From an uncultured bacterium (GTDB lineage: Bacteria > Patescibacteriota > Minisyncoccia > Phycocordibacterales > Phycocordibacteraceae), in the NCBI GenBank assembly GCA_963851445.1, contig CAWKPH010000002.1, forward strand, positions 25,716-89,715: a stretch of DNA of 64,000 bases, in the 5' to 3' direction. Below are positions 1-64,000 of the stretch, piece by piece. The notes below the pieces were generated by a model. It saw nothing but the letters and a program-made list of their open reading frames with translations. It made no database searches and had not been told where the DNA came from. Made by a program: the position numbers and the translations under genes. Within the stretch, counting starts at the first letter, position 1; each line of letters opens with the position of its first letter.

Positions 1-1
1 G

Positions 2-373
2 CTTGAGGTATATGATCCTCTTCAGAATCCCTCTGCATCCCCGATTGGACAGAAAGTTGAAAATGCTACCTCAATCCCTAACGCGCTTGAGTTTGTGAAA
101 GCAATAAAGACACTTGGCGTACCAATTGTATCGCTAGTGATTCGATCCGATGAGGCCGACCTCTATGCGCAGAGTGGTACACGCATTACATACGTACTTG
201 GCGATGAGCAAGCAGCCGCAGAACTTGCGAGCTCCGCATTTCCCTCACTCAACCTGAATGACGGTTCGCTCGAATATGTGGACTTACGTTTTAGCGGCAA
301 GGTGTATTTCAAGAAAATTGCCAGTGGCTCTAATACAGGCAACGTAAGCGAAGGAACCAGCACGTCTCAGTAG
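2..373 (+). CDS. hypothetical protein, 5'-partial (C-terminal ~124 aa; reading frame is open from window start)
   Basis: Frame +2 has no stop from nt 2 to the TAG at 371–373. The supplied ORF 95–373 is only the Met-initiated tail. I recognise no family. Confidence 0.3.
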   Translation, partial: LEVYDPLQNPSASPIGQKVENATSIPNALEFVKAIKTLGVPIVSLVIRSDEADLYAQSGTRITYVLGDEQAAAELASSAFPSLNLNDGSLEYVDLRFSGKVYFKKIASGSNTGNVSEGTSTSQ

Positions 374-411
374 TCGTGGAGTATTCGTTCTTTGTACGCT
401 AAGGTGCTTCT

Positions 412-1410
412 ATGGAATCATTCTGGAAAAGACTCCCGAAACCCTTTTTCGTACTTGCGCCAATGGCGGATGTGACGGATCCTGCGTACCGGCGACTTAT
501 AGCAGAGACGCATGCACCAGATGTTATGTGGACCGAGTTTGTATCGGCTGATGGATTGTATTACACGCGTGAGAAGGGAGGCATTCCGGATGATGAAAAC
601 CCACTCATGCGTGACCTAGAGTATCTAGAGAGTGAACGGCCAGTCGTGGCTCAATTTTTTTCGAGTAAGCCAGAAATGATCGAATATGCTTCAAGGCTTG
701 CTGCTATCCACCAATTTGATGGGATTGACCTCAATATGGGATGCCCCGATAAATCAATCGAGAAACAAGGGTCCGGTGCGGCGATGATAAAGACGCCAGA
801 ACTTGTGAAAGAAATTATGATGGCAGCCCGAAGAGGAGCTGCGCAGGGGAAGGCAAATGGGGATCCACTCCCAGTCTCCATTAAGACTCGCATTGGCTAC
901 AACCATGAAAGTATCAATGAATGGATTGGAACTCTTCTTAAAGAAAAACCGGATGCGCTTACGGTACACCTACGCACACGCAAAGAGATGTCGAGCGTAG
1001 AAGCACACTGGGAACTCATGCCAAAGATCATTGCGCTACGAAACGAACTTAGTCCCGAAACACTTGTTATTGGCAATGGAGATATAAAGGATCTGGAGGA
1101 TGCGCATGAAAAAGCTGCTACATACGGTGTAGACGGAGTTATGCTTGGGCGTGCTATTTTCGGCAACCCTTGGCTTTTTAGTCTTCGCATCCCGGCAGAT
1201 ATATCATTTGAAGAACGTCTTCATGCGCTAGCCAAGCTCGCGAGATATTTTGGGGAACTCCGCCCTCAAAAATCCTTCCACATTTTGAAGAAGCACGTTA
1301 AAGCTTTTGTCACAGGATTTGAAGGTGCCGCTTTACTGAGGCAGAAGCTTATGGAGGTCGAGAGCATCGAAGCCATGATAGGCGAGATTGAAGAACTCGT
1401 TCCGCATTAA
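412..1410 (+). CDS. dus: tRNA-dihydrouridine synthase (Dus family)
   Basis: N-terminal 'LAPMADVTDPAYRRL' and 'DLNMGCP' motifs together with a TIM-barrel-sized 332 aa product are typical of DusB/DusA-family enzymes. Confidence 0.85.
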   Translation: MESFWKRLPKPFFVLAPMADVTDPAYRRLIAETHAPDVMWTEFVSADGLYYTREKGGIPDDENPLMRDLEYLESERPVVAQFFSSKPEMIEYASRLAAIHQFDGIDLNMGCPDKSIEKQGSGAAMIKTPELVKEIMMAARRGAAQGKANGDPLPVSIKTRIGYNHESINEWIGTLLKEKPDALTVHLRTRKEMSSVEAHWELMPKIIALRNELSPETLVIGNGDIKDLEDAHEKAATYGVDGVMLGRAIFGNPWLFSLRIPADISFEERLHALAKLARYFGELRPQKSFHILKKHVKAFVTGFEGAALLRQKLMEVESIEAMIGEIEELVPH

Positions 1411-1545
1411 GCACTCTTTATTTACAGGACTGTTTTTATATGGGGATAACCTGATTGCAGACACTATAGAGGCATGCTAGGATTCTCAGGAACTTGGAAC
1501 ACCGACTTAAAAAGCGATCAGTACAAGCGCGCCCCTGGCGCGAAG

Positions 1546-1581
1546 AAAAACGCCTTCCAACCGGAAGGCGTTTTTCTTTTT
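1546..1581 (+). terminator. rho-independent terminator
   Basis: AAAAACGCCTTCC-AACC-GGAAGGCG hairpin followed by TTTTTCTTTTT. Confidence 0.6.
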
Positions 1582-1617
1582 ACTTGATTCATTTACTAAA
1601 TCTAAAAAACCCATTCT

Positions 1618-2452
1618 ATGAACATGGCATACAAGGCGAGCCACAAGGCAACCTCATTCAGCACCTCTATCAACGCGCTCCGCGCGTTTTTTCTTGCTCG
1701 CGACTTCGTTGAAGTTCACACGCAAGATAGACTTAGTATCCTCGCTGCCTGTGAGGATCCTACAACCGTTGCGACATACGAATATGAGAACCAACGTTGG
1801 CCACTTCCGCAGACGGGCCAAATGTGGCTCGAATATGAGTTATTGACCCAGCCTCAATATGCCGGAGTCTTCTGCGTCTCAACCAGCTATCGCAATGAGC
1901 CTAATCCCATTCCAGGACGACACGACAAAATCTTTCCCATGTTCGAATTCGAGGCATCCGGAACCATTGATGACCTGCGTACTTTAGAAGTAGATCTTTG
2001 TGAAATATCTTCAACTCGGAAGTGCACAGGAGTTTACGCACCACACCTATCGTGATCTTGCCAGTAGATACAAAACTGCTGAACTCACGAGCGAACATGA
2101 AAAACGCATCGAGGAAGATTTCGGAAGAGTTGCCTTCATTGAATATTTTCCCGAAGAAACATCACCATTCTGGAATATGAATCGTACACAAAAAGGTGCT
2201 GCGAAAATTGACGTCATTATTGATGGCATAGAGACCATAGGTTCGGCGGAGCGCAGCACTGATCCAGAAGATATGCGCAGGCGATTTAAAACCATCTCAG
2301 ACGGAGAATACGCAGATTTACTCTTTCGGATCTTCGGGCAGGAGCGGGTTGAGGCCGAACTCGAGCAATTTCTAGCGCTTTCATTCTTCCCCCGTTTTGG
2401 GGGTGGGATTGGCATGACCCGCATGATGCGAGCTTTGGAAAAAAGCAGTTAA
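1618..2452 (+). pseudogene. class II aaRS catalytic-core-like protein (AsnA/archaeal asparagine synthetase-like), interrupted by a +1 frame change
   Basis: ORF 1618–2055 carries an aaRS class II motif-1/2-like region ('FFLARDFVEVHT', 'STSYRNEPNPIPGRHDKIFPMFEFE'). ORF 2000–2452 (GTG-initiated, different frame) carries 'FIEYFPEETSPFWNM' and a motif-3-like 'FGGGIGMTRMM'. The two frames overlap by 55 nt; frame 2 is closed by a TAG at 1991–1993, so the shift lies between 1994 and 2055. Confidence 0.55.
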
Positions 2453-2470
2453 TCCCTATATACTGAGTGC

Positions 2471-3517
2471 ATGGCTCATCAGTCGCTCTATCGTGCGTAT
2501 CGTCCTTCAAACTTTAAGGAGGTTGTAGGACAGGAACAAATAACTAAGGCGCTTATTGAGCAGATGGCTTCTGAAAAGGTAGGACATGCTTATCTCTTCG
2601 CCGGTTCTCGCGGCCTTGGCAAAACCTCAATTGCGCGAATATTCGCAAAAGAACTTGGCACCACTGAGCGTGACTTATATGAAATTGATGCTGCTTCCAA
2701 TAACAGTGTCGACGACATCCGTGCACTTACAGAAAATGTCTACACGCTCCCATTTGAGTCGAAATATAAAGTCTATATTCTCGATGAGGCGCACATGCTT
2801 TCGAAGGGCGCATGGAATGCATTTTTAAAGACTCTCGAAGAACCACCTGCGCACGTAATATTCATTCTTGCGACGACCGAGCTGTCGCGTATTCCTGAAA
2901 CTGTTCAATCGCGCTGCCAGGTATATGAATTCAAGAAACCATCACGTATGGGTCTTGCAAAATTAGTTGTCGAAGTTGCAAAGAAAGAAGGATATACGAT
3001 TGAATCCTCAGCAGCAGATCTTATCGCAATTCTTTCAGAAGGTTCTTATCGCGACTCACTTTCAGTACTTGAGAGAATATTTGGCTCAGTGCAGGGAAAG
3101 AAAATTACGCGTGAAGATGCAGAACTTGCGACCGGCGCGCCTAAGCACGAACTCATAGAAAAATTCGTTACCGCACTATCAGAGGAGAATGCAAGCAGCG
3201 CACTTGGTGTCCTTCGTCGTGCTACGAATGAAAGTATTGACATGCCGCTCTATCTTTCGCTCGTTTTAGAGTATGTTCGCACCATATTGTTGGTTCGATT
3301 TGCCTCTGAACTCCGTAAGGAATTAGAGGATGAGCTTGGCACTGATGAATATGCTGAAGTGGAGAAGCTAGCAATGGCTAAGGATTCGAAGCTAACGCAC
3401 GAGACACTCCGTGTCCTACTCGATGCCACCGAACGGATGCGTTTTTCGCCGATTCCATCTCTATCACTTGAACTTGCCGTCTTTGAGCTTATCGGGCAGG
3501 ATGGAGAAAGCGCATGA
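2471..3517 (+). CDS. dnaX: DNA polymerase III subunit gamma/tau (short form)
   Basis: 'YRPSNFKEVVGQEQ…FAGSRGLGKTSIARIFAKEL…ILDEAHML' are the clamp-loader AAA+ Walker A/B and N-terminal motifs. Confidence 0.85.
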   Translation: MAHQSLYRAYRPSNFKEVVGQEQITKALIEQMASEKVGHAYLFAGSRGLGKTSIARIFAKELGTTERDLYEIDAASNNSVDDIRALTENVYTLPFESKYKVYILDEAHMLSKGAWNAFLKTLEEPPAHVIFILATTELSRIPETVQSRCQVYEFKKPSRMGLAKLVVEVAKKEGYTIESSAADLIAILSEGSYRDSLSVLERIFGSVQGKKITREDAELATGAPKHELIEKFVTALSEENASSALGVLRRATNESIDMPLYLSLVLEYVRTILLVRFASELRKELEDELGTDEYAEVEKLAMAKDSKLTHETLRVLLDATERMRFSPIPSLSLELAVFELIGQDGESA

Positions 3518-3559
3518 GAGTGCCGTCTGTGCTCTGCAAGTGCGCTAAAATGAATATAT

Positions 3560-3631
3560 TGGGAGATCGTCTAACGGTAGGACAGCGGCCTTTGAAGCCG
3601 TGAATCTAGGTTCGATCCCTAGTCTCCCAGC
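3560..3631 (+). tRNA. tRNA-Gln (anticodon UUG)
   Basis: Cloverleaf folded by hand: acceptor TGGGAGA/TCTCCCA with a U1:A72 pair and G73, D-stem GTC/GAC, anticodon stem GCGGC/GCCGT, loop CTTTGAA (anticodon TTG), T-arm CTAGG-TTCGATC-CCTAG. Confidence 0.8.
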
Positions 3632-4149
3632 AGACTTGGACAGGTCGCCAAATCGGCCATCAGCAGGAACGGTTTCGCGGCGCAGACGTTGAGTTTTCCA
3701 GCCGCCATCGTGGGGTTTGATGCAACGGTTTTCAGAATCATCCGCTTTTCGTCGTCGGGAGCGACGGAAAACCAATCCGCGGCCTGGTTGCAAAACGAAA
3801 TCAGCTGGCGCAAGGGTTTGATGCAATCCTCCGACTCCGCAGGCCCAGCAAGCTTTTCGGCAAATCGTCGCTGCTCTGCCTGAAGGGTCTCTCGCTGCAG
3901 GATAAATTCCTCATCAGTGAGTAGGTTGCGCAGCCGTAGGCTGGTGAGCTCACGGAGTTGTCCCTGAACGCTCTTGAGCGCCTTTTCCGCCAACGCGCGG
4001 CCGGCGACTAGTTCCGCCTTCAACTGGTCGTTGAGAAGTTCGAGGGTCGACGTCATCCAGTCATCGATACCCGGATCGGGGCGTACGCCGCCACAGGGCG
4101 CACCATTCTGCAGATCGACGCTGACACGCCAGTTGTTCTCTTTCGTTTG
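3619..4149 (-). pseudogene. C-terminal fragment of a large serine recombinase-like protein (coiled-coil region), GC-rich, no intact catalytic N-terminus
   Basis: Minus-strand frame is open 4149→3619. The translation 'LKAELVAGRALAEKALKSVQGQLRELTSLRLRNLLTDEEFILQRETLQAEQRRFAEKL' resembles the C-terminal coiled-coil of large serine recombinases. The stop overlaps the 3' end of tRNA-Gln, and the DNA is visibly GC-rich compared with the flanking sequence. Confidence 0.35.
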
Positions 4150-4851
4150 GCGGCCGACTCAGGAGAGTCGCCGATACAATCAATTGCAGTAGCCGACGAC
4201 GGCACCGTCTTTTTCTCCACCGAAAACCGGGTCTTTGCTCTGCTGGATGGGGGAGCGTTGTCGATCGTCAACAACAACGGGGGCGAGTTGCGGATCCGCG
4301 AGGGATACCTCTACGTGCTCAATCCAAAGGGCCCGCTCCTATTCCGGGTCAGTCCCACGTCGAAACAAATCTTCGCCGGAGGAGGTCAATGAAAATCGTC
4401 AGATTGCGACTGAGATCGGGACCAATTCAGCAGATTGAAGCGGGACCTCCGCCTCTCGAATCAAGCGGGTCGATTCTGCGTCAGGAGACGATCGAACCTG
4501 TCGACCATCGCCCACGCGAGTCTTTCGCGGAATGACATTGCTGCTTCTCTATCCTCGTCGTACGCGACACCAACAGACAGGTATTTTCTCACCGAGTCTC
4601 TGAGCGCGGTGTCCCCGACAAGGATTGCCGCGACATCATCTATAGATAGTGAATTGACGTCGTGTCTGTCCCGATCTGACTCCCCAGACACCGACGCAAA
4701 CCAGCTATCTATAGCAGCTTTGACGTCATGCCGCCTGCCCAGGGGATCATTGTTAATAATATTTGGAGAAGTATTCCTTTCGTAACTTTGCATTTGCCTA
4801 GAATGCTAACACGATTTTCAGTCTTCGGCGCCATCGATCGTGTGGACAGCA

Positions 4852-5493
4852 TTATCGCAAGCCAACATTATTTTTCCGATCGTTCGCCTTATCAAGGACG
4901 TCGCGCCGCGCCGCCGCGCTGCGGTCGCCAGTGTCCAGACCGCGCTGCCTATGATCGCCATTAATCGCAACGCGAATTGACCGAAGCGCCTCGGCGTAAA
5001 GTCCTCGACGTGCCTCATCCTGCGCCCACCGAAATTGTTCATAAGCATCCGTGGCGGAGGGATTCCTACCAATAACTACAAGATTGTTTATACCTTCATC
5101 CAACACCCCAAGACGTTCGGATAGATCACTGAAACCCCATTCCAAAGCCGAAACGATTTCGCGGCTTGAATCGCGGATCTCGGACTCGATACCGGAGAGG
5201 CCTTTGCGAACTGTGTTGTCAAGGTCGGTGATGCTCTCACGCACCTCCAGGTTTGTCCGCGCGACATCACTGAGGCGGCCCGAAAGCAATTCGTTTCCAT
5301 CGGCCATGTTTTTGGAAACCTGGAGTCCGATTTCCTTTAGATCATCTATGCTAGCCACAAGCTCTCTTGTTTGACGGTCGGCGATAAAGCCAATACCGCG
5401 CATCTGAAAGCGGTACCTCATCCATTGGGGATAGGTGAAATTAGTTTTGACGTTGTATTCGTAGTTGTACCTGAGGTCGTCAATAAAAGACAT
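4852..5493 (-). CDS. hypothetical protein (213 aa) within the GC-shifted island
   Basis: Intact ORF preceded by GGGAG about 8 nt upstream of the ATG on the minus strand. No family recognised. Confidence 0.35.
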   Translation of the reverse strand: MSFIDDLRYNYEYNVKTNFTYPQWMRYRFQMRGIGFIADRQTRELVASIDDLKEIGLQVSKNMADGNELLSGRLSDVARTNLEVRESITDLDNTVRKGLSGIESEIRDSSREIVSALEWGFSDLSERLGVLDEGINNLVVIGRNPSATDAYEQFRWAQDEARRGLYAEALRSIRVAINGDHRQRGLDTGDRSAAARRDVLDKANDRKNNVGLR

Positions 5494-5584
5494 TATCCGA
5501 TCTCCCAGAGAAATGTCGCTGTATAAAGTTCACTATCAACAGGTGGAAAATGGTGGCCAGTAATACACATTGTATACTGTGATC

Positions 5585-6025
5585 ATGTCTGAAGCACCGC
5601 GATTTACACGTGCTGTCGATCCGGAAAGTCGCCGCGAAGCGAGAGTCGAAGTTCTCAAGGGTCGTGTTGACGGAATCTTAGCGGGCACTTTTCTATTTGC
5701 GCAACGAACGATTGAGCAGCTCCAACAATACATGGCCGATCCCTCGGAGGTAAGCGCCACTGGCCAGGCGCCAGCTTGGATGAATGACGAGCTCATTCGA
5801 GAGTTGGCCCAGGCGGAGGTGAGAAATCAACTCACCCGCGCCAAAGACGTACTTGCGGCAGGCTACCCAGTTAACGCAGAGGCTTGGTTGCATGGAGTTG
5901 AGGAGCAAATCAAGTTGCATGAATCGCTTGGCCGTCTGACAGCTGAGGAGGCGGCGGACTTTGAGTCCGAAGTAGCGGAAATCAGAAATGGTCCGGACGA
6001 TCCGACCCAGGAGGACTCGGAATGA
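5585..6025 (+). CDS. hypothetical protein (about 147 aa), divergent from 4852–5493
   Basis: ORF track gives 5570–6025. A -10-like TATACT at 5572–5577 suggests a near-leaderless start at the second Met (5585). No family recognised. Confidence 0.3.
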   Translation: MSEAPRFTRAVDPESRREARVEVLKGRVDGILAGTFLFAQRTIEQLQQYMADPSEVSATGQAPAWMNDELIRELAQAEVRNQLTRAKDVLAAGYPVNAEAWLHGVEEQIKLHESLGRLTAEEAADFESEVAEIRNGPDDPTQEDSE

Positions 6026-6299
6026 TCCCAACGGTGGATATTGCATAAGGGAAAGGGTCTTGGATTCGTGTTCCGCCGCCGCTGATTGGGTCGTCGACCT
6101 GCACGCTCCGGTGATTCCGACGCGCCCTGGCAAAGACTTAGGTCGGTTCGCGCGGAACTAAGCCGCAATCGTATGCGCGTGACGCATAGAGCACCGTCGT
6201 GCGCCAAACGGCCACCGACCCCAAAATCAATCCGGACCTCCCGCGCATTCGGGAGCGCCGGAATGGTTCCGACGCTCCCGTCATGCACGGGAGATTTCA

Positions 6300-6506
6300 A
6301 TGAACAGTACAGTTCTTTCCAAGCCGCGGGCCGACGTGCACCAGGCCGTCACCGACAAGATCATCACCGCCATCGAAGCGGGTGCCGGGGAGTTCGTCAT
6401 GCCTTGGCATCACAAGGGGCCAGCCAACGGCGGACAGGGTGGTGCGTCGGCCACGACCGGCTTCCCATACACAAGCCCATCCGGCGAGGAGAGCGCCATA
6501 GCCTGA
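6300..6506 (+). pseudogene. N-terminal fragment of an ArdC-like (antirestriction, DUF1738-type) protein
   Basis: 'SKPRADVHQAVTDKIITAIEAGAGEFVMPW' matches the conserved ArdC N-terminal pattern (DVYQ.VTD.II.A.E.G…PW). The reading frame then degenerates and stops after 68 aa. The DNA is very GC-rich. Confidence 0.45.
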
Positions 6507-6681
6507 TCGAGGTGGTTTGCGATGACTCCAAGCCCCTTCGGGCGTTGAGGGGGTGCCGGAAGATTGCCTGGTGCATCGAGGTCCCATGGCGAATAACCAA
6601 ACGGTGGCAATCAATTTCCAGGAGACCATATTGGTATCAACCGGCAATGACAACAATTGAGAGATATGTTAACTTTTCACT

Positions 6682-7131
6682 ATGGAATCATCACCTGATA
6701 CGAACGGTCCTAGTCCACGTACAAGGAAGGAAGATACAAAGTCAAAGCGCGCTTTAAGCTATGCGGCCGTTTCGGTTGCATTATTGCTATTGATAATCCT
6801 TACTGTCGGTGGATATATTCTACGCTCGTCATATTACCAACAAAAGCCAGCTGTAGATGTACAGACACTAAATCATTTTGTATGTCGTAGCTCGACATAT
6901 TCGATCTCCGTCTTCAATAATGGAAATGCGACGGGCGTATCGCTGGATGCGCCATCGGGACCAGTGACATTCTTAGGTCAAATTGGACCGGGTAACTATT
7001 TCACTCCCGAATCAGTTATCCCGTCTAGCTATATATCGTATTTATCGGAGCTGGGGACGTGCAAAAACTCCGATGGCTTGACGTTTTATCAAGTCTACAA
7101 GAGCGTTTCTACGAGCACATTGTCTCATTGA
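6682..7131 (+). CDS. hypothetical membrane-anchored protein (low-GC ORF embedded between GC-rich segments)
   Basis: 149 aa with one N-terminal TM helix (LSYAAVSVALLLLIILTVGGYIL) and then a Ser/Thr-rich domain. The composition matches the host-like low-GC DNA. Confidence 0.4.
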   Translation: MESSPDTNGPSPRTRKEDTKSKRALSYAAVSVALLLLIILTVGGYILRSSYYQQKPAVDVQTLNHFVCRSSTYSISVFNNGNATGVSLDAPSGPVTFLGQIGPGNYFTPESVIPSSYISYLSELGTCKNSDGLTFYQVYKSVSTSTLSH

Positions 7132-8115
7132 GCGAATGAAATAAGGGCCGCCTATTGCAGGGCTAATCCGAACGATTGGACGGGATCTGAAAAGCGGGGC
7201 GCTGTCCGGGGCGGAAGCTTTAGACTACCTGGAACCTCGGCCCCGCCAGGACGGCTGGTGCCCCGCGCCAGTTCTCGAATGGGCTGATAGCTAGCCCGCT
7301 ACCATGCCTGCCACCGAAGCCGGCCATTGCGGCGATGAATTGGCCAGCGGCTGCGGGGCTGGCGGCAAGACCTTGGACCTGCTCCGCAGGATCAATCACT
7401 GTGGTCCCGCCGCTACCGTCAAGGGTGGTGACGACTAAGCGGGGGTTGGCCTCGCCCTGGGTCCATTCGGACTTGCCGACGACGCGGCGTCGGGTACTCC
7501 AGCTCTTGCGAGTGGTCCGCATGAAGTCCTTGAAGCGGCGGACCGGCTGAGACGCCGCTCTCCCGGAGGCACCCTTCATCATGACGTTCATATCCGTCCC
7601 ATCCGTAGGTGACCATGCACTCATCGCGGGTTGAGCAAAGTGTTCGGAAACCACACCTGCCTAGATTCCGGTCGGTTTTCACACTAGCTGCGAACGCTTT
7701 GAGCGTGGCAAGGGGCTGTTGTTGTCGAGTAGCTCGGCCCCTTCTCGTCTGACGAGCTCAGAGAACTTTTTATTGAGAAAGGAATAAGTTATTCAAATGA
7801 GGATCTCAATGAGATTATTTATCCACTGATTGAAAAGTATTTAGCAGCCGGATATGCCATAGCGATTGACGCTAACTGTTCAAGAGTAGTGGGTAATACT
7901 CTTACCGGTGATAACTTCCGAGAATTTCAATCTCGAGCAGAGATGGAAAATACCGGCTTATCTGTCATAAAATATGGAAAACGCCATAAAGGAAACTCGT
8001 GGTACGTATGGACGTATAACGACCATGCTCACTTAGGCTAGAAGCATTCTGGATACTTTTAGAAAGCCATCTTCTAATAATAAAAACGTCCCCGGATTTA
8101 AAGCCGGAGACGCGG

Positions 8116-8427
8116 TCAGAATTGCCTCGAATTAGGCGAAACATTCTCGAAATGTTCTATGGAGAAATCAATGCCCGGCTCCTCCTCTAGATAAACTCTG
8201 AGGCGCGTAACGCCGATCACAATACGATCGAGTGTGTAATGGGCCCCAAGCTTGAGGTAGCGATCAACAGCTTCGAGCCCGAGTATCCTCCAGCTGTATC
8301 GGATTGTTGCGCCCGGTCGAGTTCGAAAGTCCATTACTGGACCCAGTAGCATTCGAGGTCTACGCGGCGTGATGAAATCACACGCGGACTGATCCCCAAA
8401 GATTTGGGCAAAATTACCATCAGCCAA
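8116..8427 (-). CDS. hypothetical protein (103 aa)
   Basis: ORF only; no recognisable motif. Confidence 0.25.
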   Translation of the reverse strand: MADGNFAQIFGDQSACDFITPRRPRMLLGPVMDFRTRPGATIRYSWRILGLEAVDRYLKLGAHYTLDRIVIGVTRLRVYLEEEPGIDFSIEHFENVSPNSRQF

Positions 8428-8539
8428 AACTTATTCTCCCAGATGAACAAACGCAGAGAAAAGAATAGCATATACTGAATAAATTTCCAACATTCTCCCA
8501 AAAAGCCAATGTAATTGCTAAATCAGCTCATTATGCTGA

Positions 8540-8577
8540 AAAAGTGACACTTAAAAGTCTGTTTTCGTGTCACTTTT
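8540..8577 (-). terminator. probable terminator for 8666–9688
   Basis: 11-bp perfect inverted repeat AAAAGTGACAC…GTGTCACTTTT with a T-run on the minus strand. Confidence 0.45.
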
Positions 8578-8665
8578 GTCACTATTTGAGGCCTATTGGA
8601 TTCAGTACCGTACCCGGTACCCTTATTCTCAGAGAATTCCAGCGGTGAATGCAAAAAAATCTCAA

Positions 8666-9688
8666 TCAGTTAACAATTACCGTAGAGGTCACTGTAGCCG
8701 ACTGACCACTTGCGTTTGATACGGTAAAGATCGGCGCATACGTGCCTGCATTCTCATAGGCATGTGTAAACGTTGCTGAGGATTGAACACCTCCAGCATT
8801 AGCGGATTCGAGTTGATAGGGAACTGCAACCTCGTCTCCCCACCGTACTGAATACTGTAAATTAGTTGAGGCTCCAGTGTCTCCCACATTCACCGTCCAT
8901 GTTCCCGTTTCTCCAGGTGAAAGTTCGGCTGGGCCCTGAATTCCGTTAATTGTAAGTGGTAACCCGGGAATTCCGTTTCCTGAAGTCACTGTAAATGTCT
9001 CACTATTGCTTGTCCCATTCGCATTCTCAACTGAAACAGTGTACGTTCCGGGCCCTACCAAGCGTACATATTCTGGACACATAAGATCACCCGTACAATT
9101 TGGTCCTATCGAAGAGGGAACTGTGAAGGTTAATGTTTCAAGTGGATTTCCGCAATTAAGATTTGACGTGCACATGATATTCATGGTTGAAGTGACTGGA
9201 ATATTCGATATGGGGCCACCTCCAAAGAGGATTGTGTTATTTGAAGTAAAGCCATATCCGGTAATAGTTACCTGGGTGCCCACACTACCAGACGTAGGAT
9301 ACAGTGACTGAATGCTAACTGACGAATTAGGCGGCAGGGAACTACAGGTTAAGTTCTCAATAACCCCTCGGGTAATTGGGCCAACATATCCTGTTGGATT
9401 GACTCCATTCGCTTCCTGAAAACGCTTAACTGCGGCAAAAGTCAAAGGGCCAAAAACACCTACAGGAGAATAAGGAAAATAGGCTTTTTCTTGCAGATAT
9501 GTTTGAAGCGTCGTTACCTCATTGCCTGACGAGTAATCGGTAGAACCGTAGTAGATATCATTAGTGAGCGATATGCAGGCAATCGGAGGTGTCATAACTT
9601 GAGCGTGGGCAATTCCCTGAGGCGCTGACACGAAAACAAGTCCTGTCATTAGCAATATTCCAATATATTTTTTCATAGGTGTTGTCAT
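8666..9688 (-). CDS. secreted protein with a peptidoglycan-binding (PG_binding_1-like) domain followed by IPT/TIG-like beta domains
   Basis: Signal peptide (MKKYIGILLMTGLVFVSAPQGIAHA). 'LQTYLQEKAYF…GVFGPLTFAAVKRFQEANGVNPTGYVGPIT' is the PG_binding_1 signature. 'GTYTVSVENANGTSNSETFTV' resembles IPT/TIG repeats. Paralog of 12310–13785. Confidence 0.7.
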   Translation of the reverse strand: MTTPMKKYIGILLMTGLVFVSAPQGIAHAQVMTPPIACISLTNDIYYGSTDYSSGNEVTTLQTYLQEKAYFPYSPVGVFGPLTFAAVKRFQEANGVNPTGYVGPITRGVIENLTCSSLPPNSSVSIQSLYPTSGSVGTQVTITGYGFTSNNTILFGGGPISNIPVTSTMNIMCTSNLNCGNPLETLTFTVPSSIGPNCTGDLMCPEYVRLVGPGTYTVSVENANGTSNSETFTVTSGNGIPGLPLTINGIQGPAELSPGETGTWTVNVGDTGASTNLQYSVRWGDEVAVPYQLESANAGGVQSSATFTHAYENAGTYAPIFTVSNASGQSATVTSTVIVN

Positions 9689-9760
9689 AAAGGATAAGAC
9701 GCTCTACTCCAGGTATTATTACATTAAAGCAACACTCTAGTAACAGCTCTGGTATATACT

Positions 9761-10330
9761 TTGGCCATGACAACCGAAACCTCAAAGACAGCTCTATTAG
9801 TCATGGACGTACAACCGAACATCCTTGAGCGACTGCCAAACAAAGATGAATATCTCGCGAAAGTAAGGATGGCCATAAATATAGCTCATGAAAAGAAGCT
9901 TCTGGTAATCTACGTTGTTGTCGGCTTTCGGTCGAACTTAGTTGAAGTAAGTAGTTTAAACAAATCATTTGGCGCAATAACAAAAGAAGCTGCTGTTGCG
10001 ATGGTAAATCCACTTCCTGCCATTGCGCCCCTTACAGACGACATTGTCGTCGTGAAGCGTCGTGTAAGCGCATTCAGTGGTAGTGATCTCGAAGTCGTTC
10101 TGCGCGCTCAGGGCATTCGGTGTCTTATACTCAGCGGAATTGCCACAAGCGGTGTTGTACTATCAACCATCCGCGAAGCAGCCGATAAGGATTATCAAAT
10201 GATCGTTCTTTCAGATCTGTGCGCCGATTTTGATTCGGAGGTGCATTCTGTTCTTATCAACAAAATATTTCCAAGACAAACTGACGTTATGACCAGTGAG
10301 GAGTGGATGAATCAGCAGCGTAACAAGTGA
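9761..10330 (+). CDS. isochorismatase-family cysteine hydrolase
   Basis: 'TALLVMDVQ', 'VVKRRVSAFSGSDLEVVLRAQGIRCLILSGIATSGVV…LSDLCAD' give the isochorismatase-like catalytic Asp/Lys/Cys arrangement. Confidence 0.75.
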   Translation: MAMTTETSKTALLVMDVQPNILERLPNKDEYLAKVRMAINIAHEKKLLVIYVVVGFRSNLVEVSSLNKSFGAITKEAAVAMVNPLPAIAPLTDDIVVVKRRVSAFSGSDLEVVLRAQGIRCLILSGIATSGVVLSTIREAADKDYQMIVLSDLCADFDSEVHSVLINKIFPRQTDVMTSEEWMNQQRNK

Positions 10331-10342
10331 TATAATCAAGCC

Positions 10343-10921
10343 ATGCAGTATTACAGCCTCTTTCTTGGCATTGTGTGGCTGGTGTTTGTTACGTACTGGC
10401 TCATTTCTGCCCTTGGTGCAAAAAGAAATGTGTACCTTAATTACAACGGACTTCTTGTCCGAATTGCAATCGTTTTCGTAATCTTGATACTTTTTCTACA
10501 CATGCAACTTTTCCCAGAGATTTCCTATCCCTCATTCCCATTCTTAAGCGTTAGACTTGCGAATCCAATCATCCGCATCACAGGAGATATTCTTGCTGTT
10601 ATTGGTGTTGCATTTGCGATATGGGCACGAGTATATCTAGGCAGGAACTGGGGCATGCCAATGTCCGTTAAAGAGAATCCTGAACTCGTGACAAGCGGGC
10701 CCTATAGATACGTGCGTCATCCTATTTACAGCGGAATGCTTCTTACAATGATCGGGTCGGTACTCGTTGAAGGACTTGTATGGATTATTCCGCTTATATT
10801 GTTTGGGATTTATTTTTTGTATGCGGCAAATCGTGAGGAAAAACTAAAGCTTCAAGAGTTTCCCGATCAATACTCTCTTTACAAAAAGAAAAGTAAAATG
10901 TTGATCCCCTTCATTTTTTGA
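10343..10921 (+). CDS. isoprenylcysteine carboxyl methyltransferase / phospholipid methyltransferase (ICMT/PEMT) family membrane protein
   Basis: Multi-TM protein with 'SGPYRYVRHPIYSGMLLTMIG…VEG', the ICMT/PEMT C-terminal signature. Confidence 0.7.
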   Translation: MQYYSLFLGIVWLVFVTYWLISALGAKRNVYLNYNGLLVRIAIVFVILILFLHMQLFPEISYPSFPFLSVRLANPIIRITGDILAVIGVAFAIWARVYLGRNWGMPMSVKENPELVTSGPYRYVRHPIYSGMLLTMIGSVLVEGLVWIIPLILFGIYFLYAANREEKLKLQEFPDQYSLYKKKSKMLIPFIF

Positions 10922-10960
10922 AAGTGCATTGAAAGATTAGAGAAGTGGTAGTATCCGCTT

Positions 10961-11533
10961 ATGGCATATAAGATTATTGTCATACCCGGTAACGGCGGCT
11001 CAACACCCAATAGTTCTTGGTATCACTATCTAGAACAAACGCTGACCTCTTCGTCTCATATAACAGTTGTAAATACTAAGTTTCCTGATGCGCTGCTTGC
11101 GCGCAGAAAATACTGGCTTCCATTCATAGAAGCACTCGGAACTGATGAAAAGACGATCCTCGTTGGACACTCGTCAGGCGCAGTTGCAGCTATGCGATAT
11201 GCACAAACTCACACAATACTTGGCTCTATACTTGTTGCAGCATGTTACACAGATCTAGGTGTCTGGACCGAAACATTGAGCGGTTACTACAAAGATCCGT
11301 GGGAATGGGATTTAATCAGGAAGAATCAGAAGTGGATAATCCAATTTGCCTCCGTTGATGATCCTTTTATACCAATAGCGGAAGCACGATTCGTCCATGA
11401 ACACCTGGCATCCGAATATCACGAATATGGGAACCGAGGACACTTTATCGAGAACGAATTACCCGAAGTCGTAACGGCGATCAAGAGAAAATTGGATTTG
11501 ATTGTGCCACACCAACATAACCGTGCTCGATAA
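10961..11533 (+). CDS. alpha/beta-fold serine hydrolase, RBBP9/YdeN-like
   Basis: 'IIVIPGNGGSTP…WY' and the nucleophile elbow 'VGHSSGA' in a 190 aa product are typical of PF06821-like serine hydrolases. Confidence 0.65.
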   Translation: MAYKIIVIPGNGGSTPNSSWYHYLEQTLTSSSHITVVNTKFPDALLARRKYWLPFIEALGTDEKTILVGHSSGAVAAMRYAQTHTILGSILVAACYTDLGVWTETLSGYYKDPWEWDLIRKNQKWIIQFASVDDPFIPIAEARFVHEHLASEYHEYGNRGHFIENELPEVVTAIKRKLDLIVPHQHNRAR

Positions 11534-11742
11534 TGGCTACTTTCTGTAGTACTTTCATATGGTAATTATCTAGAAAGATACCACGGAGAATTTCTAACTG
11601 CTATGGTGAATGGTGGACTCATATCCTGATTTGTTTAAGCATAGAGCCTACTCAAACTCTCCCCATCCCCTATACTCGAAGGCAATTTGTGGTATACTAT
11701 CTTAAACGCGTACTGCGTTTCTAATAACTATCTGCTACTTCT

Positions 11743-12210
11743 ATGTTTACTCTCATGGCTAGTGTATTCGCTGGACTTTCAATAGCTTGGGGAAGTTTAT
11801 TCGGAGGTCACACATCTCCACCCCATACACCTCCTGGTATGACAAACCATACCACTCCACCGGGCGGTGGGATGGGATCAATGCCTCACCAAGCGCCATT
11901 TATGGTCGTGCCTGTCTTGCGTGGCAAGGTGACGGTTATAGCGGGTACGACCTTAACTGTTGTTGGTGGAACTGGTGTTAACTCAGCAGCCACAACAACC
12001 TATATGGTCGACGCAAGTAACGCGAAAGTCCGCAAGGACATGGTGGCCTCAACCGTAAGTGCTATACAAGTAGGGGATAACGTGCTCATCAATGGATGGG
12101 TAAGTGGGAGTAATGTAAGGGCAGCACTGATCATTGACGGCATACCGGTTGGCAGAATGCAGCCGCTAACTTCTCCAGCAGGACAGAGCTCGGCGCAGGG
12201 AACTTCGTAA
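11743..12210 (+). CDS. hypothetical secreted/membrane-anchored protein (DUF5666-like beta domain)
   Basis: N-terminal hydrophobic segment and Pro/Thr-rich linker, then 'GKVTVIAGTTLTVVGG…VGDNVLINGWVSGSNVRAALI'. Confidence 0.4.
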   Translation: MFTLMASVFAGLSIAWGSLFGGHTSPPHTPPGMTNHTTPPGGGMGSMPHQAPFMVVPVLRGKVTVIAGTTLTVVGGTGVNSAATTTYMVDASNAKVRKDMVASTVSAIQVGDNVLINGWVSGSNVRAALIIDGIPVGRMQPLTSPAGQSSAQGTS

Positions 12211-12252
12211 TCCTTATAAAAGTGAAGGAAAACTAAGTAAAAAGCCTAGAAA

Positions 12253-12283
12253 AGAGCCCTCCGGAGGAGGGCTCTTTTCTTTG
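12253..12283 (+). terminator. rho-independent terminator
   Basis: AGAGCCCTCC-GGA-GGAGGGCTCT followed by a T-run. Confidence 0.65.
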
Positions 12284-12309
12284 ACAAAGGACTTGCAAAA
12301 TAGTGAAAT

Positions 12310-13785
12310 GTGAGGTATAAGACAGGCATACTAATGAGGCATATTATGAAAAAAACAGCATACCTAAGCGTTATTTTTACTCTTGCAGCAGCCGGCCTAG
12401 CATCAACGGCCAATGCGCAGACGACCTATGTCTACCAGACACCGGGATACTCAACCCCTGCCTACGGGGTGGCGCCAGCATACAACGAAGTCTCTCCGTA
12501 TGCTGAGCTAGCACCAACCTCAGGCTGCATTGATTTGACCAATTATCTTGAACTCGGGTCAACCGATTCGGAAACTATAGGCCAAGTCACTCTTCTCCAG
12601 GAATTCTTGAACCGAACAGGATACCTTAGTGGCGTATCGGGTATTTTTGACACGGGTACCTACGGCGCAGTTATTAACTATCAAAATTCCCATGGTATTC
12701 CTCCAACAGGAACGGTGGGGCCCATAACTGGAGCCTCCATTAACAGTCAAAGCTGCGGCGCATCAGTTGAGCCGATAAACTACAATCCAACCCCATATCA
12801 GAATACAAATCCATATCAGTACAACCCTGGCTACTACGGTAATCCTATTTCGATCTCCTCACTCTCAACTAACTCAGGATATGCAGGCGAAATCGTAACG
12901 ATATATGGTTCAAACCTCTCAGGATTTAACGATGAGGTTCATATAGGGAATTCAACCGTTGCGCCCAATAGTACCTCGAATGATTCACTTTCATTTGTTG
13001 TACCGTCATTCAGCTACGGAACCTATGCCGTATACGTCTCTAACAGTTTTGCTACAAGTAACTCACTTCAATTCACCGTCATCGGCGGTAATAACAACTG
13101 TTACTCAGGAGAAACTTACCAGTGCAATTGCGTAACACCTCTTGTCTACAACTACGGCTCTTCGTATAACTACAACCCGAGCTATCCAAATCAATGTGGC
13201 AATGGATACTCGAGCGTATCGCTCAACTCTCTTAGTAGCACCTATGGATATCCAGGAGAAAGTGTGACCATCTTTGGCTCCGGATTCTCAAGTGATAACA
13301 GCGTCTACTTTGGAAACGAAACGCTCACCGATGTCTACTCAAGTGATAATGGTACGCAACTGACATTCACTGTCCCATCAAATTATCCTTCAGGAACCGT
13401 TAGCATTTCGGTTTCAAACGGAAATGGCTCAACAAGTAATTCGCTCACATTCACCGTAAATGGCTCAAACAACTGCAGTTCATATAACTCGTACAATTCG
13501 TACAACAATGACTGTATATGGAACGGTCAAAGCGGACAGCCAAACATCTCGTATATCTCACCCGCACAGTCCTACCCTGGATCTAACGTAACAATCGAAG
13601 GCTCCAACCTTTCGGAAGGAGACACAATCTACTTCAATAATTCAAGCGTCGTAAGTGGATCATCCTTCGACAATGGCACGCAGATGAATTTTACTGTTCC
13701 ATACCTCAACCCAGGAACATATAGCGTCTATGTAACGAATCAAAATAGGGAATCAAGCAATATTTTCAGCTTTACCATTGAATAA
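12310..13785 (+). CDS. secreted protein: PG_binding_1-like domain plus three IPT/TIG-like repeats
   Basis: Signal peptide. 'IGQVTLLQEFLNRTGYL…GTYGAVINYQNSHGIPPTGTVGPIT' is the PG-binding signature. Three ~90-aa repeats each end in '…SNSLxFTV'. Paralogous to 8666–9688. Confidence 0.7.
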   Translation: MRYKTGILMRHIMKKTAYLSVIFTLAAAGLASTANAQTTYVYQTPGYSTPAYGVAPAYNEVSPYAELAPTSGCIDLTNYLELGSTDSETIGQVTLLQEFLNRTGYLSGVSGIFDTGTYGAVINYQNSHGIPPTGTVGPITGASINSQSCGASVEPINYNPTPYQNTNPYQYNPGYYGNPISISSLSTNSGYAGEIVTIYGSNLSGFNDEVHIGNSTVAPNSTSNDSLSFVVPSFSYGTYAVYVSNSFATSNSLQFTVIGGNNNCYSGETYQCNCVTPLVYNYGSSYNYNPSYPNQCGNGYSSVSLNSLSSTYGYPGESVTIFGSGFSSDNSVYFGNETLTDVYSSDNGTQLTFTVPSNYPSGTVSISVSNGNGSTSNSLTFTVNGSNNCSSYNSYNSYNNDCIWNGQSGQPNISYISPAQSYPGSNVTIEGSNLSEGDTIYFNNSSVVSGSSFDNGTQMNFTVPYLNPGTYSVYVTNQNRESSNIFSFTIE

Positions 13786-13820
13786 AATCATTCAAGAAAT
13801 TAACAAAGCTGCGGAAAAAA

Positions 13821-13850
13821 AGACGCCCTCATATGAGGGCGTCTTTTTAA
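13821..13850 (+). terminator. rho-independent terminator (likely bidirectional)
   Basis: AGACGCCCTC-ATAT-GAGGGCGTCT followed by TTTTT. Confidence 0.7.
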
Positions 13851-13860
13851 GTACTATTGC

Positions 13861-14076
13861 CTAGTTTACGCCGTTAACCGCGCTTTGTATGCCGCCCACA
13901 TAATTTGTGAGGAAGTAGGGAATAACAAAGACTAGGCCAATAGCTGGAAGCACTACTACAACGATCGAAATGACCATTGTCCAGAAGAAATACTTACGAG
14001 TTTTCTCAACGGAGATATATATTTTGTTAACTTTCTCCTCAAGTTCTGCAAAGCGCTGAGCAAGATCCGAATCCAT
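13861..14076 (-). CDS. small membrane protein (71 aa)
   Basis: Two predicted TM helices; no family recognised. Confidence 0.35.
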   Translation of the reverse strand: MDSDLAQRFAELEEKVNKIYISVEKTRKYFFWTMVISIVVVVLPAIGLVFVIPYFLTNYVGGIQSAVNGVN

Positions 14077-14152
14077 AGAGACAGTATACGATAGGTAATA
14101 AGCTTATTTATCCACGGTGCATCTCTTTTCGGAAAAGATATACTGGGCTGAT

Positions 14153-14650
14153 ATGAGTCCGAATAATTCAAATAATATCCGCATTATCACTATTGTAGCA
14201 GTAGTTGTAGTTGCTCTAGGCGCTCTAGCGTATGCGCTTCTTGGCAAAAAAATGACCAACCCTCAAACACAGAGCAACCTAACGAGCCCCTCAACCCCCG
14301 CTACGGTAGCGCCAGGTCCCGTTGCAAGTGCACCCGTAACTTCCCAAACTCAGGAATATAAGGATGGAACTTACACGGCTACCGGTAGTTACTTTTCTCC
14401 CGGCGGAGACGAGAAGCTCGGCGTCACACTGACACTCAAGGATGACATTATCAGCGCTGCAAGCGTGACGCCTGAACCAGCAACCCCTAATGGTGAAAAA
14501 TTTCAAACTATTTTTGAACATAACTTTCAGCCACTCGTGGTCGGTATGAATATCAGTACGGTTCATCTCACAAAAGTTTCGGGGTCCTCGCTAACGGGAG
14601 GAGGATTCGATGATGCTCTTGCTCAGATTGAGGTAGAAGCGAAGAATTGA
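14153..14650 (+). CDS. membrane-anchored FMN-binding-domain protein (NqrC/RnfG/PplA-like flavinylation substrate)
   Basis: N-terminal TM anchor, Ser/Thr/Pro linker, then an FMN_bind-like domain ending in 'HLTKVSGSSLTGGGFDD', which resembles the [ST]GA[ST]-type flavinylation motif. An upstream GTG at 14117 is the alternative start. Confidence 0.6.
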   Translation: MSPNNSNNIRIITIVAVVVVALGALAYALLGKKMTNPQTQSNLTSPSTPATVAPGPVASAPVTSQTQEYKDGTYTATGSYFSPGGDEKLGVTLTLKDDIISAASVTPEPATPNGEKFQTIFEHNFQPLVVGMNISTVHLTKVSGSSLTGGGFDDALAQIEVEAKN

Positions 14651-14654
14651 TCCT

Positions 14655-15539
14655 GTGAATGCGGAAACGTTTGAAGCAATAGGTACGAAATGGCGGATTG
14701 AACTGCCTGACATGCCGCCTAAGAAACGTGATGCGCTTTTCGAAGGCATTAGAAGGCGCATCGATGTTTTCGATCATACTTATTCACGCTTCAAACATGA
14801 CTCGTTTATATCAGACATTGCGCGCACTTCAGGAGCCTATGAGCTACCTGCCGACGCGAGGCCCCTATTTGACCTCTACCGCAAGCTATACGAGCTTACA
14901 AATGGCAAGTTTACGCCGCTCATAGGTCAGGTGCTTTCCGATGCAGGCTATGATGCGCACTATTCCCTGAAGCCCAAGACTCTTTTGAAACCACCTGCAT
15001 GGGAGGACGCCCTTGTATACGAATTTCCCAAACTTACGGTTCTTGAACCAGTTCTTCTTGATTTTGGTGCAGGCGGTAAGGGATATCTTGTAGATCTAAT
15101 TTCAGAAATGATAGAAAGAGTTTTCGAGAATGATTCTAAAAGCATTCTTTCCTACAGCGTTAACGCAGGAGGTGATATACGCCTTAAGTCCAGCATCTCT
15201 CAAGGGGAACGCATTGGACTTGAACATCCGGATCATTCCGAACAAGTTATCGGTATCGCTACTATAAGCGAAGGGAGCATCTGCGGATCGGCAGGGAATC
15301 GCCGCACGTGGGGCGAATTCCATCACACGATTGATCCAGATACACTCGCTTCGCCGCAACACATTAAAGCTATATGGGTAACGGCTAAGAGCGCGCTACT
15401 CGCTGACTCTCTGAGCACGTGCCTCTATTTTGTTTCACCGGATTCTCTCCGCAGCTCGTATACCTTTGAGTATCTTATAGTGTATAAAGACCTGACTTTC
15501 GAATCCTCGCCTAATTTTCCAGCCAAACTCTTTACGTAG
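14655..15539 (+). CDS. apbE: FAD:protein FMN transferase (ApbE family)
   Basis: 'YSRFKHDSFISDI', 'GGKGYLVDLISE', 'GDIRLKS', 'HHTIDPDT' are ApbE family motifs. The GTG start overlaps the stop of the upstream gene. Confidence 0.8.
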   Translation: MNAETFEAIGTKWRIELPDMPPKKRDALFEGIRRRIDVFDHTYSRFKHDSFISDIARTSGAYELPADARPLFDLYRKLYELTNGKFTPLIGQVLSDAGYDAHYSLKPKTLLKPPAWEDALVYEFPKLTVLEPVLLDFGAGGKGYLVDLISEMIERVFENDSKSILSYSVNAGGDIRLKSSISQGERIGLEHPDHSEQVIGIATISEGSICGSAGNRRTWGEFHHTIDPDTLASPQHIKAIWVTAKSALLADSLSTCLYFVSPDSLRSSYTFEYLIVYKDLTFESSPNFPAKLFT

Positions 15540-15541
15540 CT

Positions 15542-17059
15542 ATGAATGCCATTGATCAACTACTCAACAAAATAACGATGTATCGATTAGTTCTGTCGAG
15601 CCTTGCAATACTCGCTGCAATTTCGCTTGTGCTTGCATTCTTTGGGATGCTTCCTTTTTCTGCAATCGATCTGGCCATTTCATTCGTTATTCTTATCTTT
15701 ACAGCACGCATAGTAAACGGCGCATGCGCATTGTTCTTCAAAGCATCACCAACTCCTGAATCGGCGTATATTACAGGTCTCATACTCTTTTTCATACTAT
15801 CGCCAATCCAAAATGCTCACGACGCACTTATTCTTATACTTGCTGCGACGATTGCGATGCTTTCTAAGTACCTCCTCGTACTACGCAAACAACACATATT
15901 TAATCCAGCTGCACTTTCAGCTTTTATTCTCACGCTTTGCGGCAGTGCAGCAGCATCATGGTGGGTTGCGACGCCTGTACTTCTGCCATTCGTTATCGTG
16001 GTTGGGCTCCTCATTGTTCGGAAAATTCGCAGGTTTGATTTGTTCTGCTCATTTTTTGTCACCGCCATCTTCGTATTTATCGTACACGCTGAACTCTCCT
16101 CAACGGATACTGCGTTATTCACGACTCTTATTCAGTTCCTCATATCATGGCCACTTATATTCCTAGGCACCATCATGCTTACTGAGCCACAGACGATGCC
16201 CACTAGTCATATCGATCGGATCATCTACGGTACCCTTGTTGGTTTTCTTTTCTCAATTTCATTCACCCTAGGGCCGCTTACCGCTACCCCCGAATTTGCA
16301 CTCATTGTTGGGAATATGTATGCGCTTGCGGTAAGTAACCGGAGGCGTATTACGCTCACACTCCATTCAATTACGCAGCTTGCTCACGATACGTATGAAT
16401 ATGCTTTCATACCAAACAATCCGATTTCCTTTGCACCGGGTCAATACATGGAATGGACGACACCACACGAAAAAGTTGATAAACGAGGTATTCGCAGATA
16501 CTTCACTATTGCTTCAGCACCTGGGGATACCTATATACGAGCAGGCATGAAGCTGCCCGTTGAAGGTAGCTCGTTCAAGAGGAGACTGCGTAGTATGAAA
16601 ATAGGAACCGCAATTTCTGCAGTAAATATTACTGGTCATTTCACGATGCCTAAAGATCCAAACGAGCCCATTGCTGCAATTGCTGGTGGCATCGGCATTA
16701 CGCCCTTTATGAGCATGTTTCGATATCTCCATAGTCGTGGCGAACATCGTGACATCGTACTCATTTATTGCGCACCCACGCCTCTGGATTTTGCATACCG
16801 AGAAGAAATTGATTCGTATAAGGACACCATTGGTCTTCGCGTCATATACCTGCCAACAGATTTCGAGGAGATGGTCGGATGGAAGGGGGCTTCAGGGTTT
16901 GTCACCGATACCCTTATAAAAAGAGAGATCAAGGACTTCAGTAAACGCCATTGGTATCTTTCAGGACCAAGCGCTATGGTTGACGCATATAAAAAGCTTA
17001 TTCGTACCCTTGGCACCCCAGACAACAAAATCAAAACTGATTATTTCCCAGGTTTCTAG
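15542..17059 (+). CDS. fusion protein: RnfD/NqrB-like polytopic membrane domain + ferredoxin-NAD(P) reductase-like FAD/NAD-binding domain
   Basis: N-terminal ~260 aa has multiple TM helices, the RnfD/NqrB-like 'QHIFNPAA' and an 'MLTEPQT' stretch that aligns with RnfD 'ILTDPVT'. C-terminal ~250 aa has 'RRYFTIASAP' (the RxYS FAD-binding motif) and 'IAGGIGITPFMSM' (NAD(P)-binding), like the NqrF/FNR module. Confidence 0.65.
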   Translation: MNAIDQLLNKITMYRLVLSSLAILAAISLVLAFFGMLPFSAIDLAISFVILIFTARIVNGACALFFKASPTPESAYITGLILFFILSPIQNAHDALILILAATIAMLSKYLLVLRKQHIFNPAALSAFILTLCGSAAASWWVATPVLLPFVIVVGLLIVRKIRRFDLFCSFFVTAIFVFIVHAELSSTDTALFTTLIQFLISWPLIFLGTIMLTEPQTMPTSHIDRIIYGTLVGFLFSISFTLGPLTATPEFALIVGNMYALAVSNRRRITLTLHSITQLAHDTYEYAFIPNNPISFAPGQYMEWTTPHEKVDKRGIRRYFTIASAPGDTYIRAGMKLPVEGSSFKRRLRSMKIGTAISAVNITGHFTMPKDPNEPIAAIAGGIGITPFMSMFRYLHSRGEHRDIVLIYCAPTPLDFAYREEIDSYKDTIGLRVIYLPTDFEEMVGWKGASGFVTDTLIKREIKDFSKRHWYLSGPSAMVDAYKKLIRTLGTPDNKIKTDYFPGF

Positions 17060-17087
17060 CAGGTTGTACACAGAGTGTACTGGTCAT

Positions 17088-17101
17088 CGAACAATTGTTC
17101 G
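17088..17101 (+). promoter_or_regulatory. LexA (Cheo-type) SOS box CGAACAATTGTTCG inside the lexA promoter spacer
   Basis: Perfect palindrome matching the Gram-positive SOS box CGAACRNRYGTTCG. It sits between TGGTCA (17081–17086) and TATACT (17104–17109), 15 nt upstream of the lexA ATG. A second palindrome GTACACAGAGTGTAC lies at 17066–17080. Confidence 0.6.
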
Positions 17102-17116
17102 AATATACTGAGAACG

Positions 17117-17692
17117 ATGGTTTCCAAATCCTCTGCTAATTATAAAAACAGAATCCAGAAATTCTACCGCACTCATAAGCGCATGCCATCTATTACAGAA
17201 GTCATGAGCCTATGTGGATTTACCTCACGAAGTTCGGCGTTTTACGTCGTTAACCAACTTGTACGGGAAGGAGTGGTTGAGAAAGACACCAGTGGGAAAT
17301 TAATACCGACCGGAAAACTTCATGAACTCCCGTTGGTGGGACATATTCGCGCCGGCTTTGCAGCGCCTGCGGAGGATGAGCTTGCCGATCTTGTGTCAGT
17401 AGGCGAATTTCTTATCCCAAATCCTACGAGAAGCTATCTTCTCAAAGTCGAAGGTGATTCTATGATAGATGCCGGTATTCAGGAAGGCGATATGGTCATA
17501 TTCGAACGCACTAAAGATGCAAAACCAGGACAGATGGTCGTGGCACTCACTGAGGATGGGTATACTCTTAAATTTCTTCGTAAGCACGGCACGCAACTTT
17601 ACCTCGAGGCGGCCAACGAGCGCTATCCGGACATTCGACCGATTTGGGGCGAAATAATTGGAGTTGTCACAGCTACTTTCCGAAAATACTAG
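17117..17692 (+). CDS. lexA: LexA repressor (wHTH + S24 peptidase)
   Basis: N-terminal winged-helix ('ITEVMSLCGFTSRSSAFYVVNQLVREGVV') and a C-terminal S24 domain with 'GDSMIDAGIQEGD' (Ser nucleophile) and a downstream Lys. The ORF track's GTG at 17075 is upstream of the SOS box, so ATG 17117 is preferred. Confidence 0.8.
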   Translation: MVSKSSANYKNRIQKFYRTHKRMPSITEVMSLCGFTSRSSAFYVVNQLVREGVVEKDTSGKLIPTGKLHELPLVGHIRAGFAAPAEDELADLVSVGEFLIPNPTRSYLLKVEGDSMIDAGIQEGDMVIFERTKDAKPGQMVVALTEDGYTLKFLRKHGTQLYLEAANERYPDIRPIWGEIIGVVTATFRKY

Positions 17693-17697
17693 AGCGT

Positions 17698-19008
17698 GTG
17701 TCCTATTCTTTTCCCAAGGCAATACTCCATTTCGACGGCGATTCGTTCTTTGCTTCAATCGAGCAGGTTATGGATCATCGTTTGCGTGGCAAGGTTGTTA
17801 TCACCGGCGGCGAACGTGGCGCGGTGACATCGGTATCTGTCGAAGGGAAAAGGCTTGGCCTCGGGCGAGGCATGAGTTTGAAGGAGATAAAAATCCGCCG
17901 CCCCGAGGCGATTGTAGTCCCGTCAGATTATAGGTCTTACAGTATCTATGCCCAGCGTATGTATTCTATCGTCCGTACGTATACGCCTAGTGTTGAGGAA
18001 TATAGCATTGACGAATGCTTCGCGGACATCACTACTCTAGATCAAAGACTCGGTACCTCATACGAGGATCTTTCGCGCAAAATAAAAGAAGATCTTGAAA
18101 CATCACTGGGTATCACCTTCGGAGTTGGACTCGCGCCTACCAAAACACTTGCAAAAATCGCTTCAAAAGCAAATAAACCTGCTGGATTTACGAGCATAAG
18201 CAACTCCGAACAACTCCAGTATTTCCTTCAAAAGACCCCTATACATTTCGTGTGGGGGCTAGGAGGAGTCTCAGGCGTCAAACTTATGAAACTCGGTGTC
18301 GATAACGCATGGTTGTTTACGCAAAAGGATGAAACCTGGCTTTCGATGCACCGCCTAGGGAAAGCATATCGAGATATTTGGCTCGAACTTCGAGGTGAGT
18401 CGATCAAGTTTCTTGAAAATAAGACATTCGATGATGTTGGTTCGCTCATGCGCACACGTACCTTCACCCCGCCCTCAAAAAATCGTGAATTCATATTTTC
18501 TGAGCTATCGAAGAATGTCGAAGAGGTGTGCGAAAATGCACGGCGTCATGAGGTTAAGGCGCGTGCCATAAGTTTCTACTTAAAGACACAGGAATTTACC
18601 TACCACAGTGTTTCACTAAAACTCACTATTCCCGTTGCAAGTCCTACCGAGATTCTAAAGCATGTGCAGGAACATTTCGACGAAGTGTTTGCGCAGGGGA
18701 TTCTATACCGCGCAAGCGGCATTACACTCCATGCGCTTATAGCAGACCAAGCTCGCACACCAGATCTCTTTGGACAGATAGAGGCGCTTGAGAAGCGAGC
18801 ACGTTTCATCAAGGTTTTTGATGCAATAAATCATAAGTATGGACGCCACACGCTTGCACTCGCTTCAAGCCTCCATGCACTCAAGTATCGAGAAACGAAA
18901 TCGCGGGGTAGAAAACCAGATGGACTTTCTCCGCGCAGTTGTCTTGCACTTTCTATCGATCAGAAGCATAGAGCACTTCAGATACCCTACCTCGGAATCG
19001 CGAAATAA
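17698..19008 (+). CDS. dinB: Y-family DNA polymerase (DinB/Pol IV-like)
   Basis: 'ILHFDGDSFFASIEQ' is the Y-family N-terminal catalytic motif. The gene sits directly downstream of lexA. The ORF track starts at TTG 17644, overlapping lexA. GTG 17698 is the first in-frame start after the lexA stop, so the start is uncertain. Confidence 0.8.
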   Translation: MSYSFPKAILHFDGDSFFASIEQVMDHRLRGKVVITGGERGAVTSVSVEGKRLGLGRGMSLKEIKIRRPEAIVVPSDYRSYSIYAQRMYSIVRTYTPSVEEYSIDECFADITTLDQRLGTSYEDLSRKIKEDLETSLGITFGVGLAPTKTLAKIASKANKPAGFTSISNSEQLQYFLQKTPIHFVWGLGGVSGVKLMKLGVDNAWLFTQKDETWLSMHRLGKAYRDIWLELRGESIKFLENKTFDDVGSLMRTRTFTPPSKNREFIFSELSKNVEEVCENARRHEVKARAISFYLKTQEFTYHSVSLKLTIPVASPTEILKHVQEHFDEVFAQGILYRASGITLHALIADQARTPDLFGQIEALEKRARFIKVFDAINHKYGRHTLALASSLHALKYRETKSRGRKPDGLSPRSCLALSIDQKHRALQIPYLGIAK

Positions 19009-19090
19009 GGGTCTAGAAAGATCGTGACTATATCTTTACGCAATTCGGTGTACAATGACCCTACTACTACGTGCTCTAATGAAAATGCTT

Positions 19091-19327
19091 ATGAAAACAA
19101 TGACTTGTAACGATATGGGGGGTTCTTGTGATGTCGCTCTTTCGGGGGACACTCCTGAGGAAATGATCGCAAACGCTACGAAGCACGTCGAAGAAGCACA
19201 TCCAGAAATGGCAGCCAATATTAAAAACATGACTGCTGAGGAGACGGCGACTTGGAGGACTGATTTTCAAACAAAATGGGATGCAATTCCAGAAACAGCT
19301 GAGACGACCGTAGAAGAAGCGATGTAA
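19091..19327 (+). CDS. DUF1059-family small protein
   Basis: 'MKTMTCNDMGGSCDVALSGDTPEEMIANATKH' matches the DUF1059 N-terminus. Internal Met chosen over the ORF-track start at 19055. Confidence 0.5.
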   Translation: MKTMTCNDMGGSCDVALSGDTPEEMIANATKHVEEAHPEMAANIKNMTAEETATWRTDFQTKWDAIPETAETTVEEAM

Positions 19328-19349
19328 TTAATAAAAAACCACGAAAAGA

Positions 19350-19378
19350 AAAAGCGCCGCAAGGCGTTTTTTCTTTGG
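19350..19378 (+). terminator. rho-independent terminator
   Basis: AAAAGCGCC-GCAA-GGCGTTTTTTCTTT. Confidence 0.5.
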
Positions 19379-19438
19379 ACTCTTTACGACTTATGCTACC
19401 AGTACTATAGTAAAGCTGTTGGTAATCCATTCTCGCTT

Positions 19439-20353
19439 ATGAAACTCTCTCCTGTAATAGCTGTACTCATCGTCATTTTTGTACTTTTCATAGCAGGGCT
19501 TTTCTACTTTGTATTCACACCCAAGGCAGCCGCACCGACAGTTGCGACGAGTACGCCACCTGCGCTGCAAAATAGCATCACGTACTCGTGTGACGCAGGA
19601 ACCGTTAAAGCTTCGTATGAGAATAATTCAGTCATGATTCAACTCTCTGATGGACGTGCATTCACGCTCCCACAAACTCAATCGGGTTCAGGCATACGTT
19701 ACGAATCAAGCAGTACGCCCGATGATATTGTTTTTTGGAGCGAGGGAAACAATGCCTTTATCACGGAAAACGGTACAACCACCTATAGCAATTGTGTCGC
19801 GAATACCGGAACAACAAATTCAAGCACCGCTTCAAGCACCAGTACATTTACTGATCAAGGTAAGACGTTCAGTTTCGTCTACCCGACCCAATTCATCGTT
19901 TCTGGAAATGGCGTCGGGTATTCGACCGACTGGATGCTAAACACGCAGACCTCGGGCATCGTGCTAGCAAAGCTCACGATCCCAAGCTCTTTTCAATCGG
20001 AGACTAATTTTGTTGGTGCAACTCTTACCGTTGGCACAAGTGCAGATCCAACTGCGCTATTACAATGCAAAACTTCTGCAGGAAGCGGTGGGCCAGCTCC
20101 GGAGAAAAGTACTGTCATAATTAACGGTATTATCTTTACGAAATTCGTTTCTACAGATGCAGCTGCAGGTAATGAGTATATGACCACGAGCTATCGTACG
20201 ATTCGAAATAACCAATGCTACGCGCTCGAATATACTATTCATTCAGCGAATATCGAAAATTACCCACCAGGATCAGGGATTAAGACCTTTAACCAGATCC
20301 AAGTACAGAGCACACTCGAGAATATCGTACAAAGCTTCAGATTCTTACCATAG
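19439..20353 (+). CDS. membrane-anchored protein with an N-terminal MliC-like (lysozyme-inhibitor fold) domain and a C-terminal domain shared with 23823–24518
   Basis: TM anchor, then 'ITYSCDAGTVKASYENNSVMIQLSDGRAFTLPQTQSGSGIRYES…VFWSEGNNAFITENGTTTYSNC', the MliC pattern (Y.C…SASG.RY…W.KG..A…C). The C-terminal 'FSFVYPTQF…QCYALEYTIHSANIENY…IVQSFRFLP' is paralogous to 23823–24518. Confidence 0.55.
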   Translation: MKLSPVIAVLIVIFVLFIAGLFYFVFTPKAAAPTVATSTPPALQNSITYSCDAGTVKASYENNSVMIQLSDGRAFTLPQTQSGSGIRYESSSTPDDIVFWSEGNNAFITENGTTTYSNCVANTGTTNSSTASSTSTFTDQGKTFSFVYPTQFIVSGNGVGYSTDWMLNTQTSGIVLAKLTIPSSFQSETNFVGATLTVGTSADPTALLQCKTSAGSGGPAPEKSTVIINGIIFTKFVSTDAAAGNEYMTTSYRTIRNNQCYALEYTIHSANIENYPPGSGIKTFNQIQVQSTLENIVQSFRFLP

Positions 20354-20444
20354 GCCGTTTATTGAAGGGTTACCATCTGCTAGAGTGAATGAATAGAGGG
20401 CATAGGGACTACGTAAGAAGTAGCTCTCTTTACCGTCTGTATAT

Positions 20445-20972
20445 ATGGACCAGGATACTTCCCAAGCTCAATTCCTCCAGATTTATGACCTGTATGTACA
20501 GGATATATTCCGGTTCTGCGTTTTCAAGGTGAGTAGTCGCGAATTGGCGGAGGATCTGACTCAGGAGGTATTCACCCGGTATTGGCAAAGTATTCGTGCT
20601 GGTACCACTATCGTGAATGATCGCGCATTTCTTTATACGCTTGCGCGAAATCTCATCATCGATTGGTACCGTAAAAAAAAGGATTTGTCGCTTGAGGTCC
20701 TTACCGATGCTGGGTTTGAATTCCAGAGCAAGGACCATCAATCGATTACCATGAGTGCAGAGGTAAATGAAATACTACGGGTCGTGAACATTCTTGATGA
20801 GCATTCGCGCGAAGTCATGCTTCTACGCTTTGTTGAGGGATTTTCGCCAAGTGATATTGCCAAGATACGCGGAGAGACAGCGAATACTGTCTCAGTCCGT
20901 ATCAATCGGGCGATCAAAAAAGTTCAAGAACATATTCACGTTCAGGGCGATGGAAAGAAAGAAATATACTAG
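20445..20972 (+). CDS. ECF-type RNA polymerase sigma factor (sigma-70 region 2 and region 4)
   Basis: 'LAEDLTQEVFTRYWQSI…LARNLIIDWYRKK' is region 2; 'LLRFVEGFSPSDIAKIRGETANTVSVRINRAIKKV' is the region 4 HTH. Confidence 0.8.
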   Translation: MDQDTSQAQFLQIYDLYVQDIFRFCVFKVSSRELAEDLTQEVFTRYWQSIRAGTTIVNDRAFLYTLARNLIIDWYRKKKDLSLEVLTDAGFEFQSKDHQSITMSAEVNEILRVVNILDEHSREVMLLRFVEGFSPSDIAKIRGETANTVSVRINRAIKKVQEHIHVQGDGKKEIY

Positions 20973-20974
20973 CA

Positions 20975-22027
20975 ATGAAAAAAGAAGAAAAAATAATTAA
21001 AGATTTTATACAACCGCTCAGGAGCATCATTCTCAGCGATAAAAAAGCGCACGACATGCGTGAGCGTTTAATTGCATATACTGATCTGCATGCAATGCCT
21101 GCTTTAGGAATTAATAAAAAACCTCAACGCCCTGTTTTGCGCACTTCTTTCTCATTTTCGTACTCGCGCGTGGTTGCAGTTGCACTTGCGGTAGTCGTGC
21201 TGCTCGTAGGCGGAACTGGTATTACATTTGCTGCAGAGAATTCAGTTCCCGGCGATCCACTGTATGTCGTAAAAGTTAGTGTTGCAGAACCTATCCAGGG
21301 TGCATTTATTGGAGGTACCGAGAACAAAGCGAAATGGGAAAATACTCTTGCAGATCGTCGTTTGACAGAGGCTTCGACACTTGCCGTACAAAATAAATTA
21401 ACGCCCCAAACAAGTTCATACCTAGAGCAGCAAGTTGCTACTGATGTTGCTCAGTCTAATAATTATGCTGCAAAACTTGAAGCCTCGGGCAATACCTACG
21501 GAGCACTCGCTGTGCGCTCTGATCTCGATGCACGCCTCTCTGCCCATGAAGCAATACTCGCGCTTATTACACCACAAGCTGCTCCTGGTGGTGATGCGAC
21601 TACGACGCTTGCGGTCGTGAATTTTCTTGGACACGTAAACTCAATTGATACAAAGGTCGCGCAGGAAGAGATTGCAACTGAATTGACTCTTACTAATCCC
21701 AGTGCCGCTGCAACTCCTTCGTCCACGCCTAGTCCCACAACCTCTTCTTCAGATTCCTCAAATACCGCAATCGCGTATGTTGATGCACAAAACACTGCCA
21801 AACAGCACGAAGAGCGCGCAATCTTCAGTGCCCAGGCGAAATTGTTTGGCGTCCTACTAAGCACATCTACGACTGCTTCAACAAGTCCTCTGAATATATT
21901 TCCCATTACAACTGCCTCGACGACACCACCAGAAGGAAATGAATTTTCAAGCTCCACAGAGTACCATTTACGTTGGCATGCTCAGTTGCCGATTGCTATC
22001 CCCATCATGCAAGTCCCAGGCAACTAG
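20975..22027 (+). CDS. putative anti-sigma factor / membrane protein (DUF5667-like)
   Basis: Start overlaps the sigma-factor stop. Single TM segment (VVAVALAVVVLLVGG) followed by 'PGDPLYVVKVSVAEPIQ', typical of DUF5667 anti-sigma proteins. Ser/Thr/Ala-rich C-terminus. Confidence 0.5.
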   Translation: MKKEEKIIKDFIQPLRSIILSDKKAHDMRERLIAYTDLHAMPALGINKKPQRPVLRTSFSFSYSRVVAVALAVVVLLVGGTGITFAAENSVPGDPLYVVKVSVAEPIQGAFIGGTENKAKWENTLADRRLTEASTLAVQNKLTPQTSSYLEQQVATDVAQSNNYAAKLEASGNTYGALAVRSDLDARLSAHEAILALITPQAAPGGDATTTLAVVNFLGHVNSIDTKVAQEEIATELTLTNPSAAATPSSTPSPTTSSSDSSNTAIAYVDAQNTAKQHEERAIFSAQAKLFGVLLSTSTTASTSPLNIFPITTASTTPPEGNEFSSSTEYHLRWHAQLPIAIPIMQVPGN

Positions 22028-22077
22028 GTAGTCGCTTTGAAGAGGCAAATTCCTAAGTTCACTGCTAAAATAGGAAA

Positions 22078-23802
22078 ATGACTCAGGATAGAGCGCTTTC
22101 TATACTCACCACCGGAGCAAACGTATTTCTCACCGGAGCTCCGGGCAGTGGTAAAACACATGTCTTACGGCAATACATCGAGTGGCTACGGCTTCACGAG
22201 ATTGAGCCCGCGGTCACTGCATCTACGGGCGTAGCGGCAACACATATTCATGGTGTGACTATCCACGCATGGAGTGGTATTGGCATTTCAGCACAACTCT
22301 CACCATACGAGCTTGATCGCATTATGAGCAAGGAGCCTGTGGTAAAGAAAATCCAGAATACACAGGTATTGGTTATTGACGAAATATCGATGCTTTCAGG
22401 TACTATTCTGGACGCGGTAGATTTGATCTGTAAAGGCGTACGCGCTAGTGAGCTTCCATTTGGAGGTATGCAGGTCGTCCTCGTCGGAGATTTTTTCCAA
22501 TTGCCTCCCGTGGCTCCAAAGGGAACCCGAGTTCCCTTTGCGTTTGAGTCATCCATATGGCAAACACTCAATCCGATAATTTGCTATCTGAGCGAGCAAC
22601 ATCGTCAGGAAGACTCATCCTTTTTACGTCTACTCAATTCCATTCGTGCTGGCTCATTTGCCGAGGACGAAGGGGAGTTGCTGCAGGATCGTTATGCAAA
22701 AGCCGATTCGCTTTCGGACAAAATACCTCGACTGTATACGCATAATGCTGATGTAGATCGCATTAACAATGCACAACTAGAAGCTCTTGCTGGAAACACC
22801 CACACCTTTGAGATGGAGTCGAGCGGTAAGGAAAGTCTTGTAGAGTCACTTAAACGTGGCTGTCTTTCTCCTGAGCATCTGGTTCTTAAAGAAAATTCAG
22901 TTGTAATGTGCACAAAGAACAATGCTGCGTTCGGTTATGCCAACGGTACCCTCGGCAGAGTTGTCGGATTTGATACGGATACTGGGTATCCAGTCATTGA
23001 AACAATTGATGAGCGCACCCTAACGCTCGCACCAGTTGAATGGGTCGTCGAAGAAGAAGGCAAAATACGTGCCAAAATTATTCAAATACCACTGCGGCTC
23101 GCGTGGGCTATAACCGTTCATAAAAGCCAAGGCATGAGTATGGATGCAGCAGCAATGGATCTCTCTCGCGCATTTGAATACGGGCAAGGGTATGTGGCAC
23201 TTTCTCGGGTACGTACACTTGAGGGGCTATACCTCCTTGGGTGGAGCCTGCAAGCACTTGCCGTACACCCTCTGGTTGATCGGCTTGACCGCGAATTACA
23301 AGGTGCCTCTGAAGCTGCGATTGATCTTTTTACTGTACTTGATGAATCAGGTGAGCGTCTTTCCATGGAACATGCGTTTATAAAAGCTTCAGGCGGAACA
23401 ATCAAAGTTCAGAAAGAAAATCCAAGCAATGCTCTAGATGTAACAACCGGAAAGCGAAATAAAAAATCAGGACGCATCGGTTCAAAACGAAATACATACG
23501 AGGAAACTCTCCAACTTATTCAAGAGGGAAAGAGCATACAGGAAATTGCCAGTGTGCGTGAACTCGCATTTGGTACCATTTGCGAACACCTTGAGAAACT
23601 TGCGGCTTCCGATCGTCTTGACCGCACGAAAATAGATAGCTTACTGCCATCAGCGCTGCGTTCCAATATTTCTAACATTGAAGCTGCCTTCAACACCTAC
23701 GGTCTTGAGCGTCTTACGCCAGTATTTTCGCATTTTGAGGGACTATATTCATACGACGATCTTAAACTTGCGCGTGCATACATGCATAGCGTTCTTTCTT
23801 AG
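22078..23802 (+). CDS. Pif1/RecD-family ATP-dependent DNA helicase with a C-terminal HTH domain
   Basis: Walker A 'LTGAPGSGKTHVL', Walker B 'VLVIDEISML', 'ITVHKSQGMS' (UvrD_C_2-like), and C-terminal 'LIQEGKSIQEIASVRELAFGTICEHLEKL' (HTH_40-like). Confidence 0.75.
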   Translation: MTQDRALSILTTGANVFLTGAPGSGKTHVLRQYIEWLRLHEIEPAVTASTGVAATHIHGVTIHAWSGIGISAQLSPYELDRIMSKEPVVKKIQNTQVLVIDEISMLSGTILDAVDLICKGVRASELPFGGMQVVLVGDFFQLPPVAPKGTRVPFAFESSIWQTLNPIICYLSEQHRQEDSSFLRLLNSIRAGSFAEDEGELLQDRYAKADSLSDKIPRLYTHNADVDRINNAQLEALAGNTHTFEMESSGKESLVESLKRGCLSPEHLVLKENSVVMCTKNNAAFGYANGTLGRVVGFDTDTGYPVIETIDERTLTLAPVEWVVEEEGKIRAKIIQIPLRLAWAITVHKSQGMSMDAAAMDLSRAFEYGQGYVALSRVRTLEGLYLLGWSLQALAVHPLVDRLDRELQGASEAAIDLFTVLDESGERLSMEHAFIKASGGTIKVQKENPSNALDVTTGKRNKKSGRIGSKRNTYEETLQLIQEGKSIQEIASVRELAFGTICEHLEKLAASDRLDRTKIDSLLPSALRSNISNIEAAFNTYGLERLTPVFSHFEGLYSYDDLKLARAYMHSVLS

Positions 23803-23822
23803 AAATCTATATACCATCGAAT

Positions 23823-24518
23823 ATGAGAAGCTCAGCATTTTATGCAGTAATTGGGGTGGGTGTGATACTCGTCGCAGTCATCTTGTGGTGGACTTACCAT
23901 GTTCATCAAAGCGTCATGCCTCAATCAAGCAGGACCTCGACCTTAGCGACAACCTTAGAAGCATCAACTACCGCATCTCTCACAGGTCTCTCAATTTACA
24001 CTAATGGCCAATATGGTTTTATCGTGGTGTATCCGGGAACTGACATCGTGGAGAAAACATTCGATACGGCATATCACCTTCCGGGAACCTGGAGTGTAGA
24101 TGCACTTCCAAATGCAAGTGGCACACCCATTGTCGCCTTTGTAGGCTATCAAACGAGTAGCAGCACTACGTATCCGGAGTATTTTGAAGCGGAAGTGCGC
24201 ATTGGCGCAAGTTCTGATCCCAAAGAAGTATCTATATGCGAAAAACCTCACAATACTGAGACAGAGAACTCTGACGTGAGGATAAACGGTACTGCCTGGA
24301 AGGCATTTTCATTCGAAAACTCTAACGCAGCGCAGTATGTCAAAGGTATAAGTTACCGAACCGTGCATGATGCTGAATGTATTGCTCTCGAGCAGGTCGA
24401 AAGTGGATCGAACAATCAGGGCGCTCCAAATTCAATGGACATTCCTAATTCTGTGCTTGAGCAACACTATGCGAGCCTTGATCAAATCGTTAAAACCTTC
24501 TCTTTTGCTCGTCCGTAA
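23823..24518 (+). CDS. membrane-anchored secreted protein, paralogous to the C-terminal domain of 19439–20353
   Basis: TM anchor plus shared motifs ('YGFIVVYPGTD', 'ECIALEQVESGSNNQG', 'IVKTFSFARP'). Confidence 0.45.
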   Translation: MRSSAFYAVIGVGVILVAVILWWTYHVHQSVMPQSSRTSTLATTLEASTTASLTGLSIYTNGQYGFIVVYPGTDIVEKTFDTAYHLPGTWSVDALPNASGTPIVAFVGYQTSSSTTYPEYFEAEVRIGASSDPKEVSICEKPHNTETENSDVRINGTAWKAFSFENSNAAQYVKGISYRTVHDAECIALEQVESGSNNQGAPNSMDIPNSVLEQHYASLDQIVKTFSFARP

Positions 24519-24563
24519 GATCCTTAATCAATTACGGTATTCAGTGTATAGTAATGATATTCT

Positions 24564-25082
24564 ATGGCTAATACTCAATTCTCGCAGGATCGCGGTCACT
24601 CGATCCTGGTCCGCAATGTCATTTTTGGTGTCGAGGACAGCCTTGTCTCTACGGTAGGTCTTCTCGCGGGCATGGCAACGGGCAATATTGAGACCTCGAA
24701 AATTCTCGCTATCGGCGTAATTTTTCTTTGCGTCGAAGGGTTTTCGATGGCAGCGGGGAGTTATCTTTCTGAACACTCAACCCAGGAATATGAAACTGGC
24801 GAAAAAGTGGAGAATAATGATCCCATACGAGGGGCCGTTACGATGTTCGTTTCATTCATAATTGCCGGATTCATTCCGATCGCACCATATCTTTTTCTTC
24901 CTCTACACGCTGGACTTATTACCTCCGTGATCGTCTCACTTATATTCCTTGGTGTACTCGGCTATGTTCTCGCAAAAATTTCTCATGTTTCCAAAATTGC
25001 CAACGTCGTTCGTATGGTGATCGTCGGTGGCATCGCTATTGTGCTTGGTATCGTTGTCGGTATATTATTCGGCGTTTCGTAA
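24564..25082 (+). CDS. VIT1/CCC1-family (iron/manganese transporter-like) membrane protein, short form
   Basis: 'GVEDSLVSTVGLLAGMATG' and the following TM helices resemble the VIT family. Confidence 0.6.
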   Translation: MANTQFSQDRGHSILVRNVIFGVEDSLVSTVGLLAGMATGNIETSKILAIGVIFLCVEGFSMAAGSYLSEHSTQEYETGEKVENNDPIRGAVTMFVSFIIAGFIPIAPYLFLPLHAGLITSVIVSLIFLGVLGYVLAKISHVSKIANVVRMVIVGGIAIVLGIVVGILFGVS

Positions 25083-25098
25083 ATCATACATAAATACT

Positions 25099-25440
25099 AT
25101 GAGCATCATCCACTGGTTAGTTCTCACTATCGCGATTGTGATCGCCGCATATCTTGTTCCAGGTGTTCACGTGACCATCATTGGTGCCCTTGTTCTTGCA
25201 GTCGTTCTTGCGCTTGTGAATGTCTTCATAAAGCCAATCATCTTCGTACTTACACTTCCGATCAATATCATTACGCTGGGTATCTCATGGCTTGTCATAA
25301 ACGCACTCATTATCATGCTCCTTGCTCTTTTTGTGCCTGGTTTTGGCGTCACCGGATTCTGGCCAGCGTTCTTCTTTGCAATTTTGCTCTCGCTCATCAA
25401 CGCACTCTTTCATCTAGGGATGCCCAAGCACGCCTCATAA
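25099..25440 (+). CDS. DUF360 / YvlD-like (phage_holin_4_2-type) 4-TM membrane protein
   Basis: 114 aa, four TM helices, 'LVLAVVLALVNVFIKPIIFVLTLPINIITLGISWLVINALII'. Internal Met 25099 chosen because 25027 overlaps the upstream gene. Confidence 0.55.
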   Translation: MSIIHWLVLTIAIVIAAYLVPGVHVTIIGALVLAVVLALVNVFIKPIIFVLTLPINIITLGISWLVINALIIMLLALFVPGFGVTGFWPAFFFAILLSLINALFHLGMPKHAS

Positions 25441-25533
25441 GGCTTTCGGACACCAGGCCTCTTATGCTATAGTCGCGCAAGAACTGGTCTTTGAAAGGCC
25501 AGACAACTTGTTCGCCTTAATGGGAGAGTAGAC

Positions 25534-26550
25534 ATGGAACTCACAAAGGTTGAGAGACTCATCCGACTGGTCAGACGCAACCTCCCCCACCTACATTCGG
25601 GGAAAGTTCGCGAATCGTTTCAACTGCCAAGCGTTGGGAACACCCGTATGCGTTTGGTTATCGTGACCGACCGGCGAAGCATTTTCGACTTCAAGCTCGG
25701 GTTTGTCGTGCCAGGTGTTGGCATGGTGCTCAACGCTACGAATATCTACTACCGGTCATTGCTCGACAATGCGGGGATCAAGCACGACCTCATTGCCTCT
25801 GGCGTTGCGATCGACGAACATCTTAAGTCCTCACCAAAGCTTTGCGGAATTCCAGAGCTTTGGAAACGGGCTATTGTCGTGCGTGAACTCGAGATGATCC
25901 CGGTAGAATGCATCGCTCGAAATTATCTTACCGGTAGCGGCTGGGAGCAGTACGAGGAGCACAATGGGATCGTCTGCGGTCACCAGTTGCCCCCAGGTCT
26001 TCTCAACGGATCAAAGCTTCCCGAGTTTATTTGTACGCCCTCAACCAAGGCCCTGGTGGGGCATGATATGCCCATACCTATTCAGGATTTTCGCGTAGAT
26101 TACCCGGCGTACCTTGAGGAAAAGACTCTCGAGGTTATGGGTCTAGTTCGCGACGACGTACAACACCTCGGCACGTTCATCTGCGCCGATGGAAAGGCCG
26201 AAGGTGGCATCGATCCAGAGTCTGGAGAATTCAGGTGGGGGGACGAGATAGGCACTCCCGATGCCTGCCGAGTTTGGAATACCGCTGAGTACAGGGAGGC
26301 CTGGCCTGCGAAGCTTCCATCGCCCTACGATAAGGAGCTTATACGGAATTGGGGCCGAGAATTGGGCGTACACAAACTCGATCCAAAGAGCCCGAAGGAT
26401 CAAAGGTATGTGAGGGCTTTACGCCCATCCGAGGACCAGATCTACCCCATGGGTCTTCGCTATCTCAATTATTTCTTCCGTACGAAGCACATGACTCTCG
26501 TAGAATATCAAAACGAGCGTATGGGCATTCCGAGAGAAATGTGCGGGTGA
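25534..26550 (+). CDS. purC: SAICAR synthetase-family protein (PurC-like, long form)
   Basis: 'SGKVRESFQL…RLVIVTDRRSIFDF' matches the SAICAR synthetase N-terminal ATP-grasp-like signature (GKVRD…TDR.SAFD). No other pur genes are in this window. Confidence 0.55.
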   Translation: MELTKVERLIRLVRRNLPHLHSGKVRESFQLPSVGNTRMRLVIVTDRRSIFDFKLGFVVPGVGMVLNATNIYYRSLLDNAGIKHDLIASGVAIDEHLKSSPKLCGIPELWKRAIVVRELEMIPVECIARNYLTGSGWEQYEEHNGIVCGHQLPPGLLNGSKLPEFICTPSTKALVGHDMPIPIQDFRVDYPAYLEEKTLEVMGLVRDDVQHLGTFICADGKAEGGIDPESGEFRWGDEIGTPDACRVWNTAEYREAWPAKLPSPYDKELIRNWGRELGVHKLDPKSPKDQRYVRALRPSEDQIYPMGLRYLNYFFRTKHMTLVEYQNERMGIPREMCG

Positions 26551-26669
26551 AATTCGTTCAAGCGGCTTCTTCGGAAGCCGTTTTTCTTAATCTTTTTAGC
26601 CCCACTCCTCTCTGTAATTATCCTCACGTGCCTACTAAAAATAGCCATTATTGACGTATAATTAAAGGT

Positions 26670-29450
26670 ATGGCCATCGAAGGAGTAACAAAACCTCTTA
26701 ATTCTCCCGAAGAAGAGCTCGCGCATCTACGAGAACAGATTGCAACTAAGGAGCAAGAACTTAAGGCGCTTAGGCAAGAACAACCGCGCGCTATTGTTGC
26801 GCACGAACAGATTTTGAATCATCGCTATCAACCCGCAGAGGATATTCTCACTCCCTCGTATCGACTTTCTGAAGAGCAGGCTAGTGAAATAGCACTAAAT
26901 CTTGAGCCTGAGAGCGATGACGAGACGATGGTTGAACTACGAAATATCATGGAAGAAAAAGGCGTAAAAAATGCGTTTTCGGTGCTCGAGAAACTCAATA
27001 GCCCTCATCTCGAGGACGACTTCCACCGTTTTCTAGTCCAGTACGTCATAGCGGGGATGCAAGTAAAGGGTTTCAGCGAGAGTCAGCCAACATGGAAGGC
27101 GCTCCATGTCACTCTCTATGAAATCGCGCTGCCTGAGCCTGACCGCCAAAATGATGATGGGCGTGCTAAGACTCTCAAAGAACTTATTTCAGCGATGGAG
27201 CAATTCTATTCCGGTATGCTCTCCGTTGGCGAGGCGTATGCAGGCGAACCTGCCTATTTTTCTCTTGAGCTTGCGGTACCAATAGATCGTTCACATCTTA
27301 ATTTTTATGCTGCCATCCCAAATGGTCGTCGTGATCTTTTCGAAAAACAACTTCTTGCGATTTTCCCGCATGCCCACATCACGCCGCAACCAAATGATTA
27401 CAATGTCTTCGTTCAGGATGCTTATTCAGTTGGCTCAACTGCGCAACTCACTCAGCGTCCGATGCTGCCGCTTAAGGACTACAACGATTTCGATTACGAT
27501 CCTTTGAATTCTATTTTAAACGCGTTTGCGAAGATCGGTGCAGAAGATGAGGGTGCTGCCCTTCAGATAGTCATCGAACCCGCAGGCGATCGCTATATCA
27601 GGCATTACCGTCGGGTTCTTGAAGAACTTCAAAAAGGAGTGCGTCCTTCCACTGCGCTTTCGCTGCCTGAATCGCTTGCCGGAGAACTTATTCGTGAGGC
27701 AGGGACACTTTTTGGAAAGCAAAAAGAAGTTAAGCGCGAAGAGGCAGACCAGGGAGTAATAGAGTTAGTGGAGAAAAAAATGGCAGCACCTGTTGTTAGC
27801 ACGAATATACGCATTGTCGTCTCTTCCAAGAGCCCATCCCATGCAACGCAGATTCTCGATGAGCTTGAATCCTCGTTCAATCAGTTTGAGAATACGCGAG
27901 GAAATAGGGTCATATTTAAAAGGGCACAGAAAGCGAGTGCAAGTCAACTTTTTCATAATTTCACGTACCGGATTTTTTCTCATGCGGCAGAGATGCAGCT
28001 TTCTCTACGTGAACTTACAACACTCTTTCATTTCCCCCCAAAGGGTATCGAATCTTCGCCGCATCTCAAGCAATCTCGTTCAACAGTTGCGGCAGCCCCT
28101 GTGGAGCTTCCGCGTGAAGGTCTCACACTTGGAATAAATACCTATCGTGGTCAATCAACGGAGGTTAAGTTGGCAGATGCTGATCGCTTGCGCCACCTCT
28201 ACGTTATTGGACAGACCGGAACTGGAAAAACTGGATTCCTCAAAACTCTCATTGAACAGGACATCCGTAATGGTGCCGGCGTCTGCTTTATCGATCCGCA
28301 TGGAAACGACATTCTCGACGTGCTTGCAAGTATTCCGCCTGAGCGCTATGAGGACGTTATCTATTTCGATCCTGCTTATATTCCACGGCCATTTGGTTTG
28401 AATCTTCTTGAATACGATCCAATGCATCCTGAGCAGAAGACTTTTATTGTAAATGAAATCCTTGCAATCTTCAGGCGTCTCTACGGAGATGTGCCAGAGT
28501 CAATGGGTCCTGCATTCGAACAATACTTCCGCAATGCAACGTTACTTGTTATGGAAGATCCTGCATCCGGTTCAACGATGATGGATATTGGTCGTGTACT
28601 TTCTGATGCGAATTTCCGGGCCTTAAAACTTTCGCGCAGTATGAATCCAGTTGTAAACCAATTCTGGACTGAAATTGCGACCAAGGCGGGTGGCGACGCT
28701 TCGCTTGAAAATATTGTGCCCTACATCACAAATAAGTTCGATGACTTTACGGCTAATGATTTTATGCGCCCGATTGTTGGACAACAGAATTCCTCATTCA
28801 ATTTTCGAGATATTATGGATTCGAAAAAAATACTTCTCGTCAATCTCTCAAAGGGACGTCTCGGGGAACGTAATGCAAACCTCCTCGGTCTCGTTTTAGT
28901 CGGCAAGATCTTTATGGCGGCACTTTCACGCGCTGACGATCCACGCGCTAATTTTCCACCATTCTATCTGTATATAGATGAATTCCAGAACATTACGACC
29001 GACAGTATCCCGGGTATTCTTTCGGAAGCTCGTAAATATAAACTTTCTCTTACGATTGCACACCAGTTCCTTGCACAGATTGATGAAAAGATTCGCGATG
29101 CAGTTTTTGGTAATGTTGGTTCGATGGCGGTGTTCCGCGTGGGAGAGGAGGATGGTGAATTCTTTTCAAAGCAGTTCGCCCCAGTATTTGAAGCATCTGA
29201 TTTTGTAAATATACAGAATCGTGAAGCATATCTACGCATACTTGCGGGGGGAGTTCCGCAGAAACCTTTCAACATTAAAACGCTTGATTTGGGTCAGGGA
29301 AATCCTGCACAAGTAGATGATCTACGTGAGTTGTCCTATCTCACGTATGGGCGTGACCGTGCTACAGTAGAAGGGAACATACGAGCTCGATATCTTTCTA
29401 ACGCAACACAGTCACCAGTACCCCTTGAACAGCCTTATCACTATTCGTAG
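26670..29450 (+). CDS. large soluble P-loop ATPase of the FtsK/HerA superfamily with a TraD/TraG/VirD4 (type IV coupling protein)-like C-terminal region
   Basis: Walker A 'YVIGQTGTGKTGFL', Walker B 'FYLYIDEFQNI', and a coupling-protein-like 'LSLTIAHQFLAQIDEKIRDAVFGNVGSMAVFRVGEEDGEFFSKQF'. The ~470 aa N-terminal region is unrecognised. No TM segment seen. Confidence 0.6.
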   Translation: MAIEGVTKPLNSPEEELAHLREQIATKEQELKALRQEQPRAIVAHEQILNHRYQPAEDILTPSYRLSEEQASEIALNLEPESDDETMVELRNIMEEKGVKNAFSVLEKLNSPHLEDDFHRFLVQYVIAGMQVKGFSESQPTWKALHVTLYEIALPEPDRQNDDGRAKTLKELISAMEQFYSGMLSVGEAYAGEPAYFSLELAVPIDRSHLNFYAAIPNGRRDLFEKQLLAIFPHAHITPQPNDYNVFVQDAYSVGSTAQLTQRPMLPLKDYNDFDYDPLNSILNAFAKIGAEDEGAALQIVIEPAGDRYIRHYRRVLEELQKGVRPSTALSLPESLAGELIREAGTLFGKQKEVKREEADQGVIELVEKKMAAPVVSTNIRIVVSSKSPSHATQILDELESSFNQFENTRGNRVIFKRAQKASASQLFHNFTYRIFSHAAEMQLSLRELTTLFHFPPKGIESSPHLKQSRSTVAAAPVELPREGLTLGINTYRGQSTEVKLADADRLRHLYVIGQTGTGKTGFLKTLIEQDIRNGAGVCFIDPHGNDILDVLASIPPERYEDVIYFDPAYIPRPFGLNLLEYDPMHPEQKTFIVNEILAIFRRLYGDVPESMGPAFEQYFRNATLLVMEDPASGSTMMDIGRVLSDANFRALKLSRSMNPVVNQFWTEIATKAGGDASLENIVPYITNKFDDFTANDFMRPIVGQQNSSFNFRDIMDSKKILLVNLSKGRLGERNANLLGLVLVGKIFMAALSRADDPRANFPPFYLYIDEFQNITTDSIPGILSEARKYKLSLTIAHQFLAQIDEKIRDAVFGNVGSMAVFRVGEEDGEFFSKQFAPVFEASDFVNIQNREAYLRILAGGVPQKPFNIKTLDLGQGNPAQVDDLRELSYLTYGRDRATVEGNIRARYLSNATQSPVPLEQPYHYS

Positions 29451-29452
29451 GT

Positions 29453-32452
29453 ATGAGCGAACGACCTCCACAACCACCAAGTAGTCCAGCAGAAAGAAAG
29501 GCGAAAGCTGTTGATGAATATCTTGCTGCTTCTCGCGATAGCATCACAGACCTTGAAAATGCTGCCCGAGCCCGAACGCCAGGAGCTTTGAAACATAAAG
29601 AAGGAGACCCGGGATACGTAGATCACGAGGGAGAGGTTTTGAGACAGGAAAATGAGCTGCGCGATATGGAAAAGAAATTTGGTGATTCAGAATCACGTAG
29701 GGAGCGGCGTGCGGAACTCATGGAAAAGGTAAACCAGCTTCAAGCACTCGCTGAAGAACGATGGAAAAATAGAACATCAGCACAAGCCACCCCCCCAGCC
29801 GAACGTTCTCCCTATACGACGCAACATAAACCCGCAATGCTTAGCCCCGAACAGATTGCGGAAATACGAGAAAAGTTTCATGAACTCCATCAAAATGATT
29901 TATTCAAAAAAGGGTATGACGGACCCCCTAATTATCCAGTTCCAGCAGTTATCGAAGGTCAATCAGCAGCAGAAAAAAGGAAAAATCGTGTAGAAGCGAG
30001 AAAAAGAGACCTGAAGACCCCGGACGTAATCGCATTACCTGATCAGAGTATTAAAGCAGGGTCTCCTGAAGTCTCAAATTGGAATCCGACCCTTGTGCGG
30101 ATACAGGGTGGAGGAAAAGTCGAATCACTTAGATCAAGACGCAAAAGAGAGTCAGCTCAAGAAGCTCAAGAAAAAGAACGCAAAGCGATGGAGCAAGCCG
30201 TCACGTTAGCTAAAAATGCCGGCGTTGAACAAGAGCGAACCGCAATGCTTTCTGTGGATACTGAGTATAATAACGCATATCGAGATTTCACCAAGACAAA
30301 TTCAATATGGAAACAACTTCGAGGTAAACAAGACCAGAAAGGATTACTTAAGCTTGCGGAATTAAAAAAATCACGAGACGAATCAAGGGTTATATATTCA
30401 AAGAAGCTGAAAGAATCGGTGCGAGCTCGTCTCGAGACTCCGGAACGTGATGCAGCGCTGCGTGAGAAGTATGAACGTATGAAAGAAAAGGCCGGTGTAG
30501 CGAAGGGATTTGTTGATGAAAAAGGACGTCCATACACGTATGAATCTTTCAAGAAAAGCGAATTAGATAAAATTGTCGCTCGTTATAACGGAATTGTGCA
30601 ATATAGGGAGATAGTTGAACCGGCAGTGAAGCGTGAACAAGCTGCTCGTGTCGAAGGTATGGAAGCCAAAGAAAGAGGTCTGGTAGGTAAGGTTTGGCAG
30701 TGGGGAACCCGAAAGATACGCGAAGGCAATGAAAATCTAGAAGCTGCTATCTATGAAAACATTGTCGGGAAAAGCATCTTTGGTAAAAAGATTTCAGAAA
30801 AGAGCGCAAAATCGCTCTCAAAGGTTGGAGCACGTTCGACTCGCCTTTTAGCAATAACCGCAGCAAGCGCAGTTGCGGGTGTCACTCTTGGAAGTGTCGG
30901 CCTAGCGGCTGCAGGTCTGTATTCTTCTCAAAAGATTCTTCGCGGTTTTGCATCAATGGGCATAGGCTTTGGCGCCGGTAAGGCATATGAAGCTACTGGT
31001 GGAAAAAAGGTTAGAGAAAACCTTCAGAATTCACGGCGAAAGGATATCGAAAGCACTCAAGATATTGCGTCGCAGGAAAAAGCAACGCGAGAGGGATCAG
31101 AAGAAGCGATCCAAAGAAAAACAGAAATGGTTGGAGGCGTTACGACACTCCTTACTTCATTTGGATTCACTCTTGCATCTGCCCATGAAGCTGCAATGCA
31201 TGCATCCGTTCAAAAGGCGGCCCTACATGCGAAAGACGCCTTAAATCCTCAAGGATACCAAACTGAAATTCTTACGATCGGCCAGAAAGTGGGAAATGTA
31301 AATATTAATGATGCAGACAAGCTCATCGGACATTTTGGAGAAAAGCTTGCGCATGATTTTCCTCAAAGTGCTCAACAACCTCCTGCAGTGAAAGCATTTC
31401 TTGAACTCTTGCATAAAGAAGGTGGCAAATCGCTACTTGACGCTAAGGGGGAAAACTATGCCTCAATGAAATTGGGGTTTTTGGATACTCAACATTTAGT
31501 AAAGGGCATGCCTTGGAGCATGCAAATGAATCCAGGGGATCAACTTAGCCTCGACCCCAAGACTCATGAAATTGTCATTGACCGTCCTGGACATCCGGAA
31601 TTCCACAGAGTGTTGTTTGATAACAAAGGACATACTCCTGAAGTTACTGCAAAGGAGGCCGTACAGGCTGCTGTTAAGCATTCCCCAGAAACTCAGGTTA
31701 CTGCGCCAAACACTCCCACCGCCACATCTCCTGAAACTCCCACACCTCCAGTTGATCACCCTACTTCTACGCCGACGGATGCTGATGCGCAGGTAAAGAG
31801 TATTGAGGCAAATGAAATTGGTCGCGGCGTCGGGACACCGCATGAAGTAGTACCGCCACAAGCACCACCTGAGACCCCGAATCCAGTGGTTGCGGAACCT
31901 GCCCCCGTACATTCAGCAGAAATCGTTTCCCCTGCAGTAGATCAAAGTATTCCGAATTCACCCGCTGACATACTAATTCATAGCCAAAACTGGGCTGATT
32001 ATAAAAGCCTCCCATCAGTGGAAGCATTTACAGAACCAGTGATAAACGGGAGTCAAAATGAGATTGTGTTTAGAGGAGAGCTGTTTGATCTAATGAAGCA
32101 GACCGGAATTGGACCCGTAGCAAATGAAGATATAGCTACCTACGTATCTCGTGCAGCCGACGCATTAAAGAACGGTTTAGTACACCCTCTCCACCTTATT
32201 AAAACTCCTGATAACCATTTCATCATGAGAGGGGTAGATATGGACGCCCAAATTATCATGGGTAATGAGTATATACAGGAACAGGCCCTAAACAATATAA
32301 ATGTACAAGTTCTTGTCGAAGACCCTACTCAACATTCTTATATTGTATTAACGAATCATCCCGCAAGTAGTGGAGTCGAGGGATTGGACAGAATTGAGTC
32401 GGTGGACGCATCCAAAATAAAACTCAATGGAAATAACCAGACCATCTTTTAA
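29453..32452 (+). CDS. 999-aa Lys/Glu-rich coiled-coil protein with a central TM hairpin, Pro/Thr-rich stalk and a C-terminal globular domain
   Basis: The ATG is 3 nt after the upstream stop. Long heptad-like charged stretches. Hydrophobic segments 'LLAITAASAVAGVTLGSVGLAAAGLY' and 'FASMGIGFGAG'. 'TAPNTPTATSPETPTPPVDHPTSTPT…PPQAPPETPNPVVAEPAPV'. Confidence 0.5.
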   Translation: MSERPPQPPSSPAERKAKAVDEYLAASRDSITDLENAARARTPGALKHKEGDPGYVDHEGEVLRQENELRDMEKKFGDSESRRERRAELMEKVNQLQALAEERWKNRTSAQATPPAERSPYTTQHKPAMLSPEQIAEIREKFHELHQNDLFKKGYDGPPNYPVPAVIEGQSAAEKRKNRVEARKRDLKTPDVIALPDQSIKAGSPEVSNWNPTLVRIQGGGKVESLRSRRKRESAQEAQEKERKAMEQAVTLAKNAGVEQERTAMLSVDTEYNNAYRDFTKTNSIWKQLRGKQDQKGLLKLAELKKSRDESRVIYSKKLKESVRARLETPERDAALREKYERMKEKAGVAKGFVDEKGRPYTYESFKKSELDKIVARYNGIVQYREIVEPAVKREQAARVEGMEAKERGLVGKVWQWGTRKIREGNENLEAAIYENIVGKSIFGKKISEKSAKSLSKVGARSTRLLAITAASAVAGVTLGSVGLAAAGLYSSQKILRGFASMGIGFGAGKAYEATGGKKVRENLQNSRRKDIESTQDIASQEKATREGSEEAIQRKTEMVGGVTTLLTSFGFTLASAHEAAMHASVQKAALHAKDALNPQGYQTEILTIGQKVGNVNINDADKLIGHFGEKLAHDFPQSAQQPPAVKAFLELLHKEGGKSLLDAKGENYASMKLGFLDTQHLVKGMPWSMQMNPGDQLSLDPKTHEIVIDRPGHPEFHRVLFDNKGHTPEVTAKEAVQAAVKHSPETQVTAPNTPTATSPETPTPPVDHPTSTPTDADAQVKSIEANEIGRGVGTPHEVVPPQAPPETPNPVVAEPAPVHSAEIVSPAVDQSIPNSPADILIHSQNWADYKSLPSVEAFTEPVINGSQNEIVFRGELFDLMKQTGIGPVANEDIATYVSRAADALKNGLVHPLHLIKTPDNHFIMRGVDMDAQIIMGNEYIQEQALNNINVQVLVEDPTQHSYIVLTNHPASSGVEGLDRIESVDASKIKLNGNNQTIF

Positions 32453-32454
32453 TT

Positions 32455-32757
32455 ATGCCCACGACCACTAAATTTGATAACATAGTTGACGCTTTAAACC
32501 TCACCGAGCTTTCCCCTGAGGAACAGGAAGAGATTCTGCTTGACCTCAACGATCTTATCTTCAAGGGCTCGGTTGTGCGCTTGATAGAGAGAATGGATGA
32601 TAAAACGCGTGAAAAATTTGGAAAACTTATTGAGCAAGATGCCTCAGGAGAAGAAATTGATACATTTATCAAAAAGAACGTGCCAGATGCCGATGAAGCT
32701 GTCAAGGACACTATACAAGAGCTGACAGATGATATACTGGCCGTGACCAGCGAATAA
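32455..32757 (+). CDS. small acidic protein (100 aa)
   Basis: Starts 3 nt after the upstream stop. No recognised family. Confidence 0.4.
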   Translation: MPTTTKFDNIVDALNLTELSPEEQEEILLDLNDLIFKGSVVRLIERMDDKTREKFGKLIEQDASGEEIDTFIKKNVPDADEAVKDTIQELTDDILAVTSE

Positions 32758-32767
32758 ATAAAATATT

Positions 32768-33367
32768 ATGAATGATCCGCAATCAGGCAATACGGGTTCT
32801 ATAACGGGAACTGGAGTTGCTGTCGCACTCGCCGTAATCGTTGTACTGGGCCTCATATTCTTTGGGCCACAGTTATTTAATTTAATAAACAACAATAGTA
32901 CAAGCACCGAAACCACCTCGAACGCTTCAAGTACCGCAGCCATTATGCAAAACCAAAATCAGCCCAACAATTTATCAACCTCGACTAGCAATTTAGGACC
33001 AATTCCTACCAATGTCACTACACTTGAGGGTAAGGATATTGTGGTTGGAACCGGAACGATTGCGCAACCAGGAGATTCCGTAACCGTCCAGTATGTAGGG
33101 GCACTCACCAACGGAACTGTTTTTGATGCCTCGGCGAATCACGGTACGCAGGGCTTCACCTTTACTCTTGGGGCTGGACAGGTAATCAAGGGTTGGGACG
33201 AAGGAGTCGTCGGTATGAAAGTAGGCGGGGAGCGTGAGTTAGTGATTCCACCCTCACTCGGCTACGGAGCTCAGGCCAATGGTCCAATACCCGCCAACTC
33301 AACGTTGGTATTTGAAATTGAATTAGTGAATGTTCAGGCTCCAGCTGCAACTTCTACAGCTCAGTAG
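32768..33367 (+). CDS. FKBP-type peptidyl-prolyl cis-trans isomerase with an N-terminal membrane anchor
   Basis: 'VTVQYVGALTNGTVFDAS…FTFTLGAGQVIKGWDEGVVGMKVGGERELVIPPSLGYG…LVFEIELVNV' is the FKBP fold signature. Confidence 0.8.
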   Translation: MNDPQSGNTGSITGTGVAVALAVIVVLGLIFFGPQLFNLINNNSTSTETTSNASSTAAIMQNQNQPNNLSTSTSNLGPIPTNVTTLEGKDIVVGTGTIAQPGDSVTVQYVGALTNGTVFDASANHGTQGFTFTLGAGQVIKGWDEGVVGMKVGGERELVIPPSLGYGAQANGPIPANSTLVFEIELVNVQAPAATSTAQ

Positions 33368-33379
33368 TATTAAAAATAA

Positions 33380-33415
33380 GAGCCGTGCCACACGATAAAT
33401 CTCGTGGCACGGCTC
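33380..33415 (-). terminator. GC-rich hairpin terminator serving the minus-strand gene 33438–34028
   Basis: GAGCCGTGCCAC…GTGGCACGGCTC (12 bp) with an A-run on the plus side, which is a T-run on the minus strand. Confidence 0.6.
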
Positions 33416-33437
33416 GTGCTTCCTTCCGAAAGCAGTT

Positions 33438-34028
33438 TTACTGCGGCGTTGGACCAGCGACTGCCGCTGCCGGGTTACCCTGCATTTGGGTAACCGAGCC
33501 GCCGGTTGGCTGGTAAAAGGCGGCTTGGCCCCTTTTCAACCGTTCTCCGTCCGAATGGGGATACTCATCGATCCCCGTCGCGTGGAGGAGGATACAGTTG
33601 ATCCTCGTTTGGTACTGGTTGGCGTTGGCCAGATTGTGACCGTTGAAATAGCCCAGAACGCCGCCGTAAGCAGCACCTCCGAGCCCAACGGCGATAACGC
33701 CGTTGTGAACGATCCCCGCGCCCAAAACGCCGGCCTGCGTGACCACCTGAGCGGCCGCGCCGGCCCCATTGCTGACGGCGCCGTTCCAGACGTTGGCGGC
33801 CGTGATTCGGCCGCGCGGAAACATTTCCTTGGCGACTTGCGTACACCGAGGCTTCGCCGCGTCCTGATCTGCGACGACCGCAGTGGTCAGACGCTCTCCG
33901 GTGCGGACGAAGTACGGGTCGGTCTTCGGGTAGGGATTGGCAACCAGCCAACCAAAGGGGTCGGCGTGCGCTGACCCCGCGGTGAACGTCATCGCCGCCA
34001 TGGCGATGAGAACAAATTTGGTATTCAT
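33438..34028 (-). CDS. GC-rich ORF: secreted glycine-zipper (Omp/17-kDa-antigen-like) protein
   Basis: Signal peptide 'MNTKFVLIAMAAMTFTAGSAHA', then 'GAGAAAQVVTQAGVLGAGIVHNGVIAVGLGGAAYGGVLGYFNG' (glycine-zipper motif). Strong AAGGAG RBS 8 nt upstream. Codon and GC content are visibly different from neighbouring genes. Confidence 0.5.
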   Translation of the reverse strand: MNTKFVLIAMAAMTFTAGSAHADPFGWLVANPYPKTDPYFVRTGERLTTAVVADQDAAKPRCTQVAKEMFPRGRITAANVWNGAVSNGAGAAAQVVTQAGVLGAGIVHNGVIAVGLGGAAYGGVLGYFNGHNLANANQYQTRINCILLHATGIDEYPHSDGERLKRGQAAFYQPTGGSVTQMQGNPAAAVAGPTPQ

Positions 34029-34105
34029 TACACAGTCTCCTTCGACAGAATTTCCAGTTGTGAAAGGCCTTTGCTTAAAGGCCTCAAGATCGTTGTCCTA
34101 GCTAC

Positions 34106-34134
34106 CTTATAGCATTATGGTGAGTTATTGTCAA
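34106..34134 (-). promoter_or_regulatory. sigma70-like promoter (TTGACA-17-TATAAG on the minus strand) for 33438–34028
   Basis: Minus-strand reverse complement reads cTTGACAataactcaccataatgcTATAAG. Confidence 0.4.
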
Positions 34135-34209
34135 GTAACCCCAAGAAAACCAGTATTCGCCTGTAAAGAGGGCTCTTGCGGGAATTCAAGAGCCCTGTAG
34201 CCTAGGAAT

Positions 34210-35457
34210 ATGGGTGCTATTTCGTTTTCGATTGAATCCGTAGGTCATTCATATGATTTGCAGAATAAAAATGCTCGCACAGGCGTTCTTACAACGCCTC
34301 ATGGCGCCATTAAAACACCCGCCTTTGTTCCTGTGGCTACAAAGGCTAGCGTTAAAGGCATATTGCCCCACCAGCTTCTACGTCTAGGGGTACAGGTTGT
34401 GCTCGCAAATACCTACCATCTATACCTACAGCCAGGCGAGGAAATAATTAAGGAATCGAAAACTCTTGGAGAGTTTATGGGTTGGCATGGTCCGACAATG
34501 ACCGACTCTGGTGGTTTCCAAGTATTTTCGCTCGGTGCTGCGTTCGGCCGTAATATTACGAAAATTGCAAAAGGTGAGGAATTACCAAATGATTCCGTAG
34601 AGAACAATCGAATATCAATTTATGACGAGGATGTGCAGACCAAGCATGGTCAGCTCGCAGTAATTGATGATGAGGGCGTAACATTCACATCGCACATCGA
34701 CGGATCACTTCATCGCTTTACACCTGAGCGTTCGATAGAAATTCAACACGCGCTCGGCGCCGATATGTTCTTTGCATTTGATGAGTGCACAGCTCCTACA
34801 GAATCCTATGCCTATCAAAAAGAGGCGATGGATCGTACTCACCGTTGGGCACTTCGCTCGCTTAAGGCTCACCGACAGAATCTTGATGCAAACCGGACAC
34901 AGGCGATCTTCGGTATTGTGCAAGGAGGTCGGTATGAAGATCTACGAAGTGAGAGTGCAAAAGAGATCGCCTCGATGGACTTTGATGGATTTGGCATAGG
35001 AGGTTCGTTCAGCAAAGAGGATATGCAGGGCGCACTCCAAGCAGCGATTAAAGAGCTCCCAGAAGAAAAACCGAGACATTTTCTTGGTATTGGTGAACCA
35101 GGTGACCTACTCACCGGGATCGCGCAGGGAATCGATCTCTTTGACTGTGTAGCGCCGACTCGACTTGGCAGGCACGGAACTATTTACACAAAACGAGGCA
35201 CGATTAACCTTCTTAACGAAAAATTCAAAAATGATCTGGGTCGACTAGACGAGGAGACAATCGTACCTGGAACTGAGGGTTTTAGTCGGGCCTATGTCAG
35301 TCATCTTTTGCGCTCAAAGGAAATGCTCGGTCAAGTCATTGCCTCTATACATAATCTCGGCTTCGTTGTTCAGCTTGTGGGCCATGCGCGCCAAGCATTA
35401 ATCGAAAATCGCTTTGAGCAGTATCGGGAGAAATTCATTCAAGAGTACTATGTCTAG
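34210..35457 (+). CDS. tgt: queuine tRNA-ribosyltransferase
   Basis: 'TPHGAIKTPAFVPVATKASVKG…VVLANTYHLYLQPG' and the later zinc-site region match Tgt. Confidence 0.85.
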   Translation: MGAISFSIESVGHSYDLQNKNARTGVLTTPHGAIKTPAFVPVATKASVKGILPHQLLRLGVQVVLANTYHLYLQPGEEIIKESKTLGEFMGWHGPTMTDSGGFQVFSLGAAFGRNITKIAKGEELPNDSVENNRISIYDEDVQTKHGQLAVIDDEGVTFTSHIDGSLHRFTPERSIEIQHALGADMFFAFDECTAPTESYAYQKEAMDRTHRWALRSLKAHRQNLDANRTQAIFGIVQGGRYEDLRSESAKEIASMDFDGFGIGGSFSKEDMQGALQAAIKELPEEKPRHFLGIGEPGDLLTGIAQGIDLFDCVAPTRLGRHGTIYTKRGTINLLNEKFKNDLGRLDEETIVPGTEGFSRAYVSHLLRSKEMLGQVIASIHNLGFVVQLVGHARQALIENRFEQYREKFIQEYYV

Positions 35458-35497
35458 ATACACATTTTCCAAAAGAAAAGACGGTTGTTGCCGTCCT

Positions 35498-35890
35498 TTA
35501 TATTCGATTCAGCTCGACTTCGCCGCCTTCGATTAGCATTAAGGTCTCCCAGAAATCGTAGAGCGAGATCTCAAGATAATTAGACGCGTGATTGAGCTGA
35601 ACACCGTAGGGCGTAAAGCCAATGCGTTTCATATCATCCTGGAGAAAGGCCAATTGAGCTCCAGTGTCCTCGTCATCTGACTCCTGATGGAAACATATAC
35701 GAACTTTTCCGATCTTTGGATTCATAGCTACAGCGGCCATGAGCTCGAGTAGATCTGAGCCCTCAAGAGTCTCATATGCCTTACGTGCGCGAATCGTTGC
35801 TGTTTCTCTCCGAGTCAGAGCAGATTTCCTGAAAGGCCCGTTCCTATCGCGCACCTGCCGCATTCTGCGATTGAAATCAGCGCTTTCCAT
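35498..35890 (-). CDS. hypothetical protein (130 aa)
   Basis: ORF only. Confidence 0.35.
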   Translation of the reverse strand: MESADFNRRMRQVRDRNGPFRKSALTRRETATIRARKAYETLEGSDLLELMAAVAMNPKIGKVRICFHQESDDEDTGAQLAFLQDDMKRIGFTPYGVQLNHASNYLEISLYDFWETLMLIEGGEVELNRI

Positions 35891-35967
35891 GTGGCACTCC
35901 TTTCTGGATGGCGTCTCTAAGAACTGTCTCCAAATGCGCTATCTCTAGATTCATTATACAATAGGCC

Positions 35968-38070
35968 ATGCAAAGCAAATCTGGGAAGCTAAAACTCCAC
36001 GCACCATTCGAGCCAAATGGTGATCAACCCAAAGCAATCGAATCGCTTACGAACGGTCTTACCAAAGGCCTTGAATACCAGACACTTCTTGGCGTCACTG
36101 GGTCCGGGAAGACCTATACCATTGCACAGGTTATTAACAACGTACAAATGCCGACCTTGGTCATGGCTCATAACAAAACACTTGCTGCGCAATTGGCGCA
36201 GGAGTATCGAGATCTTTTTCCCGAGAATGCTGTTCACTATTTTGTCTCCTACTACGATTACTATCAACCGGAAGCATATCTTGCGCATTCGGACACTTAC
36301 ATTGAAAAAGAGGCACAAATTAATGCCGAAATAGATCGACTGCGGCATGCGGCAACACAAGCACTCCTTACACGGCGCGATGTCATAATTGTTGCATCGG
36401 TTTCAGCTATATATGGTCTTGGTTCACCAGAAAATTATGAGAAGGTGCATGTAAAGCTACAAAAAGGGGCCGAGGAGAATCGTTCTGCGCTTATTCGCAA
36501 ACTTGTGAATATCTATTTCGTACGCACTACAGCTGACCTTATGCCCGGTCAGTTGCGAGCAGTAGGGAATGCCATCGAGTTCATGCCTGTTAATGACCGA
36601 GCAATCTATAGGATCTCATTCGCCAATACAGAAGAGTCTACAACGATCGCGGCTATCGAATGTCTAGATCCTATTACGCGCGCGAAAACGGGGGAGCCGA
36701 ATACGGTGTTCATATTCCCTGCCAAGCACTTTGTGACTGATGAGGATAATCGCAAACGCGCACTGGAATCAATACGGGCTGAGCTCGAGGAGCGGCTAGC
36801 CCAGTTCAAACGCGAGGAGAAGCCGCTTGAAGCGGAGCGTCTCAAGCGCCGCACGTTGCACGATATATCACTCATCAGTGAGATGGGATATACAAATGGC
36901 ATTGAAAATTATTCAAGACATTTTGACGGCCGTGCACCTGGCGAAGCTCCGTACACACTCCTCTCATATTTTCCGCATAAGAAAGATGGATCTCCTGACT
37001 TTCTTACTGTCATTGATGAATCTCACGTAACTGTACCTCAGATCGGAGGTATGTATGGTGGCGATCGTTCTCGTAAGGACGTACTCGTTGAACATGGTTT
37101 TCGTTTGCCCTCTGCTCGCGACAATCGTCCTCTTAGATATGAGGAATTTGAAGAACGAATTGGACAGGTAATTTTTGTTTCTGCGACTCCCGGAATCTAT
37201 GAACGTGAACACAGTATTCCACCTCAAGGTCAAATTGTTGAACAAATTATTCGTCCGACGGGTCTCATTGATCCTGAACTCGAAGTGCGCCCCGTAAGTG
37301 AAACTTCAGGCAGTGCGTACCCAGGCCAAATTGCGGATTTCATTGATGAAGCGGAGAGAGCCATAAAGCAGGGTGGTCGCGCACTTGCGACTACCCTTAC
37401 AAAACAAATGGCTGAGGATCTTTCAGATTTTCTCCGGAAGCGCGGCATGAAGGCAGAGTATCTCCATAGTGATGTAAAGACGATCGACCGTATCGAAATT
37501 CTTACCGAATTTAGGAAAGGAGTTTTCGATATACTGGTTGGGGTGAACCTACTGCGCGAAGGGCTCGATCTCCCCGAAGTTCAACTTATTGGGATTCTAG
37601 ACGCTGATAAGGAAGGATTTCTACGCTCGGAAACCTCTCTTATCCAAACAATCGGACGGGCAGCGCGTAATGTCCTTGGGAAGGTTATTCTCTATGCCGA
37701 CAACATGACAGGCTCTCTTGATCGTGCCATAGGTGAAACAAATCGCCGCCGCGCAATTCAGGTTGCGTATAACAAGGCACACGGGATAACTCCGCAGACA
37801 ATCATTAAAGAAATCAGAGACATAGCCGCATCGATGAGAACTGAACATCAAAAGACACTTGAAAGCGTTCTAACACTTGATGCACGTTTATACGCAGAAG
37901 ATCCAGTAGCCTTCATTAAGGATAAGCGACGACAAATGGAAGAAGCTGTTGAAGCGCTCGACTTTGAAACGGCTGCAATTATTCGCGACGAGATTCTCAC
38001 ACTTGAAGGTAAGAGTGTAGCACCAAGTAAAGGAAAACCAACAAGATCTCGTACAAGGGGCAGACGTTAG
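35968..38070 (+). CDS. uvrB: excinuclease ABC subunit B
   Basis: 'GDQPKAIESLTNGL…LLGVTGSGKTYTIAQVI…HYFVSYYDYYQPEAY' are UvrB helicase motifs and the beta-hairpin region. Confidence 0.9.
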   Translation: MQSKSGKLKLHAPFEPNGDQPKAIESLTNGLTKGLEYQTLLGVTGSGKTYTIAQVINNVQMPTLVMAHNKTLAAQLAQEYRDLFPENAVHYFVSYYDYYQPEAYLAHSDTYIEKEAQINAEIDRLRHAATQALLTRRDVIIVASVSAIYGLGSPENYEKVHVKLQKGAEENRSALIRKLVNIYFVRTTADLMPGQLRAVGNAIEFMPVNDRAIYRISFANTEESTTIAAIECLDPITRAKTGEPNTVFIFPAKHFVTDEDNRKRALESIRAELEERLAQFKREEKPLEAERLKRRTLHDISLISEMGYTNGIENYSRHFDGRAPGEAPYTLLSYFPHKKDGSPDFLTVIDESHVTVPQIGGMYGGDRSRKDVLVEHGFRLPSARDNRPLRYEEFEERIGQVIFVSATPGIYEREHSIPPQGQIVEQIIRPTGLIDPELEVRPVSETSGSAYPGQIADFIDEAERAIKQGGRALATTLTKQMAEDLSDFLRKRGMKAEYLHSDVKTIDRIEILTEFRKGVFDILVGVNLLREGLDLPEVQLIGILDADKEGFLRSETSLIQTIGRAARNVLGKVILYADNMTGSLDRAIGETNRRRAIQVAYNKAHGITPQTIIKEIRDIAASMRTEHQKTLESVLTLDARLYAEDPVAFIKDKRRQMEEAVEALDFETAAIIRDEILTLEGKSVAPSKGKPTRSRTRGRR

Positions 38071-38131
38071 TTATCCGCATTTCACGTAGAGTCTAGAGTT
38101 TACCGGGCTACCTAAGTGCTACCATGTCTAC

Positions 38132-39229
38132 ATGCGGGTTCGTGTTCTTTTAGTAATGTTGTTTCTTTTGGCGTTTACGCTCATATTCGCCTTTGTCATC
38201 TTTGTAGCGAAAGCAGTATGGGATCAGCTGGGTCTTTTTCTTCCTCAAAGCATACTCATAGGTTCAGCGGTAATTCCTACCAACCGTATGCTTGGGGAAG
38301 TGTCGGTAGTTGTCACTGTTTTTATATTGCTCGTGCTCACATTTCTGTATCTCATCATTGATCGACTTATCATTCGACCCATCAAAGCCATTTCCTACGC
38401 GCTTGATTTCTTTGCTGAGCACAGCGCTAGAACAGAGCTTCCGAAATTCTCTCGCACAACCTATGAAATTAGTGCCCTCGCTGATGCGTTCCAACGCTTC
38501 ACCGATAATGTGGAAGAAGTGCACAAGCGTGATATGGAAATATCACGGGTCAAGTCTGATTTTATCTCAACTGCTGCGCACCAGTTGCGAACACCGCTTA
38601 CAGGCGTACGCTGGGCTCTTGAGGCACTACAGCTTGAGAATCTTACCGAAGGTCAAAAAGCGCTTGTTAAGAATGCGGTTGATAAAAGTCATGATCTTGT
38701 GACGATTGTTGGAACACTTCTTGATATTTCAAGCATTGAGTCAGGAAAATACAAATACGTTTTTGGTCCCGTTGAGGTTGATACCCTCGTTTCTGATGTA
38801 GTGGCAGATTTCTCAATGCTTGCTCAGGAAAGTTCCGTGAATCTTTTTTACGCAAAAAGCGGAGAGAAAGTTCCACCCGTGAAGGCAGATCGCGACCGCA
38901 TTAAATGGGTTCTCAACAATCTTGTTGAGAATGCGATCCGCTACACCCCTGCGCAGGGATCAGTACAACTTACGGTCGAAGTGAGTGGCGACCGTGTTTT
39001 CATTAGAGTAAGCGATACGGGCATCGGCATTCCTGCAAGTGATCGAAATAATATCTTTGAACGATTTTTTCGTGCAGGGAATGCGATTGCAAAAGAGAAC
39101 AAGGGAAATGGTCTTGGATTATATATTGCACGGCAAATTGCGCTCGATCATGGTGGCGATTTAAGTTTCAAGGGAAATGAAGCAAGCACAGGCACCACGT
39201 TCACGCTTGCGCTCAACATTGCGAAGTAG
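38132..39229 (+). CDS. sensor histidine kinase (2 TM, HisKA + HATPase_c)
   Basis: H-box 'STAAHQLRTPLTGVRWALEAL', N-box 'LVENAIRYT', G-boxes 'SDTGIGI' and 'GNGLGLYIARQI'. Confidence 0.8.
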   Translation: MRVRVLLVMLFLLAFTLIFAFVIFVAKAVWDQLGLFLPQSILIGSAVIPTNRMLGEVSVVVTVFILLVLTFLYLIIDRLIIRPIKAISYALDFFAEHSARTELPKFSRTTYEISALADAFQRFTDNVEEVHKRDMEISRVKSDFISTAAHQLRTPLTGVRWALEALQLENLTEGQKALVKNAVDKSHDLVTIVGTLLDISSIESGKYKYVFGPVEVDTLVSDVVADFSMLAQESSVNLFYAKSGEKVPPVKADRDRIKWVLNNLVENAIRYTPAQGSVQLTVEVSGDRVFIRVSDTGIGIPASDRNNIFERFFRAGNAIAKENKGNGLGLYIARQIALDHGGDLSFKGNEASTGTTFTLALNIAK

Positions 39230-39299
39230 GAGAAATATTGCCTAGTGCAATATACCCGTATTCGTTTTCCCTACACCTACACACAGGTATACTAGAGCT

Positions 39300-39677
39300 A
39301 TGGCTGACACACGATTCATCTTAGTCGTAGAGGACGATCCCGTATTAAAGAACCTTTTGGGACATACGTTTGCGGGCAAATATCAAACATTATACGCAAG
39401 CGATGGTAACGAAGCCCTCGCGTTATTTGAGCAATATAAGCCAGCACTCCTACTTCTTGATCTCATGCTCCCAACGATGGACGGCTTTGCGGTACTCGAG
39501 AGCATTCGTAAGCGAACTGATGCACTCAAGGATACCCCCATCATCGTGGTTTCGAATTTGGGGCAGGACAAAGATAAGGAACGAGCGCTCTCGCTCGGTG
39601 CCACGGCCTATATGGTCAAGGCTGAGGTTGCTATCGAGGAGATAGTCGCCAAAATAGAGTCAACATTAGAGAAATAG
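39300..39677 (+). CDS. stand-alone response-regulator receiver (CheY-like) domain protein
   Basis: 'ILVVEDDPVLKNL…LLLLDLMLPTMDGF…IIVVSNL' contains the receiver Asp and Lys; no output domain (125 aa). Confidence 0.8.
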   Translation: MADTRFILVVEDDPVLKNLLGHTFAGKYQTLYASDGNEALALFEQYKPALLLLDLMLPTMDGFAVLESIRKRTDALKDTPIIVVSNLGQDKDKERALSLGATAYMVKAEVAIEEIVAKIESTLEK

Positions 39678-39742
39678 CCTGAAGGTGTTACACTGTATGC
39701 GTACCTGTCCCGCCACGGACAGGGATCTTGCATTAATACAAC

Positions 39743-42538
39743 ATGCCAACAAAAAAAAGTACCGATTCGGTAGCAAAACACACAGATAGGGTGGAGAAAA
39801 AATCTAGAGAGCAACGAGGCGCTCTCAATTCGCACCACCAGGCCATGGGGGCGGAGTGGATTACCGTACGAGGAGCACGTACGCATAACCTTAAGAATAT
39901 TGACGTCAAACTGCCTCGGGGTGTCATGACGGTTATTACAGGTCTTTCAGGTTCCGGCAAATCCTCGCTCGCGTTTGATACCATTTTTGCCGAAGGACAG
40001 CGCCGCTATGTAGAATCACTCTCCGCCTACGCACGTCAATTTCTTAATCAGATGCAGAAACCGGACGTAGATGAAATCACCGGTCTCTCTCCCGCTATTT
40101 CTATAGATCAAAAAAGTCGTTCCAATAACCCGCGCTCAACGGTTGCTACCGTCACCGAGATATATGATTACCTTCGAGTGCTCTATGCACGTGCGGGTCA
40201 ACCCTACTGCGTGAATCACGATGTTCCGATTTCGAAGCTTTCAAAGGAGGAAATGATTCAAATGGTGTGGGATCGCGTCCACGCTAAAACCAAAGAGAAC
40301 CAGAATCCTGATCCAGCCGCTCAGGTTATGGGTGTTGAGTTTGACCGCACACAGGTACTCATATATGCGCCAATCGTTGTTGGCCGCAAGGGCGAATACT
40401 ACCAACTCCTCTACGATCTTCTCGGCAAGGGTTTTGAGCGCGTCGTAATTGATGGAAAGACACAGTCTCTACGTGACCGAGCTGTTCTCGACCGCAATAA
40501 GCGTCATGATATTGATGCGCTGGTCGACGGCATTTTTGTTTCCGAATTCATGCGTTCTCCTGATGCGGCACGTGAGCGTCTCTCCGAGGCTCTTGAAATC
40601 GCACTCAAAGAGTCGGATGGACTTGTAAAAATTAGACACGCCGATGGCACACTTGAAACCCTCTCTTCGAAATTTATATGCCCCGAGGACGGCGCATCGT
40701 TTCCTGAAGTAGAGCCGCGGCTGTTCTCATTCAACAGTCCGTATGGCGCCTGCCCACAGTGTAACGGTCTTGGCACCAAGTCTATTTTCTCTGACGAACC
40801 GTGCCCTGTTTGTAATGGACTGCGCCTACGCCCTGAAGCTCTGCGGGTATATTTGAAAGGCAAAAATAGTGGGAAGCCTCGCGAGAAGGTAAAGGGTAAA
40901 AGAAAAGATGCAGATGAAGAGCCTTCAGCAGAAAACAATAACGGGGGTCTTGGTAAGAATATCGTTAACTTTACGTCGCTTTCCATACGCGATGCAAAAA
41001 TATTCCTTGAGGAACTTGATCTTTCTGATTTCAGAATGGAAATTGCGGCGCCCATCATTCGCGAGATAGCAAACCGTCTTGATTTCATGCTTAACGTAGG
41101 ACTGGATTACCTCACCCTCAATCGCACCGCCTCAACACTTTCGGGGGGAGAATCACAGCGCATTCGCCTTGCCTCTCAACTTGGTACGGGCCTTGTAGGC
41201 GCCTTGTACGTTCTGGACGAGCCAACAATTGGTCTTCACCAACGCGATAACGATCGCCTCATCAAAACACTCCTTATTCTTAAAGAGCTTGGCAATACGA
41301 TTCTTGTTGTCGAGCATGACGAGGACACTATTTACTCCTCTGATTACATTGTTGACATTGGTCCTGGAGCTGGGGTTCATGGTGGCCAGGTAGTTGCGCA
41401 TGGATGGCTTGATGAGCTTCTCACGGCACCTATAAACGAGAGCGATTCGGTAACTCTAAGTTATTTGCGCGGCGAGAAGGAAATTGAAGTTCCCCAGGAG
41501 CGGCGAACCAGCGAAAAAGGCTCTATTAAAGTTCGTGGCGCCACACTACATAATCTAAAGAATCAGAATATCGATATACCACTGGGCAAGCTTGTGTGTA
41601 TTACAGGTGTATCGGGTTCAGGTAAATCTACATTTTTATATGACATTCTTCATAAGAATGTTTCAGCACGGCTAAGTAAGCGTGAATCAGAAGTGGTGAA
41701 TGCAGCTTCAATGACAGGCACTGAATACATCGGGCGCGTGGTGCTTATCGATCAGTCAGCAATCGGCCGCACGCCACGCTCAAACCCTGCAACCTATACG
41801 GGAGCCATGACCCATATCCGTGATATTCTCGCGGCAAGTTCAGAAGCAAGAGCGCGCGGCTGGAAACCAGGACGCTTCTCATTTAACGTTCCAGGGGGGC
41901 GCTGCGAGGCGTGTCAGGGGAACGGCATGATAGCAGTCGAAATGCACTTTCTACCAACCGTATATGTCACCTGTGACGTTTGTAATGGGACTCGATTCAT
42001 GCGTGAGACTCTTGAGGTCACGTATCGAGGCAAGAACGTTTATGACATTTTGCAGATGACCGTAGAGGAGGCAGAACTTTTCTTTAGAGATATTCCCGCT
42101 ATTGGCGAACGCCTTGATTCGCTTAACTCAACAGGACTCCAGTATCTTACGCTCGGACAAAGCGCGACAACGCTCTCTGGCGGCGAGGCACAGCGCGTGA
42201 AGATTTCCTCAGAGCTATATCGTCCGATTACGATGAAGACGCTTTATCTCCTTGATGAGCCGACCGTGGGACTCCATTATGAGGATGTGCGTAAATTAAT
42301 TGAGATACTTCAGGAGCTCGTGCGCCGGGGGAATACGGTTGTCGTTATCGAACACAACCTTGATGTCATCAAAAGCTCTGACTATCTTATCGATTTCGGG
42401 CCCGAAGGAGGTATACACGGTGGTCAAGTAATCGCAAAGGGAACTCCCGAAGAGGTTGCGCAGAATCCAAAATCATACACGGGCGAATATTTAGCGAAAG
42501 TTCTTAAGAAGTCTAAGGTGAAAAAGTCTAAGGATTGA
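39743..42538 (+). CDS. uvrA: excinuclease ABC subunit A
   Basis: 'ITVRGARTHNLKNIDVKLPRGVMTVITGLSGSGKSSLAFDTIFAEGQRRYVESLSAYARQF', two ABC modules and zinc-finger CxxC pairs. The start may instead be ATG 39845 (MGAEWITVRGAR). Confidence 0.9.
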   Translation: MPTKKSTDSVAKHTDRVEKKSREQRGALNSHHQAMGAEWITVRGARTHNLKNIDVKLPRGVMTVITGLSGSGKSSLAFDTIFAEGQRRYVESLSAYARQFLNQMQKPDVDEITGLSPAISIDQKSRSNNPRSTVATVTEIYDYLRVLYARAGQPYCVNHDVPISKLSKEEMIQMVWDRVHAKTKENQNPDPAAQVMGVEFDRTQVLIYAPIVVGRKGEYYQLLYDLLGKGFERVVIDGKTQSLRDRAVLDRNKRHDIDALVDGIFVSEFMRSPDAARERLSEALEIALKESDGLVKIRHADGTLETLSSKFICPEDGASFPEVEPRLFSFNSPYGACPQCNGLGTKSIFSDEPCPVCNGLRLRPEALRVYLKGKNSGKPREKVKGKRKDADEEPSAENNNGGLGKNIVNFTSLSIRDAKIFLEELDLSDFRMEIAAPIIREIANRLDFMLNVGLDYLTLNRTASTLSGGESQRIRLASQLGTGLVGALYVLDEPTIGLHQRDNDRLIKTLLILKELGNTILVVEHDEDTIYSSDYIVDIGPGAGVHGGQVVAHGWLDELLTAPINESDSVTLSYLRGEKEIEVPQERRTSEKGSIKVRGATLHNLKNQNIDIPLGKLVCITGVSGSGKSTFLYDILHKNVSARLSKRESEVVNAASMTGTEYIGRVVLIDQSAIGRTPRSNPATYTGAMTHIRDILAASSEARARGWKPGRFSFNVPGGRCEACQGNGMIAVEMHFLPTVYVTCDVCNGTRFMRETLEVTYRGKNVYDILQMTVEEAELFFRDIPAIGERLDSLNSTGLQYLTLGQSATTLSGGEAQRVKISSELYRPITMKTLYLLDEPTVGLHYEDVRKLIEILQELVRRGNTVVVIEHNLDVIKSSDYLIDFGPEGGIHGGQVIAKGTPEEVAQNPKSYTGEYLAKVLKKSKVKKSKD

Positions 42539-42581
42539 GAAATAATCCTACGGTAAACTTGCTTCGTAAGGCACTATCTCT

Positions 42582-43904
42582 ATGCAAAAGAGTGATATAG
42601 CAAAATTTGAGCTCCCTGAATTACCGGGTGTATATATATTCACCCAGGGCAAGGGTCGTGCAAAAAAAGTGCTCTACGTAGGGAAGGCCACCTCACTTCG
42701 TGACCGAGTGCGGTCCTATTTTGACATTGATCTTATTTCCACACGCGGGCCTCGAATTGTGGACATGGTAACAAAGGCAGACGGACTCAGGTATGAGACT
42801 ACCCCAACAGTGCTCGAAGCGCTCGTACGCGAGGCGGCCTTGATTCGTGAGTATCATCCGCCAGCGAATGCTGAGGGTAAGGATGATAGAACCTTTCTCT
42901 ACGCAGTCGTTACTGACGAGGAGATTCCGCGCGTCCTTGCTATACGAGGGAGCGACATTAATTTCGATACAAAAGTTGCGCAGGGTATACGATATCGGGA
43001 GGCGTTTGGACCATTCCCCTCTGGATATCAGCTCCGTGAAGGACTCCGGCTTATTCGCCGCATATTTCCCTTCTACGATACTCCAAAGCCTGTGGGGAGT
43101 AAGGGTAAGCATCAGGAGGCAGATATTGAATTTAATCGACAAATTGGTCAGTATCCAAAAGACATACACAAAAAGAGCTATTTACGTTCAATACGAAACG
43201 TTTGTTTGTTCCTTTCGGGCCATGTGAAGAAATTGCGTGAGACTCTTACGAAGGAAATGAAGTTAGCGGCTAAGAAAGAAGAATTTGAATTTGCAGCACA
43301 AATCAGAAGGGAACTCTTTGCGCTCGATCATATCCAAGACGTATCACTTATACGCGAAGACCGTGACAAGCATACGATGGGGCCACGAATCGAAGCCTAC
43401 GACACAGCGCACATCTCGGGCACAAGCGCTATTGGCGTTATGACCGTTATTCAGGATGGAACGCCACAAAAAAAGGAATATCGTACTTTTCGTATACAAG
43501 GTACAAAGCAGAAGAGTTTGCGTAAATCTGTTAATTTAAAATCAAAAGACTCTGATAAGGGGCTTAGGATAGAAGTGCGTCGTATGAATGATGACATTGC
43601 ATCTCTCAAGGAGATTCTTTCGCGGCGTATGGGCCATCCTGAATGGCCAATGCCGCGTGTGATAGTTGTTGATGGAGGAAAGACACATAAGAAAGCTGCG
43701 GAAAGTGTTCTAGAGGAACTTGGTATTCATATTCCTATAGTGGCGGTTGTAAAAGATGAGCGCCATAGACCACGAGAGGTAATTGGAGGCATACGTGCAG
43801 GCATCACTGATGCTGACGCGGTCCTCGCTAACGCAGAAGCCCATAGATTCTCGCTTACTCGGCACCGCCAGGCGCGCAAGAAAAGTCTTCATCGAGACAC
43901 TTGA
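42582..43904 (+). CDS. uvrC: excinuclease ABC subunit C, short form lacking the C-terminal (HhH)2 domain
   Basis: GIY-YIG 'LPELPGVYIFTQGKGRAKKVLYVGKATSLRDRVRSYF' and an RNase-H-like endonuclease region 'VIVVDGGKTHKKAA…DERHRPRE…EAHRFSLTRHRQARKKS'. At 440 aa there is no HhH tail. Confidence 0.75.
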   Translation: MQKSDIAKFELPELPGVYIFTQGKGRAKKVLYVGKATSLRDRVRSYFDIDLISTRGPRIVDMVTKADGLRYETTPTVLEALVREAALIREYHPPANAEGKDDRTFLYAVVTDEEIPRVLAIRGSDINFDTKVAQGIRYREAFGPFPSGYQLREGLRLIRRIFPFYDTPKPVGSKGKHQEADIEFNRQIGQYPKDIHKKSYLRSIRNVCLFLSGHVKKLRETLTKEMKLAAKKEEFEFAAQIRRELFALDHIQDVSLIREDRDKHTMGPRIEAYDTAHISGTSAIGVMTVIQDGTPQKKEYRTFRIQGTKQKSLRKSVNLKSKDSDKGLRIEVRRMNDDIASLKEILSRRMGHPEWPMPRVIVVDGGKTHKKAAESVLEELGIHIPIVAVVKDERHRPREVIGGIRAGITDADAVLANAEAHRFSLTRHRQARKKSLHRDT

Positions 43905-43929
43905 CAAAATATACTCTACATGATAGAGT
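43901..43929 (+). promoter_or_regulatory. sigma70-like promoter TTGACA-17-TAGAGT (extended TG) driving a non-coding transcript
   Basis: TTGACA at 43901–43906 overlaps the uvrC stop. TGATAGAGT at 43921–43929. The predicted TSS is about 6–8 nt before the GGGGCTG at 43943. Confidence 0.5.
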
Positions 43930-43936
43930 ATATTTG

Positions 43937-44201
43937 GATATAGGGGCTGGTTCGAATTCGCCCCCAACCGCAACAGGCGCCAGGAGAAAGGACCCAATGC
44001 TTCGCGAGCGAAGTAGCACCTAAAATAGCAGCGCCTCGTTTGCGCAAATTTGTCTCATAGGGGATTACGGCAGATCCTGAGATACCCGCACACGCAAAGA
44101 TCAAATCAATGCGGTCCGAGGTACCACGACCTAGCCAACACCCAACAGCGAGACACAGGGCCGGGAGTCTTCAATGACATAATCCCGGCCCTTTCGCTTT
44201 T
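43937..44201 (+). ncRNA. candidate structured non-coding RNA (~265 nt), class unassigned; partial resemblance to RNase P RNA conserved stretches
   Basis: A promoter and an intrinsic terminator (GGGCCGGGA…TCCCGGCCC + TTTCGCTTTT, 44158–44201) bracket a region with no credible ORF. Internal stem-loops (GGGGC…GCCCC; CTTCG-CGAG-CGAAG). Stretches 'AGGAGAAAGGACCC', 'CATAGGGGATTACGGCAG' and 'CCACGACCTAGCCAACACCCAACAGCGAGACA' resemble rnpB CR-I, the 'AUAGGGCA…ACGGCAGG' region and 'CCACGACCAGUGCAACAGAGAGCA', but the P15–P18/CR-II/III regions are absent. Confidence 0.4.
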
Positions 44202-44252
44202 CCATACTATATTGATTCAAATACTTACGGTTGCATCTGTTATACTTTTGCC

Positions 44253-45212
44253 ATGAATGGCACGGTCGTCGGGGTTCTTCGAGGGGGTCCATCCCGGGAG
44301 CATGAAATATCTATTCTTTCGGGCCATGCAATCGTGGCAAATTTGTCCCGCGAAAGGTTCATTGTTAAGGATATTTATATTGATAAACAGGGCCAATGGT
44401 TCGAACGTGGTAAGCAGAGTACGCCGGTTGATATTTTGCGTACCGTTGATGTGGTGGTGATTGCGCTTCATGGCGAGTACGGGGAAGATGGCGAAGTCCA
44501 GAAGCTTCTAGAGCGTCTCGGTATTCCCTACACGGGCTCAGATTCCCTTGCCTCCTACCTTGCTATGCACAAAGTACTTGCAAAGGAGCGTGCCAAAGAG
44601 GCCGGACTCAAAACTCCTAAATATTATTTAGTAGAGCCAGGAGCGGACCTTGAATCAGTTGCCTATAACCTTACGCGTACATTCCACCAGCCACTCGTGG
44701 TAAAGCCAGTGAAGTGGGGGTCATCTGTGGGTGTATCAATTGCAGGTGGTTATGCGCAGATTCATCAAGCGATTGCGTCACTTCTAGATGAAGCAGAAGC
44801 AGTACTTGTGGAGGAATACATACGGGGAACCGAGGCGAGTGCGGCGGTTGTGGAGGGCTTACGTGGTGAAGAATTATACGGACTACCGCCAATCGAGATA
44901 ATCCCCCCTACCAATGATTTTTTCTCGTACGATGCCAAATACAACGGCAAGAGCAAGGAAATATGTCCTGCTCGATTTTCAAAGGAGACAATGGAGGAGC
45001 TTGTAGAAAGCGCTCGTACCATGCATCGCTCGCTTGGACTCCGGCATTACTCTCGTTCTGATTTCATAGTCACACCGCATGCTACGTATTACCTCGAAAC
45101 TAATACACTCCCTGGTCTCACCAAGGAGTCACTTCTCCCAAAGTCGCTAACGGCCGTTGGAGTCTCATTTTCAGATTTCCTTACACACATCGTCGATCTC
45201 GCGCTTGGGTAG
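44253..45212 (+). CDS. ddl: D-alanine--D-alanine ligase
   Basis: 'VVVIALHGEYGEDGEVQKLLERLGIPYTGS' and the ATP-grasp C-terminal 'DFIVTP…YLETNTLPGLT'. Confidence 0.85.
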   Translation: MNGTVVGVLRGGPSREHEISILSGHAIVANLSRERFIVKDIYIDKQGQWFERGKQSTPVDILRTVDVVVIALHGEYGEDGEVQKLLERLGIPYTGSDSLASYLAMHKVLAKERAKEAGLKTPKYYLVEPGADLESVAYNLTRTFHQPLVVKPVKWGSSVGVSIAGGYAQIHQAIASLLDEAEAVLVEEYIRGTEASAAVVEGLRGEELYGLPPIEIIPPTNDFFSYDAKYNGKSKEICPARFSKETMEELVESARTMHRSLGLRHYSRSDFIVTPHATYYLETNTLPGLTKESLLPKSLTAVGVSFSDFLTHIVDLALG

Positions 45213-45229
45213 ACCATGCACTTTTCACT

Positions 45230-45568
45230 ATGAATGATCTATCTCAAAGAAAATGCATTCCATGCGGAACACACACCAAAGCATTTACTCGCGAGGAGGC
45301 GGAAAAAATGCAATCAGAAGTAGCAAACTGGACACTGGACGATGCTGCGAGAGTTATTTCTAAGAGCTACGCATTCAAAAATTTTGCTGAAGCTATGGCT
45401 GCAGCGAATATGATTGGGGACTTAGCTGAGCGTGAAGGTCATCATCCTGATCTCCATGTCTCATGGGGAAAACTTGTGGTTGATCTCTCGACGCATTCCA
45501 TCGGTGGCCTTACTGTAAATGACTTTATATTGGCAGCGAAGATTGATGCACTTGCTCTAGATAAATAA
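45230..45568 (+). CDS. phhB: pterin-4a-carbinolamine dehydratase (PCD/DCoH)
   Basis: 'EGHHPDLHVSWGKLVVDLSTHSIGGLTVNDFILAAKID' is the PCD signature. Confidence 0.75.
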   Translation: MNDLSQRKCIPCGTHTKAFTREEAEKMQSEVANWTLDDAARVISKSYAFKNFAEAMAAANMIGDLAEREGHHPDLHVSWGKLVVDLSTHSIGGLTVNDFILAAKIDALALDK

Positions 45569-45615
45569 AGACGATAAAGTTATCCGAGGAGCGCGAAAAG
45601 CGCTCCGAACAATAT

Positions 45616-45691
45616 GGGCCCATAGCTCAGCTGGTAGAGCATCTCATTTGCAATGAGAGGGTCAGGAGTTCGAGTCTCCTTGGGTCCACCT
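45616..45691 (+). tRNA. tRNA-Ala (anticodon UGC)
   Basis: Acceptor GGGCCCA/TGGGTCC with the G3:U70 Ala identity pair, anticodon stem TCTCA/TGAGA, loop TTTGCAA, T-arm GGAGTTCGAGTCTCC, discriminator A. Confidence 0.85.
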
Positions 45692-45776
45692 TAGCGACAG
45701 AATACTTGACAAAAAGTAGTACAATGCTATTGTTTATTAGCATTCGCCACTGTTCCTTGTCATAAGGGCTACAACT

Positions 45777-46172
45777 ATGATCCGCGTTACTCAACAAAGG
45801 CCGCCCGCGCACATCCAGCGGCACGGCGAGCACGACTGCACCACGATTGTTCACATCCATGAGCACACTCGCTCATTCGGCCTCAAACGGGCACAATTTC
45901 TTGGTCACAGACAAGTGGGCATCATCAAAGCGACGCTCAATGCCTTGACCGCCATTCCCTGCGAGGGTGAACTTAAGATTACCGCCACGAGAAAATCTGG
46001 GGCATCCGCCATCGGCGACATCTACACCTGGGATCCACATTCTTTGCGCGTCGCCCAGGAAGCCGTGTCACTCATCCGGGATGATCTTCGAATTTTGATG
46101 TCTCTTGACCTCGGCGAGCTCCAGCTGCAGATCAGTTGTTCCCTCGAAAGAAAACTCAAGGTCGCCGCCTAG
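45777..46172 (+). CDS. hypothetical protein (131 aa), GC-richer than neighbours, immediately downstream of tRNA-Ala
   Basis: ORF with an upstream TTGACA-16-TATTGT and a GC-rich terminator downstream. No family recognised. Confidence 0.3.
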   Translation: MIRVTQQRPPAHIQRHGEHDCTTIVHIHEHTRSFGLKRAQFLGHRQVGIIKATLNALTAIPCEGELKITATRKSGASAIGDIYTWDPHSLRVAQEAVSLIRDDLRILMSLDLGELQLQISCSLERKLKVAA

Positions 46173-46192
46173 GACTAAACACCCTGACGTGC

Positions 46193-46224
46193 AAAGCCGC
46201 CCAGGCTCTCGGGCGGCTTTTTGT
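46193..46224 (+). terminator. rho-independent terminator
   Basis: AAGCCGCCC-AGGCTCTC-GGGCGGCTT followed by TTTTG. Confidence 0.6.
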
Positions 46225-46359
46225 TCTCACTTTCCCTCAAGTCCATGGGTTCGAGGATTTGGCAACTTAATTGAAAGAATTTTATTCCCATCATTTGCGA
46301 GAGTTTTCCTAAAGAGTTCCAAGGAAGCCCTTAGACGTTCGCCTGCTATACTACCCCAT

Positions 46360-47820
46360 ATGCTAAAACGTGAGGAAGAGAAACTCCTTGACTTCATACA
46401 CACCGAGCACAAGAAAGGCTACACCAAGAAGGAGATACGAGAAGCACTTATAGCTAATGACTTCTCTCCTAAGGACATAGACCCTTCTCTCAACAAGGTA
46501 TTTAAAAGAAAGAGAAGACACCATACACAAAAACTCCTCGTACCCCTCACACTCCTTCTCTTTGTCCTCATAGCAGGCTGGTGGCTCTACACCCACCATG
46601 CGTCATCCAGTGACACACAGAATACTCTGGGATCTACACTTGCTACCCCTGAGGGGAATACTGGATCTTCTGGTCCTACAGAAGAATCAATCACAACGCA
46701 ACCAATCGGCTTCGCAAGCCTTGATGGCGGTACAACTGGTGGAAATCCAAACAATATATGTCATGTGAGCTCCATGACTGAAGCGGCTCTTGCTACCTGT
46801 GCTGAAGCATCCAATTCAAGCACTGTGGTTTTTGACACTCCCGGTACGATTGTCCTCACCTCACCTATAGACATAACCTCAAATAAGACGATAGAAGGGC
46901 CAGTGACAATAGAAGGACAATCCAATCTTTTTCAAATACGAGGACAGAGTAACATCATCATACGAAATATCTATTTTGAAAATCTTCCAGGACTTGTTGT
47001 TCCTCCCTCGATTAGTGGGCTGTCAGCAGCCAGTACTTGTCCAGATACTTCTACATATCTGACGAAGGGTCTCGGAGGCTCTAATCTTGAAGGATGCGGA
47101 AACGAAATACGCATATTGGGTGGAGTTACTTCCGATAGTCAGAATATATGGATAGATCACGATTCCTTTAGAGCTTGCGGTGATAAATGTATCGCGGTTG
47201 GTGTTGGAACCAGCGGTCTAGATCCTTCTACTGGAAAATATTACAGTGGAACTTTAGTATCAATATCAAATAGCATTTTTAAAGACAGTTGGTTTGCTGT
47301 CGCTATTGATACTGCTACTGGAGGACCAATGGGCGCCATCCCAATCAATGAACAACCAAACTCCATGGTAACGCTGTACGGTAATTTATTTAGTGAAGTA
47401 AATAGACGTAGTCCCCGTGTCTCCGGTGCCGGTTCTTGGGCACACGTCTTTAACAACGTCATTCAATACTGGGGTGGATTTGACAGCAGTACGGGTGATG
47501 GATATGGATTCGGACCTTCTTCAAATGATTCAGCGCAATTGTTACTAGAAGATAACTACCTTCGTGCGTGGCCAAGTCCAAATGCCTGTCAAGAAGCAGA
47601 CGATCTTATCAACCAAAGATGCAAGGTAACCGATCCAATTCAATCTAAAGGAGTCCCTGCAGGTTACATACGAGCAACAAACAACTTTTTAGCAAACAGT
47701 GCTACCGATCAGGAAAACGGTCCCTCAGTGGTATTCACTCCGCCCTACAGTTACAGTCCGCTCGACCCATTAACCACACTCAATTCAGTTATCGCTAATG
47801 CTGGAGTTATTACAAATTGA
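46360..47820 (+). CDS. membrane-anchored right-handed beta-helix protein of the pectate lyase (PL1-like) family
   Basis: TM helix 'LLVPLTLLLFVLIAGWWLY'. 'IWIDHDSF', 'NRRSPRVSGAGSWAHVFNNV' (the R-P-R…HV-NN pectate-lyase motif) and repeated 'I.G..N..I.N' beta-helix rungs. Start taken at ATG 46360; the ORF track's 46105 extension overlaps the upstream terminator. Confidence 0.6.
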   Translation: MLKREEEKLLDFIHTEHKKGYTKKEIREALIANDFSPKDIDPSLNKVFKRKRRHHTQKLLVPLTLLLFVLIAGWWLYTHHASSSDTQNTLGSTLATPEGNTGSSGPTEESITTQPIGFASLDGGTTGGNPNNICHVSSMTEAALATCAEASNSSTVVFDTPGTIVLTSPIDITSNKTIEGPVTIEGQSNLFQIRGQSNIIIRNIYFENLPGLVVPPSISGLSAASTCPDTSTYLTKGLGGSNLEGCGNEIRILGGVTSDSQNIWIDHDSFRACGDKCIAVGVGTSGLDPSTGKYYSGTLVSISNSIFKDSWFAVAIDTATGGPMGAIPINEQPNSMVTLYGNLFSEVNRRSPRVSGAGSWAHVFNNVIQYWGGFDSSTGDGYGFGPSSNDSAQLLLEDNYLRAWPSPNACQEADDLINQRCKVTDPIQSKGVPAGYIRATNNFLANSATDQENGPSVVFTPPYSYSPLDPLTTLNSVIANAGVITN

Positions 47821-47861
47821 GCTTGTATTTTTCGATCCACGAATAATTTTTTGCAGAAAAC

Positions 47862-47890
47862 TTGACATATATTATATAGTGTGCTAATCT
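47862..47890 (+). promoter_or_regulatory. sigma70-like promoter TTGACA-17-TAATCT followed by two palindromes (ACGGATTGAATCCGT at 47896–47910; CCCATTCTGGG at 47911–47921)
   Basis: Read directly from the sequence. The palindromes lie between the -10 and the GGGAGG RBS of 47951–48583. Confidence 0.45.
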
Positions 47891-47950
47891 TACAAACGGA
47901 TTGAATCCGTCCCATTCTGGGATTTTAACTGGCCGGGAGGCCTACATAAT

Positions 47951-48583
47951 ATGAGTGAAGAGACTTCTGTCGTCTGCGCCGAGGAAATGAGCGGCGCTAC
48001 CCTCGATCTGGATGTCAAGGCGCTGGTGCTGGTGAAGTTCACCGTGGGCAACTCGCTTCTCGTTCCCCGCGGCATTCGCGAGGTCGACCGTGCGCCGGAC
48101 ATCAAAATCGACATGCGCCATCGCCTCGCCGGCCTGAAGCTGGAGCTCGGGGCGCACGCCACGCGTACCGGACGGTTCCGGGAGGGTCGCGTCGACACCG
48201 GCGTCCCAGTGATCAAGGATCTCGGGCTTTCTCAGGCGGCACTCATGCTCCGCGGGCTGTCGAACAACGATTTCAGGTTGATCGATCTCCACTATTTCGA
48301 GAAGCCGGGGGAGCGCCGGCCCAAATTCGTGATCGTGGGGAGTTACTCCCCCTGGGAAAAGGACGAACCGCTCGAACTCACCGACAAGGTGCTCGAGGCG
48401 CTTCGGACTCTGTCCAGGGAGACCTGGCAGTTTTGCACGGTCTGGGACAACCCGGACTGCTCTGTAACGATCAACTTCGGCGACCGGGCGCCCGACGCCA
48501 AGCCGAGGCAGGCAATCCGTGTCCAAAACCGCAGGATCGTGTCGACGTCGGTCACGGACTTCGTGACCGAAGAGGAGGAATAA
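47951..48583 (+). CDS. GC-rich ORF, hypothetical protein (210 aa)
   Basis: GGGAGG RBS 10 nt upstream. High GC across the ORF only; AT-rich promoter and terminator flanks. No family recognised. Confidence 0.4.
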   Translation: MSEETSVVCAEEMSGATLDLDVKALVLVKFTVGNSLLVPRGIREVDRAPDIKIDMRHRLAGLKLELGAHATRTGRFREGRVDTGVPVIKDLGLSQAALMLRGLSNNDFRLIDLHYFEKPGERRPKFVIVGSYSPWEKDEPLELTDKVLEALRTLSRETWQFCTVWDNPDCSVTINFGDRAPDAKPRQAIRVQNRRIVSTSVTDFVTEEEE

Positions 48584-48609
48584 AACCTCCCACTCATCAA
48601 ACCAACTTA

Positions 48610-48652
48610 TACGACCGGAGTCCTATTTATGGGACCCGGTCGTACTTTTTTT
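48610..48652 (+). terminator. rho-independent terminator (convergent with truD)
   Basis: ACGACCGG…CCGGTCGT stem followed by CTTTTTTT. Confidence 0.55.
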
Positions 48653-48667
48653 CGTAGTAAAATAATT

Positions 48668-50101
48668 CTAAATTTCTTCTAACTGACCAAGAAATCCGTC
48701 CTCTTTGGAATGGATCACTTCTTTGAATCTCTCGAGCAGTGGTGTGATCGGAGTTTCTCCGAGGGTAGCTTTTGCATCAACACGTTCAACCGAAAAATAT
48801 TCAGGAGGAACTCCCCCAACTAAATTAAACATATGCGACAGCATTGTTGTTGCATATTGACCTTTATCTAAATCAAACTCGAAGACTATACCTTCGTCGA
48901 CCAATTCGGCTTTATGAAAACGGACATTGCTGTGCGTAGGTGTACTGCGAGAACGAAGAACAATTTGAGGAAAAGGTCGTAGGTTGTGGAAAGGAGGAGG
49001 AAAGATACCGAGCTTCTCCAACATTGGTCGGTAGAGGTCCTGATCACGGCGATCCTTGCTTAGGAAGAAGGGTAAGGTATCAGGCATAGGTTCACCCCGA
49101 TTCAAATACTCAGAGAGCTTCTTGTTAAATAGAATGGATGACAGTGCATAGAGCCAGAAGGTGATCTGCTCAGGTATAGCTTGCAGCGCACCAGGGAAAT
49201 CTTGAGGATTCTGTCGTAAATGATCGACTACTAACAACTCCTGCTCAAAAATAAGAGGGAAATCTAAAAGAGTTTTATATACAGCATTCCAATCGGGAAT
49301 TTTTGCTTTTAACGATCTACGCATTTCCTGGAAATAGGGAATTTCTCGTGAACCAGCAAAGGTCAAGAAGTCGCAGACGGCATCCTCATATTTGCCCTGG
49401 AGAATAAGTCTGGCCCAGTGGAAATTACGTAACCGAGAGACCCCAAAGCGCTGTAGGTAGAAGAAATTAGCAAAACCATGTTCTTTTACATCCTGTAGAT
49501 AATTTGCAAAATGCGAGAAACGTTCAGGATCGAAAAATGATCGTTCAGTGCGCACAAGGATTGTAAAACGATTTCCCTCGAGATTCCCTCGTTCTGCAAT
49601 TCCATTACCGCTCACAATTTCTTTAAGAAAATAATATGGCGAACGAAGAGTACTGACCGACTGAAGATTAGACTTTCGAATAGAGATTTTTTGAGCCGTA
49701 ATGGCATTTTTATCCTTAAGACCAGCAAAACTAACATCCTTTTCCTGAATGCCTAGTGATCGTGAAATGTCAGTCGCTGCCTCAAAAGTTGAAATATTAC
49801 ACTTAACCAAGGTTGCGTATATTGTTGGTGTTTTTTCTAAGGATTCGAGATCCGATTCTCCACCTAGATCAATAGTACGGATTGCAGAATCAATACGTTC
49901 TTCGACGATGAAATCCTCGGGCCAAAGTTTTATGAGTCCCTGCGGAAATGAATTCTTATGCGGAATATCAATACCAAATTCCGAAAGGGTGGCACCATCC
50001 TCAATATGTGAATGTTCCAAGAATAATTCCGGATGCTCTTTGCTAAGGCCTTGTAGTAATTTAAGTTCTGCTTTTTTACGCTCAAATCGATCAGGAGGCA
50101 T
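48668..50101 (-). CDS. truD: tRNA pseudouridine(13) synthase TruD-family protein
   Basis: 'LIKLWPEDFIVEE' and 'AGLKDKNAITAQ' (catalytic Asp in the GxKD motif) are TruD hallmarks. Confidence 0.7.
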   Translation of the reverse strand: MPPDRFERKKAELKLLQGLSKEHPELFLEHSHIEDGATLSEFGIDIPHKNSFPQGLIKLWPEDFIVEERIDSAIRTIDLGGESDLESLEKTPTIYATLVKCNISTFEAATDISRSLGIQEKDVSFAGLKDKNAITAQKISIRKSNLQSVSTLRSPYYFLKEIVSGNGIAERGNLEGNRFTILVRTERSFFDPERFSHFANYLQDVKEHGFANFFYLQRFGVSRLRNFHWARLILQGKYEDAVCDFLTFAGSREIPYFQEMRRSLKAKIPDWNAVYKTLLDFPLIFEQELLVVDHLRQNPQDFPGALQAIPEQITFWLYALSSILFNKKLSEYLNRGEPMPDTLPFFLSKDRRDQDLYRPMLEKLGIFPPPFHNLRPFPQIVLRSRSTPTHSNVRFHKAELVDEGIVFEFDLDKGQYATTMLSHMFNLVGGVPPEYFSVERVDAKATLGETPITPLLERFKEVIHSKEDGFLGQLEEI

Positions 50102-50118
50102 AAAGCGATGTCGTGAGA

Positions 50119-51132
50119 CTAACTACCAGGATAGTACTTCTTTAGAAGCGCGACATGCTCCGCATAGGTATCGGAACAATGGAATCTGCCATAGGAGTCA
50201 TGGAAATAGTAGAGACAGGAAGTTTGCACAGGATTAAGTGCTGCAAGTACTGCCGCTACTGATGGTTCAGCAATAGGCCCAGGTGGAAGCCCTGGATTCA
50301 TGTAGGTGTTGTAAGGAGACTTAATGTATTTATCTTTTGGTAGTACTTCCTGCCACCAATTTCCCTCTTTATTCTCACCCATTGCGTATTGAAGCGTTGC
50401 ATCAATCTGTAGATTCATGTTGTCGAATAGTCGGTTCCAGATAATGCCCGAGATAATGCGCATATCAGTTGGACCTGCGGCTTCACGCTCAAGAAGCGAG
50501 GCCACGATCAAAGTCTCGTTGAGAGGCACAAGAGACGCTGTTGTTGGACTATAGTGGTCAGCAACTGTCTCGTCGAAGCGTATGCCCATTAAAGCTGCGA
50601 CGTTGGAAGGAGTCATTGAATCATCAACGACATACGTTCCAGGAGCAAACATCCCGTCTGTGATTCCTGGTGTCTGTGCATCTACCGCTGCAAGGAATTG
50701 CTTTTGTTGCGTTGTATTCCAATTGAGTGCCCGTGTAAGCTGTGAAAGTATTTCTTCTTTGCGATATCCTGGAAGGACGGTAATTAGATGACCATCTGCG
50801 GCAGCAAGTGATTGATATAAGCTTGTATTATCAATGAGCGCAGCGATCTGAATCAAAACCTCTCTCACATCCCCTACAGAGGCTGTAAGAGTATTGTTTT
50901 GAGTCTGCTCATTGAAAAAAGCATCAGCCTTTGGATTATCGACAATGCTTTTTGTCGCCGGATCTACTGAGACAGGAAAGACTGCAACAGTGGTCGGGGA
51001 ATTTGCGGGCTGCAATAGCGACATGCTTTCCAAATGAATGTGTGCAATCTCAATTTGCGGCAGGATAAAGGTTGTACAGCCTCCAATAATGCAAAGGAGG
51101 GCAACTACGGTAAGAATTCGCGCCCTATCCAT
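50119..51132 (-). CDS. mltG: endolytic murein transglycosylase MltG/YceG family
   Basis: TM anchor, 'IVASLLEREA', 'ISGIIWNRL…LQIDATLQY', 'SPYNTYMNPGLPPGPIAEPS', 'LYYFHDSYGRFHCSDTYAEH'. Start taken at the internal Met (MDRARIL). The ORF track extends to 51231. Confidence 0.75.
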   Translation of the reverse strand: MDRARILTVVALLCIIGGCTTFILPQIEIAHIHLESMSLLQPANSPTTVAVFPVSVDPATKSIVDNPKADAFFNEQTQNNTLTASVGDVREVLIQIAALIDNTSLYQSLAAADGHLITVLPGYRKEEILSQLTRALNWNTTQQKQFLAAVDAQTPGITDGMFAPGTYVVDDSMTPSNVAALMGIRFDETVADHYSPTTASLVPLNETLIVASLLEREAAGPTDMRIISGIIWNRLFDNMNLQIDATLQYAMGENKEGNWWQEVLPKDKYIKSPYNTYMNPGLPPGPIAEPSVAAVLAALNPVQTSCLYYFHDSYGRFHCSDTYAEHVALLKKYYPGS

Positions 51133-51323
51133 TTTTCGTTTACGTGGATGAACCGCATAGCGCAAAGGATATGGGGACTGATTATTCACCGGCATGATGA
51201 CAATATTGTACCTTACAACAAAGCATAGCAAAAAGAGATATCCAATTATGAACTAGGTTACACAAATAGATTTCGTGTACGAAATGGTAGACATCCTGCC
51301 ATACATAATGGTAGTGTCAAATA

Positions 51324-51662
51324 ATGGTCAAAGCCCCGCAAAAATCCACTCCCGTTGAGGAGTTCATTAAATGGATTGGATCTACCCAATCCATGATATT
51401 TCATACGATCGTCTTTATAGCCTTTCTCGGTCTTACCCTTAGCGGCATTGCTTCTCGTGATCTCATACTACTCATCTGGAATACCATTGTATCGCTTGAG
51501 GCGATCTATCTAGCTATTTTCATCCAGTTTACGGTAAATCGGAACACCACAAGTCTTCGAGAAGTCGAGGAAGACATTGATGAGATTCAGGAAGACGTCG
51601 AGGAGCTTGGAGAGGATGTGGAAGAAATTTCAGGAAGATCTCGAAGAAATAACCGAGGATGA
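51324..51662 (+). CDS. DUF1003-like small membrane protein (possible C-terminal frameshift, see findings)
   Basis: Two TM helices then an acidic coiled tail. An overlapping ORF 51577–51762 in another frame continues the acidic/coiled pattern. Confidence 0.5.
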   Translation: MVKAPQKSTPVEEFIKWIGSTQSMIFHTIVFIAFLGLTLSGIASRDLILLIWNTIVSLEAIYLAIFIQFTVNRNTTSLREVEEDIDEIQEDVEELGEDVEEISGRSRRNNRG

Positions 51663-51777
51663 CACTGAAGAAGATAAGGAACACACACGTTCACTCGAGG
51701 TGCTCACTGAGGAAATTCGTCACCTTTTAAAAGAACTTGAGGCACTCAAGAAGAAAGAGTAGTCTTCATCACAATAC

Positions 51778-51849
51778 GGGCCCATAGTAAAATGGTTATT
51801 ACGCGTCCATGGCATGGACGAGGTCGGGGTCCGATTCCCCGTGGGTCCA
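51778..51849 (+). tRNA. tRNA-Ala (anticodon GGC) with an atypical T-loop
   Basis: Acceptor GGGCCCA/TGGGTCC (G3:U70), D-arm GTAA-AATGGTTA-TTAC, anticodon stem CGTCC/GGACG, loop ATGGCAT, T-arm CGGGG-TCCGATT-CCCCG (C instead of U at position 55). Confidence 0.65.
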
Positions 51850-51903
51850 CTAATAAAATAAGAGAGCGCCTCCGGAAGAAGCGCTTGATGAAGATACTAT
51901 GTT

Positions 51904-53232
51904 TCAAAGAACCATATTAAGTTCTTCGGTCGACACACGCTGCAGTTCACAAGCAGGGTTTGGAGAATTAAGTATTTGACTACCCATAATGGCGTAATCC
52001 GCACCAGCTTCCAAGGCTTCAGCTGGAGTCGTAACGCGTTTCTGGTCACCGAGCGCAGCACCTGCCGAACGAACTCCCGGGGTCACTACCAGCATTTCAG
52101 GATATTTTTTTCGGCCAGCCTTGGCTTCCAGAGCCGAACATACAAAGCCGTGTGCACCCGCCTTGTGGCCAATTCTCATGAGGCTCGCAACTTGACGAGG
52201 CGGCCTGCAATGGTAGATCTCCTCACAGGTATCGGGATCGATCGAAGTGAGTAGGGTAACAACGAGAACTTTGGTCGGAGTGCCGGCTAGAGCTCTCACT
52301 GCTGCTTGGATCATTTCTTCGCCACCCGAACCATGGACTGTAACTGCCCAAGGTGGACACGCGCGCAGCCAAGTACAGCCATTCTTAACGGTTGTTTGAA
52401 TGTCGTGGAATTTAGGATCTACCATGACTCGTCCATACACCGAAAGGTTGGGGAGCAGACTTTCTGCCCCTTTCCCAAAGAGAAGATCATTCACCTTAAG
52501 GATTGTACCTGTAGGACGCAGTTCATCTATGACAGGCAGCACCTCTTCCCAGCTTTTGCCGTCGAGCGCTAGGATGATGCGATTCTTCTTTTCCATTTCC
52601 AAATCGCAGCGCTCCATGACACCAAGCTCGATTAGTTGACGGCGCACGTCGTGAAGTGTCATGCCAGGCCAAACCATCGTGCGCAGGTCTCTGGAGGCAA
52701 GATGTTCCTTCCAGCCCTGCTGTCGATCAACCAGTACGACAAGCCCAAGCACTTCAAGACCCATTCGGATGCACTGAAAGTAGGGTTCGACCTTGGATTC
52801 TCCGTCAGTAATGACGTCATCGATGATTACCACGCGATTGCCATAGACTGGGGTGCCGATAACTCTGGCGTTATAGGCTCTTCCGACCTTCTCTTCATCA
52901 CGTATGGTGAGATAGGGAAGGCCAGTCTCACGCGCAAGCAGTCCTGCAAAACACGAGACAGAATGAGGTACCTCCACAAATTGATCAAGCGCAAGTCGCC
53001 TAAGCGCGAGCGCATACAGGCTTGCAAGCCACTCAAGAGCCCTCGGATCATTGCGTGCATCGCGAAGATTGATATAGATGTCGGTCTCTCCGCCTTTTTT
53101 GAGACGCAAATCACGCTTGTTGCTGAACTTGATGAGTCCGAAGCGCAATAGGTTTTGAACGACTCCACGGTGTTCCTCGGGAAGAAGCCAGGGAGTTTGA
53201 GGAAAAAAGGAACTGTTCATTAGAACCTCCAA
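51904..53232 (-). CDS. pyrEF: bifunctional orotate phosphoribosyltransferase / orotidine-5'-phosphate decarboxylase (PyrE–PyrF fusion)
   Basis: N-terminal 'VVIIDDVITDGESK' (PRTase PRPP motif). C-terminal 'ILALDG', 'DPKFHDI', 'VTVHGSGG' (OMP decarboxylase). Confidence 0.7.
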   Translation of the reverse strand: MEVLMNSSFFPQTPWLLPEEHRGVVQNLLRFGLIKFSNKRDLRLKKGGETDIYINLRDARNDPRALEWLASLYALALRRLALDQFVEVPHSVSCFAGLLARETGLPYLTIRDEEKVGRAYNARVIGTPVYGNRVVIIDDVITDGESKVEPYFQCIRMGLEVLGLVVLVDRQQGWKEHLASRDLRTMVWPGMTLHDVRRQLIELGVMERCDLEMEKKNRIILALDGKSWEEVLPVIDELRPTGTILKVNDLLFGKGAESLLPNLSVYGRVMVDPKFHDIQTTVKNGCTWLRACPPWAVTVHGSGGEEMIQAAVRALAGTPTKVLVVTLLTSIDPDTCEEIYHCRPPRQVASLMRIGHKAGAHGFVCSALEAKAGRKKYPEMLVVTPGVRSAGAALGDQKRVTTPAEALEAGADYAIMGSQILNSPNPACELQRVSTEELNMVL

Positions 53233-53392
53233 AAGGTTTTAGGCAGTGCGTTGCATGCCTCCTCGCTCATACAAACACATTGCAGAGGCAATCGCAAAGA
53301 ATCTTTAATTCTTTGGAACAATAGGTACCCATGCTAATATGACGTTTATGAAGGGTATAGTGGCTCGTAGGAGCCTTTTGTAATTTAACGAT

Positions 53393-54139
53393 ATGACTTC
53401 TGGTATCAATGTTGAATTGAAAGCAGCAGTGTTAGGTCATATCCTTGGGCTTCCTATAACGAACAGTCTTCTCATGACATGGCTTGTTATGCTGTTTTTG
53501 ATCGCGTTTGCGTTCTTCTTTGGTCGTAACTTGAAAATGATTCCGGGAAAATTTCAAGCTGGCGTTGAGTGGCTCTTTCAGGGCGCCATGGATTATATTT
53601 CCGAAACACTCGAGAGTGACAAGCTCGCAAAACGATATTTTCCCCTTCTTGCAACTATTTTTCTTTTCATACTATTTTGCAATGAGCTTGAATTCTTTCC
53701 TGGAGTAGGCTCAATCGGTATTTTTCAGGGAGGTACACTCGTACCGTTTTTACGTGCGCCGACCGCGGATCTCAATCTCACCCTTGCTCTTGCATTCATC
53801 TCGTTCTTCACTATCGAAATTACCGGCATCGCTACTCTGGGCGCGTTGAAGTACGGCTCGAAATTTGTTAATCTTAGTTCACCGGTCGGGTTTGCAGTTG
53901 GGCTTATTGAGATCCTGAGCAACCTCGGACGTCTCATCTCGTTCTCTTTTCGTCTTTTCGGAAACATCTTTGCGGGGGAAGTGATGATTTTGGTTGCGAG
54001 CTACTTCCTGCCATATCTTTTGCCGATCCCACTCATGGGTTTCGAGATGTTCATCGGAATAATTCAAGCACTTGTGTTCTCGATGCTCACGTTGTTTTTC
54101 ATAAAGCTTGCTATTGCTGACCCGCACGAGAGCCACTAA
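53393..54139 (+). CDS. atpB: F0F1 ATP synthase subunit a
   Basis: 'SFSFRLFGNIFAGEVMILV' (conserved Arg) and 5 TM helices. Confidence 0.85.
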   Translation: MTSGINVELKAAVLGHILGLPITNSLLMTWLVMLFLIAFAFFFGRNLKMIPGKFQAGVEWLFQGAMDYISETLESDKLAKRYFPLLATIFLFILFCNELEFFPGVGSIGIFQGGTLVPFLRAPTADLNLTLALAFISFFTIEITGIATLGALKYGSKFVNLSSPVGFAVGLIEILSNLGRLISFSFRLFGNIFAGEVMILVASYFLPYLLPIPLMGFEMFIGIIQALVFSMLTLFFIKLAIADPHESH

Positions 54140-54186
54140 TCACGGCTTTCCTGCGGCTCCGGAATGGATGAGTCGTTATTTACTAA

Positions 54187-54432
<246 letters not shown>

Positions 54433-54450
54433 GCAGTAACGATTCTGGGC

Positions 54451-54894
54451 ATGCAACAGCTTCTGGACGCATTCGGTATCAACGGCTCACTTCTGCTCGC
54501 ACAAGCAGTGAATTTCGGCATACTCCTAGTCGTGCTTTGGTATTTCCTATACAAACCTGTTATGAAGACGCTTTCGGATCGTCAGCAAAAAGTGGCGCAG
54601 GGTGTACTTGATGCTGAGCGTGCTGCGCAGAAACTTGCTGGTGCAGATGCGGAGGCATCAAAGCTTGTTGGAAGTGCCGAGGCAGAAGCAACGAACATCG
54701 TTACCTCAGCACGTAACACCGGTAAAGAGGAACGGGATCGCATTGTAAAGGAAGCAGAAGCACGCTCCTCGGCAATTGCAGCTGATGCTAATGCGCGTGC
54801 TAAAGAAACCTCAGCAAAGGCACTTCGAGAAAGTGAAAAAGAAGTTGCGCGTCTAGCGATGCTTGCAGCAGAGAAAATTATGCGTAGCTCTTAA
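54451..54894 (+). CDS. atpF: F0F1 ATP synthase subunit b
   Basis: N-terminal TM then a long Ala/Glu/Lys-rich helix; position in the operon. Confidence 0.7.
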   Translation: MQQLLDAFGINGSLLLAQAVNFGILLVVLWYFLYKPVMKTLSDRQQKVAQGVLDAERAAQKLAGADAEASKLVGSAEAEATNIVTSARNTGKEERDRIVKEAEARSSAIAADANARAKETSAKALRESEKEVARLAMLAAEKIMRSS

Positions 54895-54897
54895 TAT

Positions 54898-55272
54898 ATG
54901 GAAGCTCTTTACGCACAAGCTCTCTGGAACGAAGCACAGAAGAAGGATGTTGAGGCAAAAGCAATTGTTAGTAATTTACGAAAGAGCTTGAAAGCACAGG
55001 GGCGTGAGAAAATGCTCGCAGGCATACTTCGTGAATTAAAGCGTCTCGAAGCACAAAACATGAAACTTGGACCAGTGGTAGAAGTTGCCAGCAAGAAAGA
55101 CGAAGCACATGCACTAAAAGAGGCTGCAGCACTCAAAATCAAAGTAGCGCAGGTGACCATCAATCCCGAACTCATCCAGGGATGGCGCGCAAGTGACAGT
55201 AGCCGACTTGTCGATAGCTCAGGTAAGCGTGCACTTATAGAGCTGTATCAGAGAATCACCAGCGACAGTTAA
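54898..55272 (+). CDS. atpH: F0F1 ATP synthase subunit delta (short, 124 aa)
   Basis: Operon position between atpF and atpA; helical OSCP-like composition. Shorter than the canonical ~180 aa. Confidence 0.55.
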   Translation: MEALYAQALWNEAQKKDVEAKAIVSNLRKSLKAQGREKMLAGILRELKRLEAQNMKLGPVVEVASKKDEAHALKEAAALKIKVAQVTINPELIQGWRASDSSRLVDSSGKRALIELYQRITSDS

Positions 55273-55317
55273 TTATTTCAGTACCTTTTACCAACGAATT
55301 AGCAGCTGCATCACTTT

Positions 55318-56997
55318 ATGGAAAGCATTATCAAAAGAATCGAACAGGAAATTCAGGGACTCACCCCTACGCTCCGTGAAGAGGAGACTGGCGTCGTCCG
55401 TATGACCGGAGATGGTATTGCAGAGATCGACGGTCTTGAAAATGCTGTGATGACCGAAATGGTGCTTTTCGATCCAACCTTCGATGGAACTCTCGAATCC
55501 GCGCTTAAGGAGGAGGCTCCTATTTATGGTCTTGTGTTAAATCTTGAAGAGGATGGAGTGCGCGCTGTTATTTTGGGAGACGCTGCTCGCGTGTATGAAG
55601 GTATGCGTGTGCGTCGCCTCGGTAGATTGCTCTCCATTCCTGTAGGAGACGCGCTTGTTGGTCGCGTGGTGAATGCACTTGGCGAACCTGTCGATGGTAA
55701 GGGCAAAATTGCAGGAACAAAGCTTATGCCAATTGAGCGCGAAGCATATGGAGTCATCGATCGTTCGCCGGTTAATGTACCTCTTCATACGGGTATCAAA
55801 GCCGTTGACTCGATGATACCGATTGGGCGCGGTCAACGCGAGCTCATAATTGGAGATCGCGGCGTCGGAAAGACTGCAGTCGCTATCGACACTATCCTCA
55901 ACCAGAAAAGTGAACCGGAAGCAACACGTCCTATATGCATCTATGTTGCAATCGGACAGAAGGAATCAAAGACAGCTAAGATAGTTGCAAGTCTTGCTGA
56001 AGCAGGCGCCATGGAATATACGATTGTTGTGACGGCTCCCGCATCAACTCCTGCAGCGTTCCAGTTCCTCGCCCCTTTTGCAGGAGCAACCATTGGTGAA
56101 CATTTCATGGATCAAGGGAAGGATGCGCTCGTCATTTATGATGATCTCTCAAAACAAGCGGTCGCCTATCGACAGATGTCGCTTCTTCTTAGACGTCCTC
56201 CAGGGCGCGAAGCATATCCGGGTGATATCTTTTATCTACACTCCCGACTTCTTGAGCGTGCCGCAAAGCTTTCTAAAGAAAAAGGTGGAGGCTCTCTAAC
56301 AGCACTTCCAATTATCGAGACACAAGAAGGAGACATCTCGGCATACATCCCCACAAATGTGATCTCAATCACTGATGGGCAAATCTTCCTTCTCACCGAC
56401 CTGTTCAATAAGGGCCAGCGTCCCGCAATTGATGTCGGAAACTCAGTGTCACGCGTGGGTTCCTCAGCACAGACGAAGGCAGTGAAAAAGGTTTCAGGAA
56501 AGATTAAACTCGAACTTGCGCAATTCCGAGAGCTTGAAGCATTTATGCAATTCTCGTCTGACCTTGATGAGGAAACGAAACGTCGTATTGACTCAGGTAG
56601 GCGTCTTACTGAGGTTCTTATTCAGCCACAGGGCCAACCGGTGCCCTTTGATATGGAAGCAGCAATCATATTTGCCGCTACTAATGGGTACTTAGACACA
56701 TTCGCACCAGAAGACACACGTGAAGCACAGCGCAAATTGCAAGATTTCCTAATGCGCGAAGCGCAACCGGAGCTCAATATGATTCGTGAATCAAAGGATC
56801 TGGGAGAAGAAACTGACAAAGCACTTCGTGCAAAACTCGATCTTTTCAAGGAACGTGTTGCACCAAAAGTAAGACATGCTGAACAGGATGCCACTGAAAT
56901 GGGTACTGATTCAGAAGCAGTAATTCAAGAGGAAGCTGTAGCAAATATCGCAGCAGTCGAAGAAGCTACAAATGGTGGCATTGAAAGTGCAGAATAA
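55318..56997 (+). CDS. atpA: F0F1 ATP synthase subunit alpha
   Basis: '[18 protein letters not shown]' P-loop and '[44 protein letters not shown]'. Confidence 0.9.
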
Positions 56998-57003
56998 ATC
57001 ACC

Positions 57004-57912
57004 ATGGCACTCAAGGACATTAAGGCGAAAATACAGGCAACGAAGCGCATGAATACGGTAACGCGCGCCATGGAGGCTGTTTCAGCAGCTAAAATGCGTC
57101 GTACTCAACATGCAGCGTTCGCTGGGCGCGCATACGCAAGGGCAGCGCTTTCAATCCTTGCGCGACTTTCAGGAAGTGCCGATGTGCAAAGGCATCCGCT
57201 CACAACGATGCGAGAAGTGAAGAGAACCGGCCTCGTTGTCATTACGAGCGATCGCGGCCTCGCGGGTGCCCTTAATAGTGGCGTTATCAAAGCTGCGCTT
57301 CGCGCAATTGAGGGACGCCCTATAGATTCCATCACCGTATTTGCTTACGGAAAGAAAGGAGAAGAATATTTTCGACGTCGTTCATACCGTATTAACCAAG
57401 CCATCGAGAATAAACGCGACGACGTACCACTTTCAGATATGCAAGAGCTTTCGCAGGATCTCTCTACAGGATTTCTTTCTGGTGAGTATGATGAGGTGGT
57501 TGCAGTGTATAGCAACTTCCGTTCTACCTTTGAACAGATTCCAACTGTTCGTCGTTTGCTCCCTCTATCACTTGAATCGATAGGAAGCATTGTTCGGGAT
57601 ATACGGCCCGCAAAAGGTAAGTGGAGCGATGAGGCACTTCTTGAGTCTCCCGCTGCGTATTCGATTGAACCCGATGCTGAAGAAGTACTCGGACTTCTCA
57701 TTCCACGCCTTGTTGCCGTCTCGCTCTATTTTATGCTGCTTGAAGCAAAAGCATCTGAACATTCTGCACGTATGGTTGCCATGAAGAACGCATCGGATAA
57801 ATCGAAAGAACGCGTGCGCGATTTTACCCGTTTGTATAACAAAATTCGTCAGGCAGCGATTACGCGCGAAGTCTCGGAGATTGTTGGCGGTCGCGAAGCA
57901 CTCGCTGCGTAA
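57004..57912 (+). CDS. atpG: F0F1 ATP synthase subunit gamma
   Basis: 'IKAKIQATKRMNTVTRAMEAVSAAKMRR' N-terminus and 'ITREVSEIVGG' C-terminal helix. Confidence 0.85.
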   Translation: MALKDIKAKIQATKRMNTVTRAMEAVSAAKMRRTQHAAFAGRAYARAALSILARLSGSADVQRHPLTTMREVKRTGLVVITSDRGLAGALNSGVIKAALRAIEGRPIDSITVFAYGKKGEEYFRRRSYRINQAIENKRDDVPLSDMQELSQDLSTGFLSGEYDEVVAVYSNFRSTFEQIPTVRRLLPLSLESIGSIVRDIRPAKGKWSDEALLESPAAYSIEPDAEEVLGLLIPRLVAVSLYFMLLEAKASEHSARMVAMKNASDKSKERVRDFTRLYNKIRQAAITREVSEIVGGREALAA

Positions 57913-57942
57913 TTTGCATAAATGCATACAAAAAAGCTATAA

Positions 57943-59581
<1,639 letters not shown>

Positions 59582-59597
59582 GGGCCGCAATGGTTAT

Positions 59598-59849
59598 TTG
59601 ATATACTATCCCCGTATGGCAATTCAAGATTTTTTCATAAATCAAGCACTCAAATGGAAAATGAAGGATGTTCCTGAGGAACAGCGCGAGCAGCTTATGG
59701 TGATGATAAAGAAGAACCCTGATCTCTTCAAGAAAATCGGCGAGGAAGTAGATCGCCGGGTTAAAAAGGGTGGTGAACAACAAATGAAAGCGACCATGGA
59801 GGTAATGAAAAAGTATCGATCTGAACTTGCTGAGATTATGGGGAAATAA
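59598..59849 (+). CDS. hypothetical small basic protein (83 aa)
   Basis: ORF only, immediately after atpC. Confidence 0.3.
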   Translation: MIYYPRMAIQDFFINQALKWKMKDVPEEQREQLMVMIKKNPDLFKKIGEEVDRRVKKGGEQQMKATMEVMKKYRSELAEIMGK

Positions 59850-59855
59850 CAGATC

Positions 59856-60389
59856 ATGACTCTCGCACTCATACAGCTCGCTATCCTTACCAATGTTATA
59901 GGTGCTCTTTTAGGAACAGCCTTTACGACATATGCAGAAATTTATTACACAATAGCTGCATCAGATGGAAGAATTGATCATCATGAGCGTAAATATTTAC
60001 GACATCTTTTTAGGGGACTTAGATTCGGAATGACACTCGTACTTCTTTCGGGCATCGCACTCATCGTACTCGAGTATCTTGTTCCAAGTGGTCAACAAGC
60101 TGTTCTTGCCTCTCCTTTTTGGATGCTTGAGACACTTATATTTCTTGTGCTCATACTTGGTCGTCAACTTTCAGAGAAACGCGTAACTTGGTGGCTTGGA
60201 TCGGCGGGCGTTTTGAGTGCATGGTGGATGATCCTCCTTATTGATTTCGGAGTTTTCAATCAGTTCGGATACCTAATCCTTGTTTCTCTTTATGTTCTTA
60301 CAACTCTAGTAGTGGCGGGGATATTGGGTTATATCAGAATGTGGCTATGGCATCCTACTCCAATAGAAGATAAAGACACTAATGCGTAA
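59856..60389 (+). CDS. hypothetical 4-TM membrane protein
   Basis: Hydrophobicity pattern only. Confidence 0.4.
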   Translation: MTLALIQLAILTNVIGALLGTAFTTYAEIYYTIAASDGRIDHHERKYLRHLFRGLRFGMTLVLLSGIALIVLEYLVPSGQQAVLASPFWMLETLIFLVLILGRQLSEKRVTWWLGSAGVLSAWWMILLIDFGVFNQFGYLILVSLYVLTTLVVAGILGYIRMWLWHPTPIEDKDTNA

Positions 60390-60401
60390 TATTATAAAGT
60401 T

Positions 60402-60971
60402 ATGAAAATATTTATACTTCTTGGGAATCCTGATGCCGAAACTCTCTCAGGTGAGTTTGCAACCACTTACGAAAAGGAGGCGCAGGCAGCTGGACATGAG
60501 GTGAAGCGCCTTAACATAGGAGAATTACATTTTGATCCAATCCTTCATAAAGGATACAAGGAGGTTCAAGCCCTTGAGCCCGATCTCCTTCTCGTTCAAG
60601 AGAATATGCGCTGGTGCGATCATTTCGTCCTTATATATCCACTCTGGTGGTCAGGATTGCCGGCCCTTCTCAAAGGTCTTTGGGATCGCATGTATATGCC
60701 TGGCTTTGCATTCCATTTTCATAAAGACGGACGCGGCTGGGACAGGCTTCTCAAAGGGCGTACTGCACGTGTCATTATCCTTTCGAAAAACTGGCCTATA
60801 CTTATCCGCTCACTCTTTGGGGATTACACAAACGAAATCTCACGAGCTATTCTTGGATTTGCCGGTTTCAAGGTACGCCTCACAGAGATTGGAGATTCCG
60901 AAACTCTTCAACCCTCATCTAAAGCTAAGTGGATTATGAAAATTAAATCTCTTGCAAGAGAGGGAAAATAG
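60402..60971 (+). CDS. flavodoxin-like-fold NAD(P)H-dependent oxidoreductase (NQO1/MdaB-type)
   Basis: 'MKIFILLGNPDAETLSGEFATTYEKEAQAAGHEVKRLNIGELHFDP…HFVLIYPLWWSGLPALLKGLWDRM'. Confidence 0.7.
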   Translation: MKIFILLGNPDAETLSGEFATTYEKEAQAAGHEVKRLNIGELHFDPILHKGYKEVQALEPDLLLVQENMRWCDHFVLIYPLWWSGLPALLKGLWDRMYMPGFAFHFHKDGRGWDRLLKGRTARVIILSKNWPILIRSLFGDYTNEISRAILGFAGFKVRLTEIGDSETLQPSSKAKWIMKIKSLAREGK

Positions 60972-61619
60972 ATACTGATCATACTGATATAAAAAACCGC
61001 CCTTGTAACTAAAGGCGGACTACTCTACCTTCGCGCAAGGTCGTACTATAGGAGGACTAGCGGTGCTCCCATCGCTGCGCAAGGCAAACCATTGTGATTA
61101 GTATGCTGGCTCATCGTAAAATCCGACTCTATCGAGTGACCTGTAGAAGGCCTGGCATACATGCATCTGGCTATCTCCAAACAGGTGCCGCAGACTCCAT
61201 CCCTGTCATCTGTGACTATTTCTTCCTCTATTGCGAACATGCCCTCTCACTGTACGTTGTTGAAGATAGTAACAATAAGCCATAAGGCCCATGCAAATGA
61301 GTTTGTCATCTTTGTAACAAAAGTCAATAGTTATAACTCTTTCGTGTCTGAGGTTGGACGCCGGCGATTTATATAAATATAAAGCAGGAACTACTTTGAG
61401 ACTTTTGCTGCCAGCTTAATCGCAAGTCGTTTTGCAGTCTTATGAGGATGTTTTCTTATTTTCTTTGGACTAACTCCGTGACTGTTTTTCCCCATATAGA
61501 TTTAGATGTTTAGATAATAGTTACAGGATACTACGCAATTAGATAAATAGCTTGATGCTCTCATTCGAACCTTGTTGAGTGCTCTTTGCTTTTTGTATTG
61601 AACCGCGTAGAGTCTATGT

Positions 61620-62717
61620 ATGCTGAAGATAGGAATCGTAGGACTTCCAAACGTTGGGAAGTCCACTCTTTTTAATGCCCTCACAAAACAAAGCGTCCCA
61701 GCGGAAAATTACCCGTTCTGTACAATCGACCCATCTGTTGGAGTAGTAGGTGTACCAGACACGCGTTTGGATCGGCTTGGGGAACTCTCGAGCTCAGAGA
61801 AAATTATTGCTGCCGCTATCGAATTTGTTGACATCGCAGGACTTGTAAAAGGTGCCTCAGAAGGCGAGGGATTAGGTAATCAATTTCTCTCGCATATTCG
61901 AGAAGTAGATGCCATCCTTGAGATGGTGCGATTTTTCGACGATCCTGACATTTCACACGTGCATGGCACGATTGATCCGGTAAGTGATATAGAGGTTATT
62001 AATCTGGAACTTATACTTGCCGATCAGCAGTCTGTTTCAGGAAGGCGCGAACGCATACTGCGCGATGTACGGGCAGGCGTAAAAGATGCTATTGCAGAAG
62101 ATGCGGTACTACAAAAAATTGAACACGTGCTTGGCGAGGGGAAATTGGCTCACGTAGCGATGCTCACTCTAGAAGAGTATAAAATTGTAAAATCACTCGG
62201 ATTACTTACTCTAAAGCCAATCCTTTATGCATTAAACGGAAAGGCGGGTGGGCATAATCTTTCAGAATTAAATGATGGCCGAGCCCGCTCAGCGATAGCC
62301 TATATTGAATCACTTGGTTCAAAATATGTTGAAGTAGATGCTGCAACTGAGCGCGATCTGAATGAGGTTGCAAATGATGATCAAGAGTTGTTTCGCCAGG
62401 AACTCGGTGTACAGATAAACGGCCTCACCGAACTCATACGTGCAGCATATGAAACGCTTGGTTTAATAACCTTTTTCACCACGGGTCCCAAGGAGTCACG
62501 CGCATGGACAATAACAAAAGGATCAACGGCGCCTGAGGCGGGGGCAGCCATTCATACCGATTTTAAAGATAAATTCATTCGAGCAGAAGTTGTTGGATAC
62601 GATACACTCCTTTCTGATGGCAGTTGGAGTGCTGCACGCGACAAGGGTGACTTACGAATTGAAGGGAAAACATATGTTGTTAGGGATGGAGACGTAATGG
62701 TTTTCCTTCATAGTTGA
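61620..62717 (+). CDS. ychF: ribosome-binding ATPase YchF (Obg-family, with TGS domain)
   Basis: 'IGIVGLPNVGKSTLFNALT…YPFCTIDP' and C-terminal 'RAWTITKGSTAPEAGAAIHTDF…GKTYVVRDGDVM'. Confidence 0.85.
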   Translation: MLKIGIVGLPNVGKSTLFNALTKQSVPAENYPFCTIDPSVGVVGVPDTRLDRLGELSSSEKIIAAAIEFVDIAGLVKGASEGEGLGNQFLSHIREVDAILEMVRFFDDPDISHVHGTIDPVSDIEVINLELILADQQSVSGRRERILRDVRAGVKDAIAEDAVLQKIEHVLGEGKLAHVAMLTLEEYKIVKSLGLLTLKPILYALNGKAGGHNLSELNDGRARSAIAYIESLGSKYVEVDAATERDLNEVANDDQELFRQELGVQINGLTELIRAAYETLGLITFFTTGPKESRAWTITKGSTAPEAGAAIHTDFKDKFIRAEVVGYDTLLSDGSWSAARDKGDLRIEGKTYVVRDGDVMVFLHS

Positions 62718-63382
62718 AAGGCAGAAATCTAAAGATATTTATCTACAAATCATGCTATAATCCCGCGCATATGGGATCAGATTCTGAATCGCACGAAACA
62801 AAAAAAGCAGATCAAAAGAAAAGTCCTAAGATAGTACGGTGGGCAGTGCTGCTTGGTATTACGATAGTATTAACTATTTTTGTGTTCGTCGTACGTTCGC
62901 TAGTCTTTCAAATGCCTAATCAGGAGACCTATTGCCCTTCACCGACTCCGGTATCAACTTCTACACCCCAAACATCACAGTCTTGCACTGCCGCAGGCGG
63001 CATATGGAACCCTGAGACCGCTGCTCCCGCTCCACAAGAAGTCCAGCAAGGATCTGTAACTGGTCCCGCCATCATTCTCTCAAATCAAGGATATTGTGAT
63101 CTCACCATAAAGTGCATGGATGCCTACAACTCTGCAGAAAATCAGTACGCACTTGACTCATTTGTACTTGAGATAGGCCTTGGGCTACTTGCAATTGTTA
63201 TCGGTATACTTCCGATCGGTTCCTCAATCGTATCAGCGGGATTTGCCTACGGAGGAGTTCTTACCTTCATAGTCGCTGCAGCGCAGTATTGGGGCAATGC
63301 CGACAACCTGCTAAGGCTCGGTATGCTGATCATCGCACTCGCAATACTAATCTACATCGGCATTAAGAGATTTCACGACTAG
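62714..63382 (+). CDS. hypothetical membrane protein (N-terminal TM, Pro/Thr-rich middle, C-terminal TM bundle)
   Basis: Hydrophobicity pattern; start overlaps the ychF stop. Confidence 0.4.
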   Translation: MKGRNLKIFIYKSCYNPAHMGSDSESHETKKADQKKSPKIVRWAVLLGITIVLTIFVFVVRSLVFQMPNQETYCPSPTPVSTSTPQTSQSCTAAGGIWNPETAAPAPQEVQQGSVTGPAIILSNQGYCDLTIKCMDAYNSAENQYALDSFVLEIGLGLLAIVIGILPIGSSIVSAGFAYGGVLTFIVAAAQYWGNADNLLRLGMLIIALAILIYIGIKRFHD

Positions 63383-63405
63383 ATCCGGTGCCTAGAGAGG
63401 TAGTT

Positions 63406-64000
63406 ATGGCTAAAGAACCCTACAACCATCGACAGATAGAAAAAGATGCTCAGGAAAAATGGGCTCGACTGAATCTCTACAGTACTGATTTGGGCGATAC
63501 TGAGAAGGAATCTTACTATTTGTTATCAGAATTTCCGTACCCATCGGGCGAGTTGCACACGGGTCACTGGTACGCATTTGCACTTCCAGATATTTACGCG
63601 CGCTATTTACGCATGAACGGTAAAAATGTTCTTTTCCCTATGGGATTCGATGCATTTGGGCTTCCGGCAGAAAATGCGGCAATCAGAAACGGCATTGATC
63701 CAAAAGAGTGGACCTACGCGAATATGGACCGCATGCGGACACAATTTCGTTCAATGGGTACCTCACTCGATTGGTCAAAAGAAGTAGTTACCTGTGACCC
63801 CGGATACTATAAATGGACTCAGTGGCTTTTTTCAAAACTTTTTGAGCATGGGCTTGCCGAGCGCAAGAAGGCTGCAGTGAAATGGTGTCCTAAGGACCAG
63901 ACGGTACTCGCCAACGAACAAGTAATCAATGGTCACTGCGAACGCTGTGGTACCGAAGTCGAAGAAAAGATTCTTACACAATGGTTCCTCACTATTACAA
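63406..64000 (+). CDS. leuS: leucyl-tRNA synthetase, 3'-partial (runs off the window end)
   Basis: AGAGAGG RBS, then 'PYPSGELHTGHWYAFALPDIYARYLRMNGKNVLFPMGFDAFGLPAENAA' (class I HIGH region) and a CxxC zinc knuckle. No stop before nt 64000. Confidence 0.8.
   Translation, partial: MAKEPYNHRQIEKDAQEKWARLNLYSTDLGDTEKESYYLLSEFPYPSGELHTGHWYAFALPDIYARYLRMNGKNVLFPMGFDAFGLPAENAAIRNGIDPKEWTYANMDRMRTQFRSMGTSLDWSKEVVTCDPGYYKWTQWLFSKLFEHGLAERKKAAVKWCPKDQTVLANEQVINGHCERCGTEVEEKILTQWFLTIT

Follow-up and report, generated by a model that had tools for sequence, protein, structure and literature searches.

Small RNAs (sRNAs) of the Type I, 3'-UTR-embedded kind in enterobacteria, such as DapZ and MicL, are transcribed from a promoter that lies within the upstream gene or at its end, and use that gene's terminator; the dual-function sRNAs SgrS/SgrT, RNAIII/hld and SR1/SR1P encode peptides of 26-43 aa. 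RNase P RNA is essential, and its orthologues are expected to be recognisable in related genomes. The Patescibacteria (CPR) are uncultured organisms with tiny genomes; to our knowledge almost nothing is known about their regulatory RNAs and no Hfq-type context is known in them, and our literature search found no paper that treats leaderless or Shine-Dalgarno (SD) usage or sRNAs in this group, and none about ddl leader peptides. Here we analyse a promoter-to-terminator unit lying between uvrC, a DNA-repair gene, and ddl, a cell-wall gene, in a stretch of 64,000 nucleotides from a patescibacterial contig (hereafter the window). Our tentative interpretation, to which we give a probability of about 0.45, is a stand-alone, fast-evolving gene for a small RNA, placed within the 3' region of uvrC. 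The features of the locus are collected in Table 1.

Table 1. Features of the uvrC-ddl junction, in window coordinates.
Feature	Coordinates	Strand	Description	Basis
uvrC	42582..43904	+	Short form, 440 aa	ORF list; Pfam UvrC_RNaseH_dom (3.3e-28), UVR, GIY-YIG
Sigma-70-type promoter	43901..43929	+	-35 TTGACA (43901-43906), 17-nt spacer, extended -10 TG-n-TAGAGT (TG 43921-43922; TAGAGT 43924-43929)	Consensus scan
Perfect inverted repeat	43907..43935	.	AAATATACTCTA / TAGAGTATATTT; 12-nt arms, 5-nt gap, 100% complementary	Repeat search
Predicted primary transcript	43936..44201	+	About 265 nt, A+C-rich	End taken as the U tract
5' hairpin	43943..43965	+	GGGGCUGG-UUCGAAU-UCGCCCCC; T-loop-like 7-nt loop	Sequence reading and repeat search
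SD-like element	43982..43992	+	AGGAGAAAGGA, in an internal loop	Folding prediction
Micro-ORF MLRERSST*	43997..44023	+	ATG CTT CGC GAG CGA AGT AGC ACC TAA	Translation
Long irregular hairpin	44051..44155	+	105 nt, 34 pairs	Folding versus shuffles
Intrinsic terminator	44157..44201	+	10-bp stem AGGGCCGGGA (44157-44166) / TCCCGGCCCT (44183-44192), 16-nt loop, then UUUCGCUUUU; TTTCGCTTTT up to 44201	
ddl promoter	44238..44255	+	Extended -10 TGtTATACT; ATG 6 nt past the hexamer	Sequence

The promoter agrees with the consensus at 10 of 12 positions in addition to its extended -10, and the uvrC stop codon TGA (43902-43904) sits within its -35 hexamer. A scan of both strands (128 kb) found 7 sites with at least 10/12 matches in the whole window, just two of which, at 43901 and 45706, combine a perfect TTGACA with the TG. 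The spacer, the -10 and the bases up to -1 are spanned by the inverted repeat, which is the only one of its kind in the window (shuffles give an expectation of 0) and, considered as RNA, folds with -11.7 kcal/mol (z = -4.8). This palindrome is probably a repressor operator; alternatively, it could form a hairpin at the 3' end of the uvrC mRNA. Weaker inverted repeats were read from the sequences at the same place in three related loci (L001, L006 and L094). The original prediction for this gap had overlooked the perfect 12-bp repeat on the promoter. From the position of the -10, the transcript is predicted to start 7-8 nt downstream, at G43936/43937.

With its terminator included, the predicted transcript has a minimum free energy (MFE) of -93.2 kcal/mol (z = -4.15), and the body without the terminator reaches z = -2.3, a value matched by 5 of 200 shuffles. 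The terminator is a G+C hairpin followed by a U tract (-24.4 kcal/mol, z = -4.9) that none of 200 shuffles equalled; our consensus terminator scan missed it solely through its 8-nt loop limit. Within the body, the hairpin at 44051-44155 is the sole domain clearly above chance stability (-31.2 kcal/mol, z = -3.6, 0/200 shuffles as stable), the 5' hairpin (z = -1.1) and the SD-bearing hairpin both falling within the range of shuffles. The original prediction had proposed a consensus sigma-70 promoter, a strong intrinsic terminator, a CUUCG-CGAG-CGAAG hairpin (44000-44013) and a gap free of any credible long ORF, all of which were borne out. Its RNA of about 265 nt beginning GGGGCUG holds as to length, the start predicted here lying 6-7 nt farther upstream, and its 5-bp GC clamp hairpin is present at 43943-43965 with a stability that does not exceed chance.

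The absence of a long ORF concerns above all a 68-aa frame (44050-44256) with a TTG start and no SD, which crosses the terminator and the ddl promoter and stops 3 nt past the ddl ATG. A search of 1.84 billion proteins returned for this frame merely multi-stretch compositional matches to proteins of 579-2353 aa, and none of the five local ORFs, this one included, has a Pfam match. The sole SD-preceded ORF of the transcript has 8 codons and holds the CUUCG-CGAG-CGAAG hairpin; it too had been overlooked. Its SD and start are predicted to be accessible: AGGAGAAA is unpaired with a probability of 0.8-1.0 and the first base of the AUG with one of 1.0, this AUG standing at the foot of the small hairpin in the predicted fold. 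Ahead of the window's genes SD-like motifs occur at background frequency (5/56 versus 8.8%), and this lineage appears to transcribe most genes as leaderless mRNAs. An exposed SD in a genome that otherwise hardly uses SDs is an observation on the side of a stand-alone sRNA.

The slot between uvrC and ddl is variable, a feature that had escaped the original prediction: related genomes carry other short cassettes there, or nothing. In a tree of Ddl, the window falls in a subclade with about 18 lineages bearing a non-coding-looking cassette and about 14 without one. The arrangement of the TGA inside TTGACA recurs in 14 cassette-bearing loci, namely the window and 13 relatives, and the cassettes share a terminator type, GGGCCGG...CCGGCCCUUUC. 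The slot cassettes, 26 kb in total, contain 7 occurrences of the form GGGCCGG..CCGGCC(C)UUU, against essentially no such terminator elsewhere in 2.1 Mb, and the terminator tails of the window and of locus L033 have 22 of 24 nt in common. Most subclade cassettes hold an SD-led micro-ORF within interiors that are unrelated to one another, and GGGAGG-N4-9-ATG occurs 47 times in the 2.1 Mb, about 10 of them within the 26 kb of slot cassettes. K-mer counting across the cassettes recovered pieces of the ddl promoter and of the terminator and no common motif, and in all-against-all blastn and tblastx most cassettes, including that of the window, were singletons. No slot gave an Rfam match at gathering score in 14 related loci; at E<=10, in seven cassette-bearing loci plus L174, the slots gave no match save for weak tRNA-like ones in L174.

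Other relatives carry small protein genes in the slot, in each of which a promoter on the uvrC stop or close to it precedes a leader of 40-100 nt, followed by GGAGG, a reading frame of 43-147 aa and a terminator (L043, the Ndk-like L013/L052, L030/L062/L065/L118/L135, L053, L063, L083, L102, L105 and L117). The tRNA-like element of L174/L175 resembles the window RNA in its place between uvrC and ddl, its promoter overlapping the uvrC stop and the presence of GGTTCGAAT in a hairpin loop, and the window's 5' hairpin is the only T-arm-like hairpin among the slot cassettes besides this element. L174 has a full acceptor stem and a 5-bp T arm (Rfam mascRNA-like, 18 bits; ARAGORN negative), whereas all that the window offers is an imperfect hairpin of 8 bp that lacks an acceptor partner, and the two cassettes show no further similarity.

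Among about 180 related uvrC-ddl loci the interior of the RNA has no homologue, either in sequence or in structure, a lack that counts against the sRNA reading. Searches of 160 such loci by blastn (word 7), nhmmer and tblastx gave no sequence match, and a covariance model of the hairpin at 44047-44158 found only itself in 752 kb of related DNA. The window holds no paralogue of the RNA, phage records gave no match to it, and viral contigs gave none to the 5' hairpin. Eleven contig look-ups disclosed a single other copy, 100% identical; sample ERR11630394 contains an identical contig, and the best non-self match of Ddl among 5.8 billion proteins has 76% identity. In the ten closest relatives examined (Ddl 73-76% identical) the slot is empty in nine and holds the unrelated L174/L175 cassette in one, a distribution under which the window's unit could be neutral or only recently gained. 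An 11-nt direct repeat, CA(T/G)CGAGACAC, on either side of 43901-44156 was considered as a possible target-site duplication and rejected: by our estimate chance alone would give about 0.8 repeats of this kind in 450 nt, and this reading would imply a UvrC tail that relatives lack.

A divergent housekeeping RNA (a reduced RNase P RNA, tmRNA, 6S or SRP RNA) would be suggested by the 5' GGGGCUG and UUCGAAU loop, which recall tmRNA and tRNA, by a size within the range of 6S and large SRP RNAs, and by AGGAGAAAGGACC, which on reading the sequence loosely recalls the RNase P CR-I GAGGAAAGUCC. The original prediction had described islands of rnpB-like sequence and a tmRNA-like start, offering a reduced RNase P RNA or a novel sRNA, and had proposed a cmscan against the housekeeping families of Rfam. 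That search found nothing at gathering score in the whole window; at E<=10 with permissive filters, the region 43800-44350 gave two chance-level minus-strand matches only (RT-17 and c-di-GMP-I-GGC), and none to RF00010, RF00011, RF00373 and related RNase P models. The P4 strands of RNase P, CR-I (GAGGAAAGUCCGG) and CR-IV (ACAGAAnnCGGCUUA), are absent from 43901-44252 at up to 3 mismatches, so that the islands could not be reproduced. ARAGORN detected neither a standard nor a permuted tmRNA in the region; by folding, the 3' end is the terminator hairpin and not a tRNA-like end, and where a tmRNA tag frame lacks SD and start codon and has a hydrophobic tail, the short frame here is led by both and ends in ...RSST. 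RF00013 (6S) has no match, and both the MFE and the centroid structure are strings of four separate hairpins whose 5' and 3' ends do not close a rod with a central bubble, nor a P1/P4-closed fold. The nearest relatives do not have the RNA at this locus, and in the others it cannot be aligned; the lack of similarity there and in about 1 Mb of related DNA implies that it is not an essential universal RNA. We thus give a housekeeping function next to no probability and correct the earlier reading: the element is neither RNase P RNA nor tmRNA, and of the labels proposed for it novel sRNA is the one that fits a stand-alone promoter-to-terminator unit without a credible long ORF. A cis-acting leader of ddl, with an overridden terminator and either the micro-ORF as leader peptide or the body as riboswitch aptamer, is very unlikely in our judgement, even though the unit is co-oriented with ddl and directly upstream of it, an SD-led short ORF (43982-44023) followed by a terminator is the classical layout, and read-through transcripts would be translatable given that most genes here need no SD. 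Against this reading stands the promoter of ddl itself, which marks the limit of the cassette and lies outside the RNA: its -10 reads TATA[CA]T in 161 of 173 related loci (118 with TG), lies 6-8 nt from the ATG in 140, and is kept in relatives with or without a cassette. From this position the ddl mRNA is predicted to be leaderless, and since ddl owns such a conserved promoter the RNA unit would not be its leader; the original prediction had named a 5' leader of ddl in relatives as the outcome contrary to it, and the 161 of 173 loci speak for the opposite. Moreover, forcing the micro-ORF region single-stranded over 30-50 nt, mimicking a ribosome, left the long and perfect terminator stem unchanged in four of four settings, an autonomous 105-nt hairpin separates ORF and terminator, no riboswitch or T-box matched the region at E<=10 beyond the chance-level hits mentioned, and relatives fill the same slot with ordinary protein genes that have their own terminators. 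Positions 44126-44137 are complementary to ddl +6..+17 (10/12), a match that we estimate to be at chance level.

Another possibility is that the unit descends from a small-protein cassette whose promoter, leader, SD, ATG and terminator survive around an ORF shrunk to 8 codons, leaving a functionless RNA. Relatives do hold intact small genes in exactly this architecture, the window's interior is an orphan, and in the nearest relatives a cassette was lost or never present. We nevertheless consider such decay unlikely: no reading frame of the cassette holds a restorable ORF, tblastx of the cassette against all loci gave chance matches only, and decaying DNA should hardly have kept intact a perfect 24-nt palindrome together with a near-consensus promoter; a 105-nt hairpin more stable than all 200 shuffles also speaks against decay. 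Every cassette read keeps a good promoter, which argues against dead DNA in small, deletion-prone genomes. In addition, micro-ORF cassettes cluster in one subclade and coding cassettes mostly in another, and the micro-ORFs have a peptide motif in common. This motif bears equally on whether the 8-aa peptide MLRERSST, or its translation, is itself the product, the remaining RNA being a stabilising or regulatory UTR. The exposed SD and the placing of the AUG agree with such a micro-peptide gene, as does the recurrence of SD-led micro-ORFs in the slot, where R-[C/R/S]-[S/T] occurs in 7 of the 21 from non-coding cassettes and, among short ORFs taken as controls, in 3 of 121 (Fisher p = 5e-5, for a pattern chosen post hoc, after inspection of the data). 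The Arg codons of the motif are CGN, and its Ser codons are of both the UCN and the AGY kind, a variety that looks like conservation at the amino-acid rather than the nucleotide level. Against this, the window peptide has just R-S-S in common with the others, a leave-one-out nucleotide HMM of the relatives' SD/micro-ORF region misses the window's site, and the homology of its micro-ORF to theirs would thus rest on a short post hoc peptide pattern. The peptide, 8 hydrophilic residues, has no obvious stand-alone activity, and about 180 nt of transcript would be left unexplained; we regard a gene for the peptide alone as quite unlikely. A macrolide-type arrest motif, '+x+' (R/K-x-R/K), was also considered for the micro-ORFs and rejected (6/21 versus 20/121, not significant).

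According to the stand-alone sRNA reading, a strong sigma-70-type promoter with the uvrC stop inside its -35 would start the RNA at about 43936, under a repressor presumably bound to the palindrome, and the intrinsic terminator would end it at about 44201, giving a product of about 265 nt; the same terminator would stop uvrC read-through and insulate the leaderless ddl promoter downstream. The RNA would then consist, in order, of the 5' hairpin, an internal loop displaying the SD, the 8-codon ORF, the 105-nt irregular hairpin and the terminator. It may be the local member of a positional class of fast-evolving cassettes in a Paceibacteria/Kaiserbacteria subclade, a class in which the two ends, a promoter at the uvrC stop and a terminator of the GGGCCGG type, would be retained, in most cases along with an SD-led micro-ORF, the interiors diverging past recognition or being lost. 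Most likely the RNA would act in trans as a base-pairing riboregulator, and it may double as mRNA for a micro-peptide. One candidate target was found: over 17 bp the RNA matches the 5' end of the tgt mRNA, which appears to be leaderless, with a predicted start at 34210. Across 56 gene starts this helix was equalled by 1 of 200 shuffles, the whole window offers three helices with the same score, and the overall duplex energy is unremarkable (113/200 shuffles); the match is a weak lead to function.

A bolder extension, which we consider speculative and of low probability, is that an ancient, so far undescribed and rapidly diversifying family of regulatory RNAs resides between uvrC and ddl in one subclade of Paceibacteria/Kaiserbacteria. 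Its members would be held in position by a promoter fused to the uvrC stop and a family-specific terminator, and would have an SD-led micro-ORF of the type hydrophobic-Arg-(Cys/Ser)-Ser in otherwise SD-less genomes. They would regulate leaderless mRNAs, in this case that of tgt, through base pairing at the very 5' end, or act through the nascent micro-peptide, or both. As a delimited, strongly promoted and non-coding-looking unit in a syntenic slot, the element is a candidate for the first sRNA/micro-ORF class in Patescibacteria, and the series of empty slot, RNA cassette and small-protein cassette offers a route to study the birth and loss of such genes. Taken alone, the window element is an orphan whose present value is that of a lead, its function being inferred.

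Compared with described systems, the unit resembles trpL, hisL and ermK-type attenuators in having a promoter, an SD, a very short ORF and a terminator before a co-oriented biosynthetic gene. It differs from them in that constrained folding revealed no antiterminator, the ORF lacks a series of regulatory codons, stop codon and terminator are 135 nt apart with an autonomous hairpin in between, and the gene downstream has its own conserved, predicted leaderless promoter. With RNase P RNA (RF00010/RF00011) and tmRNA (RF00023) it has in common the order of size, a purine-rich GGAGAAAGG stretch and the GGGGCUG...UUCGAAU hairpin, but each defining test applied to it came out negative, and relatives do not conserve it. 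SgrS/SgrT, RNAIII/hld and SR1/SR1P are, like the window RNA, structured RNAs of regulatory size that contain a short ORF led by an SD and end in a Rho-independent terminator; here the ORF has only 8 codons, and both translation and pairing are predictions. Unlike RNAs of the DapZ/MicL type, the window RNA has no conserved seed and a candidate target only, its interior is unconserved even between genera, and it is predicted to expose an SD and a micro-ORF. Like them, it has a promoter overlapping the end of the upstream gene, one terminator serving both mRNA and sRNA, a length of at most a few hundred nucleotides and no long ORF.

The slot, as we call the gap between uvrC and ddl, holds a real and well-delimited predicted transcription unit. 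A consensus scan of both strands returned seven sites reaching 10/12 in the window, and a perfect -35 together with TG is found in two of them, one being the promoter of this unit. The terminator folds at -24.4 kcal/mol (z = -4.9). Both the promoter and the strong intrinsic terminator of the original prediction are borne out. The transcript length of ~265 nt also stands; the 5' end at GGGGCUG does not, given that the predicted start lies 6-7 nt further upstream. The inverted repeat overlying the promoter spacer and -10 is the sole one of its kind in the window (chance expectation nil), and weaker repeats occupy the equivalent position in three related uvrC-ddl loci fetched from other genomes (L001, L006 and L094). 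We read it as an operator; it is possibly a uvrC 3' hairpin (-11.7 kcal/mol).

The second perfect TTGACA and TG promoter lies directly after tRNA-Ala and drives an orphan ORF without Pfam match; next after its terminator comes a leaderless pectate-lyase-like gene. The architecture of this cassette is that of the uvrC-ddl unit.

Features of the window and of related uvrC-ddl loci (L numbers)
Sequence	Feature	Coordinates	Remarks
Window	uvrA	39743-42538	
Window	uvrC	42582-43904	440 aa
Window	promoter	43901-43929	TTGACA-17-TG-n-TAGAGT; 10/12, extended -10
Window	inverted repeat	43907-43918 / 43924-43935	perfect, 12-nt arms
Window	predicted transcript	G43936/7 to ~44201	roughly 265 nt
Window	Shine-Dalgarno (SD)	43982-43992	AGGAGAAAGGA
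Window	micro-ORF	43997-44023	ATG, 8 codons, MLRERSST
Window	irregular hairpin	44051-44155	105 nt, z = -3.6
Window	terminator stem	44157-44166 / 44183-44192	perfect, 10 bp, G+C-rich; loop 16 nt; tail UUUCGCUUUU
Window	ddl	44253-45212	3' of uvrC-ddl gap
Window	pterin-4a-carbinolamine dehydratase (PCD) gene	45230-45568	after ddl, then tRNA-Ala
Window	second cassette	45706-46225	promoter TTGACA-16-TGcTATTGT at 45706
Window	orphan ORF	45777-46172	131 aa
Window	its terminator	~46193-46225	
Window	pectate-lyase-like gene	46360	TGCTATACT...ATG
Window	tRNA-Gly (GCC) call	50215-50304	90 nt
L174/L175	tRNA-like element	1777-1845	GAGGG-TTCGAAT-CCCTC
L174/L175	second promoter and RNA	1864-1975	TTGACG-17-TATACT
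L005	two tandem cassettes	3626-4000	GCTATACT...ATG
L167	direct repeat	30-110	GTAAGAAACTTTGGTATAC
L051	LOOT RNA (RF03000)	7281-7398 (-)	69.9 bits
L011	LOOT RNA (RF03000)	6971-7104 (+)	61.5 bits
L166	serine recombinase	3997-5007	
L168	serine recombinase	3150-4808	
L169	serine recombinase	3150-4782	
L110	partial tRNA 3'-half duplicate	4209	
L125/L126	partial tRNA 3'-half duplicate	4416	
L141	partial tRNA 3'-half duplicate	4467	

The host is an uncultured Patescibacteria bacterium (Parcubacteria: Kaiserbacteria/Paceibacterota); its best Ddl relatives among species-representative genomes and metagenomes all bear Kaiserbacteria/Paceibacterota-type names at <=72% identity, and the top non-self match in a collection of 5.8 billion proteins reaches 76%. 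Its UvrC is a short form with GIY-YIG, UVR and RNase H-like endonuclease domains, kept across relatives (413-440 aa); the C-terminal helix-hairpin-helix region has no Pfam match in the window protein.

Using blastn, nhmmer and tblastx, no homologue of the RNA was detected in any of the fetched related loci, nor was a paralogue found within the window or a match in phage and viral collections, and a search of 752 kb with a covariance model built on the long hairpin recovered only that hairpin. The sole other copy, 100% identical, is in a Logan assembly of ERR11630394. In nine of the ten closest relatives examined (Ddl 73-76% identical), the gap measures about 16-110 nt and contains no cassette (L162, L164, L166, L167, L168, L170, L172, L176 and L178), and the tenth, L174/L175 (73%), carries a cassette unlike that of the window. 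It comprises a degenerate tRNA-like element with an acceptor stem and a perfect T arm, lacking a proper anticodon arm (Rfam: mascRNA-like, 18.2 bits; tRNA-Sec, 15.6 bits; nothing by ARAGORN), and a second promoter followed by a terminated RNA of ~85 nt, whose CAGAATACAGAG is exactly complementary to CTCTGTATTCTG of the element. T-arm-like hairpins occur in slot cassettes only here and in the 5' hairpin of the window RNA (UUCGAAU loop, imperfect 8-bp stem); no further link between the two was found.

The uvrC-ddl synteny is conserved in 124 of 160 fetched loci, about 70 with a gap <150 nt and about 50 with an insert of 190-3100 nt. One kind of insert encodes small proteins (43-147 aa) preceded by a leader and a GGAGG SD; the other is non-coding-looking, with a good promoter, an interior of 200-450 nt, a strong terminator and SD-led ORFs of 6-19 codons only. 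The latter lies mostly in the window's subclade of the neighbour-joining Ddl tree, where about 18 lineages with and about 14 without such a cassette are interleaved. The uvrC stop TGA doubles as the TGA of the -35 hexamer in 14 loci including the window, 22 of 24 terminator-tail nucleotides are common to the window and L033, and terminators of the type GGGCCGG...CCGGCC(C)UUU number seven in 26 kb of slot sequence, the pattern elsewhere (2.1 Mb) falling essentially in non-terminator sequence. Because the cassettes have ends in common, these comparisons point to an old cassette that would have retained its ends while its interior turned over and was often deleted; repeated independent gain by a common mechanism is also possible.

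In other lineages the slot is filled by unrelated small protein genes, each with its own promoter, SD and terminator (L013, L052, L030, L062, L065, L118, L135, L043, L053, L063, L083, L102, L105 and L117), their products including Ndk-like proteins (135-139 aa), a Cys-rich family (106-147 aa, seven loci), a zinc-ribbon-like peptide (43 aa) and a membrane peptide (62 aa). Beside the slot, the ddl promoter region is duplicated after the first terminator of L005, and L167 has two repeat copies upstream of ddl; these duplications may be traces of cassette entry or exit. Serine recombinase (Resolvase/Recombinase) genes just 3' of ddl/PCD in three of the closest relatives, together with the partial tRNA duplicates, suggest integrative elements targeting neighbouring tRNA genes. 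Two relatives have a LOOT RNA match above gathering score within a few kb of ddl.

The SD of the window RNA lies in an internal loop with a predicted unpaired probability of 0.8-1.0. Of 47 GGGAGG-N4-9-ATG sites in 2.1 Mb, about 10 lie within slot cassettes, and strong SDs are a mark of the slot. In 22 non-coding slot cassettes, 21 ORFs of 4-20 codons start with ATG behind an SD. The pattern R-[C/R/S]-[S/T], picked after inspection, is present in 7/21 of them vs 3/121 control short ORFs of the same sequences (Fisher p = 5e-5; 1.4e-4 with obvious homologues collapsed), as in MYRIELRCS, MWRIRLRRS, MDFVFKLRCSVR, MRTFHFVRSS..., MIRMRRGRCSGF and the window peptide. Both UCN and AGY codons are used for Ser, a hint that the peptide is under selection; a pure micro-peptide gene is a rival reading. 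A leave-one-out nucleotide HMM of the region did not recover the window's site, and a '+x+' arrest motif was not significant. A second recurrent type of micro-ORF in slot cassettes (L028 3719, L042, L033, L051 3820, L055 3758, L134 2712 and L007) encodes MTNKDN, MANKDN, VVNKDN, MTTKDYS, MGNKAY and MTSEDY, each closed by a stop, and MVTKDV.... Four loci that otherwise cannot be aligned share the exact 12-mer GGAGGCAGAATG, which the remainder of the 2.1 Mb lacks.

Another rival is a divergent housekeeping RNA, in line with the original likening to RNase P RNA and tmRNA. At gathering score Rfam gave three tRNAs only in the whole window, and at E<=10 two minus-strand matches on 43800-44350, both chance-level; ARAGORN detected no tmRNA, and the RNase P CR-I and CR-IV consensus sequences were not found in the region with up to three mismatches. 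The predicted fold is a hairpin chain, with neither a P1/P4-closed core nor a 6S-type rod. Both identities are therefore rejected, and of the original prediction the anatomy is retained and the comparison is not. ARAGORN also called a tRNA-Gly absent from the Rfam tRNA matches at gathering score; it may be a false call or a tRNA with an intron or a long variable arm. The whole RNA is more stable than shuffles (z = -4.15), mostly owing to the terminator; the signal of the remaining body (z = -2.3) is focused in the irregular hairpin, and the 5' GC-clamp and SD-bearing hairpins are at chance level. As originally claimed, there is no credible long ORF: the 68-aa candidate starts with TTG without SD, spans the terminator and the ddl promoter, and has no Pfam match, its protein matches being limited to repetitive stretches of very large proteins. 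A third rival, a decayed small-protein cassette, is possible.

The remaining rival is a ddl leader or attenuator. Of 173 related loci, 161 have a TATA[CA]T hexamer just 5' of ddl; 118 show TG ahead of it, and in 140 the ATG comes 6-8 nt after it. Since this arrangement is kept at gaps of 0 to 3000 nt, independently of gap size, ddl mRNA would be leaderless with its own extended -10 promoter. Folds constrained to keep the micro-ORF region single-stranded, mimicking a ribosome, never changed the terminator, which speaks against an attenuator, and we reject the leader reading on both grounds. Across the window, a TAnnnT hexamer precedes the start by 5-9 nt in 19/56 genes vs 6.4% of random positions (e.g., 2471, 10343, 10961, 23823, 26670, 35968, 39300, 44253 and 46360), and the frequency of SD-like motifs does not differ from background (5/56 vs 8.8%). 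For the most part, this genome appears to do without leaders and SDs; a literature search found no paper on such gene starts in Patescibacteria.

As to a target, RNA 44006-44022 can form an unbroken 17-bp helix (13 Watson-Crick and 4 G-U pairs) with positions +2..+18 (34211-34227) of the mRNA of tgt, queuine tRNA-ribosyltransferase, which is probably leaderless because a -10-like TAGCCT lies 6 nt upstream of its ATG. Over 56 gene starts 1/200 shuffled RNAs matched this helix; three helices score equally window-wide, and total duplex energies are ordinary, so that the pairing is a hypothesis (estimated p about 0.03-0.07). We have low confidence in any particular function. We conclude that the window RNA belongs to a positional class of small cassettes found in CPR bacteria, within which it is an orphan. 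The mechanism we favour is that of an independent small RNA embedded in a 3'-UTR and transcribed from its own promoter, at which it would be regulated. Its terminator would also insulate ddl, and the RNA would act in trans, perhaps with translation of the micro-ORF as well.

Follow-up and report, generated by a model that had tools for sequence, protein, structure and literature searches.

A GC-rich gene kept convergent with truD in Patescibacteria encodes an orphan protein family and an mRNA with an excess of predicted folding

Results

Organization of the locus

The window (the whole 64-kb stretch of DNA that was analyzed) contains a GC-rich open reading frame for a 210-residue protein of an orphan family, referred to here as FAM, which is followed in the opposite orientation by truD, the gene for the 477-residue tRNA pseudouridine synthase D (Table 1). 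An earlier note on this DNA had described a GC-rich ORF with a promoter, a pair of palindromes, a GGGAGG ribosome-binding site, and a terminator hairpin, and we located every one of these features in the sequence, the ORF having 62% GC in a window of 47% GC. As the note had proposed, the gene makes up a single self-contained transcription unit with a promoter, ribosome-binding site and terminator of its own. The best match to the TruD of the window was that of a Candidatus Kaiserbacteria MAG (57% TruD identity), indicating that the window derives from a Patescibacterium. No FAM paralog was found elsewhere in the 64-kb window.

Table 1. Features of the FAM–truD region, with positions counted from the first nucleotide of the window.
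Feature	Position	Strand	Evidence and details
tRNA-Ala	45616-45690		Ancestral neighbor of the FAM promoter
Lineage-specific insert, outside the FAM unit	45706-47820	+	Comparison with L009
131-residue ORF in the insert	45777-46172	+	
Pectate-lyase-like ORF in the insert	46105-47820	+	Pfam PF00544, E = 4.6e-10
Terminator in the insert	46193-46220	+	Promoter/terminator scan, which also found a promoter
Promoter of the FAM gene	47862-47890	+	-35 TTGACA 47862-47867, 17-nt spacer, -10 TAATCT 47885-47890; read from the sequence
Twin leader hairpins HP1 and HP2	47896-47922	+	RNA folds
Hairpin GGCC-GGGA-GGCC with the Shine-Dalgarno sequence	47931-47942	+	RNA folds; GGGAGG 47935-47940, 10 nt before the ATG
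Coding sequence of the 210-residue FAM protein	47951-48583	+	ORF call; ATG start, TAA stop
Intrinsic terminator common to the FAM gene and convergent truD	48610-48652	+	Scan
truD (tRNA pseudouridine synthase D)	48668-50101	-	Pfam PF01142, E = 9e-58; GC3 0.351

At L009, the orthologous locus closest to that of the window, the FAM promoter directly adjoins Pterin-4a and tRNA-Ala, whereas in the window 2.2 kb (45.7-47.85 kb) separates tRNA-Ala from that promoter. Relative to L009, the truly variable DNA of the region is the 2.2-kb insert 5′ of the FAM gene and not the gene itself. There is also an antisense ORF of 194 residues (47942-48526) in the codon-aligned frame relative to the FAM gene, and since a scarcity of TTA, CTA, and TCA codons is enough to keep this frame open, we regard it as a by-product of the high GC content at third codon positions (GC3).

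The protein family and its predicted fold

The product had been described previously as lacking a known domain, and this was borne out by searches of Pfam, NCBIfam, PADLOC and PHROGs, none of which gave a match, and by a Pfam scan of 66 family members, which returned nothing. A role in anti-phage defense, for which the earlier note had suggested a search, was rejected, as 0 PADLOC families were reported at E ≤ 1 and the context is one of housekeeping genes. A word-indexed search with the FAM protein returned two homologs; an exhaustive HMMER search (E ≤ 1e-3) identified 155 representative clusters, most of them with 190–240 residues, and a query with the consensus sequence retrieved 81 family members, those with names being each a “hypothetical protein” from MAGs of Patescibacteria, Parcubacteria or Paceibacterota. 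Searches of the literature turned up no account of the family. Domain fusions were considered and rejected, as the longer members differ only by low-complexity N-termini or coiled-coil inserts, and one sequence (P0100) was set aside as a spurious repeat protein.

Alignments of the family revealed the motifs VLVKF..P.G, an arginine-rich loop GRxRxGRVDTG, LRRGL.N, and W.NP....T.NF, with K29, D54, R75, R77, R80, D82, T83, N167, T173, and N175 as conserved residues. The acidic C-terminal tail (EEEE or EExE) is confined to the subfamily of the window (9 of 65 sequences). The median pI of the family is 8.6 and the protein of the window is acidic (pI 5.6). FAM is clearly a real protein under constraint of its own.

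An AlphaFold model built from an 80-sequence alignment (pLDDT 93.3, pTM 0.88) has a beta-alpha-beta-beta-beta-alpha topology followed by four strands. Comparison of the model with the PDB by Foldseek gave no match (best E = 0.56, TM 0.16), nor did comparison with BFVD (best E = 0.14), while a profile search of the PDB with the family produced chance hits only (best E = 0.27) and hhalign detected no relation between the family and TruD. The structure prediction and profile search that the earlier note had suggested thus point to a family of ~200–240 residues with a confidently modeled alpha+beta fold and, among the PDB and BFVD entries, no solved or viral structural relative. A VOC/glyoxalase-like beta-alpha-beta-beta-beta fold, which recurred among the weak hits, was rejected, there being no significant structural superposition.

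Association with truD and distribution

All eight family members for which contigs were fetched are arranged tail-to-tail with truD, with the remaining neighbors varying from contig to contig. A wider survey was then anchored on TruD, for which 80 species-representative loci were fetched, and the 68 loci of CPR (Patescibacteria) species in which the sequence downstream of truD extended for 800 bp or more served as the denominator. The FAM gene was identified in 60 of these 68 loci, rising to 63 with an iterated HMM, and all 60 first-round hits were convergent to truD, mostly at a distance of 50–100 bp. No FAM gene was found downstream of truD in the seven archaeal loci, and no homologs were found in viral contigs, phages, or plasmids. 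The earlier note had taken this gene for apparently foreign DNA and had suggested scoring its presence and absence; with 63 of 68 Patescibacteria species carrying it in convergent arrangement next to truD, its occurrence is the reverse of patchy, and homologs are widespread in related genomes, a finding that the note itself had named as counting against its reading.

The divergence of the family correlates with that of TruD (Mantel r = 0.42, a value reached by 0 of 999 permutations). The same nearest neighbor was obtained with TruD and with the family gene for 22 of 64 loci, from alignments that are noisy (mean identity 21%); mean identity was 0.21 for the family vs. 0.36 for TruD. We conclude that the FAM gene is most probably vertically inherited, that it is near-universal among the Patescibacteria checked, and that its genomic tie to truD is conserved. 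As a convergent arrangement is unusual for functionally coupled bacterial genes, the link to TruD may be regulatory or simply historical. As a separate observation, eight population contigs of P0002, which had been picked by exact protein identity, carried 0 SNPs in the gene vs. 24 in its flanks, a difference that is uninformative given this selection.

The GC shift as a trait of the family

The earlier note was correct in that the composition of the FAM gene deviates from that of its host. Its GC content of 0.619 vs. 0.469 for the window was equaled in just 2 of 1268 windows of equal length, and by codon position the values are 0.635, 0.417, and 0.806 for GC1, GC2, and GC3, respectively, compared to a mean GC3 of 0.455 (SD 0.088) for the other ORFs of the window, so that the excess resides mainly at third positions.

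This deviation recurs throughout the survey. The family gene exceeded truD in GC at 60 of 61 non-redundant loci (mean difference +0.129; GC3 +0.24) and was GC-richer than the rest of its locus at 59 of the 61, and by our reading of the table the excess was present at 23 of the 24 loci with the best-scoring homologs (E ≤ 1e-20). Weak homologs (E of 1e-5 to 1e-10) were detected partly via residues that have GC-rich codons. Ranked by GC3 among ORFs of at least 120 residues, the family gene came top at 44 of 60 loci and within the top two at 53, and in nearly every species its third-position GC lies ~0.18–0.24 above that of the neighboring genes. The GC3 of the family gene nonetheless tracks that of its neighbors (r = 0.64, with a logit offset of ~0.9), which suggests that the gene equilibrates in place, to a higher GC, unlike foreign DNA that is unameliorated.

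The family gene also has a higher GC3 than the rplJ, rplL, ATP synthase, and frr genes of the same loci (0.39–0.43 for the ATP synthase genes of the window). With ribosomal-protein and ATP synthase genes exceeded in this manner, codon bias linked to expression is insufficient to explain the shift. Whether G or C is the class that rises at third positions varies by lineage. GC-richness is a conserved trait of this family and not a sign of transfer.

Promoter, leader hairpins, and terminator

The FAM promoter has an extended -10 TG (47882-47883), although it was missed by a consensus scan because its -10 hexamer agrees with the consensus at only three of six positions. The layout TTGAC(A)-N14-TGnTAnnnT recurs 5′ of the orthologs at L009, L001, L020, L018, L019, and many other loci. 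Downstream of the -10 are the two adjoining palindromes, ACGGATTGAATCCGT at 47896-47910 and CCCATTCTGGG at 47911-47921. When perfect palindromes were counted with arms of at least 7 and a spacer of 0 or 1, 13 were observed in the window vs. 8.6 ± 3.3 in shuffles, and ~0.008 would be expected per 60-nt leader.

As RNA, the first palindrome contains HP1 (CGGAU-UGA-AUCCG), which begins ~6 nt after the -10 and is predicted to lie at the 5′ end of the mRNA, given a putative transcription start. It is adjoined by HP2 (UCCCA-UUC-UGGGA, 47910-47922). L009, whose protein is 59% identical, keeps HP1, HP2, and the hairpin enclosing the Shine-Dalgarno sequence, with changes in the HP2 loop and one outer pair and with the Shine-Dalgarno hairpin GGCC-GGGA-GGCC identical. 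An analogous GGCC...GGCC hairpin surrounds the Shine-Dalgarno sequence at L020 and L087, and a short GC hairpin lies immediately 5′ of that sequence at many further loci. At L018 and L019 (~35% identity) the 5′-terminal hairpin is kept with a UUGAA(A) loop on stems that are different and longer, and further GC hairpins follow, while the L001 leader has an unrelated hairpin. The stability of the 5′ leader alone was not significantly above that of shuffles (z = -0.7 to -2.1).

The earlier note had left a choice between a repressor operator and a 5′-UTR hairpin for the palindromes, and had suggested searching for a cognate HTH regulator. No HTH gene flanks the FAM unit, either here or in the other loci fetched, and the operator is unsupported for this reason. 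Conservation of the palindromes among orthologs, by which the note had set store, differed from locus to locus: the core GGATTGAATCC is kept in L009, where the outer C:G pair is replaced by A/A, and is absent from L001, while L018 and L019 retain pairing and not sequence. That the stems of L018 and L019 keep pairing on different sequences favors RNA hairpins over a DNA operator. The reading that fits best is that the palindromes behave as RNA hairpins of the 5′ leader that are kept as structures in orthologs.

The terminator between the two genes has perfect 9-nt arms (48610-48618 and 48636-48644) and four inner pairs, followed by a T7 run (48646-48652). A strong GC hairpin was present in the spacer between the family gene and truD at 52 of 54 loci, with medians of 68 nt for spacer length and -25 kcal/mol for MFE.

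Folding of the mRNA

Coding sequences of the family fold more stably than permutations of their synonymous codons, a null model in which protein and codon usage are unchanged, in 62 of 65 species. The mean z of the family gene by this measure was -3.15, with 43 of 65 genes below -2, in comparison to a mean z of -0.45 for truD controls of the same length (paired Wilcoxon p = 7e-11). Dinucleotide-preserving shuffles gave a comparable separation (z = -3.69 for the family vs. -0.21 for truD). The excess was larger on the sense than on the antisense strand (z = -3.70 vs. -2.32; 24 of 30, p = 4e-5), which implicates the mRNA rather than the DNA or an antisense RNA.

In five of eight groups of close relatives, the consensus fold was better than that of codon-column shuffles. 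No helix is conserved family-wide in the mRNA, the highest mean pair probability being 0.15, leading us to regard the signal as one of generic structure and not of a defined RNA fold. An Rfam structured RNA was rejected as a candidate, since the only matches, whether in gathering mode or at E ≤ 1, were tRNAs. When metagenomes were scanned for closer relatives to be used in a covariation analysis, distant ones only were returned.

The copy in the window is a modest representative of the family: its z was -1.9 to -2.2, 3 of 100 synonymous shuffles were as stable, and the consensus fold of its group is weak (z = -1.7). It ranks seventh of the 57 ORFs of the window by folding z (background -0.46 ± 1.18) and, at an MFE of -0.436 kcal/mol per nt vs. 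~-0.27 typically, is the second most stably folded. As to the combined trait of GC3 and folding, the ORF at 33438-34028 and purC are the other genes of the window noted as sharing it.

Discussion

Our preferred explanation, to which we assign a probability of roughly 0.7 as a whole, is that FAM is a vertically inherited, truD-linked gene of the CPR that is subject to selection for a structured mRNA and whose protein has an RNA-related role. The gene is maintained as a transcription unit of its own that faces truD tail-to-tail, with the predicted hairpin terminator common to both. Transcription from the near-consensus extended -10 promoter would produce a leader of small GC hairpins ending in a strong Shine-Dalgarno sequence, and the order of synonymous codons gives the sense mRNA far more predicted pairing than chance. 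Selection on synonymous sites may favor a compact, GC-rich, and RNase-resistant transcript, presumably long-lived and abundantly translated, and the 5′-terminal stem-loop together with the strong 3′ hairpin would aid its stability. The protein, usually basic, most likely binds RNA or a nucleotide through its arginine-rich loop GRxRxGRVDTG and conserved Asp/His residues, and it probably acts in the same process as TruD, that is, tRNA or RNA maturation. Our guess is that FAM is an RNA- or nucleotide-binding partner in truD-related RNA maturation and that its mRNA is long-lived.

There are precedents for parts of this scheme. The E. coli ompA leader and the B. subtilis aprE and ermC leaders stabilize their mRNAs by 5′ stem-loops, and the FAM mRNA resembles them in its predicted hairpin near the 5′ end, strong 3′ terminator hairpin, strong ribosome-binding site, monocistronic organization, and probable abundance. 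It differs from them in that the coding region is also GC-enriched and over-folded, in that these properties are conserved across the phylum, and in that stabilization is putative here. With regard to the protein, some tRNA-modification enzymes have accessory subunits, such as the Trm112 and Trm82 partners. FAM is likewise a small protein whose gene is tied to that of a tRNA-modifying enzyme, and its conserved basic loop might serve in RNA binding; unlike those partners, to which it has no relation in sequence or fold, its gene is convergent and not operonic, and an interaction with TruD is hypothetical.

It is feasible, although we consider it unlikely, that the GC3 excess was produced by GC-biased gene conversion or by repeated homologous replacement among Patescibacteria, and not by selection on the mRNA, with the additional folding following as a by-product. 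Codons that end in G are enriched, as are those that end in C, the family changes rapidly (mean identity 0.21 vs. 0.36 for TruD), its nearest neighbors agree with those of TruD at only 22 of 64 loci, and the Mantel correlation is just 0.42, all as such a process would have it. Neither native folding beyond that of same-composition shuffles nor the sense-strand bias is explained in this way, and among donors drawn at random some would be expected to have a lower GC than the host, whereas the difference is positive at 60 of 61 loci.

A further possibility, which we hold to be doubtful, is that of a dual-function RNA, in which a base-paired transcript is itself selected for and is bound or packaged by its own protein, exerts antisense or interference effects on the convergent truD, or acts jointly with the protein on truD or tRNA maturation. 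Structured-coding and dual-function RNAs are represented by RNA-phage genomes, SgrS, and RNAIII, and the FAM coding sequence is similar to these in folding well beyond composition-matched controls; it differs in being chromosomal and DNA-encoded and in having helices that vary between lineages. A folding z of about -3 to -4 is unusual for an mRNA, the effect is on the sense strand, structure is partly conserved within close groups, and the pairing with truD is kept phylum-wide while other neighbors change. However, there is no family-wide helix and no Rfam match, a strong terminator stands between the two genes at nearly all loci, and there is clear constraint on the protein itself. If true, such a phylum-wide RNA-plus-protein unit would be a new CPR-specific ribonucleoprotein or regulatory module.

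We judge it to be quite improbable that the GC3 shift simply reflects translational codon bias of the usual kind, as in genes that are expressed at a very high level. High expression would accord with the near-consensus character of the promoter and with the strength of the Shine-Dalgarno sequence and the terminator, and the GC3 of rplL, rplJ, atpD, and frr is somewhat above average at some loci, but the family gene exceeds the ribosomal-protein and ATP synthase genes everywhere tested, the ATP synthase genes of the window are not elevated in GC3, the rise in G3 or C3 differs by lineage, and folding in excess of codon-preserving shuffles cannot result from codon bias.

Recent acquisition of a foreign single-gene cassette under host-like control elements, with the palindromes as a repressor operator, is extremely improbable, because the compositional contrast (GC 0.62 vs. 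0.47, GC3 0.81 vs. 0.455), the 15-bp perfect palindrome that closely follows the -10, and the mere two close homologs of the word-indexed search, which had made it attractive, are outweighed by the same position of the family in 63 of 68 CPR species, a GC excess in 60 of 61 species that scales with host GC, divergence that correlates with that of TruD, borders with neither mobility genes nor repeats (the flanks being the pectate-lyase-like gene and truD), no phage, plasmid, or viral homologs and no PHROGs match, no adjacent HTH gene, and leader hairpins at L018 and L019 that keep pairing on different sequences. The gene does share with horizontally acquired GC-shifted islands a sharp local deviation in GC and GC3 with clean borders, here at its promoter and terminator, but it is unlike them in its phylum-wide conservation of position, its lack of mobility genes, and the way in which its composition follows that of the host. 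The real island of the window (3.6–7.7 kb, next to tRNA-Gln and with a transposase fragment) has no folding excess (z ~0), whereas the FAM family has one.

The Patescibacteria account for a large share of bacterial diversity, have tiny genomes, and possess many conserved genes that are unexplained, and thousands of hypothetical CPR proteins exist. An early origin and vertical inheritance have been described for CPR-enriched families of unknown function, 106 families in all, which are mostly membrane or pilus related (Meheust et al., 2019; PMC6744442). FAM is comparable to these families in being widespread in CPR/Parcubacteria, apparently confined there, annotated as hypothetical only, and best accounted for by such an origin and mode of inheritance, and it differs from most of them in being cytoplasmic. 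A tie to truD, a GC3 excess, and an excess of mRNA folding are absent from those of its passages that were searched.

FAM is unusual in its combination of a phylum-wide lock to truD, a confidently predicted fold that is unmatched, and a phylum-wide signal at synonymous sites. For the interpretation of Patescibacteria genomes, the lesson is that a sharp spike in GC alone is not evidence of horizontal transfer. Under the explanation we prefer, a vertically inherited gene with selection for a structured mRNA, the family would provide a clear-cut natural system in which to study how selection acts on the structure of bacterial mRNAs and on bacterial GC content, and its traits point to a factor of importance that is probably abundant and has a connection to RNA biology.

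Apparently acquired and inserted segments

The earlier note had read the GC-rich island at the tRNA-Gln gene as apparently foreign DNA, and we concur that it looks acquired: in addition to its composition and a transposase-like fragment within it, its ORFs show no excess of mRNA folding relative to synonymous-codon shuffles (z ~0; negative values denote mRNAs more stable than the shuffles).

A unit of promoter (TTGACA-16-TATTGT, with an extended TG), 131-aa ORF and strong terminator follows tRNA-Ala. The unit is missing from L009, the closest orthologous locus, and it had no match in Rfam, nor its ORF in Pfam; excess mRNA folding was not found (z = +1.6). Between tRNA-Ala and the GC-rich 210-aa orphan-family gene (the family gene) lies a pectate-lyase-like ORF, the N-terminal part of which, as called, overlaps the preceding terminator, and its real start is therefore probably further downstream. 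Since L009, L001 and the other loci have no such ORF at the corresponding position, it is a lineage-specific insertion.

The L001 genome varies within its population, some variants carrying an inserted segment of ~4.5 kb between ddl and a 427-aa gene. Besides small ORFs, the inserts in L004 and L005 encode a 538-aa large serine recombinase (Resolvase). This variation, at a distance of a few kb from the family gene, resembles polymorphism for a mobile element. ARAGORN called a 90-nt tRNA-Gly(GCC) at 50215-50304 (+), inside the yceG ORF region; the call had no Rfam support and is thus probably a false positive.

Features of the window and of the inserts in two relatives' loci
Feature	Position	Strand	Remarks
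GC-rich island	3560-7700		GC 0.53-0.62; starts at tRNA-Gln
tRNA-Gln	3560-3631		5' border of island
DDE-transposase-like fragment	7220-7654		PF13701, E = 1.3e-7, below gathering score; inside island
ORF	19439-20353	+	z = -3.6
ORF	20445-20972	+	z = -3.7
purC (SAICAR synthetase)	25534-26550	+	GC3 0.60; z ~-3
196-aa ORF	33438-34028	-	GC3 0.73
tRNA-Ala	45616-45690		immediately 5' of promoter-ORF-terminator unit
Promoter-ORF-terminator unit	45706-46225	+	
131-aa ORF	45777-46172	+	GC3 0.65
Pectate-lyase-like ORF, 571 aa	46105-47820	+	PF00544, E = 4.6e-10
Strong terminator	46193-46220	+	3' of 131-aa ORF
Insert, L004	64-4171		
Insert, L005	2310-6418		

Composition of truD and mRNA folding elsewhere in the window

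Both in the window (48668-50101, minus strand) and in L001-L089, the convergent partner of the family gene, truD, consistently ranks with the most AT-rich genes nearby (GC3 of 0.351 vs. 0.455 in the window and 0.25 vs. 0.40 in L011), and the contrast with its GC-rich partner is therefore exaggerated. The sole locus in which the family gene is not convergent with and downstream of truD is L090, a short contig (2.5 kb) of Candidatus Sungiibacteriota, where it lies upstream on the same strand (926-1636).

The family gene is not alone in this genome in its excess mRNA folding, since purC and two further ORFs of ordinary GC3 are also over-folded. The 196-aa ORF, another of the GC-shifted cassettes of the earlier note, encodes a product with a signal-peptide-like segment at its N-terminus and no Pfam match. 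Its mRNA is more stable than the synonymous shuffles (z = -3.4 to -3.5), and this GC-rich ORF may therefore have the over-folded-mRNA trait in common with the family gene, rather than being of foreign origin.
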